A stretch of 64,000 bases of DNA from a virus (taxonomy: Duplodnaviria > Caudoviricetes): IMG/VR virus record IMGVR_UViG_2897842695_000001, positions 31,652-95,651 of that record, one strand, 5' to 3'. The number at the start of each line of letters is the position of its first letter. Position 1 is the stretch's first letter. A program made the position numbers and the translations under genes. This document shows, piece after piece, positions 1 through 64,000 of the stretch. The notes under the pieces were generated by a model that was given only the letters and a program-made list of their open reading frames with translations, had not been told where the DNA came from and made no database searches.

Positions 1-33
1 TATGGTCCGTATTGGTGGCCGCTCAAGGTTGCG

Positions 34-282
34 TTGACCGCCGCTGGCTTTGATCTTGGTATCGATAGCGAAGAACTGACCCGCAAGCATTTTGCCTATG
101 ACAAGGTTGAATATCTGTTGTGTGCAGCGTGGGCCTATCAGAACCACCAGATTGAACAAGGTTACATGCTGGCTAATCTGCATACCTTTTACACCGATGA
201 TGAGCCATTCGAATACTCTATCGAGGATCATGATCTTGAAGCGTATGCGGTCAACAAGAGTGTAAAGCCGTACAAAAATTAA
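34..282 (+). CDS. hypothetical protein (possibly the 3' end of a gene starting before the window)
   Basis: ORF track; no recognised motif. Confidence 0.45.
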   Translation: MTAAGFDLGIDSEELTRKHFAYDKVEYLLCAAWAYQNHQIEQGYMLANLHTFYTDDEPFEYSIEDHDLEAYAVNKSVKPYKN

Positions 283-322
283 CCATTCGGAATAGATTCT
301 GTTTCTTTCTCAATAAATCTAG

Positions 323-351
323 TTGCACACTCAAATAGTTTTATATATATT
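323..351 (+). promoter_or_regulatory. sigma70-like promoter for the 75-aa ORF
   Basis: TTGCAC (323-328), 17-bp spacer, TATATT (346-351). Confidence 0.55.
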
Positions 352-397
352 CCATTCCGAACAAGACATTTTAAAACTTTGAAAAAAGGACAATACA

Positions 398-625
398 ATG
401 AAAAATGTAGCAACTGCTCTTATCCTATGCGTAGTATCTTTTGGCTCTGTAGCTGGTGGTACATACGGCGGCAACATCCAACCTACTGCTGCTGATTACG
501 CTCAAAGCTGGAACGGAAAGGCTGGTAAACAGGTACTTAACCGAGGCGTGCGCATTGAATGGTTCGCTGACGCATGCGGCACAAAAGACGGCCACCAGTT
601 CGACGCTAGCAAGTGTTCAAAGTAA
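398..625 (+). CDS. small secreted protein (moron-like)
   Basis: Signal-peptide-like N-terminus MKNVATALILCVVSFGSVA; two C-terminal Cys; AAGGA RBS; own promoter and terminator. Confidence 0.75.
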   Translation: MKNVATALILCVVSFGSVAGGTYGGNIQPTAADYAQSWNGKAGKQVLNRGVRIEWFADACGTKDGHQFDASKCSK

Positions 626-644
626 GTAAGAAAGATTCGACAAG

Positions 645-669
645 AACCCGCCAATTTGGCGGGTTTTTT
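645..669 (+). terminator. Rho-independent terminator
   Basis: AACCCGCC-aattt-GGCGGGTT plus T run. Confidence 0.85.
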
Positions 670-792
670 ATTGCTGTCGTAATTCCTATTTCGTGACATA
701 AGAACAATAATTGTATTTTTTATTTGTTTTCGTTCTCGGAGTGACTTATTATTCTCGAAACATCAAAATTTAGGCAACCGGAGTCCCCGTCC

Positions 793-2046
793 ATGAATGA
801 AGTAGATCGCTTGATTGCTGTCGGCCAGCGCATGCAAAAAGAACAACTAAGCAAGAAAGAGTTGTTAGTAACGGAAAGAAAAGTAAAAGTAACTGATGAT
901 ATCGTCGGTGAATTGCCTCGCCTGATTTACAACCACTGTCTGAACAAAACAGCGGTACGTAAGCAAACGCCATTTGGTACAAATACATTCCAAGATCGCA
1001 TCCAAGAGGCGATTGATAGCGGCGTTATTACTGAGCCTGTATTCCACAACAAGCAACACCTATTTACTCGTCATGATATTGCGGCTCTTTGGGAGCATTG
1101 GGGTTTTGAGAAGTATCGCGATCACCATGTACCGCGTGCTATTGCGGTAGAAAACCAGAAAGGTGGCACGGGTAAGTCCACAAGCACAACGACACTTGCT
1201 ACTGCTACAGCTTTGGACCTAAACACTAATGCTCGCGTTCTGGTTATGGAGCTTGACCCGCAAGGTACTAACGGCCAAGGCATGATTAACCAAACTATCG
1301 TTTCAGACGATGCCGTGTTCCTTACTCCAGTCGATCTAATTCTTGGCGAGTTCGAGAATGATAGCGAGTTCCAAGGCTTAATTAATGCTGGTTACACTGA
1401 GCATGAAATTATCCAAAACTCACCGTTTAATACTCACTTACCAAACCTTGATGTTATGCCAGCTTTCTCTACAGATGAGCGTTTCCTATCAATGTTCTGG
1501 CAAGCTGACCACGAAACGCAAATCAAGCTACTTACTCGACTAAGCAAGGTAATCATTCCGGCGCTTAAAGAGAAGTACGACCTGATTTTTATCGACACAC
1601 CACCACAAGAATCACCGCTTGTTTGGGTTGTGAATGAGGCTCTTGATTGCTTGCTTATTCCGGTAACACCTCGCGAGTACGATTACGCTTCAACGGTTAA
1701 CTATGCGATCACCACTGGCGCACGTTTCAAAAGCCTACCATCTAAGGGCGAAAACCTGATCTGGAGTCGCTTTATTGTTGTTAACCACGACGATAAAAGT
1801 AAGGCCGAACTGGATACCATTGGCAAGCTTACGCGCACTGCTCAAGACCGCTTGCTGTCGGCGCAAATCTTACACTCTGAGCTAGTTTCCTATGCTAGTA
1901 ACTTGAACCGTACAGCGCTTGACGTTGCTAAGACTGAGCGAGCTTGTTCTAACGCTCGATACGATGAGGCAATTCTAGGTATCAACCAAACGTACAAGCA
2001 GATCATTCGTGAGATTAAAGCGATTTCAGTTAAGGGAGAGGAATAA
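793..2046 (+). CDS. parA: type Ia plasmid partition ATPase ParA
   Basis: Deviant Walker A KGGTGKST, ELDPQG, IFIDTPP; long N-terminal extension; upstream of parB. Confidence 0.95.
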   Translation: MNEVDRLIAVGQRMQKEQLSKKELLVTERKVKVTDDIVGELPRLIYNHCLNKTAVRKQTPFGTNTFQDRIQEAIDSGVITEPVFHNKQHLFTRHDIAALWEHWGFEKYRDHHVPRAIAVENQKGGTGKSTSTTTLATATALDLNTNARVLVMELDPQGTNGQGMINQTIVSDDAVFLTPVDLILGEFENDSEFQGLINAGYTEHEIIQNSPFNTHLPNLDVMPAFSTDERFLSMFWQADHETQIKLLTRLSKVIIPALKEKYDLIFIDTPPQESPLVWVVNEALDCLLIPVTPREYDYASTVNYAITTGARFKSLPSKGENLIWSRFIVVNHDDKSKAELDTIGKLTRTAQDRLLSAQILHSELVSYASNLNRTALDVAKTERACSNARYDEAILGINQTYKQIIREIKAISVKGEE

Positions 2047-2048
2047 TT

Positions 2049-3059
2049 ATGGGAAGTGGTTTCGGTAGCGTTGTTTCTAAGCATGACTTGTTAGGGAAAC
2101 AAAACAAAGGACAGCAAACACAAGGTAATGGCCTTTCTCTTGGCGTTAAGCGTGAAAGTAAAGAATTTAAGCTTGAATCCGGAGTCGTTAATGCGATTCG
2201 TATGGTTATCAGTGCTGACGAGGTTGATACTAAAACTAAGTCTCACCCGCTAAACCCACGTAACCAAGAGGCGCTTAACGCCGTGTCTGTTGGTTCTACG
2301 CTTAATTCCGTTCGCGAGAATGGTATTGATACAGATTGTTTGGGTATTTGGTCTGACGATAAGAAAACAATTCTGGTTATCGAGGGAAGCGTGCGCCGAT
2401 TCTGTGCGATAACAGCAAGCAAAGACTATCCTATTTGGGTTCTACCCGCGAATAGCGCATCTAACAAAGATATTCGTCGCTTGGTGGCCGATGCTGGCGA
2501 CAAGAAGCCTCACTCATGGCGCGAACGCGGTAAGGCGTATTGGAGTGAAGCCGAGGAACTAGGCAAAGATCCATCAACACTGAAAGTTGATGAATTGGCG
2601 GCTTTACTTGGCGTTGGCCGTGAAACGATGCGTAAGTGCATTCAAGCATTCAAGATTGATATTCGCTTGTTATCTCTCATTCCCGATTATGAGGGCGTGC
2701 CTACCTCGTTCTATGGAAAGCTGGCAAAAGTTGAAAAAGAGCTGGCCCGTAACTTCATGAACTTAGGTGAATTTTGCAAAAAAATAAGCAAGCAATTAGA
2801 TAGCGCCTCATCAATGGATGTGGTGGCCGCTCAAGAGTATGTAATGGAAAAAATCTTAGCGGAGCTTACCAAAGAAATAGGCGGTTCTAATGGCGCGGGT
2901 TGGGAGACTATTGATGTAGTTAAGTTTGACTCCAAAGACAAGCACGTAAGAAAGAGCGTTAGCCCTAATGGCCGCACCGTTAAGTTTGAGTTGTCCCGCA
3001 TCGATACTTCAATCATTGATGATATTGAGCAACTTCTAAAGGACCGCTTAGGGAAATAA
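2049..3059 (+). CDS. parB: P1/SopB-type partition protein ParB
   Basis: NPRNQEAL, VIEGSVRRFCA (ParB box), HTH LAALLGVGRETM. Confidence 0.92.
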   Translation: MGSGFGSVVSKHDLLGKQNKGQQTQGNGLSLGVKRESKEFKLESGVVNAIRMVISADEVDTKTKSHPLNPRNQEALNAVSVGSTLNSVRENGIDTDCLGIWSDDKKTILVIEGSVRRFCAITASKDYPIWVLPANSASNKDIRRLVADAGDKKPHSWRERGKAYWSEAEELGKDPSTLKVDELAALLGVGRETMRKCIQAFKIDIRLLSLIPDYEGVPTSFYGKLAKVEKELARNFMNLGEFCKKISKQLDSASSMDVVAAQEYVMEKILAELTKEIGGSNGAGWETIDVVKFDSKDKHVRKSVSPNGRTVKFELSRIDTSIIDDIEQLLKDRLGK

Positions 3060-3081
3060 ACTGGATAGAACACCATATTAC

Positions 3082-3117
3082 AAAAGCTCACAAGTGCATG
3101 TTCTTGTGAGCTTTTTT
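3082..3117 (+). terminator. terminator after parB
   Basis: AAAAGCTCACAAG...CTTGTGAGCTTTTTT. Confidence 0.8.
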
Positions 3118-3128
3118 ATGGCTGGTGG

Positions 3129-3354
3129 AAAAACAAGGGGGTTGTTCGCCAGAGTAAAACCAAAAAACAAGGGGGTTGTTCGCCAGAGCAAAACCAAAAA
3201 CAAGGGGGTTGTTCGCCAGAGCAAAACCAAAAAACAAGGGGGTTGTTCGCCAGAGCAAAACCAAAAACAAGGGGGTTGTTCGCCAGAGCAAAACCAAAAA
3301 CAAGGGGGTTGTTCGCCAGAGCAAAACCGAAAAACAAGGGGGTTGTTCGCCAGA
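3129..3354. repeat. 7 tandem 33/34-bp direct repeats; candidate centromere (parS/sopC-like) or iteron array
   Basis: Unit AAAAACAAGGGGGTTGTTCGCCAGAGCAAAACC; GGGGG runs start at 3137, 3171, 3204, 3238, 3271, 3304, 3338; directly downstream of parB. Confidence 0.9.
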
Positions 3355-3365
3355 AACAACGCCTG

Positions 3366-3722
3366 TCAAAGTGGATGGATTATTGGTTCTCTGTCTTTGG
3401 TCAGAATGTAGTAACCGCCGTTTCGATATACACCAACTAGATAGTGATCTACTGGTATCAGCTGCCAATCGACCAAACCATCTTTATCGTGCGTATAGCC
3501 GTTCAAGTTAACCAGCTTTACCCGTTTAACGTTGAGCAAGTACACGTTATCCAACGTTCCTAAGTATGGCTTATAGGCCAATTCACCATCTTTTAGTAAA
3601 GCGGGGATATTGTTGCCAATTACGGAATAACCAAACAATAGCCCGTCCTCATTCAACGGTAGCGAGCCAGCATTCCAACGGTGACGGATTGTAAGCATGG
3701 GGAATATAAGATCTGATAACAA
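3366..3722 (-). CDS. hypothetical protein
   Basis: ORF track; follows ddrB in the same orientation. Confidence 0.6.
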   Translation of the reverse strand: MLSDLIFPMLTIRHRWNAGSLPLNEDGLLFGYSVIGNNIPALLKDGELAYKPYLGTLDNVYLLNVKRVKLVNLNGYTHDKDGLVDWQLIPVDHYLVGVYRNGGYYILTKDREPIIHPL

Positions 3723-3760
3723 AACGCCAGATTACCATAGGCAAGCTGGCGTTTTGAATA

Positions 3761-5641
3761 CTAACGCTCTTGAGCTGGTTTGGTCATATCGCCAGTTCTT
3801 AGCCACCATTCAAAATCAAAGATACTCATAGCGACGATCGAGCCAAGGCCGTTCCAATCAGGCTCATAGTTTGCCATGTATGCCGCTTCGGCCTCGCCCT
3901 CGTTATCAAAACCAAGCATCACCTTATGTTCATCGAATGCGCCATCTTGATCCGTTTGGTTAACAATGAATACTTTCTTGCACTGCTCATTAGGACCGAG
4001 GAACACATCAACCGGATCACCGTCAGCGCCGGTCGTGCCGCGAATATCGCCGTAATGGTTTTTAAGCTCAATGGACCATTTATTGCCGTCAGCATCCGTG
4101 CCGGTTCGCTGGCTTCCTTTTGGGTTCTCGATAGCGATTGCAAAGCCGTTGAATGTCACTCGGCCTTTAAGGTAATTTCCAGCTTTCTTTTGGGCCGCTG
4201 TTGGTTCTGGTAAGTCGTTAAGTGGTGATGTGGCCGCTTGGTTTGCTGCCTTGTCTATATTGGCTGACTCGAACATAAAGCCAGTTTGTACACCCTCATT
4301 TTCTAGTTCTTGGTTTACACGGCCAAGAATATCAATGAGCGTTGCGTTACCACCACCGAACATATCGCCCATTGCTTGCCCTTGGTGAAGTAACTCACTA
4401 TTGATTGCTTCGGCCATCGCTTTAAAGGCCATTGCCATGCGCTTAGAGCTTCGGTTGTTGGCCGCAATGAATCTTGCCAATGCTTCGGCTTCCGGATCGT
4501 TGTCACCGAACAGGCCGGATTGAGCAAGTAGCTCATCGATGTTTTGACCGGTATCTTTCGCTTGTCTCACTAATTCGGTTGCACGCACCAAAGCATCAAG
4601 CGCGTTCTGTGCCAAGCTAGGTTGAGATTTATTGATTTCTACCGCTTGAGCCAGCATATCAGACGTTTGTTTATGGATTTCGCCATCTAGATACTGCATT
4701 TCAACAAAAGCGCTAGCAGCGCCATTGAGCGCGTTTAAGATATTGCGGATTTCCGGATCAGGTTCTTCGGCCACCAGCTTAACCAGCTTTTCGTTTTTGT
4801 ATGCCTTGGCAAAAACAGCATTTTGCATGCGCTCGATTAACTGGCGCGTTGGGCGGCCATCTTCGGTTAGTAGGCCAGCTGTAGAGTTATCCCCAATTTC
4901 AGTTAAAAAGCTGTTCAAAAAGCTTTGGTTACTTTGGGCCAGTAGGTTTCCGCTTTCGCTTGGATTAAACAGCGCGATCATCTTATCGTCTATGCGTTCA
5001 GCATCGACCCAAGCGGTTTCTGCGGCACTCATTTGCTGCAAGTCCGATAGGTTAGAGTCACGGGCAAACTTGGCGCGGTCCACTTCGGTAACGCGTTCGC
5101 GAACCAGTACCGGTGCTTTCATTCGTTTAATCTGGTCGGCATCGAGATCATAGCGCTTGGCATTGTCTGTCAGGAATTGACGGTAGTTGTCAGCCTTACC
5201 CTCTGCGTATGCTTTGATGATTGCCATTGAACGGCCATTGCCAGACTCGACAACGTTATCAGGACCGACAATAGGCGCACCATGACTTGATAGGCCGCTA
5301 TCAGTTAGCTGTTGTGGGCGTAGCTCTTTTGCCATCTTGGAGATCTGCATTTGAGAGGCTACCCGCGTGCGATCGCGTGGCTGTAGGATTTGCGGGAACG
5401 CTGGATTGATTCGACCATCTTGTGTGTTTGACGGTATCAGATCGCTAGCTTCCACCAGCTTAAAGCCGGTTTCCACTTCGTCACCTTTTGCTGTTACTAC
5501 GTAGCTAGTTCGCCCTAGTCGTTTTAACGTTGGTTCAGCTGGGGAATGGATCGGCGTGCTTCCACTGGCGAGCAATTCGAATATGGCACAAAGCTCGTTA
5601 ATATCGCGTGCGCCGGTAATTTCAGTTTGAACGTTCAGCAT
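3761..5641 (-). CDS. ddrB: DdrB-like protein (ddrB-ParB domain plus C-terminal inorganic-pyrophosphatase-like domain)
   Basis: LQPRDRTR, GAPIVGPDNVVESGNGR; C-terminal AQKKAGNY...IENPKGS...GADGDPVDVF...FDEHKVMLGF; P1 dar-operon synteny. Confidence 0.85.
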   Translation of the reverse strand: MLNVQTEITGARDINELCAIFELLASGSTPIHSPAEPTLKRLGRTSYVVTAKGDEVETGFKLVEASDLIPSNTQDGRINPAFPQILQPRDRTRVASQMQISKMAKELRPQQLTDSGLSSHGAPIVGPDNVVESGNGRSMAIIKAYAEGKADNYRQFLTDNAKRYDLDADQIKRMKAPVLVRERVTEVDRAKFARDSNLSDLQQMSAAETAWVDAERIDDKMIALFNPSESGNLLAQSNQSFLNSFLTEIGDNSTAGLLTEDGRPTRQLIERMQNAVFAKAYKNEKLVKLVAEEPDPEIRNILNALNGAASAFVEMQYLDGEIHKQTSDMLAQAVEINKSQPSLAQNALDALVRATELVRQAKDTGQNIDELLAQSGLFGDNDPEAEALARFIAANNRSSKRMAMAFKAMAEAINSELLHQGQAMGDMFGGGNATLIDILGRVNQELENEGVQTGFMFESANIDKAANQAATSPLNDLPEPTAAQKKAGNYLKGRVTFNGFAIAIENPKGSQRTGTDADGNKWSIELKNHYGDIRGTTGADGDPVDVFLGPNEQCKKVFIVNQTDQDGAFDEHKVMLGFDNEGEAEAAYMANYEPDWNGLGSIVAMSIFDFEWWLRTGDMTKPAQER

Positions 5642-5871
5642 TACTCAATCACCTTTGCATTGAAGCCAAACAAATAGGCTTTGTAGATAAAATCACTTGG
5701 CGACTCTCTCTCATCAAAAGAAGAATGGCCGGACGAATTAGGCACATCCATATAGGGAAATTTCATAGACACTTTGGAAAAGAAAACACTACTTCTCTCG
5801 TAAATATCGGTGCTTTCTTCAAAGTAAACTTTGCCTTGTTCCTTACCATCCGTTAGCTCGATAACTATCAC
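5641..5871 (-). CDS. hypothetical protein
   Basis: Overlaps both neighbours (translational coupling). Confidence 0.65.
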   Translation of the reverse strand: MIVIELTDGKEQGKVYFEESTDIYERSSVFFSKVSMKFPYMDVPNSSGHSSFDERESPSDFIYKAYLFGFNAKVIE

Positions 5872-7010
5872 TCTTTGTTCCCCATCACTTTGTTGTATTT
5901 GCGGCGGTTACTCTCAAGCTCATGCAGTTTTTCAATAACGGTAAGAATGAACTTGAAGTGCTCCGGATCGTTGACCACCATTCGACCGAGGCCATACACA
6001 CTGTTTAAGCTCTCGATACCCATAGAAATAACCTCTGTTGCAACGGCACTATCAATATCAAGTTTGTTCTGGCCGTGATTCACATAGAACTTGGTTACAT
6101 ACGGTGAAAATGCACCATCATCGATCGCCAGTTCGTCGTCGCTGTAACCGTTCTTGCGCTTCGGTAGCGGCCTGTCGTGAATGTCCTGATAAATGTCTGG
6201 TAGGCTTCGGATACCTTTTGATTCTTCCAAACGCTTTTTGAGAAACGCCTTAGTCATTTCTAAGATTTCGGGATAGTCGTACTCAATAGAGTGGGCCAGC
6301 TCATGCCAAAGCGTTGTTTGTGTCAGCTGCGCACCTACGTTGATAGTGCGGTAAGTATTGCTGTAGTTGGCTCTTGGTGATGTGTAATCGAGTTTCATGC
6401 TTTCGCCTTGATACGCGATCAGCTGGTAGAAACGGGCAAGGTCAAACTGGAGTCGGTCATAGCCGTCTTTTCGCTTGTAGTCACCGTCCTTTTGTCGAGA
6501 TAGTCGGGCCTTGATGTTTGGCGAGGTTTCCAGCTGTGCGGCCATTGCTTTGGATTCTTCCTCGCTTACCGGCGAGCGATTACGCATAGCCCAAACGGCA
6601 CGGATCACCTTAGCGCCAGCGGCTTTGTATTCTTCGTCAACGATATTCTTAAATTCGTCGTACACGTCCCAAGTGTGAGTATTGCGGTCTTGTTCTGAAT
6701 CCCCGCGAACCAGACGATAAACATCATAGGGAGCGATCATAGTCGGTAGCTTTTCAAGTACCTCGCGCTTTTTCTTCTCACTCCATTTTTGGGCGTTGAT
6801 GATGCGGTTAATCTTTTCATTACTGTTGATGCGGTCGGCAATCTTCTGTCTGCCGTCAGTTGGGATTGAGTAACCGAGATCGTCTAATATGTTCTGGCCG
6901 TGCTCGACCAATGAGCCATAGTCAAAGGTCGTAACGCGTTCGTATGCAGCGATCAGCTCATCAATACTTTGCGTTGGCCGTATTTCTTTTAGTGCAGATG
7001 TGAAACTCAA
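5868..7010 (-). CDS. zincin-like metallopeptidase-domain protein, probable virion cargo
   Basis: HExxH motif LWHELAHSIE; downstream SPYVTKFY...TEVISMGIE. Confidence 0.7.
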   Translation of the reverse strand: MSFTSALKEIRPTQSIDELIAAYERVTTFDYGSLVEHGQNILDDLGYSIPTDGRQKIADRINSNEKINRIINAQKWSEKKKREVLEKLPTMIAPYDVYRLVRGDSEQDRNTHTWDVYDEFKNIVDEEYKAAGAKVIRAVWAMRNRSPVSEEESKAMAAQLETSPNIKARLSRQKDGDYKRKDGYDRLQFDLARFYQLIAYQGESMKLDYTSPRANYSNTYRTINVGAQLTQTTLWHELAHSIEYDYPEILEMTKAFLKKRLEESKGIRSLPDIYQDIHDRPLPKRKNGYSDDELAIDDGAFSPYVTKFYVNHGQNKLDIDSAVATEVISMGIESLNSVYGLGRMVVNDPEHFKFILTVIEKLHELESNRRKYNKVMGNKE

Positions 7011-7091
7011 AAGTCGCTCCTTTGGACCAAAGAGCGGCGAGTTTTAGCATGCCAGCAACTAGGCACTGACACGCTAAAAATAGGACGGGGA

Positions 7092-7214
7092 TTATAGGGA
7101 GTTTAACAGTTTGGTTAGAGCTTGCGTGTACGTTCGACGCTCAGACTTAGGTATGTTTGAGTTAGTCGCTTGCTTGTAATAATAATCAGCTTTTTGTTTG
7201 TTCCAGCTGTCCAT
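7092..7214 (-). CDS. 40-aa small protein (not in ORF track)
   Basis: MDSWNKQKADYYYKQATNSNIPKSERRTYTQALTKLLNSL with GGAG RBS upstream. Confidence 0.45.
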   Translation of the reverse strand: MDSWNKQKADYYYKQATNSNIPKSERRTYTQALTKLLNSL

Positions 7215-7266
7215 TGTTAATGCTCCATAGAGATAGCATGCCATCGAGACATGCTACAGGTGAAAA

Positions 7267-8136
7267 TTAGGCGGCTATCAGATGAGGATTTCGTTTTAGC
7301 CACTCGATAGTTTGCGCCTTAATTTCGTCTAACTCTAGTCCCTCAGAATGCACATCGCGCATTACATCGACGAACACATTAGGTTTAACCGTTGCGAACT
7401 CACCGGCAAGAAAACGCTTAACAAGGTCGCTTTGTTCTACTGGCTGATCTTCAATGTAATTCGTGTCTAGCTCATCATCGAAATACTCTTTACCGTCTTT
7501 TGGTAGCTCGGAAAGGTCCAACTTAAAACCTTTCTCTTTTGCCATACGATTAATTTCGTATGTGCTCATTTCAATGTAATCGCCTTTGATGTGGGCCGAT
7601 TTGTCGTAAGCTATTGCCACATTCAAAAGGTCCGATAACGCAACGCCGCTACCTGTTTTTGGACGGACCGCGTATAGGTAAACATCCAAACCAGAATCAC
7701 GGCCTTTGTACTCGACAACTTCGAGGACAGTACCCACCGGAATCTCTTTGTTAATCTCGATGTAGTAACCTTGAGAGTCGTCACCTTTGACGATAGCTAG
7801 GCCAGTAAGGCCAGCTTCACGTAACGCGTTCTCTGCGCGGTGTGCTTTGCCCCAACGCTCCATTTTAGCGTTATAGATAATATCGCCTTGGTTAACCTTA
7901 GCGGCTATTTGTGATGAGTAACGGTGCGTTTTAGGTCCACTCTGTTGCTCTGGTTCTGGTTGCGGCTCTGGTTGCGGTTCTGGCTTGATGGATTGACCGG
8001 TTAGCTTCTTAGTGATCTCGTTCCGTTGACGGCCTTTCTTGAGTCGTTCCACCATCGGTAGATCGCCGCTTTTCAAATCTTTCAACAAACCATTAGATTC
8101 ACGGCCTAGTGAAAGCTTTTCTTTCATGCTTAACAT
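7267..8136 (-). CDS. ddrA: DdrA-like protein with a large internal insertion
   Basis: C-terminus LVKRFLAGEF...LDEIKAQTIEWLKRN resembles P1 DdrA; follows darA; PEPQ linker. Confidence 0.7.
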   Translation of the reverse strand: MLSMKEKLSLGRESNGLLKDLKSGDLPMVERLKKGRQRNEITKKLTGQSIKPEPQPEPQPEPEQQSGPKTHRYSSQIAAKVNQGDIIYNAKMERWGKAHRAENALREAGLTGLAIVKGDDSQGYYIEINKEIPVGTVLEVVEYKGRDSGLDVYLYAVRPKTGSGVALSDLLNVAIAYDKSAHIKGDYIEMSTYEINRMAKEKGFKLDLSELPKDGKEYFDDELDTNYIEDQPVEQSDLVKRFLAGEFATVKPNVFVDVMRDVHSEGLELDEIKAQTIEWLKRNPHLIAA

Positions 8137-8184
8137 TTGTTGTCTCCGTAAATAAGGCCGCTAGCGAACTAGCGGCGTAGGTTG

Positions 8185-11100
8185 TTAGATCTTTGATTGA
8201 AGTTCAGCGTAATTAGCAAACGCGGCTTCCATTAACGGCTCATTTTCTGGATATGTGCCGTTAGCTTCGAAGTGTTCGTATGCTTTCTCTAGGTCGTCTT
8301 GGTATTGCTCCAATAGCTCTAGAGTCACCTCGCCTTTGTAGTCGCGAATAGTTTTAAGCTTCTCTACGTGTTCCATTTCTTCTGTGTTTTCCGGTGCTGG
8401 TAGCTCTTGAGTTAGGTCAAGTGCGTGGATACATAGCATTTCAAGCTCGTTGGCACTTTCGAATGTACCAACTTGCTCGCCGCCAAAGTAAGCCGCTAGG
8501 CTGTATTGACCGTTCTCAATCACTGGATATACATAAACAGCCTTGCTGCCATGACGTGCGATTAGATACTTATCGCCGTAAGCATTCGCCACATCATTCG
8601 AATGATTGGTTTTAATGCTGCCGCTGGTGATGAACGTTAGCTTATTAACTTCTGGTGAAGCGTAAGCGTGTAGTGATTGCCAGTTCTCAAGAGGTTTGAT
8701 CTCTAGAGCTGACTTTTCATTTAGCTGGCTAGTTAATGTTTCGTAGAGAGACTCTAGCTTGTCTAAAGCGTCGTCCTCGTCGGTGATATTCACCTGTTTA
8801 ACCTTACCAGCTGGGAATGTCACCTCCTGCTTACCAAGGGCCATCTTAAAGCCGGTGAAGCGTTCTAGTTCTTCAAGCTGCGCTCGCTCGCCATCGTTCA
8901 TTGTGTTGTTGATGTAGTCCATATCCAGCGATTTGCTTTCAACCTGATCGCCTTGCTGGTGCGTTTCAGTTAGAGACTCCAGCTCAATTACTTTGCGTTC
9001 ACGTTTAAAGTCAAAGTCCACTTCTAAGCGGCCACCGTAAAAGTTCACATCAAAGTAATCCGTCATTGAATCACTGTTGTTGTAGTTGTACTGGTCCACA
9101 TACGCATTAACAAACTCAATCAGCTTGTTCACTTCTTCCGTATAGAACGAAATGCCTCGGCTGTTGGTTGAGTTAGGGTTATCGATTTCGAACTGTAGGT
9201 ACTCTGGATTCCAAAGCATCACGTTCTCTGGCAAGCCAACCAAGCGAAGTGCTAGGCTGTTGTAGCTGTCTTTCTTAACCGAGATAACAACGTCTTTAGG
9301 TAGGCGACCCGCTTTTTTCATTTGCGTTAGGAAAGAGCGAACACGGCTAGCGATAGTTTTAACGTCACCGATATTCTCGGCATCATAGATAGAGCCAGAA
9401 TTAAACTCGCTGCTGTCTAGTGCTAGTAGCTGCTTTTCTTCTTCCGTCTTATCTTTTGTCGCTTCGTCTACATCGTCGGCTTTGGCCGCGCTGATAGTAC
9501 CTAGTAGTTTCGCCAGTTCTTCGCCACCAGCTTTAGTTAGTAGCACGCGTGAATTTTTGATGCTGACTGCCGTTAACTTTTCACCTTTAGGCGTAATGAC
9601 CGTTTGAGTAGTAATACCTAGCTCATCAAGCTTGGCGTTTTGGTCCTCAGTCATTGAGTCAAAGTCAAACTCACCACCAGCCTTAACGATCGCGATATGC
9701 TCAAGCGCATTGTCTTTTAGTTGCAAGCCACCATGAATAGTGCCTTTCTCTGCGGCCAATGAGTTATAGATACACTCCAGACCATTAACCGTTGTGAACA
9801 TGGATTGATTCACCGGCGGGTAACTGCGCGATACTTTGCGGTCTGCTAGTTCCTCAAGCGTTTCGCCATCTTTCAGCATCTTGAACAAGTCAGTCACAAT
9901 AGCTTTTTGATGTTCGCTGTTTAGCTCGTTCGCTTTGGTTACGGCTTCTTTGCCGTCTAAGTTACGCTCGACAATTCGGCCAGTGAACAAGTCGATCACA
10001 ACACCATCTTGCTTGCCAATTGATACCGCGTAGTCGTAACGCTTCTCGCTGGCGCGTGCTAGTTCGCCTTTGTGGCTGTAATTCGTCAGGTTATGCAGAT
10101 CCGGCAAGCCGCGCATTTGCGCTTCGGCTTCTACAGCGGCCACATACCAAGTAGGCATTGAGCCGTTTTGGATTGCGGTTGCTTCTTGCTCTGTAAGGTT
10201 TGGATCGTTGCGTAGGTAGCGGCTGCCCTCTGTTGAGAGGATATCCGTCATAGTGACACCGGCGTAACGGAAATACTGCGCAAACAAATCTTCGTCAGAA
10301 ACGTCTTTGAAGTTCGGGTATTCGCCATCAGCAATGTCGTTGATGTATCGCTCAACCGTGCGGTAGTCCTCGCCTTGCTCATCCATCGCTGGCACAACGG
10401 CTTCGCCTTTGATTTTCGCTAGCTGGTAGTCACCAAGGCGATATACGCTTGTACCACCAAAGCCTTTTTCAACGTCCTCAATTGAGATCGCTTCGCCGTT
10501 CTCGAACTTGTCGTAAACGTCCTTACGTGTATGCGCCATTTCAAACATATTGTTTAGTGACGCAAAGAAGTTATCACGGTAAGCCAAGATTGATTTAAGC
10601 AAGCTTTCGCGAGTTGCATTCAATTTTCGGTAAGGAATGTTCTTCGCTTTAAGGAACGCGACGATCTGCTGACGATTCTTGAATTGAGCATCCAATGATG
10701 CGTAAGTTTCGCCTTGCAGTTCTTCAACGATTCGCATTTGTGATGCGATACGGGCCGCTTGTCCTGCTACACCCTCACCACGTTTCGGTGATTTAGTGAT
10801 ACCGCCAAGTGAGCGAGACGCGAGCATAACAGCACGTTTGCGCTCTTTAGGTGGAAGCGTTTCAATGTTCTTCAAGCGATCGGTGGCCGAATCAATGAAC
10901 TTCATTCGAGCTTGTGTCTTTTGTTGCTGCTCGTTTGCGTCTGGTCCTTGTTCTTCGGCTAGGTGATATTCGTCCTCGGCAACTTTCTGGATCAGCTCTG
11001 GAGTAACCAGATCAATTGATGCGTTCCAGTTCTTGTAGGCCGTAGGGTTAATCTTGCGTTCTTGATATTCGACTTGTTCGCGTAGTACGTTGCCAAAAAC

Positions 11101-13602
11101 AGATTTGAAGTTACCCATTTTCAACGTATTCAGTTGGTCTTGAGTTAGTTCGTCCAAGTCCTTGCTATCTAGCCAATCAGATAGGGCCGTATCAACGATC
11201 TTGTACGCTAGTTTTTCATCGCCAGCGCCAGTGCCGAAAAGCGGCGCTAACTCGAATGCGCTTACTTGGTCAGCTGGTAGCTGTTTATCGTAACCAATCG
11301 CACCATGACGAATAGAGTTACCCGCATCAGGGAATTTCTCTTTAGCCTGTTCCGTATCCAAGAATTGAACTACTTGGTGATCTGCTGGAGTCGTGCCGAT
11401 GCCATAAGGGCGAGCGCGTAGGCCGTACCAAAATAGGTTAGCCGTGCCATCGTCGTTAGTGTCTGGTTGCTCGCCTTGGTCCTGTTCTTCGGTGGCCGCG
11501 TCTCTCTCTGCTTTCTCTTTTTCGTAGTCAGCAAGGATTACCGCTTTCACCTCATCCCAAGTTGTTAGGCCATCGCCGCCGTCAACCGGTGAACCCTCAC
11601 TGTATGCAACATTCAACGTTGCATCTTCTTTCGCGTAGACCATGTATTCACCGAACACGGTATCTGCATCGCGGTCTGGCGCGTAGAAGTAAACACGCGG
11701 CTCGTTATCTTCGCCTTTATCAATGGTCCAGTTCGCTGCAATATTCTTGCGACCGATAACGTCTAGTAAGATCTGTTTCAGTTGACGGTTTACGTCGTCC
11801 TCACTTAGCTCTGGATAGTCGTTTTCGATATTGCTTGCTAGCGTTGATTTTGTGTCGTCTACACTAAGTTCGCTTAGTTCCATTTGCTCCGCGTCTAGTG
11901 TGGCGATTGCATCATTGATGTAATCATTCGCGTAGCCAGTAACTAGCTTTTTAACATCGCTTACACCAGCGGCTCTGATCGCTGCGCCGTGCTGTTCAAC
12001 TAGGTCATTAACAACGCCGTCGAAGTCTCCACCAAACGCGTTTAGCTCAACCATAGTGCGTTTAGCATTGGCGTTCATTGAAGCCCAAGACTTAGGCACT
12101 GGTTCGTTGGCCGTGCCAAGTTTCCAAACGCCATTACGTGACGTTACCGCTGGTTTGTTGGCTACGTTGTTGTATGCCTTAATCAGCGCTAGAGCATCGT
12201 TAACGGCTTGTTGGTTGCCTTGCTTCGCTAGTGTCTCGATACGGCCCGTTAAGCTCTTAACGAATAGTGAGCGGTCGTAACCTCCCGAACCATTAATATC
12301 AATGTCAGCGATAGTGCTAAGGCTTGAGAAAATGCTACGGCCCACTGAACCAATAGCTAGAACCTTGTTACCAGCTGCTTTTACTTCTGGATCGCTGAAT
12401 AGACGGCCTAGCTCATCGTTGCCTTGCGTCTCATCAACACCGGCTTGCTCTGCTTCTTTAGCGGCCTTTTCTTCCGCATCCTGATTATATTCATTGATGC
12501 GTTGGTCCATCGCGTAGTAGATGGCACTCAAAGTCATAGGCTTTGGATTGGTAGGCTTTTTACGCGGTTGCATGATGGCGCGGTTAACCATGAACAACAT
12601 CACTTTGTTGTCGTGCTTAACTTCGACGCTGTATTCGTTCTCTAGATCGTGGTTGTAGTTATCACCGTTAACAGTCAGTGTGTAACCATTGCCTAGATCG
12701 AGTTTGTCGCCACGTTTTAACTCGTAATTAGGATCGAGCGTTCTGGTCATTGGCGGGTATGTTTCACCCGTTGCTTGTTCTGTTCCAGATTCCGCGCCAC
12801 CAGCTTCACCAGTGCCGGTTTGCTTAACGCCGAGCTGCTTGCGTAGTTCTTCTTGAATATCGTTATGGTTATCGATCTGACTTTGAATGCGGCTTTGCTT
12901 TTTCTTGGTCGTTTCGATTTGTTCCTCTAGCGAGTCAACCTGATCATTTAACTGCGCTGTTTCTTCTTCAAGCTGTTGGGCCTTGTCTTGAGTTTCAGCA
13001 AGTTCTTTAGCGTCTGCGTCTTTCTTGGATTGAGCCGCTTGGAACTTCTCACTGTTGTTCTCTAAAAGAGTACCTAGCTTTGTGGTCACTTCTTTTAAAG
13101 AAAGGTCCATATTGCCTTTAGGCGCAACAACGTGAGTAACATCGCGAGAGTTCATCATGAAACGGAAAGCGATCAGCGTATCGTCAGCATTGATTTTTAG
13201 CGGATCGTTGTCTGGAGCATGAAAAGCGATAGAAACACTCTGGCCGTCAGATAGTGGAATTTTCGCGACTTGCACGGCTACCGCGCCAGACTTGCGAGGT
13301 TTGCCGATTTCAATTTCACCACAAGTTAGGTTTGGTGTTTGGCGTTCTAGTTGGTTGCCGAACTTTTTAACACGTTGAGCCAGCATTGACGCTTTCGATT
13401 TGAACGCCTCCAGCATCATCTGAGCTACTGGCTCGCACTGAAAAAGCAATGTGTTTTCCAAGTCCTCAAGCGTTACCGACTCAAGCAAAAGCTCGCCGTT
13501 TTCCGCTTGGTATAGAGCCTCAATTTGCTCTGGTGTTAGAGTTTTCGCCAAGTGGTCGATTCGGTCCACCACTTTGATTTGTTCTGTGCTGGTAAACATC
13601 AT
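8185..13602 (-). CDS. darA: expanded DarA internal head/antirestriction polyvalent protein
   Basis: DarA N-domain (IPLSDGQSVSIAFHAP), coiled coil, DarA C-like YGLRARPYGIGTTP, LPD29-like YNYNNSDSMTDYFDVNFY; downstream of hdf. Confidence 0.85.
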   Translation of the reverse strand: MMFTSTEQIKVVDRIDHLAKTLTPEQIEALYQAENGELLLESVTLEDLENTLLFQCEPVAQMMLEAFKSKASMLAQRVKKFGNQLERQTPNLTCGEIEIGKPRKSGAVAVQVAKIPLSDGQSVSIAFHAPDNDPLKINADDTLIAFRFMMNSRDVTHVVAPKGNMDLSLKEVTTKLGTLLENNSEKFQAAQSKKDADAKELAETQDKAQQLEEETAQLNDQVDSLEEQIETTKKKQSRIQSQIDNHNDIQEELRKQLGVKQTGTGEAGGAESGTEQATGETYPPMTRTLDPNYELKRGDKLDLGNGYTLTVNGDNYNHDLENEYSVEVKHDNKVMLFMVNRAIMQPRKKPTNPKPMTLSAIYYAMDQRINEYNQDAEEKAAKEAEQAGVDETQGNDELGRLFSDPEVKAAGNKVLAIGSVGRSIFSSLSTIADIDINGSGGYDRSLFVKSLTGRIETLAKQGNQQAVNDALALIKAYNNVANKPAVTSRNGVWKLGTANEPVPKSWASMNANAKRTMVELNAFGGDFDGVVNDLVEQHGAAIRAAGVSDVKKLVTGYANDYINDAIATLDAEQMELSELSVDDTKSTLASNIENDYPELSEDDVNRQLKQILLDVIGRKNIAANWTIDKGEDNEPRVYFYAPDRDADTVFGEYMVYAKEDATLNVAYSEGSPVDGGDGLTTWDEVKAVILADYEKEKAERDAATEEQDQGEQPDTNDDGTANLFWYGLRARPYGIGTTPADHQVVQFLDTEQAKEKFPDAGNSIRHGAIGYDKQLPADQVSAFELAPLFGTGAGDEKLAYKIVDTALSDWLDSKDLDELTQDQLNTLKMGNFKSVFGNVLREQVEYQERKINPTAYKNWNASIDLVTPELIQKVAEDEYHLAEEQGPDANEQQQKTQARMKFIDSATDRLKNIETLPPKERKRAVMLASRSLGGITKSPKRGEGVAGQAARIASQMRIVEELQGETYASLDAQFKNRQQIVAFLKAKNIPYRKLNATRESLLKSILAYRDNFFASLNNMFEMAHTRKDVYDKFENGEAISIEDVEKGFGGTSVYRLGDYQLAKIKGEAVVPAMDEQGEDYRTVERYINDIADGEYPNFKDVSDEDLFAQYFRYAGVTMTDILSTEGSRYLRNDPNLTEQEATAIQNGSMPTWYVAAVEAEAQMRGLPDLHNLTNYSHKGELARASEKRYDYAVSIGKQDGVVIDLFTGRIVERNLDGKEAVTKANELNSEHQKAIVTDLFKMLKDGETLEELADRKVSRSYPPVNQSMFTTVNGLECIYNSLAAEKGTIHGGLQLKDNALEHIAIVKAGGEFDFDSMTEDQNAKLDELGITTQTVITPKGEKLTAVSIKNSRVLLTKAGGEELAKLLGTISAAKADDVDEATKDKTEEEKQLLALDSSEFNSGSIYDAENIGDVKTIASRVRSFLTQMKKAGRLPKDVVISVKKDSYNSLALRLVGLPENVMLWNPEYLQFEIDNPNSTNSRGISFYTEEVNKLIEFVNAYVDQYNYNNSDSMTDYFDVNFYGGRLEVDFDFKRERKVIELESLTETHQQGDQVESKSLDMDYINNTMNDGERAQLEELERFTGFKMALGKQEVTFPAGKVKQVNITDEDDALDKLESLYETLTSQLNEKSALEIKPLENWQSLHAYASPEVNKLTFITSGSIKTNHSNDVANAYGDKYLIARHGSKAVYVYPVIENGQYSLAAYFGGEQVGTFESANELEMLCIHALDLTQELPAPENTEEMEHVEKLKTIRDYKGEVTLELLEQYQDDLEKAYEHFEANGTYPENEPLMEAAFANYAELQSKI

Positions 13603-14222
13603 TTCGCCGCCTCCACTTGTTCTTCCAGTTCTTTCGTTTCTTGTTTTTCACGCTCAAGCTCTGCCTCAAGTTCGCTTAGTTTTGTGGATTCAGCATCAAG
13701 TTGACTTTGCGCTTTATCGCGAGCTGATTGAGCATTAGTGTGGTTTGATTCCGCTGTAGAAAGTGCGGTTTTCGCTTCGTCTAAGCGCTGGGAAATGGAT
13801 CGAGACGCTGGCTTAGTGCTAGACGTGTCTTTGACGGCTTTAGCAGCTTTGCGAGCTGCGGCCTTTTCGAATTTGGTTTGGTTGCGGTCCATAAGCTGAG
13901 TCATAGCTTTAGCTAGTTCTCGCTCATTGCTGACGCTAGGAATAGGTTGCTTAGTGTTGTTGAGCGTCATTTGATAAATGTCGCCCTCATCACCGATAAA
14001 CAAAGTCATGGCTTGGCCGTTTTCAAAGAATAGCTTCGCTTTTTTCACAACTTCGCCATCACGGCGCATTTTCTTGTTTGGCGCTTCAATATCAATGACG
14101 TTAGAACCGGCATTTTTTAAAGCGGTGATGAGCTTTTTAAGCCCTTTTTCGGTTACGTTGTCAAAGTCCACCACAACGTAGTTATGGCTTTGGTCTTTGG
14201 CAAAACGGCTGGTATTACGCAA
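13599..14222 (-). CDS. hdf: Hdf (DarA N-domain homologue)
   Basis: VDFDNVTEKGLKKLI...FENGQ; C-terminal coiled coil; between lydB and darA as in P1. Confidence 0.8.
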   Translation of the reverse strand: MRNTSRFAKDQSHNYVVVDFDNVTEKGLKKLITALKNAGSNVIDIEAPNKKMRRDGEVVKKAKLFFENGQAMTLFIGDEGDIYQMTLNNTKQPIPSVSNERELAKAMTQLMDRNQTKFEKAAARKAAKAVKDTSSTKPASRSISQRLDEAKTALSTAESNHTNAQSARDKAQSQLDAESTKLSELEAELEREKQETKELEEQVEAAK

Positions 14223-14288
14223 GTTGCCACTCCTTGAGAGAGTGACGTTTAAGAGGACGGGGAATCCAAACGGAATTTTAAGCTGAAT

Positions 14289-14702
14289 TTAGCTAATTTC
14301 AAATTCCTCCGTGTGTCGAGTGGTTGTCGGAAAGATTTTGTATAGCGGATTCAAGAAAGAACACGATCGCTCAATCTTAACGTCGAGAATCCAATCCCCA
14401 AGTAACTTTTCGCCAGCTTCTTTCTCCAGTGCGGCCTTATCGAAAATAAGGTACTCACTGTTGTTACCGGCTGTTGAAAAGTCTAGTTTGCGCGTTCTGG
14501 TGATAACTGCTGACGGTCGTTTTTTGCTACGTAGCGAATACGTGAGCATACCGGTACGGATCGCTCGCTTTGAACTAAAACTAAGTACAAATCGAATCGC
14601 CAAAGGATCATCTATCTGACGTGTATAGTCGATAGTGACCTTGTTTCGTTTCAGCAAAAAGCGATCAGCAATAGCTAGACCGACAATTGCTAATTCCATC
14701 AT
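14289..14702 (-). CDS. lydB: LydB-like antiholin
   Basis: N-terminal hydrophobic segment, SFLNPLYKIFP motif; synteny. Confidence 0.7.
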   Translation of the reverse strand: MMELAIVGLAIADRFLLKRNKVTIDYTRQIDDPLAIRFVLSFSSKRAIRTGMLTYSLRSKKRPSAVITRTRKLDFSTAGNNSEYLIFDKAALEKEAGEKLLGDWILDVKIERSCSFLNPLYKIFPTTTRHTEEFEIS

Positions 14703-15022
14703 TTGCTAGTTCCTCCACTATTAAAAAATTTCGCTAAACCTTTGATTGCCAGCTGCCGTATAGCGGCGAGTGAGTCAGCCCCGTTGTTGGAAGCCACTAG
14801 AACTAGAGCGCATGTGTAACCGCGTTCCATTCCGTGACTTTCAAGCACATAGGCGACAATTAAGCCAACGACAAGCGCTAGCGTAATTTCAGTGATAAGG
14901 TCCATGAAACCACCTTTCAAACGCGCCTCGCGGCGGCCTTGTAGGTAAGAACCAATACCACTGAGCGCGGATAGAGCTAGTACACTGAATGTAAAGCTCT
15001 CACCGAACAAGATAATCGGCAT
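14699..15022 (-). CDS. lydA: LydA-like holin
   Basis: Three hydrophobic segments, LVASNNG motif; overlaps lydB. Confidence 0.75.
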   Translation of the reverse strand: MPIILFGESFTFSVLALSALSGIGSYLQGRREARLKGGFMDLITEITLALVVGLIVAYVLESHGMERGYTCALVLVASNNGADSLAAIRQLAIKGLAKFFNSGGTSK

Positions 15023-15177
15023 GCACTCCCCCTTTTTTGCTTGTCTTGCAAAGTGTATTCGGAATGGCTTATGCCGCTCAATAGATGGGCGTTACTTGAT
15101 TTATAAAGGCATATAAATAGGACTAAAAGAGGCGGTTAGTATGCTGGATTTACACCAGCATACTAAGGTTTGGACGA

Positions 15178-16212
15178 CTAAACGTTGTCTAAGAGGATTT
15201 TGTAACAGGCCAGTTTTGGATAGTGCGGTGCAGCTGGTGGATAGATACCAAATTTGTCACCGGTATAACCACCGCCACGCGTCATGAGGCTAACTTGCTC
15301 TAACTCACCGATCGCGTGAATGGCCGTCACGTAGTCACGTAGTACCTGTTTCATGGTATCAGTGAATAGCAGCTCGTTAATGTGCTTGTAATCGCTCAAG
15401 TTACCGTAGACCGCGTAATCACCTTTACGGGCGTTAAGTGCGTTGCGAATCGTACCGTCATAGTCGATCACATAATCATTCACCAGCTGGTTATTAAGGA
15501 AGTCACCAGAATTGAGACTACCCATTTTGCCTTTTTTCAGCGCTTTAGCATCGTTATACACAAAGTAGCTGGTTTTCACTTTATCCAAGCTCTCGATGTA
15601 CTTGAAAAGCTCAACGGTAGAATGGCCGAATTGCTTCATCATTTCCGTGTTCGCGTAAATGTCGAACTGCGTTGAGAATCGTTTGATCCCTGCCGCTTCC
15701 AACTCTTTGTAAACGTCCACCAGCGTATGATGATTTGATTCACTCACCACCATTTGAACAACATGAATATGCTTTGCGTAGCGCTTCATAAGTTCATGGC
15801 CCTTTAGCGAACCTTTCTTACCATTACCAAGGCCATCGTAGCTTAGTATCAGCTTGCAATTGTATTCCTCCAATAGCTCGATCCACTCATCATCAAGTAG
15901 CAAGCCATTGGTAGTAATGCGCCAAGTATAAGGAATGTAGTATTTCTCTGAGCGAGCTTTGATGATCTCAAATACTTCGCGGAAATACTCTTTACCGTTC
16001 ATCAATGGCTCACCACCAAGGAATGAGAAGAACCACTTATTGAACCCTAGCGACTTGTCACACATTTCAGCGTAGCGCTCTGGAGGCATCATAGTTGCGA
16101 TTGGTAGATCGCCTTTTTTCATACGCTCCATTTCGCTATCTGTCATGCAGTAATCACAATCAAGAAAGCACGCGTTATTAACCTTTGGAAGAAACGATAT
16201 GCGATCGAACAT
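15178..16212 (-). CDS. radical SAM protein (AslB/anSME-like, degenerate SPASM)
   Basis: CFLDCDYC (CxxxCxxC), FLGGEPL, ITTNGLLLD, LSYDG. Confidence 0.9.
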   Translation of the reverse strand: MFDRISFLPKVNNACFLDCDYCMTDSEMERMKKGDLPIATMMPPERYAEMCDKSLGFNKWFFSFLGGEPLMNGKEYFREVFEIIKARSEKYYIPYTWRITTNGLLLDDEWIELLEEYNCKLILSYDGLGNGKKGSLKGHELMKRYAKHIHVVQMVVSESNHHTLVDVYKELEAAGIKRFSTQFDIYANTEMMKQFGHSTVELFKYIESLDKVKTSYFVYNDAKALKKGKMGSLNSGDFLNNQLVNDYVIDYDGTIRNALNARKGDYAVYGNLSDYKHINELLFTDTMKQVLRDYVTAIHAIGELEQVSLMTRGGGYTGDKFGIYPPAAPHYPKLACYKILLDNV

Positions 16213-16215
16213 AAC

Positions 16216-16968
16216 TTAGTATCCCTTAATGCCGTAAGTTTCCATCATGGCTACCATATCGGACGAACGGTCCACTTTAGCCGATGGGCGAGGTAATCCC
16301 TTTGCAACGCCAGTCTTGCCTAACCAGTCCAGCGAACAGAAGAAACGCACGTTGTTGTCTAGGTCGAAGCCGTAGTGCGTATAAGCGCGATAAACGGCGT
16401 TGTAACGCTCTCCAAAGTGCTTGAACGCTTGAGGCTGACTAAAGCCTAACTCGATACGGCGTTTTTCCATCACTTGTTGGAGCGTGGCCGTTTGGACCTC
16501 GCTTGAGTCAATATTCACCTTACCTAGTGAAAAATCACCGTTAGCGATAAACAGCATATTGATGAGGTCATAGCGATCATAAAGCTGGTCGTAAAACTCA
16601 CGCTGGGCCTTACCAAAGCGATAAGGCGTGCAGTTATCAAAGCGGTAGGTACGAATACCGGTAGCACGTAACACATTGCCGTTATAGACAGACTCTAAGA
16701 ACGTTAGGTAGCCGCCAACATTGCCGTCAGCATCGAGACAAATGTAATCAATCGGGCGTACCTCTGGCTCGTATTCCGGATAGTAGAAAGGCTGGCCGAT
16801 TAGTTCGGAAATATTGTCAGCACGACTAGGCGCAAACAGTAAATTTGGGAAGTCGTCAGCCAGTGATAGCAATTGCCGGTTCGCCGGTTTTTTACGCCAT
16901 TCATCGATCTTCGCGCATACCTCATCGAGATAAGGCGAATCACTTGTTAAGCGAATCAAGTAGCTCAC
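16216..16968 (-). CDS. putative GNAT-fold protein
   Basis: YICLDADGNVGGYLTF and FGKAQREFYDQL resemble GNAT strand and motif A; weak. Confidence 0.45.
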   Translation of the reverse strand: MSYLIRLTSDSPYLDEVCAKIDEWRKKPANRQLLSLADDFPNLLFAPSRADNISELIGQPFYYPEYEPEVRPIDYICLDADGNVGGYLTFLESVYNGNVLRATGIRTYRFDNCTPYRFGKAQREFYDQLYDRYDLINMLFIANGDFSLGKVNIDSSEVQTATLQQVMEKRRIELGFSQPQAFKHFGERYNAVYRAYTHYGFDLDNNVRFFCSLDWLGKTGVAKGLPRPSAKVDRSSDMVAMMETYGIKGY

Positions 16969-17596
16969 ATAAACCCCCTACATTTTTGTGATAGCGAGAC
17001 ATAAAGCAGTGACGTTTTGCGTTTGCTTCAATGGCGGCCACGAACTCATCATCTAAGTAATCGCGTGCATCACCGATCGCTTCTAGATATTGTTCCCAAC
17101 CAAAGGCCAGCATGCGGCCAGACTCGCGTTGTTGTTCCCACGGCTTGTATAAGCGGGTATTGATCACGGTCGCTTCACTCATTCGGCCAAACGTCTGAGT
17201 AATACCGCCTAGATCGTTAAAGTCAGGAATCGAGAAGTTAAAGCGCAAATCTTCACCTTGCACTTCGGTTCGGTCCGACTTCGTGTAAATCACAAGATCT
17301 TGTTTCGTGCCTTTCTGTTGGCTCATGAAACATGAACCTTTGAATGACTCGGTTTTATCAAACACCGGCTGAATTGAACCACGGAAAAACAGCGTAGGAG
17401 CAAGGCTGCACAAACGCTCTGAGTCTGCTTCAATATCGGCGTAATACTCATGCTTCACTAGGCGCGGGATCTCTTTGATTTCAAGATCTGTTAATACGTG
17501 AAGCTCATTTTCTGGATGATGCTTTAGAAAGCTCACCGCCATAATGTAGAACTGGTTAAGCCAGTCCTTATTCAACAATCTTACGTAGACTTTCAC
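16940..17596 (-). CDS. putative GT8-like glycosyltransferase
   Basis: MAVSFLKHHPENELHVLTD N-terminus and KPW motif. Confidence 0.45.
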   Translation of the reverse strand: MKVYVRLLNKDWLNQFYIMAVSFLKHHPENELHVLTDLEIKEIPRLVKHEYYADIEADSERLCSLAPTLFFRGSIQPVFDKTESFKGSCFMSQQKGTKQDLVIYTKSDRTEVQGEDLRFNFSIPDFNDLGGITQTFGRMSEATVINTRLYKPWEQQRESGRMLAFGWEQYLEAIGDARDYLDDEFVAAIEANAKRHCFMSRYHKNVGGLCELLDSLNK

Positions 17597-18431
17597 CGGT
17601 CACATTCTCCACTGCTTCAACGTATTTCATGATGTTTTTGTCAATGTCCTCTTTAGAGAAGAACAGGCCGGACAGGTCCGAGCTAAACATGCGGTTAAGC
17701 GCTTGCTGTGGTGGCAATACGCCGCCATCAAGCAACAAATCAACGTAGCTTGCATAACATGATTGGTAGTCGCTCCAGTCTTTGTGATTGGTAATGTCTA
17801 CCACTGACACACCATTAGCGATCGCAATAAAGTTCAGCTCGCTGGTGTTCGGGATGTAAGCCTTTTTCAGTGATGGAATTAGCGAGCCACCAGCGACACG
17901 GGCCGCAAATACATGGTTTGGATATTCCGCTTCAAGTTCGGCCATGTGGCGCTCATGTGTGACTGGATGAGGCTTGACCATGCCGCCCTCTTGAAATACG
18001 CATTCATTCACTTTCAAGAAGTCGATAGCAATACGCATACAGTTAGAACCGGCCAAGAACGCTACTACTTCCGGATGTTTCATTGAGCGGCGTAGCTTGT
18101 ATTTGTCTGGAGTGACAGATGAGCGGATCTGTTCGCAGTAATCAATCAGGTTTGCTGGCTTGTGCTGCATTGCTGCGCGTAGAACGGTCATGTGAGTGTC
18201 GTAGTGCATGTAGCGAATCGACACGCCACCAAGCGCACCACAAAACTCATGGATCGCGAATGAACCCTCGCCGTTGTTGTGGCAAATATCGAAGTCAACG
18301 TTATAGCCCATACCACGTAACTTGATTAAGGCATACTCGGCCAGCTGTCGGCTGGTGTTACCTTGGCTAGTTGGTAGGACCGTACCAGTACGTGCAAACG
18401 CTGAACGGTTATCAACAATCTCTGATTTCAT
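17568..18431 (-). CDS. putative GT-B glycosyltransferase (KpsS/sialyltransferase-like)
   Basis: VKPHP motif followed by NTSELNFIAIANG-type segment. Confidence 0.5.
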   Translation of the reverse strand: MKSEIVDNRSAFARTGTVLPTSQGNTSRQLAEYALIKLRGMGYNVDFDICHNNGEGSFAIHEFCGALGGVSIRYMHYDTHMTVLRAAMQHKPANLIDYCEQIRSSVTPDKYKLRRSMKHPEVVAFLAGSNCMRIAIDFLKVNECVFQEGGMVKPHPVTHERHMAELEAEYPNHVFAARVAGGSLIPSLKKAYIPNTSELNFIAIANGVSVVDITNHKDWSDYQSCYASYVDLLLDGGVLPPQQALNRMFSSDLSGLFFSKEDIDKNIMKYVEAVENVTGESLRKIVE

Positions 18432-18433
18432 GA

Positions 18434-18760
18434 TTACGCCTCGACTGGAGCAACACGGTTTAGATGGCCGTCAACACGCATCTTGATAGAGTCGATAATT
18501 GATGTTTTGACTTGCTCTAGCGCCTGTTCGTATTCAGCGACGATGGCATCTTTATCGTTATCTAACTGAGCGATGTGCTCAACGATTACTTCTGCGTTTT
18601 GTTTTGCGTGCTCAATGGTCGCCTCAACGATCGTTTTTAGCTCTGCATTAGAAGCAAGAACGGATTTCACCGCCTCATTGGCGTTATTCGCGATGGTCGT
18701 TACTTCTTTAAGTTTTTCTTCAAGCTCGCGAACGCGTAAGTCTAATTGTGTTTCACTCAT
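18434..18760 (-). CDS. small coiled-coil protein
   Basis: Heptad-rich helical sequence; AGGA RBS. Confidence 0.7.
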   Translation of the reverse strand: MSETQLDLRVRELEEKLKEVTTIANNANEAVKSVLASNAELKTIVEATIEHAKQNAEVIVEHIAQLDNDKDAIVAEYEQALEQVKTSIIDSIKMRVDGHLNRVAPVEA

Positions 18761-18781
18761 CTTTAATTTTCCTAGTGCATT

Positions 18782-18809
18782 AAAAAAGGCCGTTCGGAAT
18801 GAACAGCCT
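18782..18809 (-). terminator. terminator/attenuator between repeat-protein genes and enzyme genes
   Basis: Minus strand AGGCTGTTC-attcc-GAACGGCCTTTTTT. Confidence 0.7.
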
Positions 18810-18845
18810 ATAATTTACATCATTTTTGAACGATTGGCATTATGC

Positions 18846-19001
18846 CTACGAGCGAGCTGATTGAGTAACCCACGATGTAGTTTTCGCCGTCATGTAGCTA
18901 GTCGTTTTCGCCGTTACATGGCCGTCAGAACCAAAACCCATTGTTGTACGCGAGGTCATTGTTACTGTAGTTCGGCTTGTAGTGTGTACTTGGTTTTGCA
19001 T
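18846..19001 (-). CDS. 51-aa Thr/Ser-repeat peptide (not in ORF track)
   Basis: MQNQVHTTSRTTVTMTSRTTMGFGSDGHVTAKTTSYMTAKTTSWVTQSARS; AAGGA RBS; same repeat grammar as the upstream gene. Confidence 0.75.
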   Translation of the reverse strand: MQNQVHTTSRTTVTMTSRTTMGFGSDGHVTAKTTSYMTAKTTSWVTQSARS

Positions 19002-19018
19002 GATTTTTCCTTAGTTGG

Positions 19019-20158
19019 TTATACGACAACAAGTGTCGTTTTACTGGTTGTGTAAGTTGTCGTGAAGCTGGTACTAATCGTTGTCGATTTGCTGAAATTC
19101 TTCTTAGTCGTTTTCGAAGTTGTGACCGTAGTATTTCGTGAACCAACCCAAGACGTTGTTTTATCTGTTGCCTTAGACGTTGCAGCTGAATAGCTCCAAG
19201 TTGTTGTCCAAGTCGTTGTCTTGCCAGCTGTGGTCCAGCTAGTTGATACGCCGCCAGTGCTCCAGCTAGTCGTCTTAGTGGTGCTTTGTGAAGCTTTCCA
19301 AGAAGTTGTGTAGCTAGTGCCAACCGCTGTACCAAACGAGGTTGATTTCGTTGTGGCCTTGCTGGTTGATTTACTGTTTGGCACGTTCGTAGACCAAGTT
19401 GTTGTCTTAGCCGTAGTTTTGGAAGTACCAAAGCTGGTGTTAACCGCTGCCGTCCAAGCCGTTGTATAGCTTGTAGTACGAGAAGTGGTGTAACCCTTAC
19501 TCGCGTATGGACCGGTCGCCCAAGTCGTCGTCTTGGTGGTCGTTTTGGAGTACGAATAAGTTGTGCTTCGTGTGGTGTTCCAAGAAGTTGTCTTGTTCGT
19601 GCTCTTAGACGTGTTACGAGGCGAGGTCCAACTTGTAGTCCAAGTCGTTGTGCCAGCTGTAGAACGGCTGGTTGATTTCGTCGTAGATTTCGTCGTGGTC
19701 TTGCTGGCCGTCCAAGTCGTAGTAACCGCTGTACCTTTTGACGTTGTACGCGTGGTTGTTTTCGACGTAGTACCGCTGGTTAATTGGCTGGTGCTCTTTG
19801 ACGCGGTTTTAGTGGTGTTCCAGCTTGTCGTTCCCGCCGTTGTCTTACTGCATGTTACAGACGTTGCAAAAGTCGATACCCAAGACGTACTAGCATCACC
19901 GACCCAAGAGGTAGTGATACTGGTTGTTTTTGAGGTTGTTTTGCTGGTGGACCAATACGTTGTTTTCAGACTCAAACGACACGCGCCGTAGAAGTCCGAC
20001 AACTTGATTGCACCCGTTGTAGGTACTTTGGCATTCTCCGGAATATCCGGAATGATACCGCCACCACGATAGAGCTGAGACAAAGCAAGTGCGCCCGTCT
20101 GGCCGTAGTAGTCGCGGATCTGCAATAGCGACAATGCGCCGCTACTTGGTAATGGCAT
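19019..20158 (-). CDS. tail-fibre tip adhesin-like protein with ~320-aa Thr/Ser/Trp tetrapeptide repeat
   Basis: N-terminal LPSSGALSL...LSQLYRGG...GAIKLSDFYG fibre-attachment-type domain; TTSK/TTSW repeats. Confidence 0.75.
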   Translation of the reverse strand: MPLPSSGALSLLQIRDYYGQTGALALSQLYRGGGIIPDIPENAKVPTTGAIKLSDFYGACRLSLKTTYWSTSKTTSKTTSITTSWVGDASTSWVSTFATSVTCSKTTAGTTSWNTTKTASKSTSQLTSGTTSKTTTRTTSKGTAVTTTWTASKTTTKSTTKSTSRSTAGTTTWTTSWTSPRNTSKSTNKTTSWNTTRSTTYSYSKTTTKTTTWATGPYASKGYTTSRTTSYTTAWTAAVNTSFGTSKTTAKTTTWSTNVPNSKSTSKATTKSTSFGTAVGTSYTTSWKASQSTTKTTSWSTGGVSTSWTTAGKTTTWTTTWSYSAATSKATDKTTSWVGSRNTTVTTSKTTKKNFSKSTTISTSFTTTYTTSKTTLVVV

Positions 20159-20160
20159 TA

Positions 20161-20730
20161 CTACCCCCTAAGCGTGCTGATAGCCGCTTGAACCATATCG
20201 AAAACCGCATAAGGCCGATGAACAATAGCGCTCTCGCCTATACGGTTAGCCACAAATAGGATCGCTCCAGCCTCAAAGCCTAGTTCTTGGCCTAGCCGCA
20301 ATAGCTGGGAGGTTTCCATATCTTCTACAGGGAAGCCGTCAACCGGCTTGCTCTTGGTGTAAAGCAAATCTGTTGTGACACACCCTGTTAACGGTAAGTT
20401 GGGAAATAGAAAGGACGGGTAAGTGTGTGAATCTTCACGGCTGCATGCACGGGACACGGCCACCAGCGAACCAAGCAATGATTCATCTTGTGTTCCTGCC
20501 GTACCGATGCGAATAGCTCGCTCAACTGGATAAATCCCTTTGAGTTGTCGCACGGCATAGTCAATTGATGGTCGGCCCATTCCACAAGCACAAACGCCAA
20601 TGTCGGAAGCAAACCAGACGCTAAAAAACGGCTGGTAAATATCCGGCTCACTTGGCGCGTTCGCATCAATGATTTTAGCGATCGCTTGCGCCCTATTAGG
20701 GCAACCAGTGAAGATCCACAACTTAACCAT
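20161..20730 (-). CDS. nucleoside phosphorylase family protein (DeoD/Udp-like)
   Basis: GCPNRA, GMGRPS, IRIGTAG, EDMET motifs. Confidence 0.8.
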   Translation of the reverse strand: MVKLWIFTGCPNRAQAIAKIIDANAPSEPDIYQPFFSVWFASDIGVCACGMGRPSIDYAVRQLKGIYPVERAIRIGTAGTQDESLLGSLVAVSRACSREDSHTYPSFLFPNLPLTGCVTTDLLYTKSKPVDGFPVEDMETSQLLRLGQELGFEAGAILFVANRIGESAIVHRPYAVFDMVQAAISTLRG

Positions 20731-22508
20731 TAAGCACGGGCCTGTAGCAGTTCTTTTACGGCTGCCTCAACAAAGCTCAATCGGTCCTCAAGACGGCTAA
20801 TTGTGTTCTGTTGCTGCTTAATACCCTCGATGAGTAGAGCAACCATATTGCCGTATGCGACTGATAGCTTGCCGTCTGGTCCTGCTTTCACCACATTAGG
20901 TAGCACTGCCGCGACTTCCTGCGCGATTACGCCCGTATGCCAACTATCATCTTGCTTTAGCTGGTAGTCGTAACCGTTCAGCTGCATGATCTTGTTGATT
21001 GCGTCCGTTAGTGGCTGGAAGTTCTTTTTGATTCGCTTATCAGATAGACCTTGCAAGTCACCAGACAGCGTTAAGTTGCCGGTTTCAAAGTCAAAGACAA
21101 AGCGATCCGCTGAACCCTTGCGCATGTTTAGCTTGAAGCCAGACAAAGCATCGAGAAAAGCAGACGTACCATTGAAGTACAAACCTAGATCGTTGTCGTT
21201 ACCAAGCAACAATTTCACGTTGTCGTTTAGTGCCGTGCTGCCAGTGAATCGACCACCAGCTTTAGGCATCTTGGTATCAGCTACGGCTACAGCATCTTTG
21301 ACCGCTTTAGGCGTGGCCGCTTTTTCTTCGCTGGTCGAGTCAATCGCACTTGATAGCTGAACAACACCGGCGCGTTGAAGCGTAGCCGCCAAAACAGAAA
21401 GCGTTAGTGCGCTGCCAAGCTGGCCGCCACCAGTCAATGCGCCGCTGGTATTGATGAGCGCGGTTTTCTCCAGTTTCTTAGCCAGTTCGCCGGTGATTGA
21501 ATCTAGAATGCTTTCATTGGCCTCAAGCTCTTTGATTAGAGCCTCTAGGTTTTTCAGCATTTCCGGATCAGTACCGCCTAAAAGCGTCTGAATGGAGTTA
21601 TCCGTGTACTTGGCCGCGTCCACACCTACTTGTAGGGCAAATGCTTTCAACGCTTTTAGCGCTGCTGCTGCTGCCGCCAATTCGGTACTGTCAGAGTCCA
21701 ATTCACTTGTTAGGCGAACACCACCTAGCTTAGTGGTCGTTGCTTGGGCCAAACCAAGCATCAAACCGTCAGCCAATGCACCGCCACCAGTCAAACCCTC
21801 GGACACGCCGACTTGAATTTTACCTAGTGATTCGCGAGCGCCTAGCTCAATACCACGCCATAACTGAGGCAATAGAACCGGCTTAGGGGATTTACTTTTG
21901 TTATCAATATCTGCGTCTGTAGCTGCCGAATCGACACGCATATATTGTTTATGTGGATCATGAGCCGCAATGTGTCGCGCTAGGTCCAAACCACCATCCA
22001 TGCGCTGATTAAAGCTCATGTATGATTCATCTAGGACTAGCGTTCCAGCTGGCACGTCAAAGGAAGCAAGAATTACATGGTGCGCTTGCAGCTTGCCCTC
22101 TTGAACGATCTTCAATGAAGCCGCATCGTAAGCTGATCGAATATCAATTTGCTTCGTGATAAGGCCGTGTTGGTAGATCGCCTCGATAACTGCATAGCTA
22201 CGGCCAATTGGCACGGTCAACACAACATCATGCTGTTGGCGAACTGTCAGCAAGTAGCCGTCACGTTCAACCATTGCAACGCCGTATTGTTGGCCGGACG
22301 TAACGTTAACGGTCATGGTGTTACCAATCACCGCCACATTAAAGCCACGGTACACACCAGCTTCTACAATGCCGCAAAGCTTACGGTTCAAACTTTCCGA
22401 GCTGTTTGGCTCTAGGTATTGCGTATCTGCAATAAGAGGCAAACTCTCGATCTCGTTAATGGTAGGCGGTATTAAAACCGCCTCCTCATGTCGTCGTTGC
22501 CCACTCAT
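20730..22508 (-). CDS. tail fibre protein 2 (S-like) with C-terminal peptidase S74 chaperone
   Basis: P1 S-like N-terminus (QYLEP..S.SLNRK), GVVQLSS..DSTSE..AATPKAVK repeats, SDKRIKKN...GVIAQEV. Confidence 0.9.
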   Translation of the reverse strand: MSGQRRHEEAVLIPPTINEIESLPLIADTQYLEPNSSESLNRKLCGIVEAGVYRGFNVAVIGNTMTVNVTSGQQYGVAMVERDGYLLTVRQQHDVVLTVPIGRSYAVIEAIYQHGLITKQIDIRSAYDAASLKIVQEGKLQAHHVILASFDVPAGTLVLDESYMSFNQRMDGGLDLARHIAAHDPHKQYMRVDSAATDADIDNKSKSPKPVLLPQLWRGIELGARESLGKIQVGVSEGLTGGGALADGLMLGLAQATTTKLGGVRLTSELDSDSTELAAAAAALKALKAFALQVGVDAAKYTDNSIQTLLGGTDPEMLKNLEALIKELEANESILDSITGELAKKLEKTALINTSGALTGGGQLGSALTLSVLAATLQRAGVVQLSSAIDSTSEEKAATPKAVKDAVAVADTKMPKAGGRFTGSTALNDNVKLLLGNDNDLGLYFNGTSAFLDALSGFKLNMRKGSADRFVFDFETGNLTLSGDLQGLSDKRIKKNFQPLTDAINKIMQLNGYDYQLKQDDSWHTGVIAQEVAAVLPNVVKAGPDGKLSVAYGNMVALLIEGIKQQQNTISRLEDRLSFVEAAVKELLQARA

Positions 22509-22509
22509 A

Positions 22510-23001
22510 CTATCGACCGCTCACCATCATGTTTGCAGCTTCACCAAGGTTTGTGTTGATTACGATTTCACAAGAGATACCGCGATCTGAGTAAACCCAA
22601 ATTGGCTGAGTAACAGCGATAATTACGTACTTGTTATCTTTGTCTTTAACGCCGATACAGCTGAATTGCTCGCTTTGATCTGCTGGAATGCTACCCGCTG
22701 GCAAGTTACACGTAATAACGATCTGGCCGTTGATGAAGTTGTAAACTGGACGGTTAGTTGCAAATACGCGTTCTAGAGACTCAACCTCTGACGGGATAGG
22801 CGCAACACTTGGCTTGCCGCCAACGTCCTCAATGAAACCATATCCCCAATCAATATCAGCAAGCTGGAAATACGGCTCGCTACCGATTGGAAGCATGGAC
22901 AAAGCACGTTGCTCATAGTAGCGATCCAGTAGTAATGAATCTTCTAAGACAACTTTCGGTTGAGGTGCTACGCCCTCACTTGCTTGAATTTCTTCTGCCA
23001 C
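22510..23001 (-). CDS. tail fibre assembly/baseplate protein (P1 gpR-like)
   Basis: LLDRYYEQRA motif; position between gp16 and a fibre gene. Confidence 0.65.
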   Translation of the reverse strand: MAEEIQASEGVAPQPKVVLEDSLLLDRYYEQRALSMLPIGSEPYFQLADIDWGYGFIEDVGGKPSVAPIPSEVESLERVFATNRPVYNFINGQIVITCNLPAGSIPADQSEQFSCIGVKDKDNKYVIIAVTQPIWVYSDRGISCEIVINTNLGEAANMMVSGR

Positions 23002-23049
23002 AAATACGCCCCTTTAGGATGTTTGTTCGGAACTAATTAGATAAATTGC

Positions 23050-24345
23050 TTAGACGTAACGATCTAAACGTACTGAATCGACGGGCGATTCATCCAAACG
23101 AACACTTGTGACACCAGCTGGTTTGCGTAGGCCGACCTCTTTAGGCTCAAAACGGGCCTGTATTTCGATCGAGTTATCTGCGCTTTCAATTGCGTCAGAT
23201 ACACGCATTTTAGTGGCTACTTGTGCGTAACTATTTTCTATTTGTGGGCGTTTTTCAGATAGGACAACACGCCAAAGCTTCTCGTAGATAAAGAAGTTTT
23301 TATCGAGCCTCACCGTGTCGGAAGAAACACAATCGAGGCGCGTTCTGGCTTGTTTTTGGGGAATAGGTTGAGGTTCATCTACAGTAGTAAATTTACCAGC
23401 TTCTACCGCCAGCGTATATTTACTTTGTTCCTCTTTTTCGGCCAAATTGACCGTTTGACGGGTTTTATTAAACCCATTTTCTGAGGATTCTAGCGCATTT
23501 GTTAGGAATGTGCGCCATACCTTTTCATAGACAAAGAAATTTTTATCGACGCGGAATGTGTCGCTCGCGTAAGCATCTAGACGTGTTCGGGCCTGTCGCG
23601 TTGGGATTGCTCTTGGCTTGTCCTCATCAAACCAATCTAGCGTGATTTTCTGGATGAACTTAGGCACATCATCGAGATCTTCAATACGGATCGTAGTGTC
23701 AACTTGTGAGATACCCTGCACTACCCATTCAATCACATCCCAAAGCTCGAATTTCAGATAGTAGCTAGTACCCTGCATAACGATACGCAAAGGCACTAGC
23801 GGGTAAACAACGCGGCGGAGCTTTTCTTCAAACTCACGCAAAGATTCTTCGTCGTTAACGCGAACCTCGTTGAGTGGCACTTGGATCACGCCTCGGCTGG
23901 TCATGAACCAGTCTTTGTTTTCCTGCATATCCAAATCGTCAGCTGTCACCAGTACAGTGCCATAAGGATATTTAACTAGGTCCGTAGGCGCGTATAACGG
24001 CTGCCAAGTCACCTCCATACCCGCAAACTCACGGCGTAACGTTGCCTCTAGTGGGTAAACGGTTTTCTTTAGGTGGATCTGGTCTTGGCGCTGCATAACT
24101 GTCATTGGTAGGTCAGTTTCAGCCACATCACCGAACGCGAAAAAGTCGCCTAGTTCCCTAACCTCAACTTGCAGATCTTGAGGCTGCATATCAAAGAGAG
24201 AGTTACGGGTTTTAATCCGCTCTAGGTAGTTCTCGACGTGTGATTCCAAAAGCGAGCCAAGGGCATGAGCAAAGTCAGTCCATGCCTCGGTATTTTGCTT
24301 GGTTCGGGTAAGCTGGCTTTTCAGCCAGCTTTGCAAGTTACTCAT
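23050..24345 (-). CDS. baseplate protein (P1 gp16-like) with repeated C-terminal module
   Basis: WLKSQLT N-terminus, WQPLYAP, FMTSRGVI; synteny. Confidence 0.75.
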   Translation of the reverse strand: MSNLQSWLKSQLTRTKQNTEAWTDFAHALGSLLESHVENYLERIKTRNSLFDMQPQDLQVEVRELGDFFAFGDVAETDLPMTVMQRQDQIHLKKTVYPLEATLRREFAGMEVTWQPLYAPTDLVKYPYGTVLVTADDLDMQENKDWFMTSRGVIQVPLNEVRVNDEESLREFEEKLRRVVYPLVPLRIVMQGTSYYLKFELWDVIEWVVQGISQVDTTIRIEDLDDVPKFIQKITLDWFDEDKPRAIPTRQARTRLDAYASDTFRVDKNFFVYEKVWRTFLTNALESSENGFNKTRQTVNLAEKEEQSKYTLAVEAGKFTTVDEPQPIPQKQARTRLDCVSSDTVRLDKNFFIYEKLWRVVLSEKRPQIENSYAQVATKMRVSDAIESADNSIEIQARFEPKEVGLRKPAGVTSVRLDESPVDSVRLDRYV

Positions 24346-27300
24346 AGGCGGTCCTCTAATTTGCTTAGGCGTTCAGCCAACTGCTCGATAAGTTGAGCCT
24401 GTTGGTCAATGATCACTTGCTGTTCTTGAATCGCTTTGATTGAGCATGCGTTCAAACCAAAGTGAGAAACAGATAAGTAACCGTCCTCGCCCTCGCTAAC
24501 CAGTGTTGGGATCTGCTCTTGTAGCTCTTGAGCAATAACGCCGATTTCCTCAACGCCATGTTTCACATAGCTGTAAATGCCAAGCTTCAATAGCTTGTCT
24601 AATACGCCCTCTGGTAGCTGCTCGATGTTCGATTTTAAGCGGCGGTCCGAAGTACCTTTAAAGTCACCAGCGATAAATACACCGGTAGACGTACCCGCAT
24701 CAATTTGCGAGAAGTTGTGACGGTGGCTCGCCGGTGCGTATGGGTGCGAGTGGTTCGCTTTGTCATAAGCGGTTTTCACTGCTTTTGCAGACGCGGCCAG
24801 TGTTTCACTGGTTGAGTTAACCGCGTTGGTTAGCTGGACAGTACCGGTCTGTGTTGTGCTCGCTGCTCGATGTACCCATTTACTTGCTGCCAAGTCATAA
24901 GCGATCTTTACTGCTTTTGGCGTGGCCGCTAGTGCTTCACTTGTCGAGTTCGTTGCGCTTGATAGCTGGACCGCACCGGCGGCGGTTAGGTCTGCCACTC
25001 GATAGGTCCACTTGCCGTTTGCTACGCCTAGTGCTGAAACAGCTTTGTCGTAAGCGGTTTTTGCTGCCTTGGAACTTGCATAAACCGTAGAGCTTGCCGA
25101 GTTAACCACGTCCGAAATATTGCGGTTGTTTGGACTAAATACTCGCTGGCCCTTTTCGCGCAATTCAATCAGGAAGTCGAAAACACCAGTCGTCGCGACC
25201 GCGATCTGTTTAAGGCTAACTTCTGTTCCCGCTTTCACGTTATCTGCAAGTGCGATCGTCAGTGTGGCCGTTACTGAGTCAGTGCTACCGTCAATACGGT
25301 AAGACGAACCAGCAACTTGAGGAATGCCGCCTTTATGGTTCATTACAACGCTTGCTTGGCCGTGGCCGTCATTGTCGGTTAGCGTTGCTTTTGCGCTGCG
25401 CATTAGGTATCGACCGTCACCAGTGGCTTGAGTCATTTTGCTTGCTGCTAAGTCGTATGCAGACTTAACCGCTTTAGGCGTAGCCGCGTATGCTTCGCTA
25501 GTAGAGTTGATCGCACTGGACAACTGAACCGCACCAGTTTGGGCCGTTGTTGCTACTCGATACGTCCACTTACCCGCCGCCAAGTCATAAGCGAGTTTCA
25601 CTGCTTTAGGCGTGGCCGCTTGTGCTTCGCTGGTGGAGTTAATCGCGCTTGATAATTGGACCGCACCGGCTTTCGCTGTTGTCGCTACCGTATAGGCCCA
25701 CTTGCTTGCTGCTAGGTCATAGGCGGTTTTTACTGCTTTAGGCGTGGCCGCTAGAACTTCACTGGTTGAGTTAACCGCACTGGATAGTTGGACCGCACCT
25801 TTTTGAGCTGTTGATGCGTCATTGATACCTAGTTGAACATTACCGGTAAGATCGCCGCCGCCAGTTAGTGCACCGCTGACAACAATCTGGATCGCCTTGT
25901 TTGCTTTCTTGGCGAGTTCTGCGTTAATGGCCGCAATGTCGCTGTCATTATCCACCAGCGCATCACCAAGCTCTTTAAGCGTGTTTAGGTGTTCAGCTGG
26001 AGCGTCACCAAGTAACTGAGAAATGAGCTGGTCAGTGTAGGCTTTGGCTGCTTGTTCTGCCGAAACTGCACGATCATGCGCTGTCTTAGTTGCTTTGGCC
26101 GTTGAGCCTAGCGTTTCGCTTGTTGAGGTAACGGAACTAGAAAGCTGTACCGCACCTTTTTGAGCTGTCGTCGCGTCCTTGATACCGATCGTTAGTTCAT
26201 CACCAATCTGACCGCCACCGGTGATCGCTCCGGTAGTATTTAGCAAGGTTGCATTGTTGGCTTTTGTCGGTAGCGTTTTGTTGATTTGCGCGATATCACC
26301 GTCATTGCTGACTACCGCATCACTAACTTCTTTGAGGCTAGCATGCGCACCGGCTTCGCCTTTTAGCTTGGCTATTTCTTGGTTTGTGTAATTGGTCGCG
26401 TTGGTGTTAGCGGTACTAATGGCCTGTTCTTTGGCTGTCTTGACACCTTTAGGCGTTGCGGCTTGAGTTTCGCTGGTGGATGTAGTCGAGCTAGATAGTT
26501 GCGATACACCTTTGCTTGATGTGGAAGCATCAGGCACGGACGCTTCAAGCACATAAGGCGATTGCTCCGAGCCGTCACCAGCTGCGGCCCACTTCAATGA
26601 AATGTTTGGGTTTGAAGCAAAGCGAACGAACTTACCTTGTTCCACTTCGTGACGGGCGTTGTCCTCATCCATTAGCGTAAAGCTGCGGATATAACGATCG
26701 TCGTGTAGGTGCGTTGTTGGTGATTTGCTATCGAGCGCGTCTTGTAGGCCGTCGATGTAACCGATCGTGTGACGGTGTGAGTCTTTCTTGACCGTTACGT
26801 TTAAGGTCACGTCTTGCGAGCCATCGAGACTAACCGAACCGGTCACGTTACCCGCTAGTGCAAGGTTAAAAGCCGTTTCAATCTTCTTGGCCGCAACTGC
26901 TGTAGCGCCTTTATCTAGACACGTATCAATGACGTGGTTTACCGCTCTTTGAACCGCTGCGGTAGTCGCTGCTAGTTCGTCTGAGGCGGTCGCATAATTA
27001 CCGGATAGAGTAACAACACCTTGGCGCTCAAGAGTCGCTAACTGAATGCCTAAAGTAATACCATTTAGTGCGTTACCGGTGGCCTGTAATGGTGCAGACG
27101 TGGTGATTGTTACGGCCTTTAGTGCGTTGTCTAACGCGGTCCATAACTTAGGTAACTCTAGGTACTTCTCTAGGTTTGATTTGTTGTTGATTTCTTCTGT
27201 TGTGGCCGCTTCTTCGCGTAACAGATATTGTTTGTGTGGATCTGGAGTGTTGACGTGCTGCGCAATATCGGCGCCGCCATAGTCACGCTCGATGTAGCTA

Positions 27301-27764
27301 ATATCAGCTGGCGTAACATCCGGTGCACCATCAACCAATGTCACTCGACAAAGGATCGTATGATGGCTTTGCGTTTGGCCTACAGCTACGAACTTGATGC
27401 TGGCCGCGTCAATGGATGAGGTGTTATCTACTTGCTTGGTAGGTACGCCAAATTGATAGAACGCCTCTAGGACCACATAGCCATCGCGGATCTCTGCCAT
27501 ATCCACAAGAACATCATCTTGCTGGCGAACCGTTAGCACGTAGTCGTCGCGTTCTACCAGTGCAACACCGGTAATGTCTTTAGAAGTAACTAAGATATGT
27601 TTTCCGGCTACAGCTTCACATTCAAAGCCACGAAAAACACCTTTATGAACCATGCCGCTAAACTTGCGGTTAAGGCTTTTTGATGTGAATGCCTCTAGGT
27701 ACTGAATGTCAGTAACTAGCGGTAATTCGTCAATGACGACAACGTTATTCGATACCTTTTCCAT
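24342..27764 (-). CDS. long tail fibre protein 1 (S-like) with fibre repeats and peptidase S74 chaperone
   Basis: Many GAVQLSSA.NSTSE..AATPKAVK.AYDLA repeats; SDRRLKSNI...IGVIAQEL. Confidence 0.92.
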   Translation of the reverse strand: MEKVSNNVVVIDELPLVTDIQYLEAFTSKSLNRKFSGMVHKGVFRGFECEAVAGKHILVTSKDITGVALVERDDYVLTVRQQDDVLVDMAEIRDGYVVLEAFYQFGVPTKQVDNTSSIDAASIKFVAVGQTQSHHTILCRVTLVDGAPDVTPADISYIERDYGGADIAQHVNTPDPHKQYLLREEAATTEEINNKSNLEKYLELPKLWTALDNALKAVTITTSAPLQATGNALNGITLGIQLATLERQGVVTLSGNYATASDELAATTAAVQRAVNHVIDTCLDKGATAVAAKKIETAFNLALAGNVTGSVSLDGSQDVTLNVTVKKDSHRHTIGYIDGLQDALDSKSPTTHLHDDRYIRSFTLMDEDNARHEVEQGKFVRFASNPNISLKWAAAGDGSEQSPYVLEASVPDASTSSKGVSQLSSSTTSTSETQAATPKGVKTAKEQAISTANTNATNYTNQEIAKLKGEAGAHASLKEVSDAVVSNDGDIAQINKTLPTKANNATLLNTTGAITGGGQIGDELTIGIKDATTAQKGAVQLSSSVTSTSETLGSTAKATKTAHDRAVSAEQAAKAYTDQLISQLLGDAPAEHLNTLKELGDALVDNDSDIAAINAELAKKANKAIQIVVSGALTGGGDLTGNVQLGINDASTAQKGAVQLSSAVNSTSEVLAATPKAVKTAYDLAASKWAYTVATTAKAGAVQLSSAINSTSEAQAATPKAVKLAYDLAAGKWTYRVATTAQTGAVQLSSAINSTSEAYAATPKAVKSAYDLAASKMTQATGDGRYLMRSAKATLTDNDGHGQASVVMNHKGGIPQVAGSSYRIDGSTDSVTATLTIALADNVKAGTEVSLKQIAVATTGVFDFLIELREKGQRVFSPNNRNISDVVNSASSTVYASSKAAKTAYDKAVSALGVANGKWTYRVADLTAAGAVQLSSATNSTSEALAATPKAVKIAYDLAASKWVHRAASTTQTGTVQLTNAVNSTSETLAASAKAVKTAYDKANHSHPYAPASHRHNFSQIDAGTSTGVFIAGDFKGTSDRRLKSNIEQLPEGVLDKLLKLGIYSYVKHGVEEIGVIAQELQEQIPTLVSEGEDGYLSVSHFGLNACSIKAIQEQQVIIDQQAQLIEQLAERLSKLEDRL

Positions 27765-27824
27765 GCTCTATCTCAAGTGTGGAAAAGTAGCGTTTTCGTC
27801 TGAACGGGGATTTAGGAAGGGGAA

Positions 27825-29222
27825 TTAAACTGGACGATGAGTAAACTTAAATGATGAGCTTACAACGTCCAAAAACAAGTAAGTGTCGATCGGCACTTCT
27901 TCGAGAAGATTAACACAGTCTACCTCGTATTCATCAATACCAAGTGAAACGGCCATCGCCTCGATTGCTCGCCATACGTCCTTAACGTAGATTGAGCCTT
28001 TGTCTTTCGTGTTCTTGCCAAACAAATATTCCAATTGTGCTTTGACGGCTTCCTCTGCGTCTTTAGGACTAGAGTTAGCGACAACGTAACCAGTCACGTT
28101 AACCGTAAATGGTGCGTCTTTACGCGGCACATATTCGTAAACTTCATTGTATCCGTTTTTACCGGAAAATAGGGTAACAATCTCACCCTCAATCACGTTC
28201 TCGTCTTTGATGTTAGAGAAAGCGGAAATAAAAATACGGTTAATGTTTTTTACGTCCTGCTTACCGATAAGCTTTTCTTGCTCTTGTTCGCCCCAAACTG
28301 ACAGCCAAACGATGCCGGAAATATTGTTTCGAATGAATGCCTGATAGTCACCGTCCCACGCTAGCTGGTGGTCATAGACGGTTGAATACAACGCGCCATT
28401 ACGAATTGATTCAATATCCTCGCCCTCTGCGCCACCTGTTACCGTTGTCTTAGTCACCAGTTCGACGGGGATCGTTGTGCCGGTAAAATCGGTACTATCA
28501 ATAAGCTCTAGTTTCTGGCCGTCGAGTAGTGTTGTATCACCCTCGGTTAGCCAAACTTCCAACTGAATCAAGTCACCAGAGATCGGCGCACGGCCACAAA
28601 TATCATTACCAAATCGAATACCTAGCTGGTCCGTCGATTTGTAATACTCCATGTAGGCTTTGGAGTAGCTGTTTGTATTGCGGAACTTAAACGCATGCTC
28701 CCAAAGCTCACCGTTGACGCGTACTAACACCTTATGGATACGCTTTGTCAGCTCTTTAGGAAAGGCAATAGCTAGCCAGTTCTGACGGTCCGAAACAATG
28801 TGCTCCATTACGGCCACTTCGAACTGTTGGATCTGGTAGTCCTTAGACTCACCGGCCTGTAGGTCCACGCTTTCCATGATCGTATAGCGTAATTGGTTCG
28901 CGGCCACACATTGCGTTAGTGCTGGTAGCGTCACCCGTTTATCGCCCTTATTGGTAATGGTTACGATACCAATGGACGGCGAGATTTTGAGGCCCACATA
29001 ACCTACGCTTTCCGCACCGGCTAAAATGGATGTGCGATTCGTTGCCAGTGATAGAAACGACTCTTGTAAGGCGCGGTCTGCTACGCGTTGAACACGCTCA
29101 ACGGTTTGAGCAATGAATAACGAAATGTAGGCGACGAATTGCGAGCCGATAGAACGACTCCACCACTTTGATTGTTTGAGAAGATTTTCAAAGTCTTTTC
29201 GGATCTGATCGACATAGTTCAC
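27825..29222 (-). CDS. bplA: baseplate protein BplA
   Basis: GSQFV, ESFLSLAT.R.SIL, IRFG, GGAEGEDIESIR (baseplate J-like); synteny. Confidence 0.8.
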   Translation of the reverse strand: MNYVDQIRKDFENLLKQSKWWSRSIGSQFVAYISLFIAQTVERVQRVADRALQESFLSLATNRTSILAGAESVGYVGLKISPSIGIVTITNKGDKRVTLPALTQCVAANQLRYTIMESVDLQAGESKDYQIQQFEVAVMEHIVSDRQNWLAIAFPKELTKRIHKVLVRVNGELWEHAFKFRNTNSYSKAYMEYYKSTDQLGIRFGNDICGRAPISGDLIQLEVWLTEGDTTLLDGQKLELIDSTDFTGTTIPVELVTKTTVTGGAEGEDIESIRNGALYSTVYDHQLAWDGDYQAFIRNNISGIVWLSVWGEQEQEKLIGKQDVKNINRIFISAFSNIKDENVIEGEIVTLFSGKNGYNEVYEYVPRKDAPFTVNVTGYVVANSSPKDAEEAVKAQLEYLFGKNTKDKGSIYVKDVWRAIEAMAVSLGIDEYEVDCVNLLEEVPIDTYLFLDVVSSSFKFTHRPV

Positions 29223-29566
29223 AGCTTAACTTCCTTTTGAATGTAGTTTTGAGCGCCCAAAAGACCGATCACGATGTGGTACATATCGAAGTCTTTAGGC
29301 TCAATGAGGATTTCAGTAATAACCGCGCCTTTAACGTCCACCGGTAGACTCATCACGATCGAGTTCTCCATAGCGGCGGCGGTATCGCTGTTGATTGGTT
29401 CGTGCTTGTAAGGCATTAGGCGATTACCCCAATGCGGAGCGCCCCAAATTTGACCTTGTGGCGTATCTAGCCACTCGGCCACTCGCATAGGGATAGACTC
29501 GGACTCATCCGAGACTTTCACGCCGTTAATATCGACCCCTAAGAGGTAATCAATTTCTTGGCTCAT
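29219..29566 (-). CDS. pmgA: baseplate wedge protein PmgA
   Basis: EWLDTPQGQIWGAPHWGN motif; synteny. Confidence 0.7.
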   Translation of the reverse strand: MSQEIDYLLGVDINGVKVSDESESIPMRVAEWLDTPQGQIWGAPHWGNRLMPYKHEPINSDTAAAMENSIVMSLPVDVKGAVITEILIEPKDFDMYHIVIGLLGAQNYIQKEVKL

Positions 29567-29570
29567 TCAC

Positions 29571-32432
29571 TTACTCCAGATCTGCACTTTGACGTTGCAG
29601 CGAACGGTCATTGAAGTTATTCGGGATGCTGCCGCTAGACTTGGCCGCTGCTGCTGGTGTGCTTTGGCTAGCTGGGCGTGAAGCTCTTTGAATAACGGTT
29701 GTTGTTGAACGGCTATCACTGCCGGATTGCTTGATAGCTTCGATGGACTCTTTATCGAGTTTCACGGTTTGAGGTGTGTCGCTGGCGCGTAGCTCTGCTG
29801 CGGTTTTCTGCGAGGCAATATCACTAACGCGTTCATTGGATGTAACCTTGGTTGCGTTCTTGGCTACGCTGGTGTGCTTCTCGTTTTGTTTGATCTGTTC
29901 GGAGGCGATCTGAGAGGCAAGATCCTTATGGTTCGAGTTAGTTTCTTGCTTAGTGGTTTTTTCGCTGGTGGTAGCAGTAGAACGGGCCAAATCAGCGGAA
30001 TGCGTATCTACAAATCGAGCGTTTGTAACAGTCACTTGCTCTGCGGCTTTGCGGCTGGCGATCTCTTTATCGATAGCAGCGATCTGGTCGGCTTTTTTGT
30101 CTGGCGAGTACACCTGACCTAGTTCTGGATGCTGAATCATGCCTGACGTATCCATACCTAGCTCATTCGCTACACGCTCACGCTCTGCATTGGTTCGCTC
30201 GTTCTTGCGATCCACGCGTGCGTAGGCGCTAGCAAAGCTGGTGTTTTTCTCGCTAGCTAACTTCTCGACCTCATCCATGTTCACGCGATCTGAGTTCTTA
30301 GAATCCAGTTCACGCATGGTTTGAGTGTCGTTAGTCTCTTTGGCCGTGTGGTATGCCTCGGCGTTTTTCTCGTACTTCGAGTCGTTCTGGCTTTCGGTTT
30401 CCTTAGTCGATTTAGTGTCACCACCAAATAGGCCATAGATACCCTTAGCCATATCACCCGAATCAAAGCTCAATGCTTCTTTTGCACCATCAAAACCAAA
30501 TGCACCCAAGGCCGAACCAAGCAGACCCGCACCACCACTTACCAAGCCACCAAGATCAAGAACATTGGCAAGGGCCATCGAGCTTTTTTGTCCAGTCGTC
30601 GCCTCTTGGCCGTCTTTGAGGTTGAATACCTCTTTCTGCTTTTCGGTATCCGTAAAGCCACTGATTGCGTCATAGGCCATTAGTGCCGGTGCAAGGAATG
30701 GAACTGCTTTACCAGCAATTGAGCCAACCTTTGATAGCCCACGGAATGCGCCACCAGCCATTGATAAGCCTTTTGAGCCAACACCTTTGATGGCATCACC
30801 CGCACCAGACAAAACCGACTTAAAGCGACCACGGCCAGCTTTACGCATGCGGCCACCTCTGCGGCCCTTACGTCCTTTGCGGTCGAACAAGTCACCAGCA
30901 AGATCCATTAAGCCGCCACCCGCACCCTCTGGCGCGTTCGCCTTGGTTGCGGTTAAGAGTTCATCGAGCTTGTCTAGTAGTGCATCGTTGTTCTTGTCTT
31001 GAGCAACGCTGTTTTCTTTTAGGACTTCGAGCGTATTAGCTTGGTAGCTCTGCTGCTTAGTCTTGGAAATTAACCCGCTGCCGTGAGTATTGCTTGATGT
31101 AGAAACATGATTAGCGGTTTGACGAACGGTGTTATTAACGCGCTCAACACGATCGCGAGATACAGTGCTATTAGCGGTAGTGAAAAGGCTAGAAACGCTA
31201 GCTCTTTGCGATTGTTTTTCACGGTTAGTTTCCTTAGCTACTGGAGCATTATTGCCACCAGCGATACCAGCGCGATCGTCGCGACGATTAGAACCGTTGC
31301 GCTCACTAGCTGTTGGTAAAGTTCGGTCCTCAACTTCCGCTGCTGAATCCTTTGTCGCTGAAATTGATTCATGCGTTACCCCTTGAGTTGCCGTTACAGA
31401 TTGTTGGTCCTGCGAATCATTGGCCGGTTCGCCGGTATCAGTTTCGCTAGGCTTAAAGCCAAATAGCTTGCCTAGCTTTGAACCCTTGAATGATTCAAAG
31501 CGCTCTTTGCTTTGCTCAAAGTTGGCGGCTGTTTCCTCGGTTAAGTGATACAGCTCTTTTGCTGAATAGAAGAATGAGCCACCAGCTGCCGCCCCTGCTG
31601 CATCGGTCGCGTCGTTCTCGTCTTTCAGTGCTGCCGTGGCCTTATCAACCACCAGCTGTTTTAAGCTAGAACCAAGCTTTGCAAACACACTGGTTTGCTC
31701 GCTGGTTTCGTCAGCAAGGCGCTCGGTTTCACGTTCCTTGTTGGTTTGCTCTGCGGTTTTGTATGCGGCCTGTTCTTTCTTGCTGGCGTAACGGCCATCA
31801 CTTCTGCGTAGCTTTCCGTTCGCATCTTTCCAGTAGCCATCAAAATCGCTTAAACCGTCTCTAACGGCCTTTTCGACTTTATCCGGCATATCATCAAGTG
31901 ATGAGGTATCAACGGCCTCTGCGGTCGTTTCTGATTGCTCAACGTTGACGATTACTGGCTGGCTTTTCTGTTTCTGAGTCTGGCGAACAACCCCCTTGTT
32001 TTTTGGTTTTGGTTCGCTCGCTAGTGGCTCTTGCTCTTGTTCCAGCTTGTCAGCAATAGACGTGATACCGGCTTGAATTGGCTTTTGCTCGGTAGCGGTA
32101 GACTCTGCCGCTGGCTGCTCCCCTTTTTCTTTAGGTGCGCCAAATGACAGCTCAATTTCGCCGCTTCGATTAGTCTTGCTAGCGGTAGCGCTGCGTTTCT
32201 TTGGCGCTGGCTTGCTAACTGTTAACTGAGCATTCTCGATGCCACTTGTAACCGCCTTTTCAATTGGCTTGGTATCCACTGCCACAACAACCGGTTTTGG
32301 CTTTGCTCGGCCCTGCTGGTTTCCGTCCAATTTCTTGCTGATTTCGGCTAATTTTCTTAGCTCTTTGTCGCTGGCTGTTCGGACAGTTTCGACCACAAGA
32401 GAGAGATCAACTACTTCTTGTTTAGTGTCCAT
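29571..32432 (-). CDS. sit: tape measure protein (Sit-like)
   Basis: Long helical low-complexity protein with Gly/Ala-rich hydrophobic block, between pmgB and pmgA. Confidence 0.75.
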   Translation of the reverse strand: MDTKQEVVDLSLVVETVRTASDKELRKLAEISKKLDGNQQGRAKPKPVVVAVDTKPIEKAVTSGIENAQLTVSKPAPKKRSATASKTNRSGEIELSFGAPKEKGEQPAAESTATEQKPIQAGITSIADKLEQEQEPLASEPKPKNKGVVRQTQKQKSQPVIVNVEQSETTAEAVDTSSLDDMPDKVEKAVRDGLSDFDGYWKDANGKLRRSDGRYASKKEQAAYKTAEQTNKERETERLADETSEQTSVFAKLGSSLKQLVVDKATAALKDENDATDAAGAAAGGSFFYSAKELYHLTEETAANFEQSKERFESFKGSKLGKLFGFKPSETDTGEPANDSQDQQSVTATQGVTHESISATKDSAAEVEDRTLPTASERNGSNRRDDRAGIAGGNNAPVAKETNREKQSQRASVSSLFTTANSTVSRDRVERVNNTVRQTANHVSTSSNTHGSGLISKTKQQSYQANTLEVLKENSVAQDKNNDALLDKLDELLTATKANAPEGAGGGLMDLAGDLFDRKGRKGRRGGRMRKAGRGRFKSVLSGAGDAIKGVGSKGLSMAGGAFRGLSKVGSIAGKAVPFLAPALMAYDAISGFTDTEKQKEVFNLKDGQEATTGQKSSMALANVLDLGGLVSGGAGLLGSALGAFGFDGAKEALSFDSGDMAKGIYGLFGGDTKSTKETESQNDSKYEKNAEAYHTAKETNDTQTMRELDSKNSDRVNMDEVEKLASEKNTSFASAYARVDRKNERTNAERERVANELGMDTSGMIQHPELGQVYSPDKKADQIAAIDKEIASRKAAEQVTVTNARFVDTHSADLARSTATTSEKTTKQETNSNHKDLASQIASEQIKQNEKHTSVAKNATKVTSNERVSDIASQKTAAELRASDTPQTVKLDKESIEAIKQSGSDSRSTTTVIQRASRPASQSTPAAAAKSSGSIPNNFNDRSLQRQSADLE

Positions 32433-32592
32433 TCTTCACCTTGTCTTGTAGTGCTTTATCAAGACGGATCGCCAAGTCTTGAGGCGTTGCGAATAACGCA
32501 TCGACTGGCTGGCCGCCGTATATGGTTAGGTTTTCAATCAGAACGTTCCAACCGACGACATCAAAACGTTGTAATGAAGTCGAGATTCCGAA
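32422..32592 (-). CDS. frameshift extension of the tail assembly chaperone (GT-type), 56 aa
   Basis: Open +1 frame FGISTSLQRFDVVGWNVLIENLTIYGGQPVD...KNGH starting at CCC-TTT-CGG and ending over the sit start. Confidence 0.6.
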   Translation of the reverse strand, partial: FGISTSLQRFDVVGWNVLIENLTIYGGQPVDALFATPQDLAIRLDKALQDKVKNGH

Positions 32593-33373
32593 AGGGCAAT
32601 AGCAGCGTTCTAGCTGCTGGACCTCCTTTCTTCACGTATTCATCACACTCTGGAATAGTGGTCACTAGGTAGTAGCGGCCCTCATGGTACTTGGTAAGTA
32701 GGCCGTGTCTTGCTTCGCGCAATGCCTGTTCCACCAGCGCGGATACTTTCACAAACTCGGTACGTAGGTGCATCGACTTGATAAGCTCAAGTTTCCAATC
32801 TAGTGCCTCGTTGGTGTCCTCTGGCTGGCCGTTGAAAGTAAGGCAATGCGCTAGCTCGTTTAGGGCCATTTCGTTTGCGGCTTTCTTCCAATCGCCTGAT
32901 TCCGGTTCGAACTGGTCACGGGTATTGCGTAAGCCCTCGATGTGCTCGGCTGCGTAGCCGTTCATTGGCTGCACGGTGGCCTTATGTGGCTGGCCTTTAA
33001 CCGTAAACTCGATCTCTGTCTTTGGTAGTGATGGCACGGCCTTAGCGGTTTCCATTAACTCGGCCATGTGTAAGTCCAAGTAATGAGTTTTTCCGCAATG
33101 GGAACAGTCATAGCTAAAAGGGATCGTGCCTAGTTCGCTAGTAGACATAAAGATCCACCATAGCGCCGTTCGGCGGTCCTCTCCGGTCCATGCGCCACTA
33201 TCGCTAAAGTCGCCTTTTGCCCCGTCTTGCAAGTGGTTTAGGAATTGCGTTGTGCTCGCTTCTTCGTTGGATTCGTCAAGCTCGCAAAACATCATGCCAT
33301 CCTCGACGGTAGGCACTCGGAAGTTGACGGTTTTCGTCATGTTGCTTGGTAATGGGAAAGCTGGGATTTGCAT
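32561..33373 (-). CDS. pmgB: tail assembly chaperone PmgB
   Basis: FPLPS, WTGEDRRTALWWIF, CSHCG; between tub and sit. Confidence 0.75.
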   Translation of the reverse strand: MQIPAFPLPSNMTKTVNFRVPTVEDGMMFCELDESNEEASTTQFLNHLQDGAKGDFSDSGAWTGEDRRTALWWIFMSTSELGTIPFSYDCSHCGKTHYLDLHMAELMETAKAVPSLPKTEIEFTVKGQPHKATVQPMNGYAAEHIEGLRNTRDQFEPESGDWKKAANEMALNELAHCLTFNGQPEDTNEALDWKLELIKSMHLRTEFVKVSALVEQALREARHGLLTKYHEGRYYLVTTIPECDEYVKKGGPAARTLLLPFRNLDFITTF

Positions 33374-33888
33374 TACAACACCTTGTTACCCACGCTCATA
33401 AACTTCTGGAAGATGAGCGGGAAAGATTGAATAGAGTTGCCGTTCTCGCGAGAAAACGTCACGTTGCCTTTCTTGGTGGGAAATACTTGGTACGTGTTTC
33501 GTAGCTTGCGATTGCCATCATCATCAAGATCGAACACCTTGATTTTGAACACGTACTCAACTGGAATATTTAGCGTGCCGTCTTTGTTTTTGACCTTAGC
33601 TAGTCGGCCCTCGAACCACTTGCGGATAGTGCCGCTCTGATCGTCGCGCACCGTCATAGTGATCTCGCCAGCGGTGGAGCGAGTCGGGATCGCGATCTCA
33701 CCCGATCCCACTTGGAACGTGTCAGCATCAATTGACCCCTCGCCGTAATCCAAGTCTTTCACGTAAATATCGAAGTCCGTTGGAGCATCATTGGATTCAA
33801 TCTCGATGGCCCACTGCCAGCCCTGTTGCCAAGGCTTATTCATAAAGTCTCTAGTCGCCTTTTTAGCGAGCTGCATATATGGGTTCAT
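33373..33888 (-). CDS. tub: tail tube protein Tub
   Basis: QQGWQWAIEI, YVKDLDY, DGTLNIP; synteny. Confidence 0.75.
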   Translation of the reverse strand: MNPYMQLAKKATRDFMNKPWQQGWQWAIEIESNDAPTDFDIYVKDLDYGEGSIDADTFQVGSGEIAIPTRSTAGEITMTVRDDQSGTIRKWFEGRLAKVKNKDGTLNIPVEYVFKIKVFDLDDDGNRKLRNTYQVFPTKKGNVTFSRENGNSIQSFPLIFQKFMSVGNKVL

Positions 33889-34455
33889 TTAGCCCCCTAG
33901 CAAGCTGATAGGCGGCACGATAGCTCGGTTGGCACGCATAGACGTTTCAAGCTCTGTCTTGCGCATAGCTAGGTCTGGTTCGGCTGGAATATCGGTTGTA
34001 TCGAGCTTGCCAGCGGTCGCGATTCGACGTTGACGCTCGGCGTTTGGAATGCTGATAAGTAGCTCTAGGTAATCACCAAGCAAGCTAATGCTGGTGGCTG
34101 GTAGCTGGAACGTATCGAGATCGGCATTCATCACGTCTTGTAGATACAGGATCGTGATTGGGAATACCTCAGTACCTTTTAATGTCAGCTCAAGCTTGCC
34201 TAGCCAATGCTCGGATTTAACGTACCGGCCAGATTTATCTTTGACGACAAGGCGAGCCGCAAACAAAGGCGGCAAATCACAAGCGCCGTACTCGTCTAAG
34301 TCAGACTCGTTAACTCGATGCTTTTCATTGAATCCAGCCAGTTCTTGATACTTGGCGAGCGCCTTTCTCAATAGGCTTAGTAGTGCTTTCTCATCATCGT
34401 GAAGCAAGATAGGGAATCGTGCTTTCACTTCTTCGAGAAGTTGATTGGGTGTCAT
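33889..34455 (-). CDS. pmgC: head-tail adaptor PmgC
   Basis: MTPNQLLEEVKARF...YQELAG; IPNAERQRR. Confidence 0.75.
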   Translation of the reverse strand: MTPNQLLEEVKARFPILLHDDEKALLSLLRKALAKYQELAGFNEKHRVNESDLDEYGACDLPPLFAARLVVKDKSGRYVKSEHWLGKLELTLKGTEVFPITILYLQDVMNADLDTFQLPATSISLLGDYLELLISIPNAERQRRIATAGKLDTTDIPAEPDLAMRKTELETSMRANRAIVPPISLLGG

Positions 34456-34560
34456 GGCCGCTCCAAGTTGAGCGGCATTTTCAAAGACGGGGAATAGGTC
34501 AGCTAAATCTTAACTCAAGAATCCCAAGGGCGCGATAGGCTCGAACACATCAAAAATGGC

Positions 34561-34619
34561 TGCACAATCAAGTTGTGCAAAAAGTGCTTGCGTGCACAAT
34601 CTCGTTGTGCAATTATAAT
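34561..34619 (+). promoter_or_regulatory. higBA promoter with two palindromic operators
   Basis: TGCACAA-N5-TTGTGCA at 34561-34579 and 34593-34611; TATAAT at 34614-34619. Confidence 0.75.
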
Positions 34620-34643
34620 ATCAAATGAATCGGAGTTTTAACG

Positions 34644-34928
34644 ATGGAGTTTCGAGACTCATACCTAGAGGATTTCTATGAAAATGACGTTGCGCATAGA
34701 AAAATCCCAAGCAATTTAGAAAACGTCCTGTTTAGAAAGCTTCAAATGCTTGATGCAGCAACCGACTATAGAGACTTGCTGATACCACCAAACAATCAAT
34801 TTGAGCATCTAAATGGTAAGTTGGCCGGATACAGTTGTATAAGAGTGAACAGACAGTATCGGTTAATCTTTAAATTTGTAGATGGAGAAGTCGTTGATAC
34901 GTACTTAGACCCTCACTCTTACCGTTAG
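34644..34928 (+). CDS. higB: HigB (RelE/ParE-family) toxin
   Basis: RKLQMLDAA...PPNNQFEHLNG...IRVNRQYRLIF...DPHSY; toxin-first order. Confidence 0.92.
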   Translation: MEFRDSYLEDFYENDVAHRKIPSNLENVLFRKLQMLDAATDYRDLLIPPNNQFEHLNGKLAGYSCIRVNRQYRLIFKFVDGEVVDTYLDPHSYR

Positions 34929-35000
34929 TAGTCACTGTCGCCAGTTCTTGAAACTGGCGATAGTTTTGAATCAATCAACAGGATACTTAGGATTCAAATA

Positions 35001-35336
35001 ATGAGAAACACAAAACGCAAACCGGTAACAGTCGGTGAAATGCTAAAACTTGAGTTTCTAGAGCCATTAGCAATCAGTAATAGCGATTTAGCGAGCGCTA
35101 TTGGTGTACATAGAAACACTATTAGCAACCTGATTAACGGCAAAACTGCTTTAACATCTGATCTAGCAAACAAGCTAGCTGCGGCGCTTGGTAATACGCC
35201 TGAATTTTGGCTTAATATTCAGCACGCGGTTGATGTATGGGACAGTAAAAACACGTTCGAAGTAGCGAAAAAAGCAATCACACCACTTGTAAAGATTGAA
35301 AGCTCGATGTTAGCTGGTGGCTATGCCCTAGCTTGA
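35001..35336 (+). CDS. higA: HigA antitoxin (HTH)
   Basis: GEMLKLEFLEPL...LASAIGVHRNTIS...PEFWLNIQ. Confidence 0.92.
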   Translation: MRNTKRKPVTVGEMLKLEFLEPLAISNSDLASAIGVHRNTISNLINGKTALTSDLANKLAAALGNTPEFWLNIQHAVDVWDSKNTFEVAKKAITPLVKIESSMLAGGYALA

Positions 35337-35355
35337 TTGTGAGCAATACCCCGAT

Positions 35356-35383
35356 AAAAAAAGCCGCTGATTAGCGGCTTTTT
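35356..35383. terminator. bidirectional terminator
   Basis: AAAAAAAGCCGCT-gatt-AGCGGCTTTTT between convergent genes. Confidence 0.85.
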
Positions 35384-35403
35384 GCTTACTAGGACTTTGG
35401 TAC

Positions 35404-35904
35404 TTAGAAGTCACACCAGTTGTATTGAAGCGTGATAGATGGCTTAACTAGCGCTGCTGTATCTTCAGTTGAAAGGTCGATCGCATCTGAACGCACCTTA
35501 ACGTGCTCAAGCTTGAATGAGTGAGATTCAGCGCCCGTACCGCTTGTAGATTCTGGCGTAGACTCAATGCTCACTGTCACCATTTCTTTATTGCGCACGA
35601 TCTTGCGTAGCGCTTTAAGAACTGGACCAGTGATCGTCTCTACCACTACTACCGCGATCTCGCCTTTGTTTTCTAATGGGCCGTTTTGGATGATACCCAT
35701 ACCCATTTGACCGAAATCTTCCACGTCAGCGCGACCCATTGCTGGGAATTGCGTTGAACGAACAAGAACAGTTAAATCAGGGTACTCAAGAATTTTCATC
35801 TCGAACTCAGTACCCATCATCTTTTCACCAGCGTTTAAGTTCTTAGTGAACTTTTGCTTTAGAAAGTTAATATCGCCTTTAGCGTTAAATGGACCTGCTG
35901 CCAT
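35404..35904 (-). CDS. bplB: BplB (tube-like) protein
   Basis: Probable start MAAGPFNAKG; RADVEDFG, QNGPLENKGEI, ends YNW; synteny. Confidence 0.7.
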   Translation of the reverse strand: MAAGPFNAKGDINFLKQKFTKNLNAGEKMMGTEFEMKILEYPDLTVLVRSTQFPAMGRADVEDFGQMGMGIIQNGPLENKGEIAVVVVETITGPVLKALRKIVRNKEMVTVSIESTPESTSGTGAESHSFKLEHVKVRSDAIDLSTEDTAALVKPSITLQYNWCDF

Positions 35905-35920
35905 AATAAATACTCTTACT

Positions 35921-36541
35921 CTATTGTAGATAGTTCGGAATGACTGACTGGTTGACCATCTGTTTAGGTGATGCAGTGATCGATACTGTGTTGTAAGCAA
36001 AGTTACCGTTCTTGGTCTTTGGCGCGTTCACATCGTAGTTAACCTCGCTTATACGCATAGGCATTACCACTTTGCGGCCAATGTTAAATGTCGCTTCCGC
36101 TGGAATCCGGCCACCTAGCTGAACGCTGCCATTGTTCACACTGATCGGTGCTTCATTTTGAAGCTCTGGAGAGGCGAACTGGCAAAGGTACTTAATCGGA
36201 TCATCGACTTCGGATTTAGCATTGGTATAGGCAACAAACCGTAAAGTGATCGTCACTTCTGGCGGCTCGTTGCCCTGCCAAACTTGCTCACTGTTAAACA
36301 GCGTCTTACTGGTGCGCTCACCTATTGTTTGAGTGATTGAGGCTGTCTTATCGAGTACGCCAGCGTTACCCACTGTGTCGCCCTCAAATGGAGACTCCCA
36401 AAGCGCTCTGAACGATAGTTGACACTCATCCGTCATGTAGCCAATGACCGTAACCTCTACCCCGCCAACGTGGCCGGTGATGTAACACTTGTTGTAGTTA
36501 CTGATGCCATCGTCAGACGGCACACCAACAATTACAGCCAT
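35921..36541 (-). CDS. pmgG: PmgG tube initiator-like protein
   Basis: WESPF, QVWQGNEPP, ASPEL, GGRIP; synteny. Confidence 0.7.
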   Translation of the reverse strand: MAVIVGVPSDDGISNYNKCYITGHVGGVEVTVIGYMTDECQLSFRALWESPFEGDTVGNAGVLDKTASITQTIGERTSKTLFNSEQVWQGNEPPEVTITLRFVAYTNAKSEVDDPIKYLCQFASPELQNEAPISVNNGSVQLGGRIPAEATFNIGRKVVMPMRISEVNYDVNAPKTKNGNFAYNTVSITASPKQMVNQSVIPNYLQ

Positions 36542-36550
36542 TGCCTACCC

Positions 36551-37231
36551 TTACTTGCGCATGCCGTTTGCGTCAGCAATACGGTTGGACTTTTTACGTG
36601 ATGCGCGTGCTGCTGCTGAATGAGCTTTAGAGCGTGCCTTTTTAAGAGCTGCTTTCTGTGCTGCACTCATGCGGCGTTTGCGTTTACGTGTGTTGATGTA
36701 AACCTTTTTACCGTCACGAATAACGGCTTTCTTGGCTTCCATAATCATTGATTCACGGACCGCAAACTCTGCGATAGCTTCGTCGGAATCGACGTTTTCT
36801 AGGCCGTTTTCAAGCGATTCAAAAATGCGATCTGCCACTTCTGAATCACCCTCTTGTAGCTCAAGAAGATCCGATTCTTGCGCGTCAGAAATTGACGCAA
36901 TGAACTCACCAGCATGCGCTTGTAGAGATTCGTACATAGCCGCTTGGCCGTCAGTTAGCTCAAGTTCGCCGTCAGCATCGCCACCAGCCAAACCGAATAG
37001 CATTGCATCAAGTGAATCTAGGCTTGATTCGCCACCGTGCGCCCACTGAACACAAGCCGCTGCCGCACTCATGCGCTCGCCTACTACAGCTGCCTTTTGG
37101 ATAGCTTCAAGCATCATCTGGTCGTCTACTGACTCAAAAAATGCTGTCTCTGTTAGGTCCGGCTCTTGCACCGCCTCTTTCATTTGGAAAGGACGGGCAA
37201 GAACAGAACCAGCTTTAAACATCGTTGTCAT
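36551..37231 (-). CDS. P1 gp21-like protein (acidic body, basic tail; probable prohead core)
   Basis: Several xxES/EA motifs; C-terminal RKRKRRMSAAQKAALKKAR. Confidence 0.7.
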   Translation of the reverse strand: MTTMFKAGSVLARPFQMKEAVQEPDLTETAFFESVDDQMMLEAIQKAAVVGERMSAAAACVQWAHGGESSLDSLDAMLFGLAGGDADGELELTDGQAAMYESLQAHAGEFIASISDAQESDLLELQEGDSEVADRIFESLENGLENVDSDEAIAEFAVRESMIMEAKKAVIRDGKKVYINTRKRKRRMSAAQKAALKKARSKAHSAAARASRKKSNRIADANGMRK

Positions 37232-37251
37232 TCTGTTCTTACCTTTGTTGA

Positions 37252-47005: not shown

Positions 47006-48153
47006 TTAACGATCCTCTCTAACTTGCTCGGTGTAACGTTCATCATTTTGGCAAAGTCTGTTATCGCTTCTTGCTTAGATTTGCCTTGGAGCTTGTAACC
47101 GTCATGGAAGTTCTGGAAGCCCATTTTCAGCATGTCGTTTAGCTCTTTAATCTTGTTGCTTTGCTTGCGGATCTTTCTCGCTTGGCGCTTAGTGCGTTCG
47201 CTTTCGCGTTTTTGTTGGTCCAGCTTGCGTTGCATGGCCTTTTGAGAGCGCATGTACTTGTCATGTTCTCGACGGGCCGCGTCTTGGTCTACTTTGGTTT
47301 TGCGGTTCTTGGCCGCTGCTTTGCGTTCTTGTTCGTTGAGGAAGTACGCCTTGTTATCGCTGCCATAGCTCACGCGTTTAGCTTGCTGCTTCATCTGCGT
47401 GGCTAAAATGCGTTGCCATGCTAATGACTGGAGCATTGTTGTGGCTTTAAGAACGTGCTTACACGCAACGCCCGATAACTCAGGGTTTTTAATCTTAGGG
47501 AACGCAAACTCTTTCGGTGGAGCTAAACAGTAGTTCCCCATCGTCGCTAAATAGCGATACCAATATTGGTGACGGCCACAGTCGCAATCAAAAGAGATAC
47601 GGCCAGCGCATGCCAGCTGTACCGCCTTGTTGTAATCACCATTAGGCGGCTCTTGTAGTAACTCATCCCACTGCTCGAAACGGACCTTAACGCGGTGATG
47701 TTGGTGCTTGGAAACACTCGAAGCCTTAACGTTTACCAGTGCAACGTTGTTCTTGATGGCGTACAGGTTCGCGCTAGTGATACCCGAACCATCATCAACA
47801 CGGTTATTGGCACGCTTAACGTCGATTTCTCGCGAGTTCTTCACCAGAAAGTGATACGTAACGCCAGCTGTTCGACTGTCGTACTTTTCCTTGTGTCGCT
47901 GTCTGGCCTTATCGAACTTGATTAAGTCGTCTTTGGTAAACCGCTGCCCTTTGGCCTTTTCACCGAGCGCCTTTAACGCCTTGCTGGTGGGATTAGTAAG
48001 CGTGCTTGGTTTTAGCGTGCGCTTGGCATTACGGCGGTTCTTCTTCTGCGCTTGCTCAATCTTGTTAAACAGTTGGTTAAACTGCTTGGCATTGAGGCCA
48101 GCTGAAATATAAGAGCCGTTGTCTGTCTTTTCTGGCGTGAACTTTTTAGGCAT
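47002..48153 (-). CDS. P1 gp25-like protein with SWIM-type zinc finger
   Basis: SFDCDCGRHQYWYRY...GVACKHV. Confidence 0.75.
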   Translation of the reverse strand: MPKKFTPEKTDNGSYISAGLNAKQFNQLFNKIEQAQKKNRRNAKRTLKPSTLTNPTSKALKALGEKAKGQRFTKDDLIKFDKARQRHKEKYDSRTAGVTYHFLVKNSREIDVKRANNRVDDGSGITSANLYAIKNNVALVNVKASSVSKHQHHRVKVRFEQWDELLQEPPNGDYNKAVQLACAGRISFDCDCGRHQYWYRYLATMGNYCLAPPKEFAFPKIKNPELSGVACKHVLKATTMLQSLAWQRILATQMKQQAKRVSYGSDNKAYFLNEQERKAAAKNRKTKVDQDAARREHDKYMRSQKAMQRKLDQQKRESERTKRQARKIRKQSNKIKELNDMLKMGFQNFHDGYKLQGKSKQEAITDFAKMMNVTPSKLERIVK

Positions 48154-48155
48154 GG

Positions 48156-48476
48156 CTACAACCCGTATGTATCCATAAATTCACGCATAGAACGGCGCAC
48201 CCAAGTTGCTTTAGGTAGCTTTATCGTCTCACCCACTGGTAATGACTCGGCGCTGTCGTCCACTTCACAGACAAGCAATACAAGCCACGCCAATTGAGCA
48301 TCACCCAAAGCACGGAAAGCGACCAAATCAGGCCGGTACGATTCATCAAGTTTGATTTCATAGTCTTTTAAGTCACTGTCTACGGTGTTCACATAATCAA
48401 TAACGTTGCGATAGTAGTGTGCACGTAGGACCGGATCGGCAATGTTCTGGTCAGAGAGTCGAGATAAGTTACTCAT
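48156..48476 (-). CDS. baseplate protein (P1 gp26-like)
   Basis: DESYRPDLVAFRALG...W...LPVG. Confidence 0.7.
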   Translation of the reverse strand: MSNLSRLSDQNIADPVLRAHYYRNVIDYVNTVDSDLKDYEIKLDESYRPDLVAFRALGDAQLAWLVLLVCEVDDSAESLPVGETIKLPKATWVRRSMREFMDTYGL

Positions 48477-49105
48477 TCCATTTCGCCCCCGTGTCTGTAT
48501 TTGCCATCAGCGATCATTTCGTCCTTGCGCGTGAAAACACGCTGTAGGCGTTGGATCGGCTTTTCTGGTTCTTTCGGTTTGTTTAGTTGAGCGAAGAATT
48601 GCTTTAGAGAGGACCGGTCCAGTAGGTTGTCTTGCGTGGCCGCGTAGACCGCAAACATGAGAGCGAACGTGTCAGGCTGTAACTCGTTCCAGTCGATGTT
48701 ATATACGGTCTTACCGTCCGTACCTCTTACCTCGTCAACGACTGACGGTGATACTTCGAAGCGGCCACCAGCATCACGCGGGTACGTGATACCACCCAGC
48801 GCGTGTAGGTTGTTGTATGCCTCCATCGCCGCAACGATGATAGGACGGCCACTGGCATCGAGATCAGAAAGTCGGACCGCTCGACCGTACTTGTAGAAAT
48901 ACGGCAAAATCTCATCCACCAGCACAACAAAGCCTTTGTCTTTTAGCTTCTTGAGCTTGTCTGGTAGCGTGAGTTTCAAGCTCATCATGGAGCGTTCTAA
49001 GCGGTCACACTGGATAATGAATAGTTGGCCGTTATCCACACCAGCCAGCATCAATCGAGGTTCACCGGAGGATAACGTGAGTATTGCTATGCGCTTCTTT
49101 GCCAT
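48473..49105 (-). CDS. mat: particle maturation protein (Mat-like)
   Basis: GFVVLVDE, GRPIIVAAM, YNIDWNEL; directly downstream of ref as in P1. Confidence 0.55.
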   Translation of the reverse strand: MAKKRIAILTLSSGEPRLMLAGVDNGQLFIIQCDRLERSMMSLKLTLPDKLKKLKDKGFVVLVDEILPYFYKYGRAVRLSDLDASGRPIIVAAMEAYNNLHALGGITYPRDAGGRFEVSPSVVDEVRGTDGKTVYNIDWNELQPDTFALMFAVYAATQDNLLDRSSLKQFFAQLNKPKEPEKPIQRLQRVFTRKDEMIADGKYRHGGEME

Positions 49106-49176
49106 TGATTGACCCTTGAAGCGCTTTTTTAGACGGGGAATATTAGCTTATCACTAAAAGCTTAGTGTTATGTATA

Positions 49177-49830
49177 TTAGTTCGGAATAATTATATCGAA
49201 CTGGCTCAATGGTTCGAGCGATAAACCGAGCATTTCGTACACTTTAACCAGTAACTCCAGCTCTGTTCCATTGTGCTCACTGAATTGCTTTTTACCACCA
49301 TATTTGCCCTTAGCGTGGACCGGTAATAGATCAGGGTACTGCTCGCGCTGCTCCTTTTCCGGCAAAGTGTCATGATGCCAGCAACAAAGCGGCAAAACGA
49401 ACTTGTGCGCGTCAATGCGAGTACGGCCAAACACATGATGCAATGAGACGATCGGATTGTCTCGGCCATGCAGTAAACAGGCAATACATGGAAGCGTACC
49501 GATCTTGTCCATCACCCGTTGTTCTTCTGCTAGGGCCGTGCGGCCTTTTAACCCCTTGGTAGCTTTTCGCTTGGCTGGTGGCTTTGCTGCTTGCTTGGCC
49601 TTTGCCCGTTCGGCCCTCTCTAGCGCCTTTTTCCGTTGCTGCTCTTGGTACTCTGGCGAACAAATCTTAGCTATACGCTGATCCTGCTTCTTCTTGGCCT
49701 TAGCGAGTCGCTTGGCCTTTTCAGCTGGATCTTTCATTTTGGCAATTTGCTTGTCTCTAGCTCGTTGCATGGCCTCTTTTTGCTTAACTCTTTGCCTTTC
49801 TTGCCTCTGCGCTATTGTCAAAGCCATCAA
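49177..49830 (-). CDS. ref: Ref, RecA-dependent HNH nuclease
   Basis: Basic N-terminus, GLKGRT, LPCIAC, SLHH, LPLCCWHH. Confidence 0.9.
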   Translation of the reverse strand: MMALTIAQRQERQRVKQKEAMQRARDKQIAKMKDPAEKAKRLAKAKKKQDQRIAKICSPEYQEQQRKKALERAERAKAKQAAKPPAKRKATKGLKGRTALAEEQRVMDKIGTLPCIACLLHGRDNPIVSLHHVFGRTRIDAHKFVLPLCCWHHDTLPEKEQREQYPDLLPVHAKGKYGGKKQFSEHNGTELELLVKVYEMLGLSLEPLSQFDIIIPN

Positions 49831-49949
49831 AACCCCCTAGTATTCGTGTTGCTCATGTTTCTATTGCTTGTTCAATGGGAACATTAAAGGCTGGCGCTGT
49901 CTGAATATTGCTGTTCAGAGTTTGTTTTGTTTGTTTCGCCAGCCGCAAG

Positions 49950-49971
49950 AAAACCGCCCTAGTGGCGGTTT
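49950..49971. terminator. terminator
   Basis: AAAACCGCC-ctagt-GGCGGTTTT. Confidence 0.7.
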
Positions 49972-49984
49972 TGTTGTATCTGGA

Positions 49985-50212
49985 CTATCGAGAAATAATC
50001 TTAGAGCGTTCAAGCCTTGCTGATACCGGTCGAGAAAGTTCAGACGCATGCCCTACTACTCGACAAATAAACTCAACGCTATCGGGAAACACTTTGTGGG
50101 ATATTGGCTCTAACACATCCGATTTAAGTGTGACCGTTTGATTGTTCTTGATAGCCGTGGCGAACCGGCGAATGGTCGGCATATCATAAAAACGCTTTGT
50201 TACTTCGCGCAT
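49985..50212 (-). CDS. hypothetical protein
   Basis: Overlaps the end of the AphA-like gene. Confidence 0.5.
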   Translation of the reverse strand: MREVTKRFYDMPTIRRFATAIKNNQTVTLKSDVLEPISHKVFPDSVEFICRVVGHASELSRPVSARLERSKIISR

Positions 50213-50697
50213 ACCTCATCTTCCTCAAGATTGCTAATCACAAACTCAAGCTCAACTTTACGGATATTAAGCTCGAACGTTAGACGGGCCGCTAACTGCG
50301 TGCCAGCTGCTTTCTCAATCTGATTTTCTAGTCGCTCGATTTCCTTACCTAATACTTCTCGGCCCTGTTCAAAGTAAGCTTCACAGCCCCCAATGAATTG
50401 CATCACTACAGCTTGGTGTCTGAACGTTTCAAGCTTGTATGGAGTCTCGTTCTTCAATTCGTTGAGCTTTTCTTGGCCCTGTTCGGTTACGTGGTAGATC
50501 TTCGCGTCTGGCTTACCCTCGTTTGGCTTGTGTTCCGCGTATAGGAAAGACTCTTTATCCATACGATTACACTCACGATAGATTTGCTGGTGGCTGGCAC
50601 GCCAAACACACTCATGCTTCATAGACTTAGTTAGTTCATAACCAGTTTTAGGCGATAGTAAAATGTCTTGTAGTAGCGCTACTTGTAAGTGATTCAT
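50200..50697 (-). CDS. PadR-family regulator, AphA homologue
   Basis: TGYELTK, WRASHQQIYRE, PNEGKPDAKIY versus Vibrio AphA TGYDITK, WKASHQQVYRE, PQEGKPDRKVY (recalled). Confidence 0.88.
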   Translation of the reverse strand: MNHLQVALLQDILLSPKTGYELTKSMKHECVWRASHQQIYRECNRMDKESFLYAEHKPNEGKPDAKIYHVTEQGQEKLNELKNETPYKLETFRHQAVVMQFIGGCEAYFEQGREVLGKEIERLENQIEKAAGTQLAARLTFELNIRKVELEFVISNLEEDEVCAK

Positions 50698-50713
50698 TGC
50701 TCATGTTCCTAAT

Positions 50714-51175
50714 TTAGATTTGTTGCCAAATGTCGCTGGTTGATTGGTCCTTGAACCCGTGACAGACGTACTCAATATCACTTGAGTAGTGCGTTAATTT
50801 CCCTTTCAACGCCTTTTTATTGCGGTTATGCCAGTGTTCGTAACCGGCGCTAAACGCGTACTGGTTGTTGCTGTAGTCTGCATAATGGAGATCTGCACCA
50901 TTACGCGCCTCATTAACACCAGCGGCCCAACTTGCTAAGAAGTCCTCGCGCTCGATGATCTTCAACACTTGCCTTTCATCGTCCTGTACTGCGAGTAGTT
51001 GGATAATTCCAAGCGCTTGCATCTTGTCGATTACGGTTGTGTCAAAGTACCCAATGTAGATCTCATCGTGCGGGATATACTCGATTTGAGGCGGTGTTTC
51101 GTAGGCCGTACCGTCGAGCGGTAGCGCCTCCATTAACTCCACCAGCAAGCTGAGTTGCTTTTTGGGTATTGGCAT
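50714..51175 (-). CDS. hypothetical protein
   Basis: ORF track; in the leftward early operon. Confidence 0.65.
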   Translation of the reverse strand: MPIPKKQLSLLVELMEALPLDGTAYETPPQIEYIPHDEIYIGYFDTTVIDKMQALGIIQLLAVQDDERQVLKIIEREDFLASWAAGVNEARNGADLHYADYSNNQYAFSAGYEHWHNRNKKALKGKLTHYSSDIEYVCHGFKDQSTSDIWQQI

Positions 51176-51425
51176 TCTTCAAAGCCTCACTTAATTGGTT
51201 TACAAATTGAGCGCAAAACGAAAAACGAGACAGCTCTTTGCGTATTCTTTCGGCGTTTGCGTCATTTACAAATGCCTCTGCAATTTCGATGCTTTCAACG
51301 TTCCACGACACACAGATATTCCCAACAGGACCGATCGCCTTGTCTATACCAAGCACGATTAATACACCGTCATTTCTCAAAATGACCGTATCGCCTTTGC
51401 TGGTAGGGATTTTTCTATAAGCCAT
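51063..51425 (-). CDS. hypothetical protein
   Basis: First ORF of the leftward early operon; long overlap with the next gene. Confidence 0.5.
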   Translation of the reverse strand: MAYRKIPTSKGDTVILRNDGVLIVLGIDKAIGPVGNICVSWNVESIEIAEAFVNDANAERIRKELSRFSFCAQFVNQLSEALKNANTQKATQLAGGVNGGATARRYGLRNTASNRVYPAR

Positions 51426-51628
51426 GTTTCTATGCTACTCGATAGCTTGTTCGGAATGGTGCGGAATCTATCACAGCATCTAAAAACAATGCAACAGATA
51501 ATTTAATCAACTAGAACAAAGCTGAAACGCAACAATTAAATTTATTGTTCGGAATGGTTTTAATTGCCATCCGACAAAAAAAGCATTATCTTGGCCGCCA
51601 CAAACAAACAAATCTGAGCACATTAAGC

Positions 51629-52054
51629 ATGAATCTAATTCAACGCTTTTTAAGCAATAACCAGCAATTAACCCCTGATATGGCCGTTATTCAACGTGGC
51701 TCTTTGGCCCACCAGCTAAAGCTACTGATTAACGAACCCGCCTTTACCGTGGGCCACCTATTCGCTCTTAAAGAGCACGCCACCACCGAGGAACACAGCT
51801 GGCCTAGCCTCTCTTGCTTCTTTGATGAAACCGTTACGAACGCAGCGGCCATGTATGAACGCGACAGCAACCAAGTGTCGTTTATGACGAACCTTTGTGA
51901 TGCGGTTTACCTCATCGAGAAACACAAGATAGCTCATGACACCACGCTAAATACTCTCATCCTCGATGATGATCAGTTCATTGAGGCCGATACGACCGAG
52001 CGAAACATTCATCACAAGTTATCGCTCGCTACGGCCTACGCAAACGAGTTCTAA
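51629..52054 (+). CDS. hypothetical protein
   Basis: Probable start MNLIQRF. Confidence 0.6.
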   Translation: MNLIQRFLSNNQQLTPDMAVIQRGSLAHQLKLLINEPAFTVGHLFALKEHATTEEHSWPSLSCFFDETVTNAAAMYERDSNQVSFMTNLCDAVYLIEKHKIAHDTTLNTLILDDDQFIEADTTERNIHHKLSLATAYANEF

Positions 52055-52057
52055 CTA

Positions 52058-52255
52058 ATGCAAATCCAGCCACTAAAAGCCTTTATTGCTGAGTATTTCA
52101 AAGACCCCGCTGACTTCGCCAATATTCACGGCGTTGAACGAGATTCAGTCTATCGAATGCAGCGTAATGGCGTTTATGCAAGCGGCGACCGCAGCTGTTA
52201 CACGCTTTGGTATCCAAAGAAAGACGGCGGCGACCAACAAAACCTATTTAACTGA
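52058..52255 (+). CDS. small hypothetical protein (possible Cro-like HTH)
   Basis: PADFANIHGVERDSVYRM. Confidence 0.5.
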   Translation: MQIQPLKAFIAEYFKDPADFANIHGVERDSVYRMQRNGVYASGDRSCYTLWYPKKDGGDQQNLFN

Positions 52256-52267
52256 GCATTTCCCCTT

Positions 52268-52753
52268 ATGGCACTACTAACACGGCAAGAAAAACACCAA
52301 GAAATGAGTGATTGTATCGAGCGCTACGAATCATTTATCCAATGCACCAGTGCGTTTAGTTACAGCATTGGTCTGGCTAAAAAAGGTTGGCCCGATGTGG
52401 TTGTAATGAGTGGCAAGTACGCCACCGCTGTAACGCTCATTAACCTATTGGTTGAGCATTGGAATGAGCACGGCGTAGAGCTGGGCCGAAATACTTCTTT
52501 GATACAGTCACCAAAGGGCGAATCCATGCCCGTTTATGTTGCCGCCATACCAATGACTAAACAGCTGGTGGATGAAATCGCAGTACAAACGATGGACTTC
52601 TACAAGTACAACCCGCAGTACGTGAAAAATGAGATCAGCTTTGTGCAACTGTTCTTCCCTGACGAACAAGGCAAGTTACCTTTCGAGGCGGGATTCAATC
52701 CGAGATTCGAACAGCCAGCATTAACAACCGAATTACCTACCGTTACCCATTAA
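52268..52753 (+). CDS. DUF4262-like protein
   Basis: FSYSIGL...GWPDVV; VQLFFPDEQGKLPFE. Confidence 0.7.
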   Translation: MALLTRQEKHQEMSDCIERYESFIQCTSAFSYSIGLAKKGWPDVVVMSGKYATAVTLINLLVEHWNEHGVELGRNTSLIQSPKGESMPVYVAAIPMTKQLVDEIAVQTMDFYKYNPQYVKNEISFVQLFFPDEQGKLPFEAGFNPRFEQPALTTELPTVTH

Positions 52754-52768
52754 TCAAGGACTAAAAAC

Positions 52769-53200
52769 ATGAGCATTAACGATCAGCCTGTAGATGAAGC
52801 GTTCCAAGTAACAACAAACAAGATGGCTAGTTCTATTTTGGCTTCCCTAGAACTGGTAGCACCGATGATGGCAGAAAGGTCCGGTATTCATATTCAAAAA
52901 GAGCACCTTATGGTTGGTGCACTAACCACGGCCTTACTTAAACTCGCCAAGGTTCATGATATGGACATAGTTCAGCTGGCCCGTTCAGGGCGTCACTTCC
53001 TTGCTATTGGCGTTAACAATGCCACCAGCAACGCGCCTAGCGCTATCGAAACACGCTCACTGCTAGATAATCTGACTCATATCATTCAGAGCGGCGGCGA
53101 ATGCCTTTGCTCTAAATGCAGCAAAGAACGCGAACCTAGCTTAAATGAGCAGACCGCAAAAGAGATCTTAGCTGAAATTGAAAGAGAGCAGACACGATGA
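52769..53200 (+). CDS. hypothetical protein
   Basis: ORF track; CLCSKC. Confidence 0.6.
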   Translation: MSINDQPVDEAFQVTTNKMASSILASLELVAPMMAERSGIHIQKEHLMVGALTTALLKLAKVHDMDIVQLARSGRHFLAIGVNNATSNAPSAIETRSLLDNLTHIIQSGGECLCSKCSKEREPSLNEQTAKEILAEIEREQTR

Positions 53201-53922
53201 GCCGTTCAGTGACACAAAAAGACTTCCTAAAAGACGTTCGTAACCACCAAATGACGATCATCAATGATGATGGCGGTGTGTGTCGTTACCTACGCTTTAA
53301 GCAACCAAACACCAGCAACCGCTATTTCGACATTACCACTTGGAACGGTCATTTGTGCATTAGCGGCGATATGGGTACGTTTGTTTTCAGCCGTCTATTC
53401 GATATGTTCGAGTTTTTCCGTGATAGCAAGCTACGTGTTAACTACGGCTATTGGGGAGAGAAACTGCAATCCGTTAGCCGGTTCGCTGGATACGAGGTGT
53501 TTGACAGCCACTATGTGCTCGAATCCATCAAAGAGCGCATTAACTACCTAGCAGAAGAATACATTCCTGAGTATTACGTGCATTTAAGCTTAGACATAAA
53601 AGACGAGTACCCAACCATTGAAGCGATAACCGAAGCATTCAAAAATGATGCTATCGAGCACTTTGAAAACGCTGAATTATGCGAATACCGTCATGCTGGT
53701 ACGATAGACGAATGGGAATCAGAGATATTCCCTAACCTTAGTTTGCATGGCTATGAGGGCAATGATTGGGATTATGAGTGGTTAAGCGGAAAACGTCTTA
53801 GCTACAACTACAAATGGTGTTGTCGTGCTATTGTATGGGCCATCAACCAATATGACCGCTCCAAAAGCCCGATCGTTATTCCATCTTACTATCAGGCCAT
53901 TACTCATCATAAGGACTGTTAA
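53197..53922 (+). CDS. conserved phage hypothetical protein
   Basis: FDITTWNGHLCISGDMGTFVF...YWGEKL motif recalled from other phage proteins. Confidence 0.7.
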   Translation: MSRSVTQKDFLKDVRNHQMTIINDDGGVCRYLRFKQPNTSNRYFDITTWNGHLCISGDMGTFVFSRLFDMFEFFRDSKLRVNYGYWGEKLQSVSRFAGYEVFDSHYVLESIKERINYLAEEYIPEYYVHLSLDIKDEYPTIEAITEAFKNDAIEHFENAELCEYRHAGTIDEWESEIFPNLSLHGYEGNDWDYEWLSGKRLSYNYKWCCRAIVWAINQYDRSKSPIVIPSYYQAITHHKDC

Positions 53923-53924
53923 AC

Positions 53925-54569
53925 ATGGCAAAGGTAATCGCTGTTACAGCAGACACCAATAATCCAAACCGTATCAATGCTCTAGTGTGGCCGAGCAAGA
54001 AAGCATTTGCGGCAGAGTGCAGCTGGATTGATGATCGCTGGTTGCAAATTATCGACGGCGGCCACGAACAGGCCAACGCCATCAAGAGCGGCTTTGAGCT
54101 GGTGGACCTTATCGACACGGCCAATAAGAACCCTACTCCAGAAAACATTCAGAAATTGGAGATCTACAAGCTGTTTTACGCGCTCTTAAACGGCCAAGAT
54201 AGCCCCGCGTTTGTGGACCTACCTACAACGGTTCGTCAGAGTGACTTAGAGAACCCTGATTACATTGCTTATCTAGAGAGTGAAGCCGAGGCCAAGGACC
54301 GGAACGACCAAGCTATCAAGCTAAGAAATGAGAGAATTGCAGCCAGAAAGGCCAAGACCGAACAGGTTAAAAATTTTCCGACGATGAGCAAGCCAATGTT
54401 GCTTGAGTACCTACGCGAGACGATTGAGCTAAAACAGGCGATCAAGGTATCCGCTATTGGTGAAGAAGATTTTGAAACCGCTATCAAATGCACTGGTGAA
54501 CTAAAGCTACTCGATACGATAATCCATCAAATTGAGGTTGGCCGTTTCAATGATGGAGAAGTCGAATAA
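53925..54569 (+). CDS. hypothetical protein
   Basis: ORF track. Confidence 0.65.
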   Translation: MAKVIAVTADTNNPNRINALVWPSKKAFAAECSWIDDRWLQIIDGGHEQANAIKSGFELVDLIDTANKNPTPENIQKLEIYKLFYALLNGQDSPAFVDLPTTVRQSDLENPDYIAYLESEAEAKDRNDQAIKLRNERIAARKAKTEQVKNFPTMSKPMLLEYLRETIELKQAIKVSAIGEEDFETAIKCTGELKLLDTIIHQIEVGRFNDGEVE

Positions 54570-54854
54570 ATGGAAAACGTCATTCATGAGTCAGCAGCGA
54601 CATTCTGGCAGCAGTACCAATCCGCGATCGTGGTCGGCATGCTTCCGATGTTTGTTGTTACCCACAACACGCTAGATTTTGGCGATAAGTATGTAGCAAG
54701 GCTATTAACGATCTTAGCTGGTCAGACGATGCACACACCTCATATCGTGCTTGCTGACACGCTAGAGGGCATTCGCGAATACGCGCCATCTTCCTGTACT
54801 CCGTTACCGCGTGACCCAAGAGATAGCGCAGTAATCGTTGAGACGTGGCTATAA
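54570..54854 (+). CDS. hypothetical protein
   Basis: Ends PRDPRDSAVIVETWL. Confidence 0.6.
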   Translation: MENVIHESAATFWQQYQSAIVVGMLPMFVVTHNTLDFGDKYVARLLTILAGQTMHTPHIVLADTLEGIREYAPSSCTPLPRDPRDSAVIVETWL

Positions 54855-54880
54855 CAGCCACCAGCACCACAAGATAACAA

Positions 54881-54910
54881 AGGCCGTCAGATCCATTCTG
54901 GCGGCCTTTT
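54881..54910 (+). terminator. terminator
   Basis: GGCCGTCAGA...TCTGGCGGCCTTTTT. Confidence 0.8.
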
Positions 54911-55061
54911 TCTTTGCCAGTTCGTAACCTTACAAACGTCAATCAACCTTGTTGTTATGAAAAAATGTGCGCAAAGCCCTTTTCAAAGATATGCGAATCG
55001 CATATATTACTCTCAAGCAAACAAACAAACCTTTTCAATCAGCAATATTCGAGGCTCTAAA

Positions 55062-55532
55062 ATGGTTAACGAATTTCTAAAAGATGGCGAATGCGTAGTG
55101 TGGGTAGATCACCGTTACAACGACAATGACGGCGCTTATTCAATTGCAGTGATCTGGACCGGTAGCAGTATTCGTCAAGAAAACTACTCTAATGGCTACA
55201 ACAATGTTGCGTTCAATGCCGCAGAAGTTAACGCCACTCAAGAGCAAATCGAAACGGCGGCGCAATGGTATATCGATAACTGCAAGGACACATCGATGCG
55301 CGATGGTCATTCAACTTTCATCGATTGCACTGTCACTCTTACGCGTTCGCGTAAAGCCCCAAACAATACACCGCTACGCGTGGTGAATTTTTCTAAAGGC
55401 GGTTTTGACGATCGTTACGGCCACGGCCAGCCAGATGAAATCTGCGTCAAACTAGATGATGGTGAAACGGTATGGGTATCGCTTGGATGCTTAAAAGAAG
55501 TCGTAAAGTACGCCGCACCTATCTGGTCCTAA
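55062..55532 (+). CDS. hypothetical protein
   Basis: Probable start MVNEF with GAGG RBS. Confidence 0.65.
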   Translation: MVNEFLKDGECVVWVDHRYNDNDGAYSIAVIWTGSSIRQENYSNGYNNVAFNAAEVNATQEQIETAAQWYIDNCKDTSMRDGHSTFIDCTVTLTRSRKAPNNTPLRVVNFSKGGFDDRYGHGQPDEICVKLDDGETVWVSLGCLKEVVKYAAPIWS

Positions 55533-55591
55533 TCGTTCAATGTTGGCCGTCATGATGGCGGCCACGTCCACCAGCTTTGAGAGTTTCGATA

Positions 55592-56317
55592 ATGACTAAA
55601 ACAAGAATCCAACTACGCGGTATCTGTCCAGTTTGCGGCAAGTCTTTTGCTACTAAAAACGGTCGCATGGTCGCGCATGGATACACACTCGCCCACGGTT
55701 TTCAGTCTGGCGAATGCCACGGCACAAACAAGCCTCACTACGGCCATGATGATGCTGTCCCTTTTATGCAATCTTACAAAGCAACGCTTGAAGATATGGC
55801 GATTAAGACAAAGGAACTAGCAAAGTCGGCCAATATTACGGCCAAGCAAAAACGCGACTACGAGCGATCGCTAAATGGACTGGAGTTCATGACCGAGCTA
55901 TTAGCTCAACGCATCATGAAGTGGAAACCAATGCCGTTAATGGAAATCGACGTTATCGCAGAAGATATGGAACTTCGCCACCAGCGAGAAGCAGCAGCGG
56001 AGCAAAAGAAAGCGGCCAGAGCAAAGCAAGATGAAGCCAAAGCAGCAGCAAGAGCCGAGCGAGAAGCTAAGGCCGCCGCTAAATGGGCCGGTATATGCGC
56101 TAACAACACTCACCAGATTGAGCTTGATGGTGAACTGATACTTGAATGGCAATCAAGCTATAACAGCCGCACCGAACTGGAACGCGACTACTCCAAACGT
56201 AGCGGCGAATATCTAGCGAGCGTTTTTGATGATCTCCAAGACCGCATTAACGCATCATGGCGCTTAGTTCGACGCGTTCGCAGCCTAGACACTGGCAAAC
56301 AACTACACAAGTTTTGA
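55592..56317 (+). CDS. hypothetical protein with N-terminal Zn-binding motif
   Basis: CPVCGK...HGY...C; Ala/Lys-rich helix. Confidence 0.65.
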   Translation: MTKTRIQLRGICPVCGKSFATKNGRMVAHGYTLAHGFQSGECHGTNKPHYGHDDAVPFMQSYKATLEDMAIKTKELAKSANITAKQKRDYERSLNGLEFMTELLAQRIMKWKPMPLMEIDVIAEDMELRHQREAAAEQKKAARAKQDEAKAAARAEREAKAAAKWAGICANNTHQIELDGELILEWQSSYNSRTELERDYSKRSGEYLASVFDDLQDRINASWRLVRRVRSLDTGKQLHKF

Positions 56318-56326
56318 GGCACAACA

Positions 56327-56794
56327 ATGTATAACGAAGATATCAGAACAATTGCTCTATTGATGAGTGACCTTGACCTTGACCAATCAGGCGTTGCAAA
56401 GGCCGTCAAAGAAGAAACGGGCCACGGTATTAATCAGGGAACTATTAGCCGCGTGCTGGCTGGACAAGCAAAGGACGCGACGATCACTCTAGTTCGCTAT
56501 GCTCTTGAGAACATCCAGAGTAAAGGCGGGATGCCAAACAAAACAGATGAACACTACAAAGGTTCGGTAACTCAGCAAGAGCAAGATAGCGAAGTCGTAA
56601 CATGGTTTGTCACTGCGGAATCAGAAGAAGAAGCAATTAATCGAGTCGCTAGCTACGGCGTGAACGTACACGGCGCTAAGAATCACTACGATTATGATTG
56701 TACGGGCCAATGGTTCGCAGATCCGGCCCGTGCCGAGTTCGTCAAGTTCATGCAATGCTACGCTGTGACAATGCGCTGGTTGCGAGACGTATAG
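56327..56794 (+). CDS. HTH-containing protein
   Basis: QSGVAKAV...INQGTISRVLAG. Confidence 0.6.
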   Translation: MYNEDIRTIALLMSDLDLDQSGVAKAVKEETGHGINQGTISRVLAGQAKDATITLVRYALENIQSKGGMPNKTDEHYKGSVTQQEQDSEVVTWFVTAESEEEAINRVASYGVNVHGAKNHYDYDCTGQWFADPARAEFVKFMQCYAVTMRWLRDV

Positions 56795-56814
56795 CCAAAA
56801 CCCACTTAATATAG

Positions 56815-56843
56815 GGCCGTCAGAGCGATTCTGGCGGCCTTTT
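56815..56843 (+). terminator. terminator (near copy of 54881-54910)
   Basis: GGCCGTCAGA...TCTGGCGGCCTTTTT. Confidence 0.8.
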
Positions 56844-56858
56844 TCGTTTAGGTGGAAC

Positions 56859-57311
56859 ATGACAAGCACAAAGAGATATAACGGCGTTGGTAAGCGTATC
56901 AGCTCGAATATTTGGGTACACCGGACCTACGCAAGCGAGCATTTGACCACCCATGAGCTAAATGCTCTTGAGCTGGTGGATTTTCAATATGATGTTGTAC
57001 GACTGGACCTCACAACAAGAGACATAGCACTGATCCGGTGCGAGGACTTCGACGGCCAGCACGAACCGGTCATTGTTGAAACTCTCAACCTATCCAGCGG
57101 TAAGCGCACCACCAGCAACACAAACCCCCTTATCTATCATCACAAGTGGTTATTCGTTACGGATGAATACGCCGGTTTTGATGTGGCCGCAGCCAAGGCC
57201 CGATCCGAACGGTGGCAACTGCATTCCCCAAGAACGCGCAACTTTACCAGCCGCATAGGCCGCTTAAACTACTGGCGAGACTGGTTAACAAGCGTTGGCC
57301 TAGAACACTAA
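56859..57311 (+). CDS. protein resembling the non-catalytic domain of phosphorothioation-associated putative methyltransferases
   Basis: VGKRISSNIWVHR...DFD...EP...NPLIYHHKWLFV. Confidence 0.55.
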   Translation: MTSTKRYNGVGKRISSNIWVHRTYASEHLTTHELNALELVDFQYDVVRLDLTTRDIALIRCEDFDGQHEPVIVETLNLSSGKRTTSNTNPLIYHHKWLFVTDEYAGFDVAAAKARSERWQLHSPRTRNFTSRIGRLNYWRDWLTSVGLEH

Positions 57312-57445
57312 CGAGCGTTTTATTACTAACGATAAATATCGGTGTGACTCCCAGCCACAATACGGAATTATAGCTATTCAATCAGCTTCCTATTTTTCGA
57401 ACAGGCCGTATATTGCTGATGTATTTCATAAAACGGAATTAGGTT

Positions 57446-57817
57446 TTGAAAAACAAGAACTATCAGAAGCAAGCAGCGGCTTTGTTTGCCTTGCTGACCA
57501 TCGGCTCGGCGTTTGTTAATGCCTACGGTATGGTTGCAAGCGTTGGCGAACAGATCATTGCTTTCATTTCTGCGCTTATCACCTACGCAGTGATTGTGTG
57601 CTTGTTTCTTACGTATCTAAACATCGATGCGATTAGCATCAAGGCAAGAACGCGTATCGGCGTTAGCTTTGTGATTATGACGATCGTTGAAAGTGTTTAT
57701 CCAATGGTCCTGTATAGCGATCAGACGCTACCAACAGACTACTACTTTGTGTTTTTCGTCCAGCTGATACTAAACACATACATAGCCAAGGTAATATCTA
57801 ATGAACGCACTTCTTAG
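57446..57817 (+). CDS. four-TM membrane protein
   Basis: Four hydrophobic segments. Confidence 0.65.
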   Translation: MKNKNYQKQAAALFALLTIGSAFVNAYGMVASVGEQIIAFISALITYAVIVCLFLTYLNIDAISIKARTRIGVSFVIMTIVESVYPMVLYSDQTLPTDYYFVFFVQLILNTYIAKVISNERTS

Positions 57818-58118
57818 CCAGCTTGGTAAAGCATCACCGCTTGGTTCACTTCTCATGAAGATGAAAGGCCAGTTAGACTCTCAAGCTGATGCAAACCGAG
57901 TTTATAAAGATCTATACCCTGTCCTCCAAGACCTCTTAGAGCGCGGTTATCGTTTCGAGTCGCCAGAGATCCAAGGCGTTGTTTCTGTATTGCGAGAACT
58001 GCCAGCTTGGGGAGCGAAAAGACGCGAGTTTGAGAAACGCTACTTACGTGATGAGTACACATTACGCAAGCTACCCCGTGACCCGTCTTACTTCAACGGT
58101 CAAGGTTGTTGGCACTAA
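57801..58118 (+). CDS. hypothetical protein
   Basis: Coupled to the membrane-protein gene. Confidence 0.6.
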   Translation: MNALLSQLGKASPLGSLLMKMKGQLDSQADANRVYKDLYPVLQDLLERGYRFESPEIQGVVSVLRELPAWGAKRREFEKRYLRDEYTLRKLPRDPSYFNGQGCWH

Positions 58119-58270
58119 AAAGCCACCAGCAACCCAAAAGCTCCACTTAAAGCCACCAAATCCGGTGGCTTTTTTCATTTTTGCTCATCAATTCGTTAAT
58201 ATGTTCGGAATAACTTGATTGAACTAATGCGATTCGCATATAGTAAACAGTCAGAACAAACAAACATTTA

Positions 58271-59026
58271 ATGGACATAGCAATGATTGAATACAAGGTA
58301 GGAAACTACACTTTTTCAACGGACCTCACCCGCTACGCTAAGGAAGTTGGTAAAGAGGGAAACTACACTATCGGCTCTTGCATCGTTGAGTTCATCGAGG
58401 CCGGTTCTAAGGTGTTCACACCAGAGCCTAAGTTTATCGATACCACTAAGCCTTACGAACTACTCGACATTGATCCAGACACCGGCTTGCGTGGCCGCTT
58501 TGCAGTGCAAGAAACACCGTTTCGCATGAACGTTGAACTGGCCGAGGTTCGCAGCTGGACACGTAAAGCCAGCATCACCGGCAAAAATGGGGATCTGGAT
58601 GCAGTGATCTATGCCAATCTGACCAAACAAGGCCGCCCACATGACATAGAGAACTATGAGCATGAGTTCAACCGCCTACTGATACAAGTCAACACACCTA
58701 AAGAAGCATCACCGGAAACCGTGTCGGCGCTTATCCGTCATACGTCCGAAGTTAAGGCCCGTAACCTCCAGACCAAACGAGTGAGAGACTTAGCCGAAAA
58801 GCTCGATATAACGATAGCCCTTGCTCAAGCCCTTGCAGCATGCGAGATTGACGGCGGTATCATTTATCGCGAGCATGGCTGGCATACACCAAAAGCCTTA
58901 TTTGTATCTCCACCAGCACAAGGACACCTTAACTTGCTGGTGGAACGAGGCTTAATGCAGTTCACTGATAACACATACACCGCTACTGACTTAGGCCGCA
59001 AAGTAGTTCGCGACCATTACCTATAA
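58271..59026 (+). CDS. hypothetical protein
   Basis: Preceded by TTGATT-18-TATAGT promoter; wHTH-like end YTATDLGRK. Confidence 0.65.
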   Translation: MDIAMIEYKVGNYTFSTDLTRYAKEVGKEGNYTIGSCIVEFIEAGSKVFTPEPKFIDTTKPYELLDIDPDTGLRGRFAVQETPFRMNVELAEVRSWTRKASITGKNGDLDAVIYANLTKQGRPHDIENYEHEFNRLLIQVNTPKEASPETVSALIRHTSEVKARNLQTKRVRDLAEKLDITIALAQALAACEIDGGIIYREHGWHTPKALFVSPPAQGHLNLLVERGLMQFTDNTYTATDLGRKVVRDHYL

Positions 59027-59040
59027 GAGCAAATAGAAAC

Positions 59041-59463
59041 ATGAGCACAGATACAGAAATTCAAACGCTAGTAATGCAAGCCCGTAACTATGAGTCATTC
59101 ATTAACAGCAAGATAGCCGAAGTAACCAGCTTTCGCCGTGAGTACCTAGACGAGCTACTACGAACGGCAAAGATCCAGTTTCCGGAAATGCGAGATTATG
59201 AGCTTGATGGCCGAATGGTTACGCCACCACAAGTACAGCTGTTCCAGAACGTGCTAGATACATTGATCGCTAAGATGGGATTCACCATCACCGAACACCA
59301 AGACGAGTTAACGAGCGTGCGAGCGCTACGCAGACGCTTAAATCCGGACCGTTGCGAGTCTATACCCGACTTTGTATGCCCTAAGTGCCACACGGAGTCT
59401 TGGAGTCCATTTGATGCACAACAAGGCTATTGTAACCAGTGCAAGGAATTTACAGGGAAGTAG
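59041..59463 (+). CDS. hypothetical protein with C-terminal zinc ribbon
   Basis: CPKC...YCNQC. Confidence 0.65.
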   Translation: MSTDTEIQTLVMQARNYESFINSKIAEVTSFRREYLDELLRTAKIQFPEMRDYELDGRMVTPPQVQLFQNVLDTLIAKMGFTITEHQDELTSVRALRRRLNPDRCESIPDFVCPKCHTESWSPFDAQQGYCNQCKEFTGK

Positions 59464-59465
59464 CC

Positions 59466-59693
59466 ATGAACAAGCTAGTCAGACTCAAGCATTGTGAGTC
59501 GCGAGGCGTAATACCAGCCGAGGACCAGACTTGGTGCGCCATGTACACAGCAGATACCGAGCGTACTTTGTGTGGTGATGCCATCGACACTGACAACGTG
59601 ATCGAGGCCGACTACAAGACCGTTAAGAGAGGCGGGATAACCTGTCCTTTCTGTCTTGAAGTGATACGCCATGTTAAGACCATAAAACTATGA
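59466..59693 (+). CDS. small zinc-binding hypothetical protein
   Basis: TLCG...ITCPFC. Confidence 0.6.
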   Translation: MNKLVRLKHCESRGVIPAEDQTWCAMYTADTERTLCGDAIDTDNVIEADYKTVKRGGITCPFCLEVIRHVKTIKL

Positions 59694-59782
59694 ATTACGG
59701 GCCACCAGCAAGGTGGCCTTATTTTTTTCGAAATAAATTTGACTTGAGCATCGCTAATTTCTAAGTTTTAAAAAAAAGCAAT

Positions 59783-59998
59783 ATGCTCCCAAAAATATGT
59801 GTAGTAATCGCACTCGCCATCGCGATCAATAAATTGGCAAAGAAAGAAAATGAAACAAACCTAAAGGCCGCCGCCGAGTTCATTAAAAGCTGTTCCCAGC
59901 TAATCAGCAAAGCTACCCGCTTCATGCTGGCTTGGGGATTTGTCGAACTGGTTCACGGCCTCGACATTGGCTTTATCATCACTAAGTTGATGAGCTAG
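59783..59998 (+). CDS. small membrane protein
   Basis: Two hydrophobic segments. Confidence 0.5.
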   Translation: MLPKICVVIALAIAINKLAKKENETNLKAAAEFIKSCSQLISKATRFMLAWGFVELVHGLDIGFIITKLMS

Positions 59999-60082
59999 TC
60001 AGCTATTGGACCGTCCTTGTGGTGGTCCTCTAGTCCTCCAATATGGAAAGGCCACCAGCTGCAAACCGGTGGCCTTTGTCGT

Positions 60083-60619
60083 CTATGCGCGTTTGCGCTT
60101 TGTCCCATACACTAGAACGTCCAGCATATCGCGTTGATACTCGGTTAGTTCATACTCTGTCGTTAACTGAATGAAGTCGGGAAGCGAAAAATACCCATTC
60201 CTCCAGCCTATGTAGCGTTTGATTACCTCATGACTACAATACTTACCAGAACGGGCCGCAATGTACTCGGCCTTGCGCTGGTGGTGCTGTCGGCCTGTAT
60301 TGAGCACGGCGCTTACCGCAGTCGTCACAATGCTTTTGCTAAAAGGTGATGAGTAGAACGGATTATGGCTAATCGTGATACCTAGTTCTTGCTCAGTGAC
60401 GGGTAAAGGCGGCTTAATGTGGCCTATCGGTTTGATATCGGCGCCAATATAGAACTTAGCGTATCGCTTGGCCTCATTGGCCCGATTCAACCATTCAATT
60501 TCTGGCTTACTGCTTGGCGTGGATACCATCATTACTTCTGGAACACGCGCAGAGATAGCGCAACGGGCATAAACAAGATCATTCCAAGCTTGATAACTAC
60601 TGTAACTTATCTCATCCAC
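60083..60619 (-). CDS. hypothetical protein
   Basis: ORF track. Confidence 0.55.
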   Translation of the reverse strand: MDEISYSSYQAWNDLVYARCAISARVPEVMMVSTPSSKPEIEWLNRANEAKRYAKFYIGADIKPIGHIKPPLPVTEQELGITISHNPFYSSPFSKSIVTTAVSAVLNTGRQHHQRKAEYIAARSGKYCSHEVIKRYIGWRNGYFSLPDFIQLTTEYELTEYQRDMLDVLVYGTKRKRA

Positions 60620-60622
60620 CGG

Positions 60623-60835
60623 TTATTTTCCTTTCTCCTTGGCCGCTGGCTTATTCAGACGCTTTCTAAAGCTCAGTCCAGTACCAGTCAGCGAACCGGA
60701 CAAATAAACGCCCCCACGGCCTATATTGAGCCGAATTAGGCGACCTCCAATAGACACGCTATTGAATCCAGTCTTGCCAAAGTTCAAACGAACGAATGGC
60801 AATAAACGAACAGTTTTTTTAAAACGAACTTCCAT
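60623..60835 (-). CDS. DUF4236-like protein
   Basis: RFKKTVRLLPFVRLNFGKTG...SIG...GTGLSFR. Confidence 0.8.
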   Translation of the reverse strand: MEVRFKKTVRLLPFVRLNFGKTGFNSVSIGGRLIRLNIGRGGVYLSGSLTGTGLSFRKRLNKPAAKEKGK

Positions 60836-60855
60836 AGTTACAACCTAAAACTTTG

Positions 60856-61110
60856 CTAGTTCTTGCTCTTAGCAGTAAAGCCGAAGTGATCCGCAATAAG
60901 CTCACCTTTACGGTTTAAGCGGTTGCAGTTGCGCTCCATTACGTACTTTTGGGATTCACTAACCAAACCATCGAGGCAATAGATGATCTCGTTATTGAGC
61001 GCGATACGTTGCGCCTTGCTTATGATTGGCGTGCACGCAGCTTTAACCAACGCCACGACAATTGCAGTGACAAAGAGCATAAAAGGAAGCCAAACAACGA
61101 ACCAACGCAT
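60856..61110 (-). CDS. membrane-anchored hypothetical protein
   Basis: N-terminal TM segment. Confidence 0.55.
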   Translation of the reverse strand: MRWFVVWLPFMLFVTAIVVALVKAACTPIISKAQRIALNNEIIYCLDGLVSESQKYVMERNCNRLNRKGELIADHFGFTAKSKN

Positions 61111-61114
61111 TGAT

Positions 61115-61462
61115 TTAGCCCTTGGCCGCCAATGATTGAATGGTCATGTTGTCTAGCTGGCCGATAACAACGCTCGATACGCGTTCCCATACTTCGCAAT
61201 TATCTTCTTTGCGTGGTTCGGTAACTGCATTAACAACCGCAGTAACCGTGACCTCACCATTGACCGTTGCGCCGCCGTTTGGTCCTTTGAAAGTTTTAAT
61301 GATCCCTGCCTGTCTAAATCTGGCAAAGATCTGTTCTAAGTAAGAAAGAGACACACCCATACTTTGTGCAATATCAGCCAAGCGAACCGGCGAACCCTCG
61401 CCCATTCTTTGAACGGCCACCAGCGCAGTAAGAGCAATTTTTGTTTTGTTAGTAAGTCTCAT
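61115..61462 (-). CDS. Rrf2-family regulator, IscR-like, shortened cluster-binding region
   Basis: MRLT.K, PVRLADIA, VSLSYLEQIF, KGPNGG. Confidence 0.85.
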   Translation of the reverse strand: MRLTNKTKIALTALVAVQRMGEGSPVRLADIAQSMGVSLSYLEQIFARFRQAGIIKTFKGPNGGATVNGEVTVTAVVNAVTEPRKEDNCEVWERVSSVVIGQLDNMTIQSLAAKG

Positions 61463-61567
61463 GATTGTTTCTCAAGATTGAAAGAGTGACGCGGTAACGC
61501 AATAAAGAGCCATAACGCGACACTCAAAAAGTAAGCAGTTAAAATAAGCAATAAATGAAATACGACA

Positions 61568-62071
61568 CTAGGCCGCATACGTGTTTAATTCTTTCAGCCT
61601 TTTGCGGATCTCTGTTTGGTATTCGCGGTCGTAGTAAGACTCATCGAGAGAATCAGGGAATACTGGCGGTAGGTTGTCGTGTTCGCAGACGAAATCCCAA
61701 ATCTCAGATGCGCTATAACGCTTCACTTCAAAATAGTGCTCTGCTAACCCGAATTGACTGTTACCAAGCTCTAGTGTTGGGTCGTAATGCTTACCGTCAA
61801 ATTCGATCCACGCATGGCCGCTAAGAAAGCCAACACCGAGATCTGAAACACCTAACACGTAAGTCGCCTCAATATTGCGTGAGCGCAGTTCTAAGACCAG
61901 CATTGCCATGTTGTAGTAGCACACGCCAACTTTAGGCTTTAATGCCTTGGCGATGCGATACAGCGATGTTTCTAACGGTAGTTTGTTGATAGGTTGATGG
62001 ACCAAAAGATCTGTTTTGACCTCATACACGGTATGGATGAACTCAAGTTGTTTGGCAAAAGGTTTGCTCAT
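61568..62071 (-). CDS. transglutaminase/papain-like fold protein
   Basis: CYYN...HAWIE...YDPT Cys-His-Asp pattern. Confidence 0.55.
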   Translation of the reverse strand: MSKPFAKQLEFIHTVYEVKTDLLVHQPINKLPLETSLYRIAKALKPKVGVCYYNMAMLVLELRSRNIEATYVLGVSDLGVGFLSGHAWIEFDGKHYDPTLELGNSQFGLAEHYFEVKRYSASEIWDFVCEHDNLPPVFPDSLDESYYDREYQTEIRKRLKELNTYAA

Positions 62072-62091
62072 GTTCCTAGCCTCAATAGTGA

Positions 62092-62622
62092 TTACTGGTA
62101 CTCGATGTTTGCTGCTTCGAGTAGTGCGATAAGTTCGCTTTCTCGCTTAGTGGCGGCCTCTAGCTTGGCCCGTAGCTGGTCATTCTCTGCGGATAGCTGC
62201 TCCACTTGTCTAGTGGCCTTATTGGCTCTATTGCGTTCAGCTATGTACTCGCTGTGATAACAGTCTGTTTCGTCGTCGTCGCATTCGTGGTCGTCGTCCT
62301 CATCCTCTAGAACATCGATGCGGCACACTAGCTCGGCCATCTTTTCCAGTTCGGCAACTACTTCGTCACGATAGAGCGAGGCGAACGTGTCAACCATGCT
62401 GACGTATGTATGAAATAACTCAGCGTGTAGGCTCTCTTGTAAGCTGGTGGCGGCTTGCTTCTCGTCGTCATAAAAGCCCATCGTTGTGCGCCAGTTGCAC
62501 AAATAGCCATGAATAAACGAAAGCGGGAATGATTCATCGGTCGCGTGGTCCACCAGCTTTTTAATATCGTGGTAAGTCCTTACGCGGTCCATTTCGTCAG
62601 AGAACAGGCCAGCTATGCACAT
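62092..62622 (-). CDS. hypothetical protein
   Basis: Acidic patch and C-terminal coiled coil. Confidence 0.55.
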   Translation of the reverse strand: MCIAGLFSDEMDRVRTYHDIKKLVDHATDESFPLSFIHGYLCNWRTTMGFYDDEKQAATSLQESLHAELFHTYVSMVDTFASLYRDEVVAELEKMAELVCRIDVLEDEDDDHECDDDETDCYHSEYIAERNRANKATRQVEQLSAENDQLRAKLEAATKRESELIALLEAANIEYQ

Positions 62623-62885
62623 ACAGGGCGAACCTCGAACTTACGGATACCGCATTCTTTTAACAGGTTGCCTAACGTATCTAAGCGCCAGATGCGCTCC
62701 TTATTGGTGCGGTTGTGGCGCACGAAATAGGCTTTCACGTTGTTAGCTTCTGTATTGTCGATCGCGATGAGCGCGTACTTGTTGTTCTTGGTTTCTTGGG
62801 CCGTGATATTGAAGTCTCGGCCATGTTCGATAAGGCGCTTAAACTCGCCTAATAAGAGAGGTTTTAAAGTCTTGGACATTTGCAA
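62613..62885 (-). CDS. hypothetical protein
   Basis: ORF track; R..RLDT..LL..CGI..FEV. Confidence 0.6.
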   Translation of the reverse strand: MQMSKTLKPLLLGEFKRLIEHGRDFNITAQETKNNKYALIAIDNTEANNVKAYFVRHNRTNKERIWRLDTLGNLLKECGIRKFEVRPVCA

Positions 62886-63005
62886 ATCGTCCTTTTGCTG
62901 GTGGTAAATAGGATATTTGCGGGAATACTACCACTTTAAATAGGTGAAATGCAAAGGTTGTTCGGAATGAGTATAAACGGCGGCCATATCTCAGACCGCC
63001 ACCAA

Positions 63006-63530
63006 TTATAAGAACATTGCCCCCAAATTACGATTCATGTACGACATAAGCTCTAAGTTGTCTTTGTACGCCTCCAGCAAGGCACGTTTTACGATGGCAT
63101 AAGCGCCCATGCGGCCATGCTTATCTATACTCGCCTTTAATGAATGCTTTTCTTGCTTGCGGTCATAAATAGATTCATAAGTGCAGTAACTCGAAATGTA
63201 ATACCTACGGCCTGTATTGTCGGTCCAGAAAACCGGCTCTAGGTTTCGAGGCAAACGCGACAGCAAGTTAAATTCACGGCGAACGCGATTCCAATGCTTG
63301 CCCCATAGTTTCTTGCCAGCTTTGTTTCTAACATTAACGGCCTTTCGTATTCCTCGACGCTTACCGATCCGCTTATAGCCAACGGACGCGTAGAAATAGC
63401 CGCCCTCCGGCATTGGGATCGTCACCTTGAGCGTGTTTCCGCGCTTGGCTTCGCTAATGAACCGGTATCCAGTGTTAGAGACAAAGTAAGCGTAAGCATT
63501 TTTGGTTTCTCGGTTCGCCATGACTAACAA
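63006..63530 (-). CDS. basic hypothetical protein (possible AP2-like DNA binding)
   Basis: K/R-rich; SIDKHG..GA motif. Confidence 0.5.
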   Translation of the reverse strand: MLVMANRETKNAYAYFVSNTGYRFISEAKRGNTLKVTIPMPEGGYFYASVGYKRIGKRRGIRKAVNVRNKAGKKLWGKHWNRVRREFNLLSRLPRNLEPVFWTDNTGRRYYISSYCTYESIYDRKQEKHSLKASIDKHGRMGAYAIVKRALLEAYKDNLELMSYMNRNLGAMFL

Positions 63531-63724
63531 CCCAAGTTAACGCTTTTCAGCGCTTCGTAAGAGCAACCAAAAACACCTCGAATCGCTTTCTTGCTGAACC
63601 CAGCAGCCAATAGACGTTGAACGTCTTTCTTTTGGCTGGTGGTAAGGTCCACGTAGCTCGCCTCTCTCTGGCGTAGCTTGAACTCGTTCTTGCGTAGATT
63701 TAGGGAAAATAGGGAGCGGTTCAT
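63524..63724 (-). CDS. small HTH-like protein
   Basis: LLAAGFSKKAIRGVFGCS. Confidence 0.5.
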   Translation of the reverse strand: MNRSLFSLNLRKNEFKLRQREASYVDLTTSQKKDVQRLLAAGFSKKAIRGVFGCSYEALKSVNLGC

Positions 63725-64000
63725 TATTGATTATCCTCTGTTAGCTCACCGGCCAAAGGCAATGAAATGCCTATTACAAACTTACTTGTCTCATCATCAA
63801 AGGTCGCAATATAGCGGTCGGTGATAGCTACGGAGCTATGGCCTAACGCCTCTTTCAAGTGCTTCATATCAGCGCCGTTCTTGCGGAGCATCATTGCAAA
63901 TGTTTTGCGTAGAGAGTGAGTAGAAAGCTGGTAAGGCAGCTGGAGAGTGGTTGCAATCTCTTTCAACACACGGTTGATGTACTGACGCGTGATTGGTCGG
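63724..64000 (-). CDS. tyrosine recombinase, C-terminal part (5' end outside window)
   Basis: HSLRKTFA...LGHSS...T.RY catalytic motifs. Confidence 0.9.
   Translation of the reverse strand, partial: RPITRQYINRVLKEIATTLQLPYQLSTHSLRKTFAMMLRKNGADMKHLKEALGHSSVAITDRYIATFDDETSKFVIGISLPLAGELTEDNQ

Follow-up and report, generated by a model that had tools for sequence, protein, structure and literature searches.

Does a P1-like phage-plasmid of Vibrio carry its own AphA, the low-cell-density quorum-sensing master regulator of Vibrionaceae, or does the AphA-like protein encoded by this element serve the element itself? The question is raised by a PadR-family gene at positions 50200-50697 (minus strand) of a 64,000-nucleotide stretch of viral DNA, here called the window (positions 31,652 to 95,651 of IMG/VR record IMGVR_UViG_2897842695_000001). 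A preliminary description had proposed that this gene and a Qrr-like small RNA gene 8 kb away on the same element together form a phage low-density module that overrides host quorum sensing.

The window belongs to a circular plasmid of 95,651 bp, identical copies of which are found in Vibrio sp. THAF64, THAF191c and THAF191d, and the virus record is rated 97% complete by IMG/VR. The gene set is that of a P1-like phage-plasmid, with ParA/ParB partition proteins, a 2,244-aa SNF2 protein, portal, head-processing protein and terminase, as well as a small tyrosine recombinase, Ref, baseplate, tail-fibre, holin and amidase genes. Here we present an analysis of the protein, its genomic setting and the Qrr-like RNA, together with the readings of its function that these data favor or disfavor.

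The PadR protein and its relation to AphA

The 165-aa ORF is intact, starts with ATG and has an AGGAA ribosome-binding site 8 nt upstream. Its product matches the Pfam family PadR (PF03551) over residues 14-79 (E 1.6e-11, 44.5 bits against a cut-off of 27) and belongs to phrog_13512 ('transcriptional regulator') by a full-length profile match (residues 2-153 on profile positions 4-163 of 178, E 1.1e-32, 114 bits). No NCBIfam model matched the protein at its own cut-off; in RefSeq the ORF is named 'PadR family transcriptional regulator'. Pfam match and structural model together place the protein in the two-domain subfamily 1 of the PadR family.

The AlphaFold2 model (pLDDT 96.3, built on a 65-sequence alignment) consists of a winged helix-turn-helix at approximately residues 1-88, with helices at 3-14, 19-28 and 36-48 followed by a beta hairpin at 52-70, and a three-helix C-terminal domain at approximately residues 95-164, with helices at 95-101, 106-129 and 134-164 (pLDDT above 90). 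The helical C-terminal domain of about 80 residues is of the dimerisation type, the dimer itself being predicted. Full-length structural matches of the model include 5x11, 1yg2 and 3l9f. In the Foldseek search against the PDB the DNA-bound PadR of B. subtilis (5x11) ranks at the top with TM 0.77-0.79, followed by VanR, and AphA (1yg2) appears at rank 12 with TM 0.76. Because PadR 5x11 and VanR outrank AphA, the fold is that of a generic two-domain PadR protein and does not single out AphA.

The motifs pointed out in the preliminary description (TGYELTK, WRASHQQIYRE, EGKPDAKIY and a C-terminal RLT, the latter within ARLTFELNI) are all present in the protein. Its statement that the protein is close to AphA in recognition helix and wing and divergent in the dimerisation domain is also correct: helix and wing share 11 of 15 and 8 of 12 residues, respectively, with AphA, to which the C-terminal domain cannot be aligned. 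By sequence, the best solved relative is V. cholerae AphA 1yg2 (HMMER, E 5.4e-14), with only residues 15-87 aligning; the N-terminal domains are 35% and the entire proteins 31% identical. Global alignments of the C-terminal domain comprise 8-29 columns against AphA versus 69-76 columns against phage and plasmid relatives, which align across this domain at 22-39% identity. An alignment to AphA that extends through the C-terminal coiled-coil domain is thus not obtained.

An exhaustive HMMER search over 1.84 billion representatives delivered 662 relatives. The motifs W.ASHQQ[IV]YRE and GKPD.K.Y are present in most of the best 150 of these 662 cluster representatives and therefore mark a PadR subfamily instead of being diagnostic of AphA. 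AphA is the sole solved member of the 'ASHQQ' PadR branch defined by these motifs; the protein is a homologue of AphA, as had been described, and resembles it because both belong to this one branch of two-domain PadR proteins. The best matches (P0002-P0005) are full length, share 37-41% identity (E 1e-27 to 1e-25), originate from Vibrio contigs of 30-97 kb and carry the name 'PadR family' only. The true AphA representatives P0052 and P0065, which start with MSLPHVILTVLS, rank approximately 50th to 65th (E about 1e-10) and match the N-terminal part only (residues 15-80 and 15-83 of the query). Among Vibrio sequences, tblastn detected relatives in 94 phage records and 23 plasmids.

For the phylogenetic analysis, chromosomal AphA genes from Vibrio, Photobacterium, Enterovibrio, Grimontia, Veronia and Thaumasiovibrio were included, and 80 of 431 scanned relatives were kept. 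In the IQ-TREE tree of 121 proteins a branch with 98% SH-aLRT support separates the query from all 16 chromosomal AphA proteins. On the AphA side of this branch are the 16 AphA proteins and other chromosomal PadR proteins; on the side of the query are the PadR of a syntenic P1-like plasmid of V. campbellii and the PadR proteins of p0908/pSA7G2-type plasmids. Constraining the query to group with AphA in a 39-row subset cost 92 log-likelihood units and was rejected by the AU test (p-AU 7.8e-46). The preliminary description had itself named a position outside the AphA clade as the outcome contradicting its reading, and this is the position found; by clade placement the protein does not belong to the AphA orthologous group.

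Operon, slot and control region

The padR gene is the third of a leftward operon of four genes with operon-like spacing (p120, the phrog_8101 gene, padR and p75), located between an early-looking divergent operon and ref. The probable first gene, p120 (51063-51425, minus strand), is a 120-aa ORF not listed in RefSeq, which overlaps the next gene out of frame; it occurs at the same position in six related elements with 40-54% identity (tblastn) and has a weak match to phrog_1968 (E 5e-4). The 153-aa phrog_8101 protein (50714-51175, minus strand) has no match in Pfam, and its gene ends 16 nt before the PadR start codon. The 75-aa ORF p75 (49985-50212, minus strand), annotated in RefSeq, shares 13 nt with the end of padR, stop codon included, and translational coupling of the two genes is probable; p75 is conserved at 40-44% identity in two related elements (L004 and L094) and has no family match in PHROGs or Pfam. 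For the operon partners and the divergent operon, Pfam and PHROGs gave no function except DUF4262, and a megablast search of the 5-kb neighborhood against phages gave no match.

The conserved downstream neighbor at 49177-49830 (minus strand) encodes a Ref-like RecA-filament endonuclease (phrog_2321, E 8.6e-54), in RefSeq named 'Ref family recombination enhancement nuclease'. Ahead of it, a G+C-rich hairpin with T-runs on both sides (49939-49983) could close the PadR operon as a terminator acting in both directions. Four RNA libraries of one study (X1-X4) contain a 97-99% identical relative of the 41-53.5 kb stretch in multi-kb contigs on both strands. In all four runs these contigs break at 49846-49958, a weak hint at a terminator; the contigs say nothing on transcription of padR, its strand, level or timing, and DNA carry-over or lytic growth could explain them. 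In the same relative a different sequence of 926 bases stands in place of the 396 bases at 52249-52646, which make up most of the DUF4262 gene, a mosaic swap within the divergent operon.

The order phrog_8101, PadR, small ORF and Ref is kept in seven other P1-like Vibrio elements (L004, L087-L089 and L092-L094), in which synteny continues from ref into three baseplate/tail genes. The phrog_8101 protein is 76-84% identical in six of the seven, the remaining one (L089) being cut just upstream of its PadR; the tail protein shares 61-81% and Ref 47-60% identity with this element. Overall the neighboring genes are 43-84% identical, whereas PadR shares only 34-38%. The PadR proteins found in this slot fall into at least five representative clusters (the query's own, P0002, P0007, P0010 and P0027). 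The slot is thus fixed, its PadR occupant diverges or is exchanged among lineages, and within a P1-like block that is otherwise conserved PadR varies most, which suggests control specific to the element. A swapped occupant would fit, by analogy with immunity regulators, a determinant of element-specific specificity. Host AphA is nearly invariant across the genera of the Vibrionaceae set, and a mimic of AphA would be expected to be equally constrained; the fast divergence of PadR is a poor fit to such a role.

Upstream of the operon lies a divergent control region (51431-51560) which contains, within 130 bp, two exact copies of the box CCATTCCGAAC (51449-51459 and 51547-51557), a palindrome and a candidate promoter. 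The palindrome AACAAT-N7-ATTGTT (51531-51549) is perfect, as is a second one, TCTGAA-N8-TTCAGA (49900-49919), upstream of ref. From their symmetry both are candidate sites for a dimeric regulator; they are not conserved in the nearest syntenic plasmid. Just upstream of the box at 51449-51459, the minus strand reads TGaTAGATT, which may be an extended -10 promoter element.

In its degenerate form YCATTCCGAAC the box occurs nine times in the window, at positions 352, 15057, 18792, 35933, 41012, 42182, 51449, 51547 and 62960, compared to 0.86 expected occurrences. The copies usually adjoin -10-like hexamers, and one is located in the spacer of the Qrr-like promoter. The related elements G001-G003 keep this asymmetric box, which the V. 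campbellii plasmid lacks, and it resembles the dispersed C1 operators of P1. The PadR operon may belong to the regulon of whichever protein reads this box. The site of AphA is ATGCAA-N4-TTGCAT (PMC6855506). With up to three mismatches, 26 such boxes were found in the window versus 42 expected, so that AphA boxes are not enriched; none with fewer than two mismatches was found in the window and none at all in the control region of the operon.

The Qrr-like RNA

The Qrr-like sRNA gene at approximately 42209-42317 (plus strand), recognized in targeted searches, contains a perfect 17-nt Qrr seed (CTAGCCAACTGACGTTG), a sigma70-type promoter (TTGATC-N17-TATACT) and an intrinsic terminator. The presence of a Qrr-like RNA on the element is thereby confirmed, and the remark in the preliminary description that the phage RNA lacks the Qrr 5' region holds as well, as the canonical first (5') stem was not found. 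In targeted searches only, the RNA reaches 20.7 bits with the Rfam Qrr model RF00378 (cut-off 50); a scan of the window at the Rfam gathering thresholds delivered no family, and a whole-window E-value scan missed the RNA. A search for the canonical 21-nt Qrr core with up to three mismatches found nothing in the phage, as the similarity of its RNA to Qrr ends with the 17-nt seed. By blastn the region has no match in plasmids or phages beyond the three identical plasmids.

In the RNA libraries of the 97-99% identical relative a 49-nt insert (42220-42268) is directly flanked by sequencing adapters, with a contig depth of 800-1284 compared to 73-404 for neighboring contigs. The pattern hints at a short, abundant RNA that spans the seed.

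PadR and Qrr seed are not inherited together. The seed is absent from the closest syntenic V. campbellii plasmid, from p0908-type plasmids, and from the seven other P1-like elements in which the PadR slot is kept, which argues against a conserved module of PadR and Qrr. Among 28 other PadR-bearing records RF00378 gave a single notable match (33.5 bits), in the provirus G009; conversely, 13 of 14 viral contigs that contain the exact 16-nt seed encode no PadR relative, G009 being the exception. The check on co-occurrence called for in the preliminary description hence came out negative. We found no paper on a phage-encoded pair of Qrr and AphA.

The 57.9-kb provirus G009 (IMGVR_UViG_2627853925_000001) encodes a Qrr-like RNA with the same seed and a different non-canonical body (L118, 1179-1287), near one contig end, where the DNA may be either phage or host flank. 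Its 175-aa PadR (47070-47576) belongs to the same broad clade as the query and is closest to P0047. Four further IMG/VR virus records of 40-44 kb (G029, G030, G032 and G038; loci L135, L136, L138 and L144) have Qrr matches of 62-74 bits; two of them have direct terminal repeats and are rated 100% complete, and none of the four encodes a PadR of phrog_13512. Qrr genes above the Rfam gathering score thus seem to occur in complete phage genomes.

AphA, which stands in reciprocal repression with LuxR/HapR, is activated at the level of translation by Qrr sRNAs pairing with its mRNA leader. A crude RNAduplex comparison of the seed region of the element's Qrr-like RNA with the segments from -80 to +30 of 146 ORF starts ranked PadR 64th and the first gene of its operon 129th. 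No preferential pairing of the Qrr-like RNA with the PadR operon was seen among these starts.

Possible roles and known systems

With a probability of roughly 0.6, we consider the protein to be the phage's own dimeric PadR regulator of element-specific promoters, representing a lineage of phrog_13512. This reading is based on the family membership, the fold, the placement outside AphA, the synteny, the rapid divergence and the missing linkage to the Qrr-like RNA. As a homodimer, the protein would bind palindromic operators of the element itself, most likely in its own control region at 51.43-51.56 kb and perhaps in the ref promoter region, and would tune phage early and accessory genes instead of standing in for host AphA. 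Besides dimer formation and DNA targets, we infer the direction of regulation and the timing of expression that this role implies. Several points speak against the phage-own reading: the candidate palindromes are not kept in the nearest syntenic plasmid, judged from the sequence recognition helix and wing are so AphA-like that binding to AphA-type host sites is conceivable, the Qrr seed mimic on the same element makes a link to quorum sensing not far-fetched, and the dispersed box may belong to another repressor.

The closest structural matches of the protein, i.e. PadR (5x11, 5y8t) and VanR (5z7b, 6lg2), have the same two-domain build and bind effectors, and different ligands might explain why the C-terminal domain varies between lineages. 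Were the protein a ligand-responsive sensor of this kind, a small molecule bound between the domains would release the operator, as in B. subtilis PadR and VanR, so that a host metabolite or an environmental cue would steer phage gene expression or the choice between lysis and lysogeny. We regard this as unlikely, as no catabolic or efflux gene adjoins padR and as AphA, a member of the same subfamily, is not known to have a small-molecule effector. It is highly improbable that PadR reads the YCATTCCGAAC boxes and thereby serves, like C1 of P1, as the master repressor. In favor are the two boxes on either side of its own control region, the one in the Qrr-like promoter, and a number of boxes that clearly exceeds expectation. 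However, the box lacks symmetry, whereas inverted repeats are the targets of PadR dimers (AphA, 5x11), G001-G003 keep the exact box with a PadR of another lineage (35-37% identical), and the position of P1 c1 next to the terminase genes is filled by a 292-aa gene, outside the window; for these reasons PadR is probably not the box reader. The protein at the c1 position is 49-50% identical in the box-keeping elements and 44% in the box-less one, a difference that is not decisive.

Mimicry of host quorum sensing, in which PadR would bind host AphA boxes and, with the Qrr-like RNA silencing LuxR/HapR, override the density response, appears quite unlikely. It is favored by AphA being the best solved relative by sequence, by the near-identical helix and wing, by the Qrr seed mimic with its own sigma70-type promoter, by the joint occurrence of a non-canonical Qrr-like RNA and a PadR relative in provirus G009, and by the speculation on a quorum-sensing role in PMC13670528. 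Against it stand the rejected grouping with AphA, the subfamily-wide distribution of the shared motifs, the unalignable C-terminal domain, the fastest divergence within its block compared to a nearly invariant host AphA, the lack of co-inheritance with the Qrr seed, the lack of AphA box enrichment on the element and, in the crude RNAduplex comparison, no preferential pairing between the RNA and the PadR operon. Neither an AphA equivalent nor the completion of a quorum-sensing module, as had been proposed, is supported by phylogeny, domain comparison, synteny or co-occurrence. A bolder version is very unlikely: the ASHQQ helix would give all phrog_13512 proteins AphA-like specificity, promoters with the same box would drive both a Qrr seed mimic independent of LuxO and a surrogate of AphA on the phage-plasmid, and derepression would lock the host in the low-cell-density program without autoinducer sensing. 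If PadR did act on AphA targets, the phage would rewrite the density decision of its host and thereby biofilm, virulence and competence; Qrr mimic and AphA surrogate together would represent a two-component viral takeover of Vibrio quorum sensing. Clear negatives were obtained for orthology with AphA and for linkage to the Qrr-like RNA, and the evidence points instead to the phage-own regulator, one more lineage of a widespread, fast-evolving regulator family which is common in Vibrio phages.

That a phage encodes an AphA-like PadR homologue is true and already published, and the protein is another member of the described family. A viral 'aphA' gene was first listed in 2024 (PMC11295528), and a 'prophage-encoded AphA homolog' of Vibrio, prophage.8, belonging to phrog_13512, was described in Environ Microbiome 2026 (PMC13670528; preprint 10.64898/2026.03.26.714470). 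The gene of this homolog lies in an inducible P1-like prophage, with a Ref-like endonuclease on one side and a tail gene on the other. Its product shares 34.8% identity with host AphA, whose fold is similar, and groups in a clade apart from it; a role in quorum sensing or lysogeny is openly speculative (PMC13670528). The present protein shares with it the PHROG, the P1-like Vibrio setting beside Ref-like endonuclease and tail genes, an identity of about 35% to host AphA, the separate clade, the two-domain PadR fold and the predicted C-terminal dimerisation. It differs in representing another lineage of phrog_13512, since syntenic copies are only 34-38% identical, and in the Qrr-seed RNA on its element, which is not reported in PMC13670528.

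Compared to B. subtilis PadR (5x11) and VanR (5z7b), effector-responsive repressors and its best structural matches, the protein has the same combination of winged helix and helical dimerisation domain, and the PadR dimer of B. subtilis binds a palindromic operator; it differs in an identity of only about 20%, in its recognition-helix motif of the ASHQQ type and in the lack of an adjacent detoxification gene. PadR proteins of the p0908/pSA7G2-type Vibrio plasmids (about 80 kb) are located on the same side of the tree, are 34-36% identical over the full length and likewise belong to mobile elements, but their neighborhood differs (integrase, PadR, YejK and DEAD-box helicase, no Ref). With AphA itself the protein shares the subfamily-1 architecture, a near-identical recognition-helix motif (W[KR]ASHQQ[VI]YRE) and the wing motif GKPD.K.Y, whereas, apart from sequence and clade, it is set apart by its location on a phage-plasmid instead of a chromosomal locus, by the lack of a sign of Qrr control in the crude pairing comparison and by its fast divergence compared to the high conservation of AphA. 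Two other viral records encode PadR proteins nearer to AphA than the query: a 124.9-kb provirus (L105 in G019) with a PadR 41% identical to AphA over 172 aa, which is located on the AphA side of the tree (P0085), and a 115.5-kb viral record (L104 in G018) with a PadR 46% identical to AphA over 125 aa.
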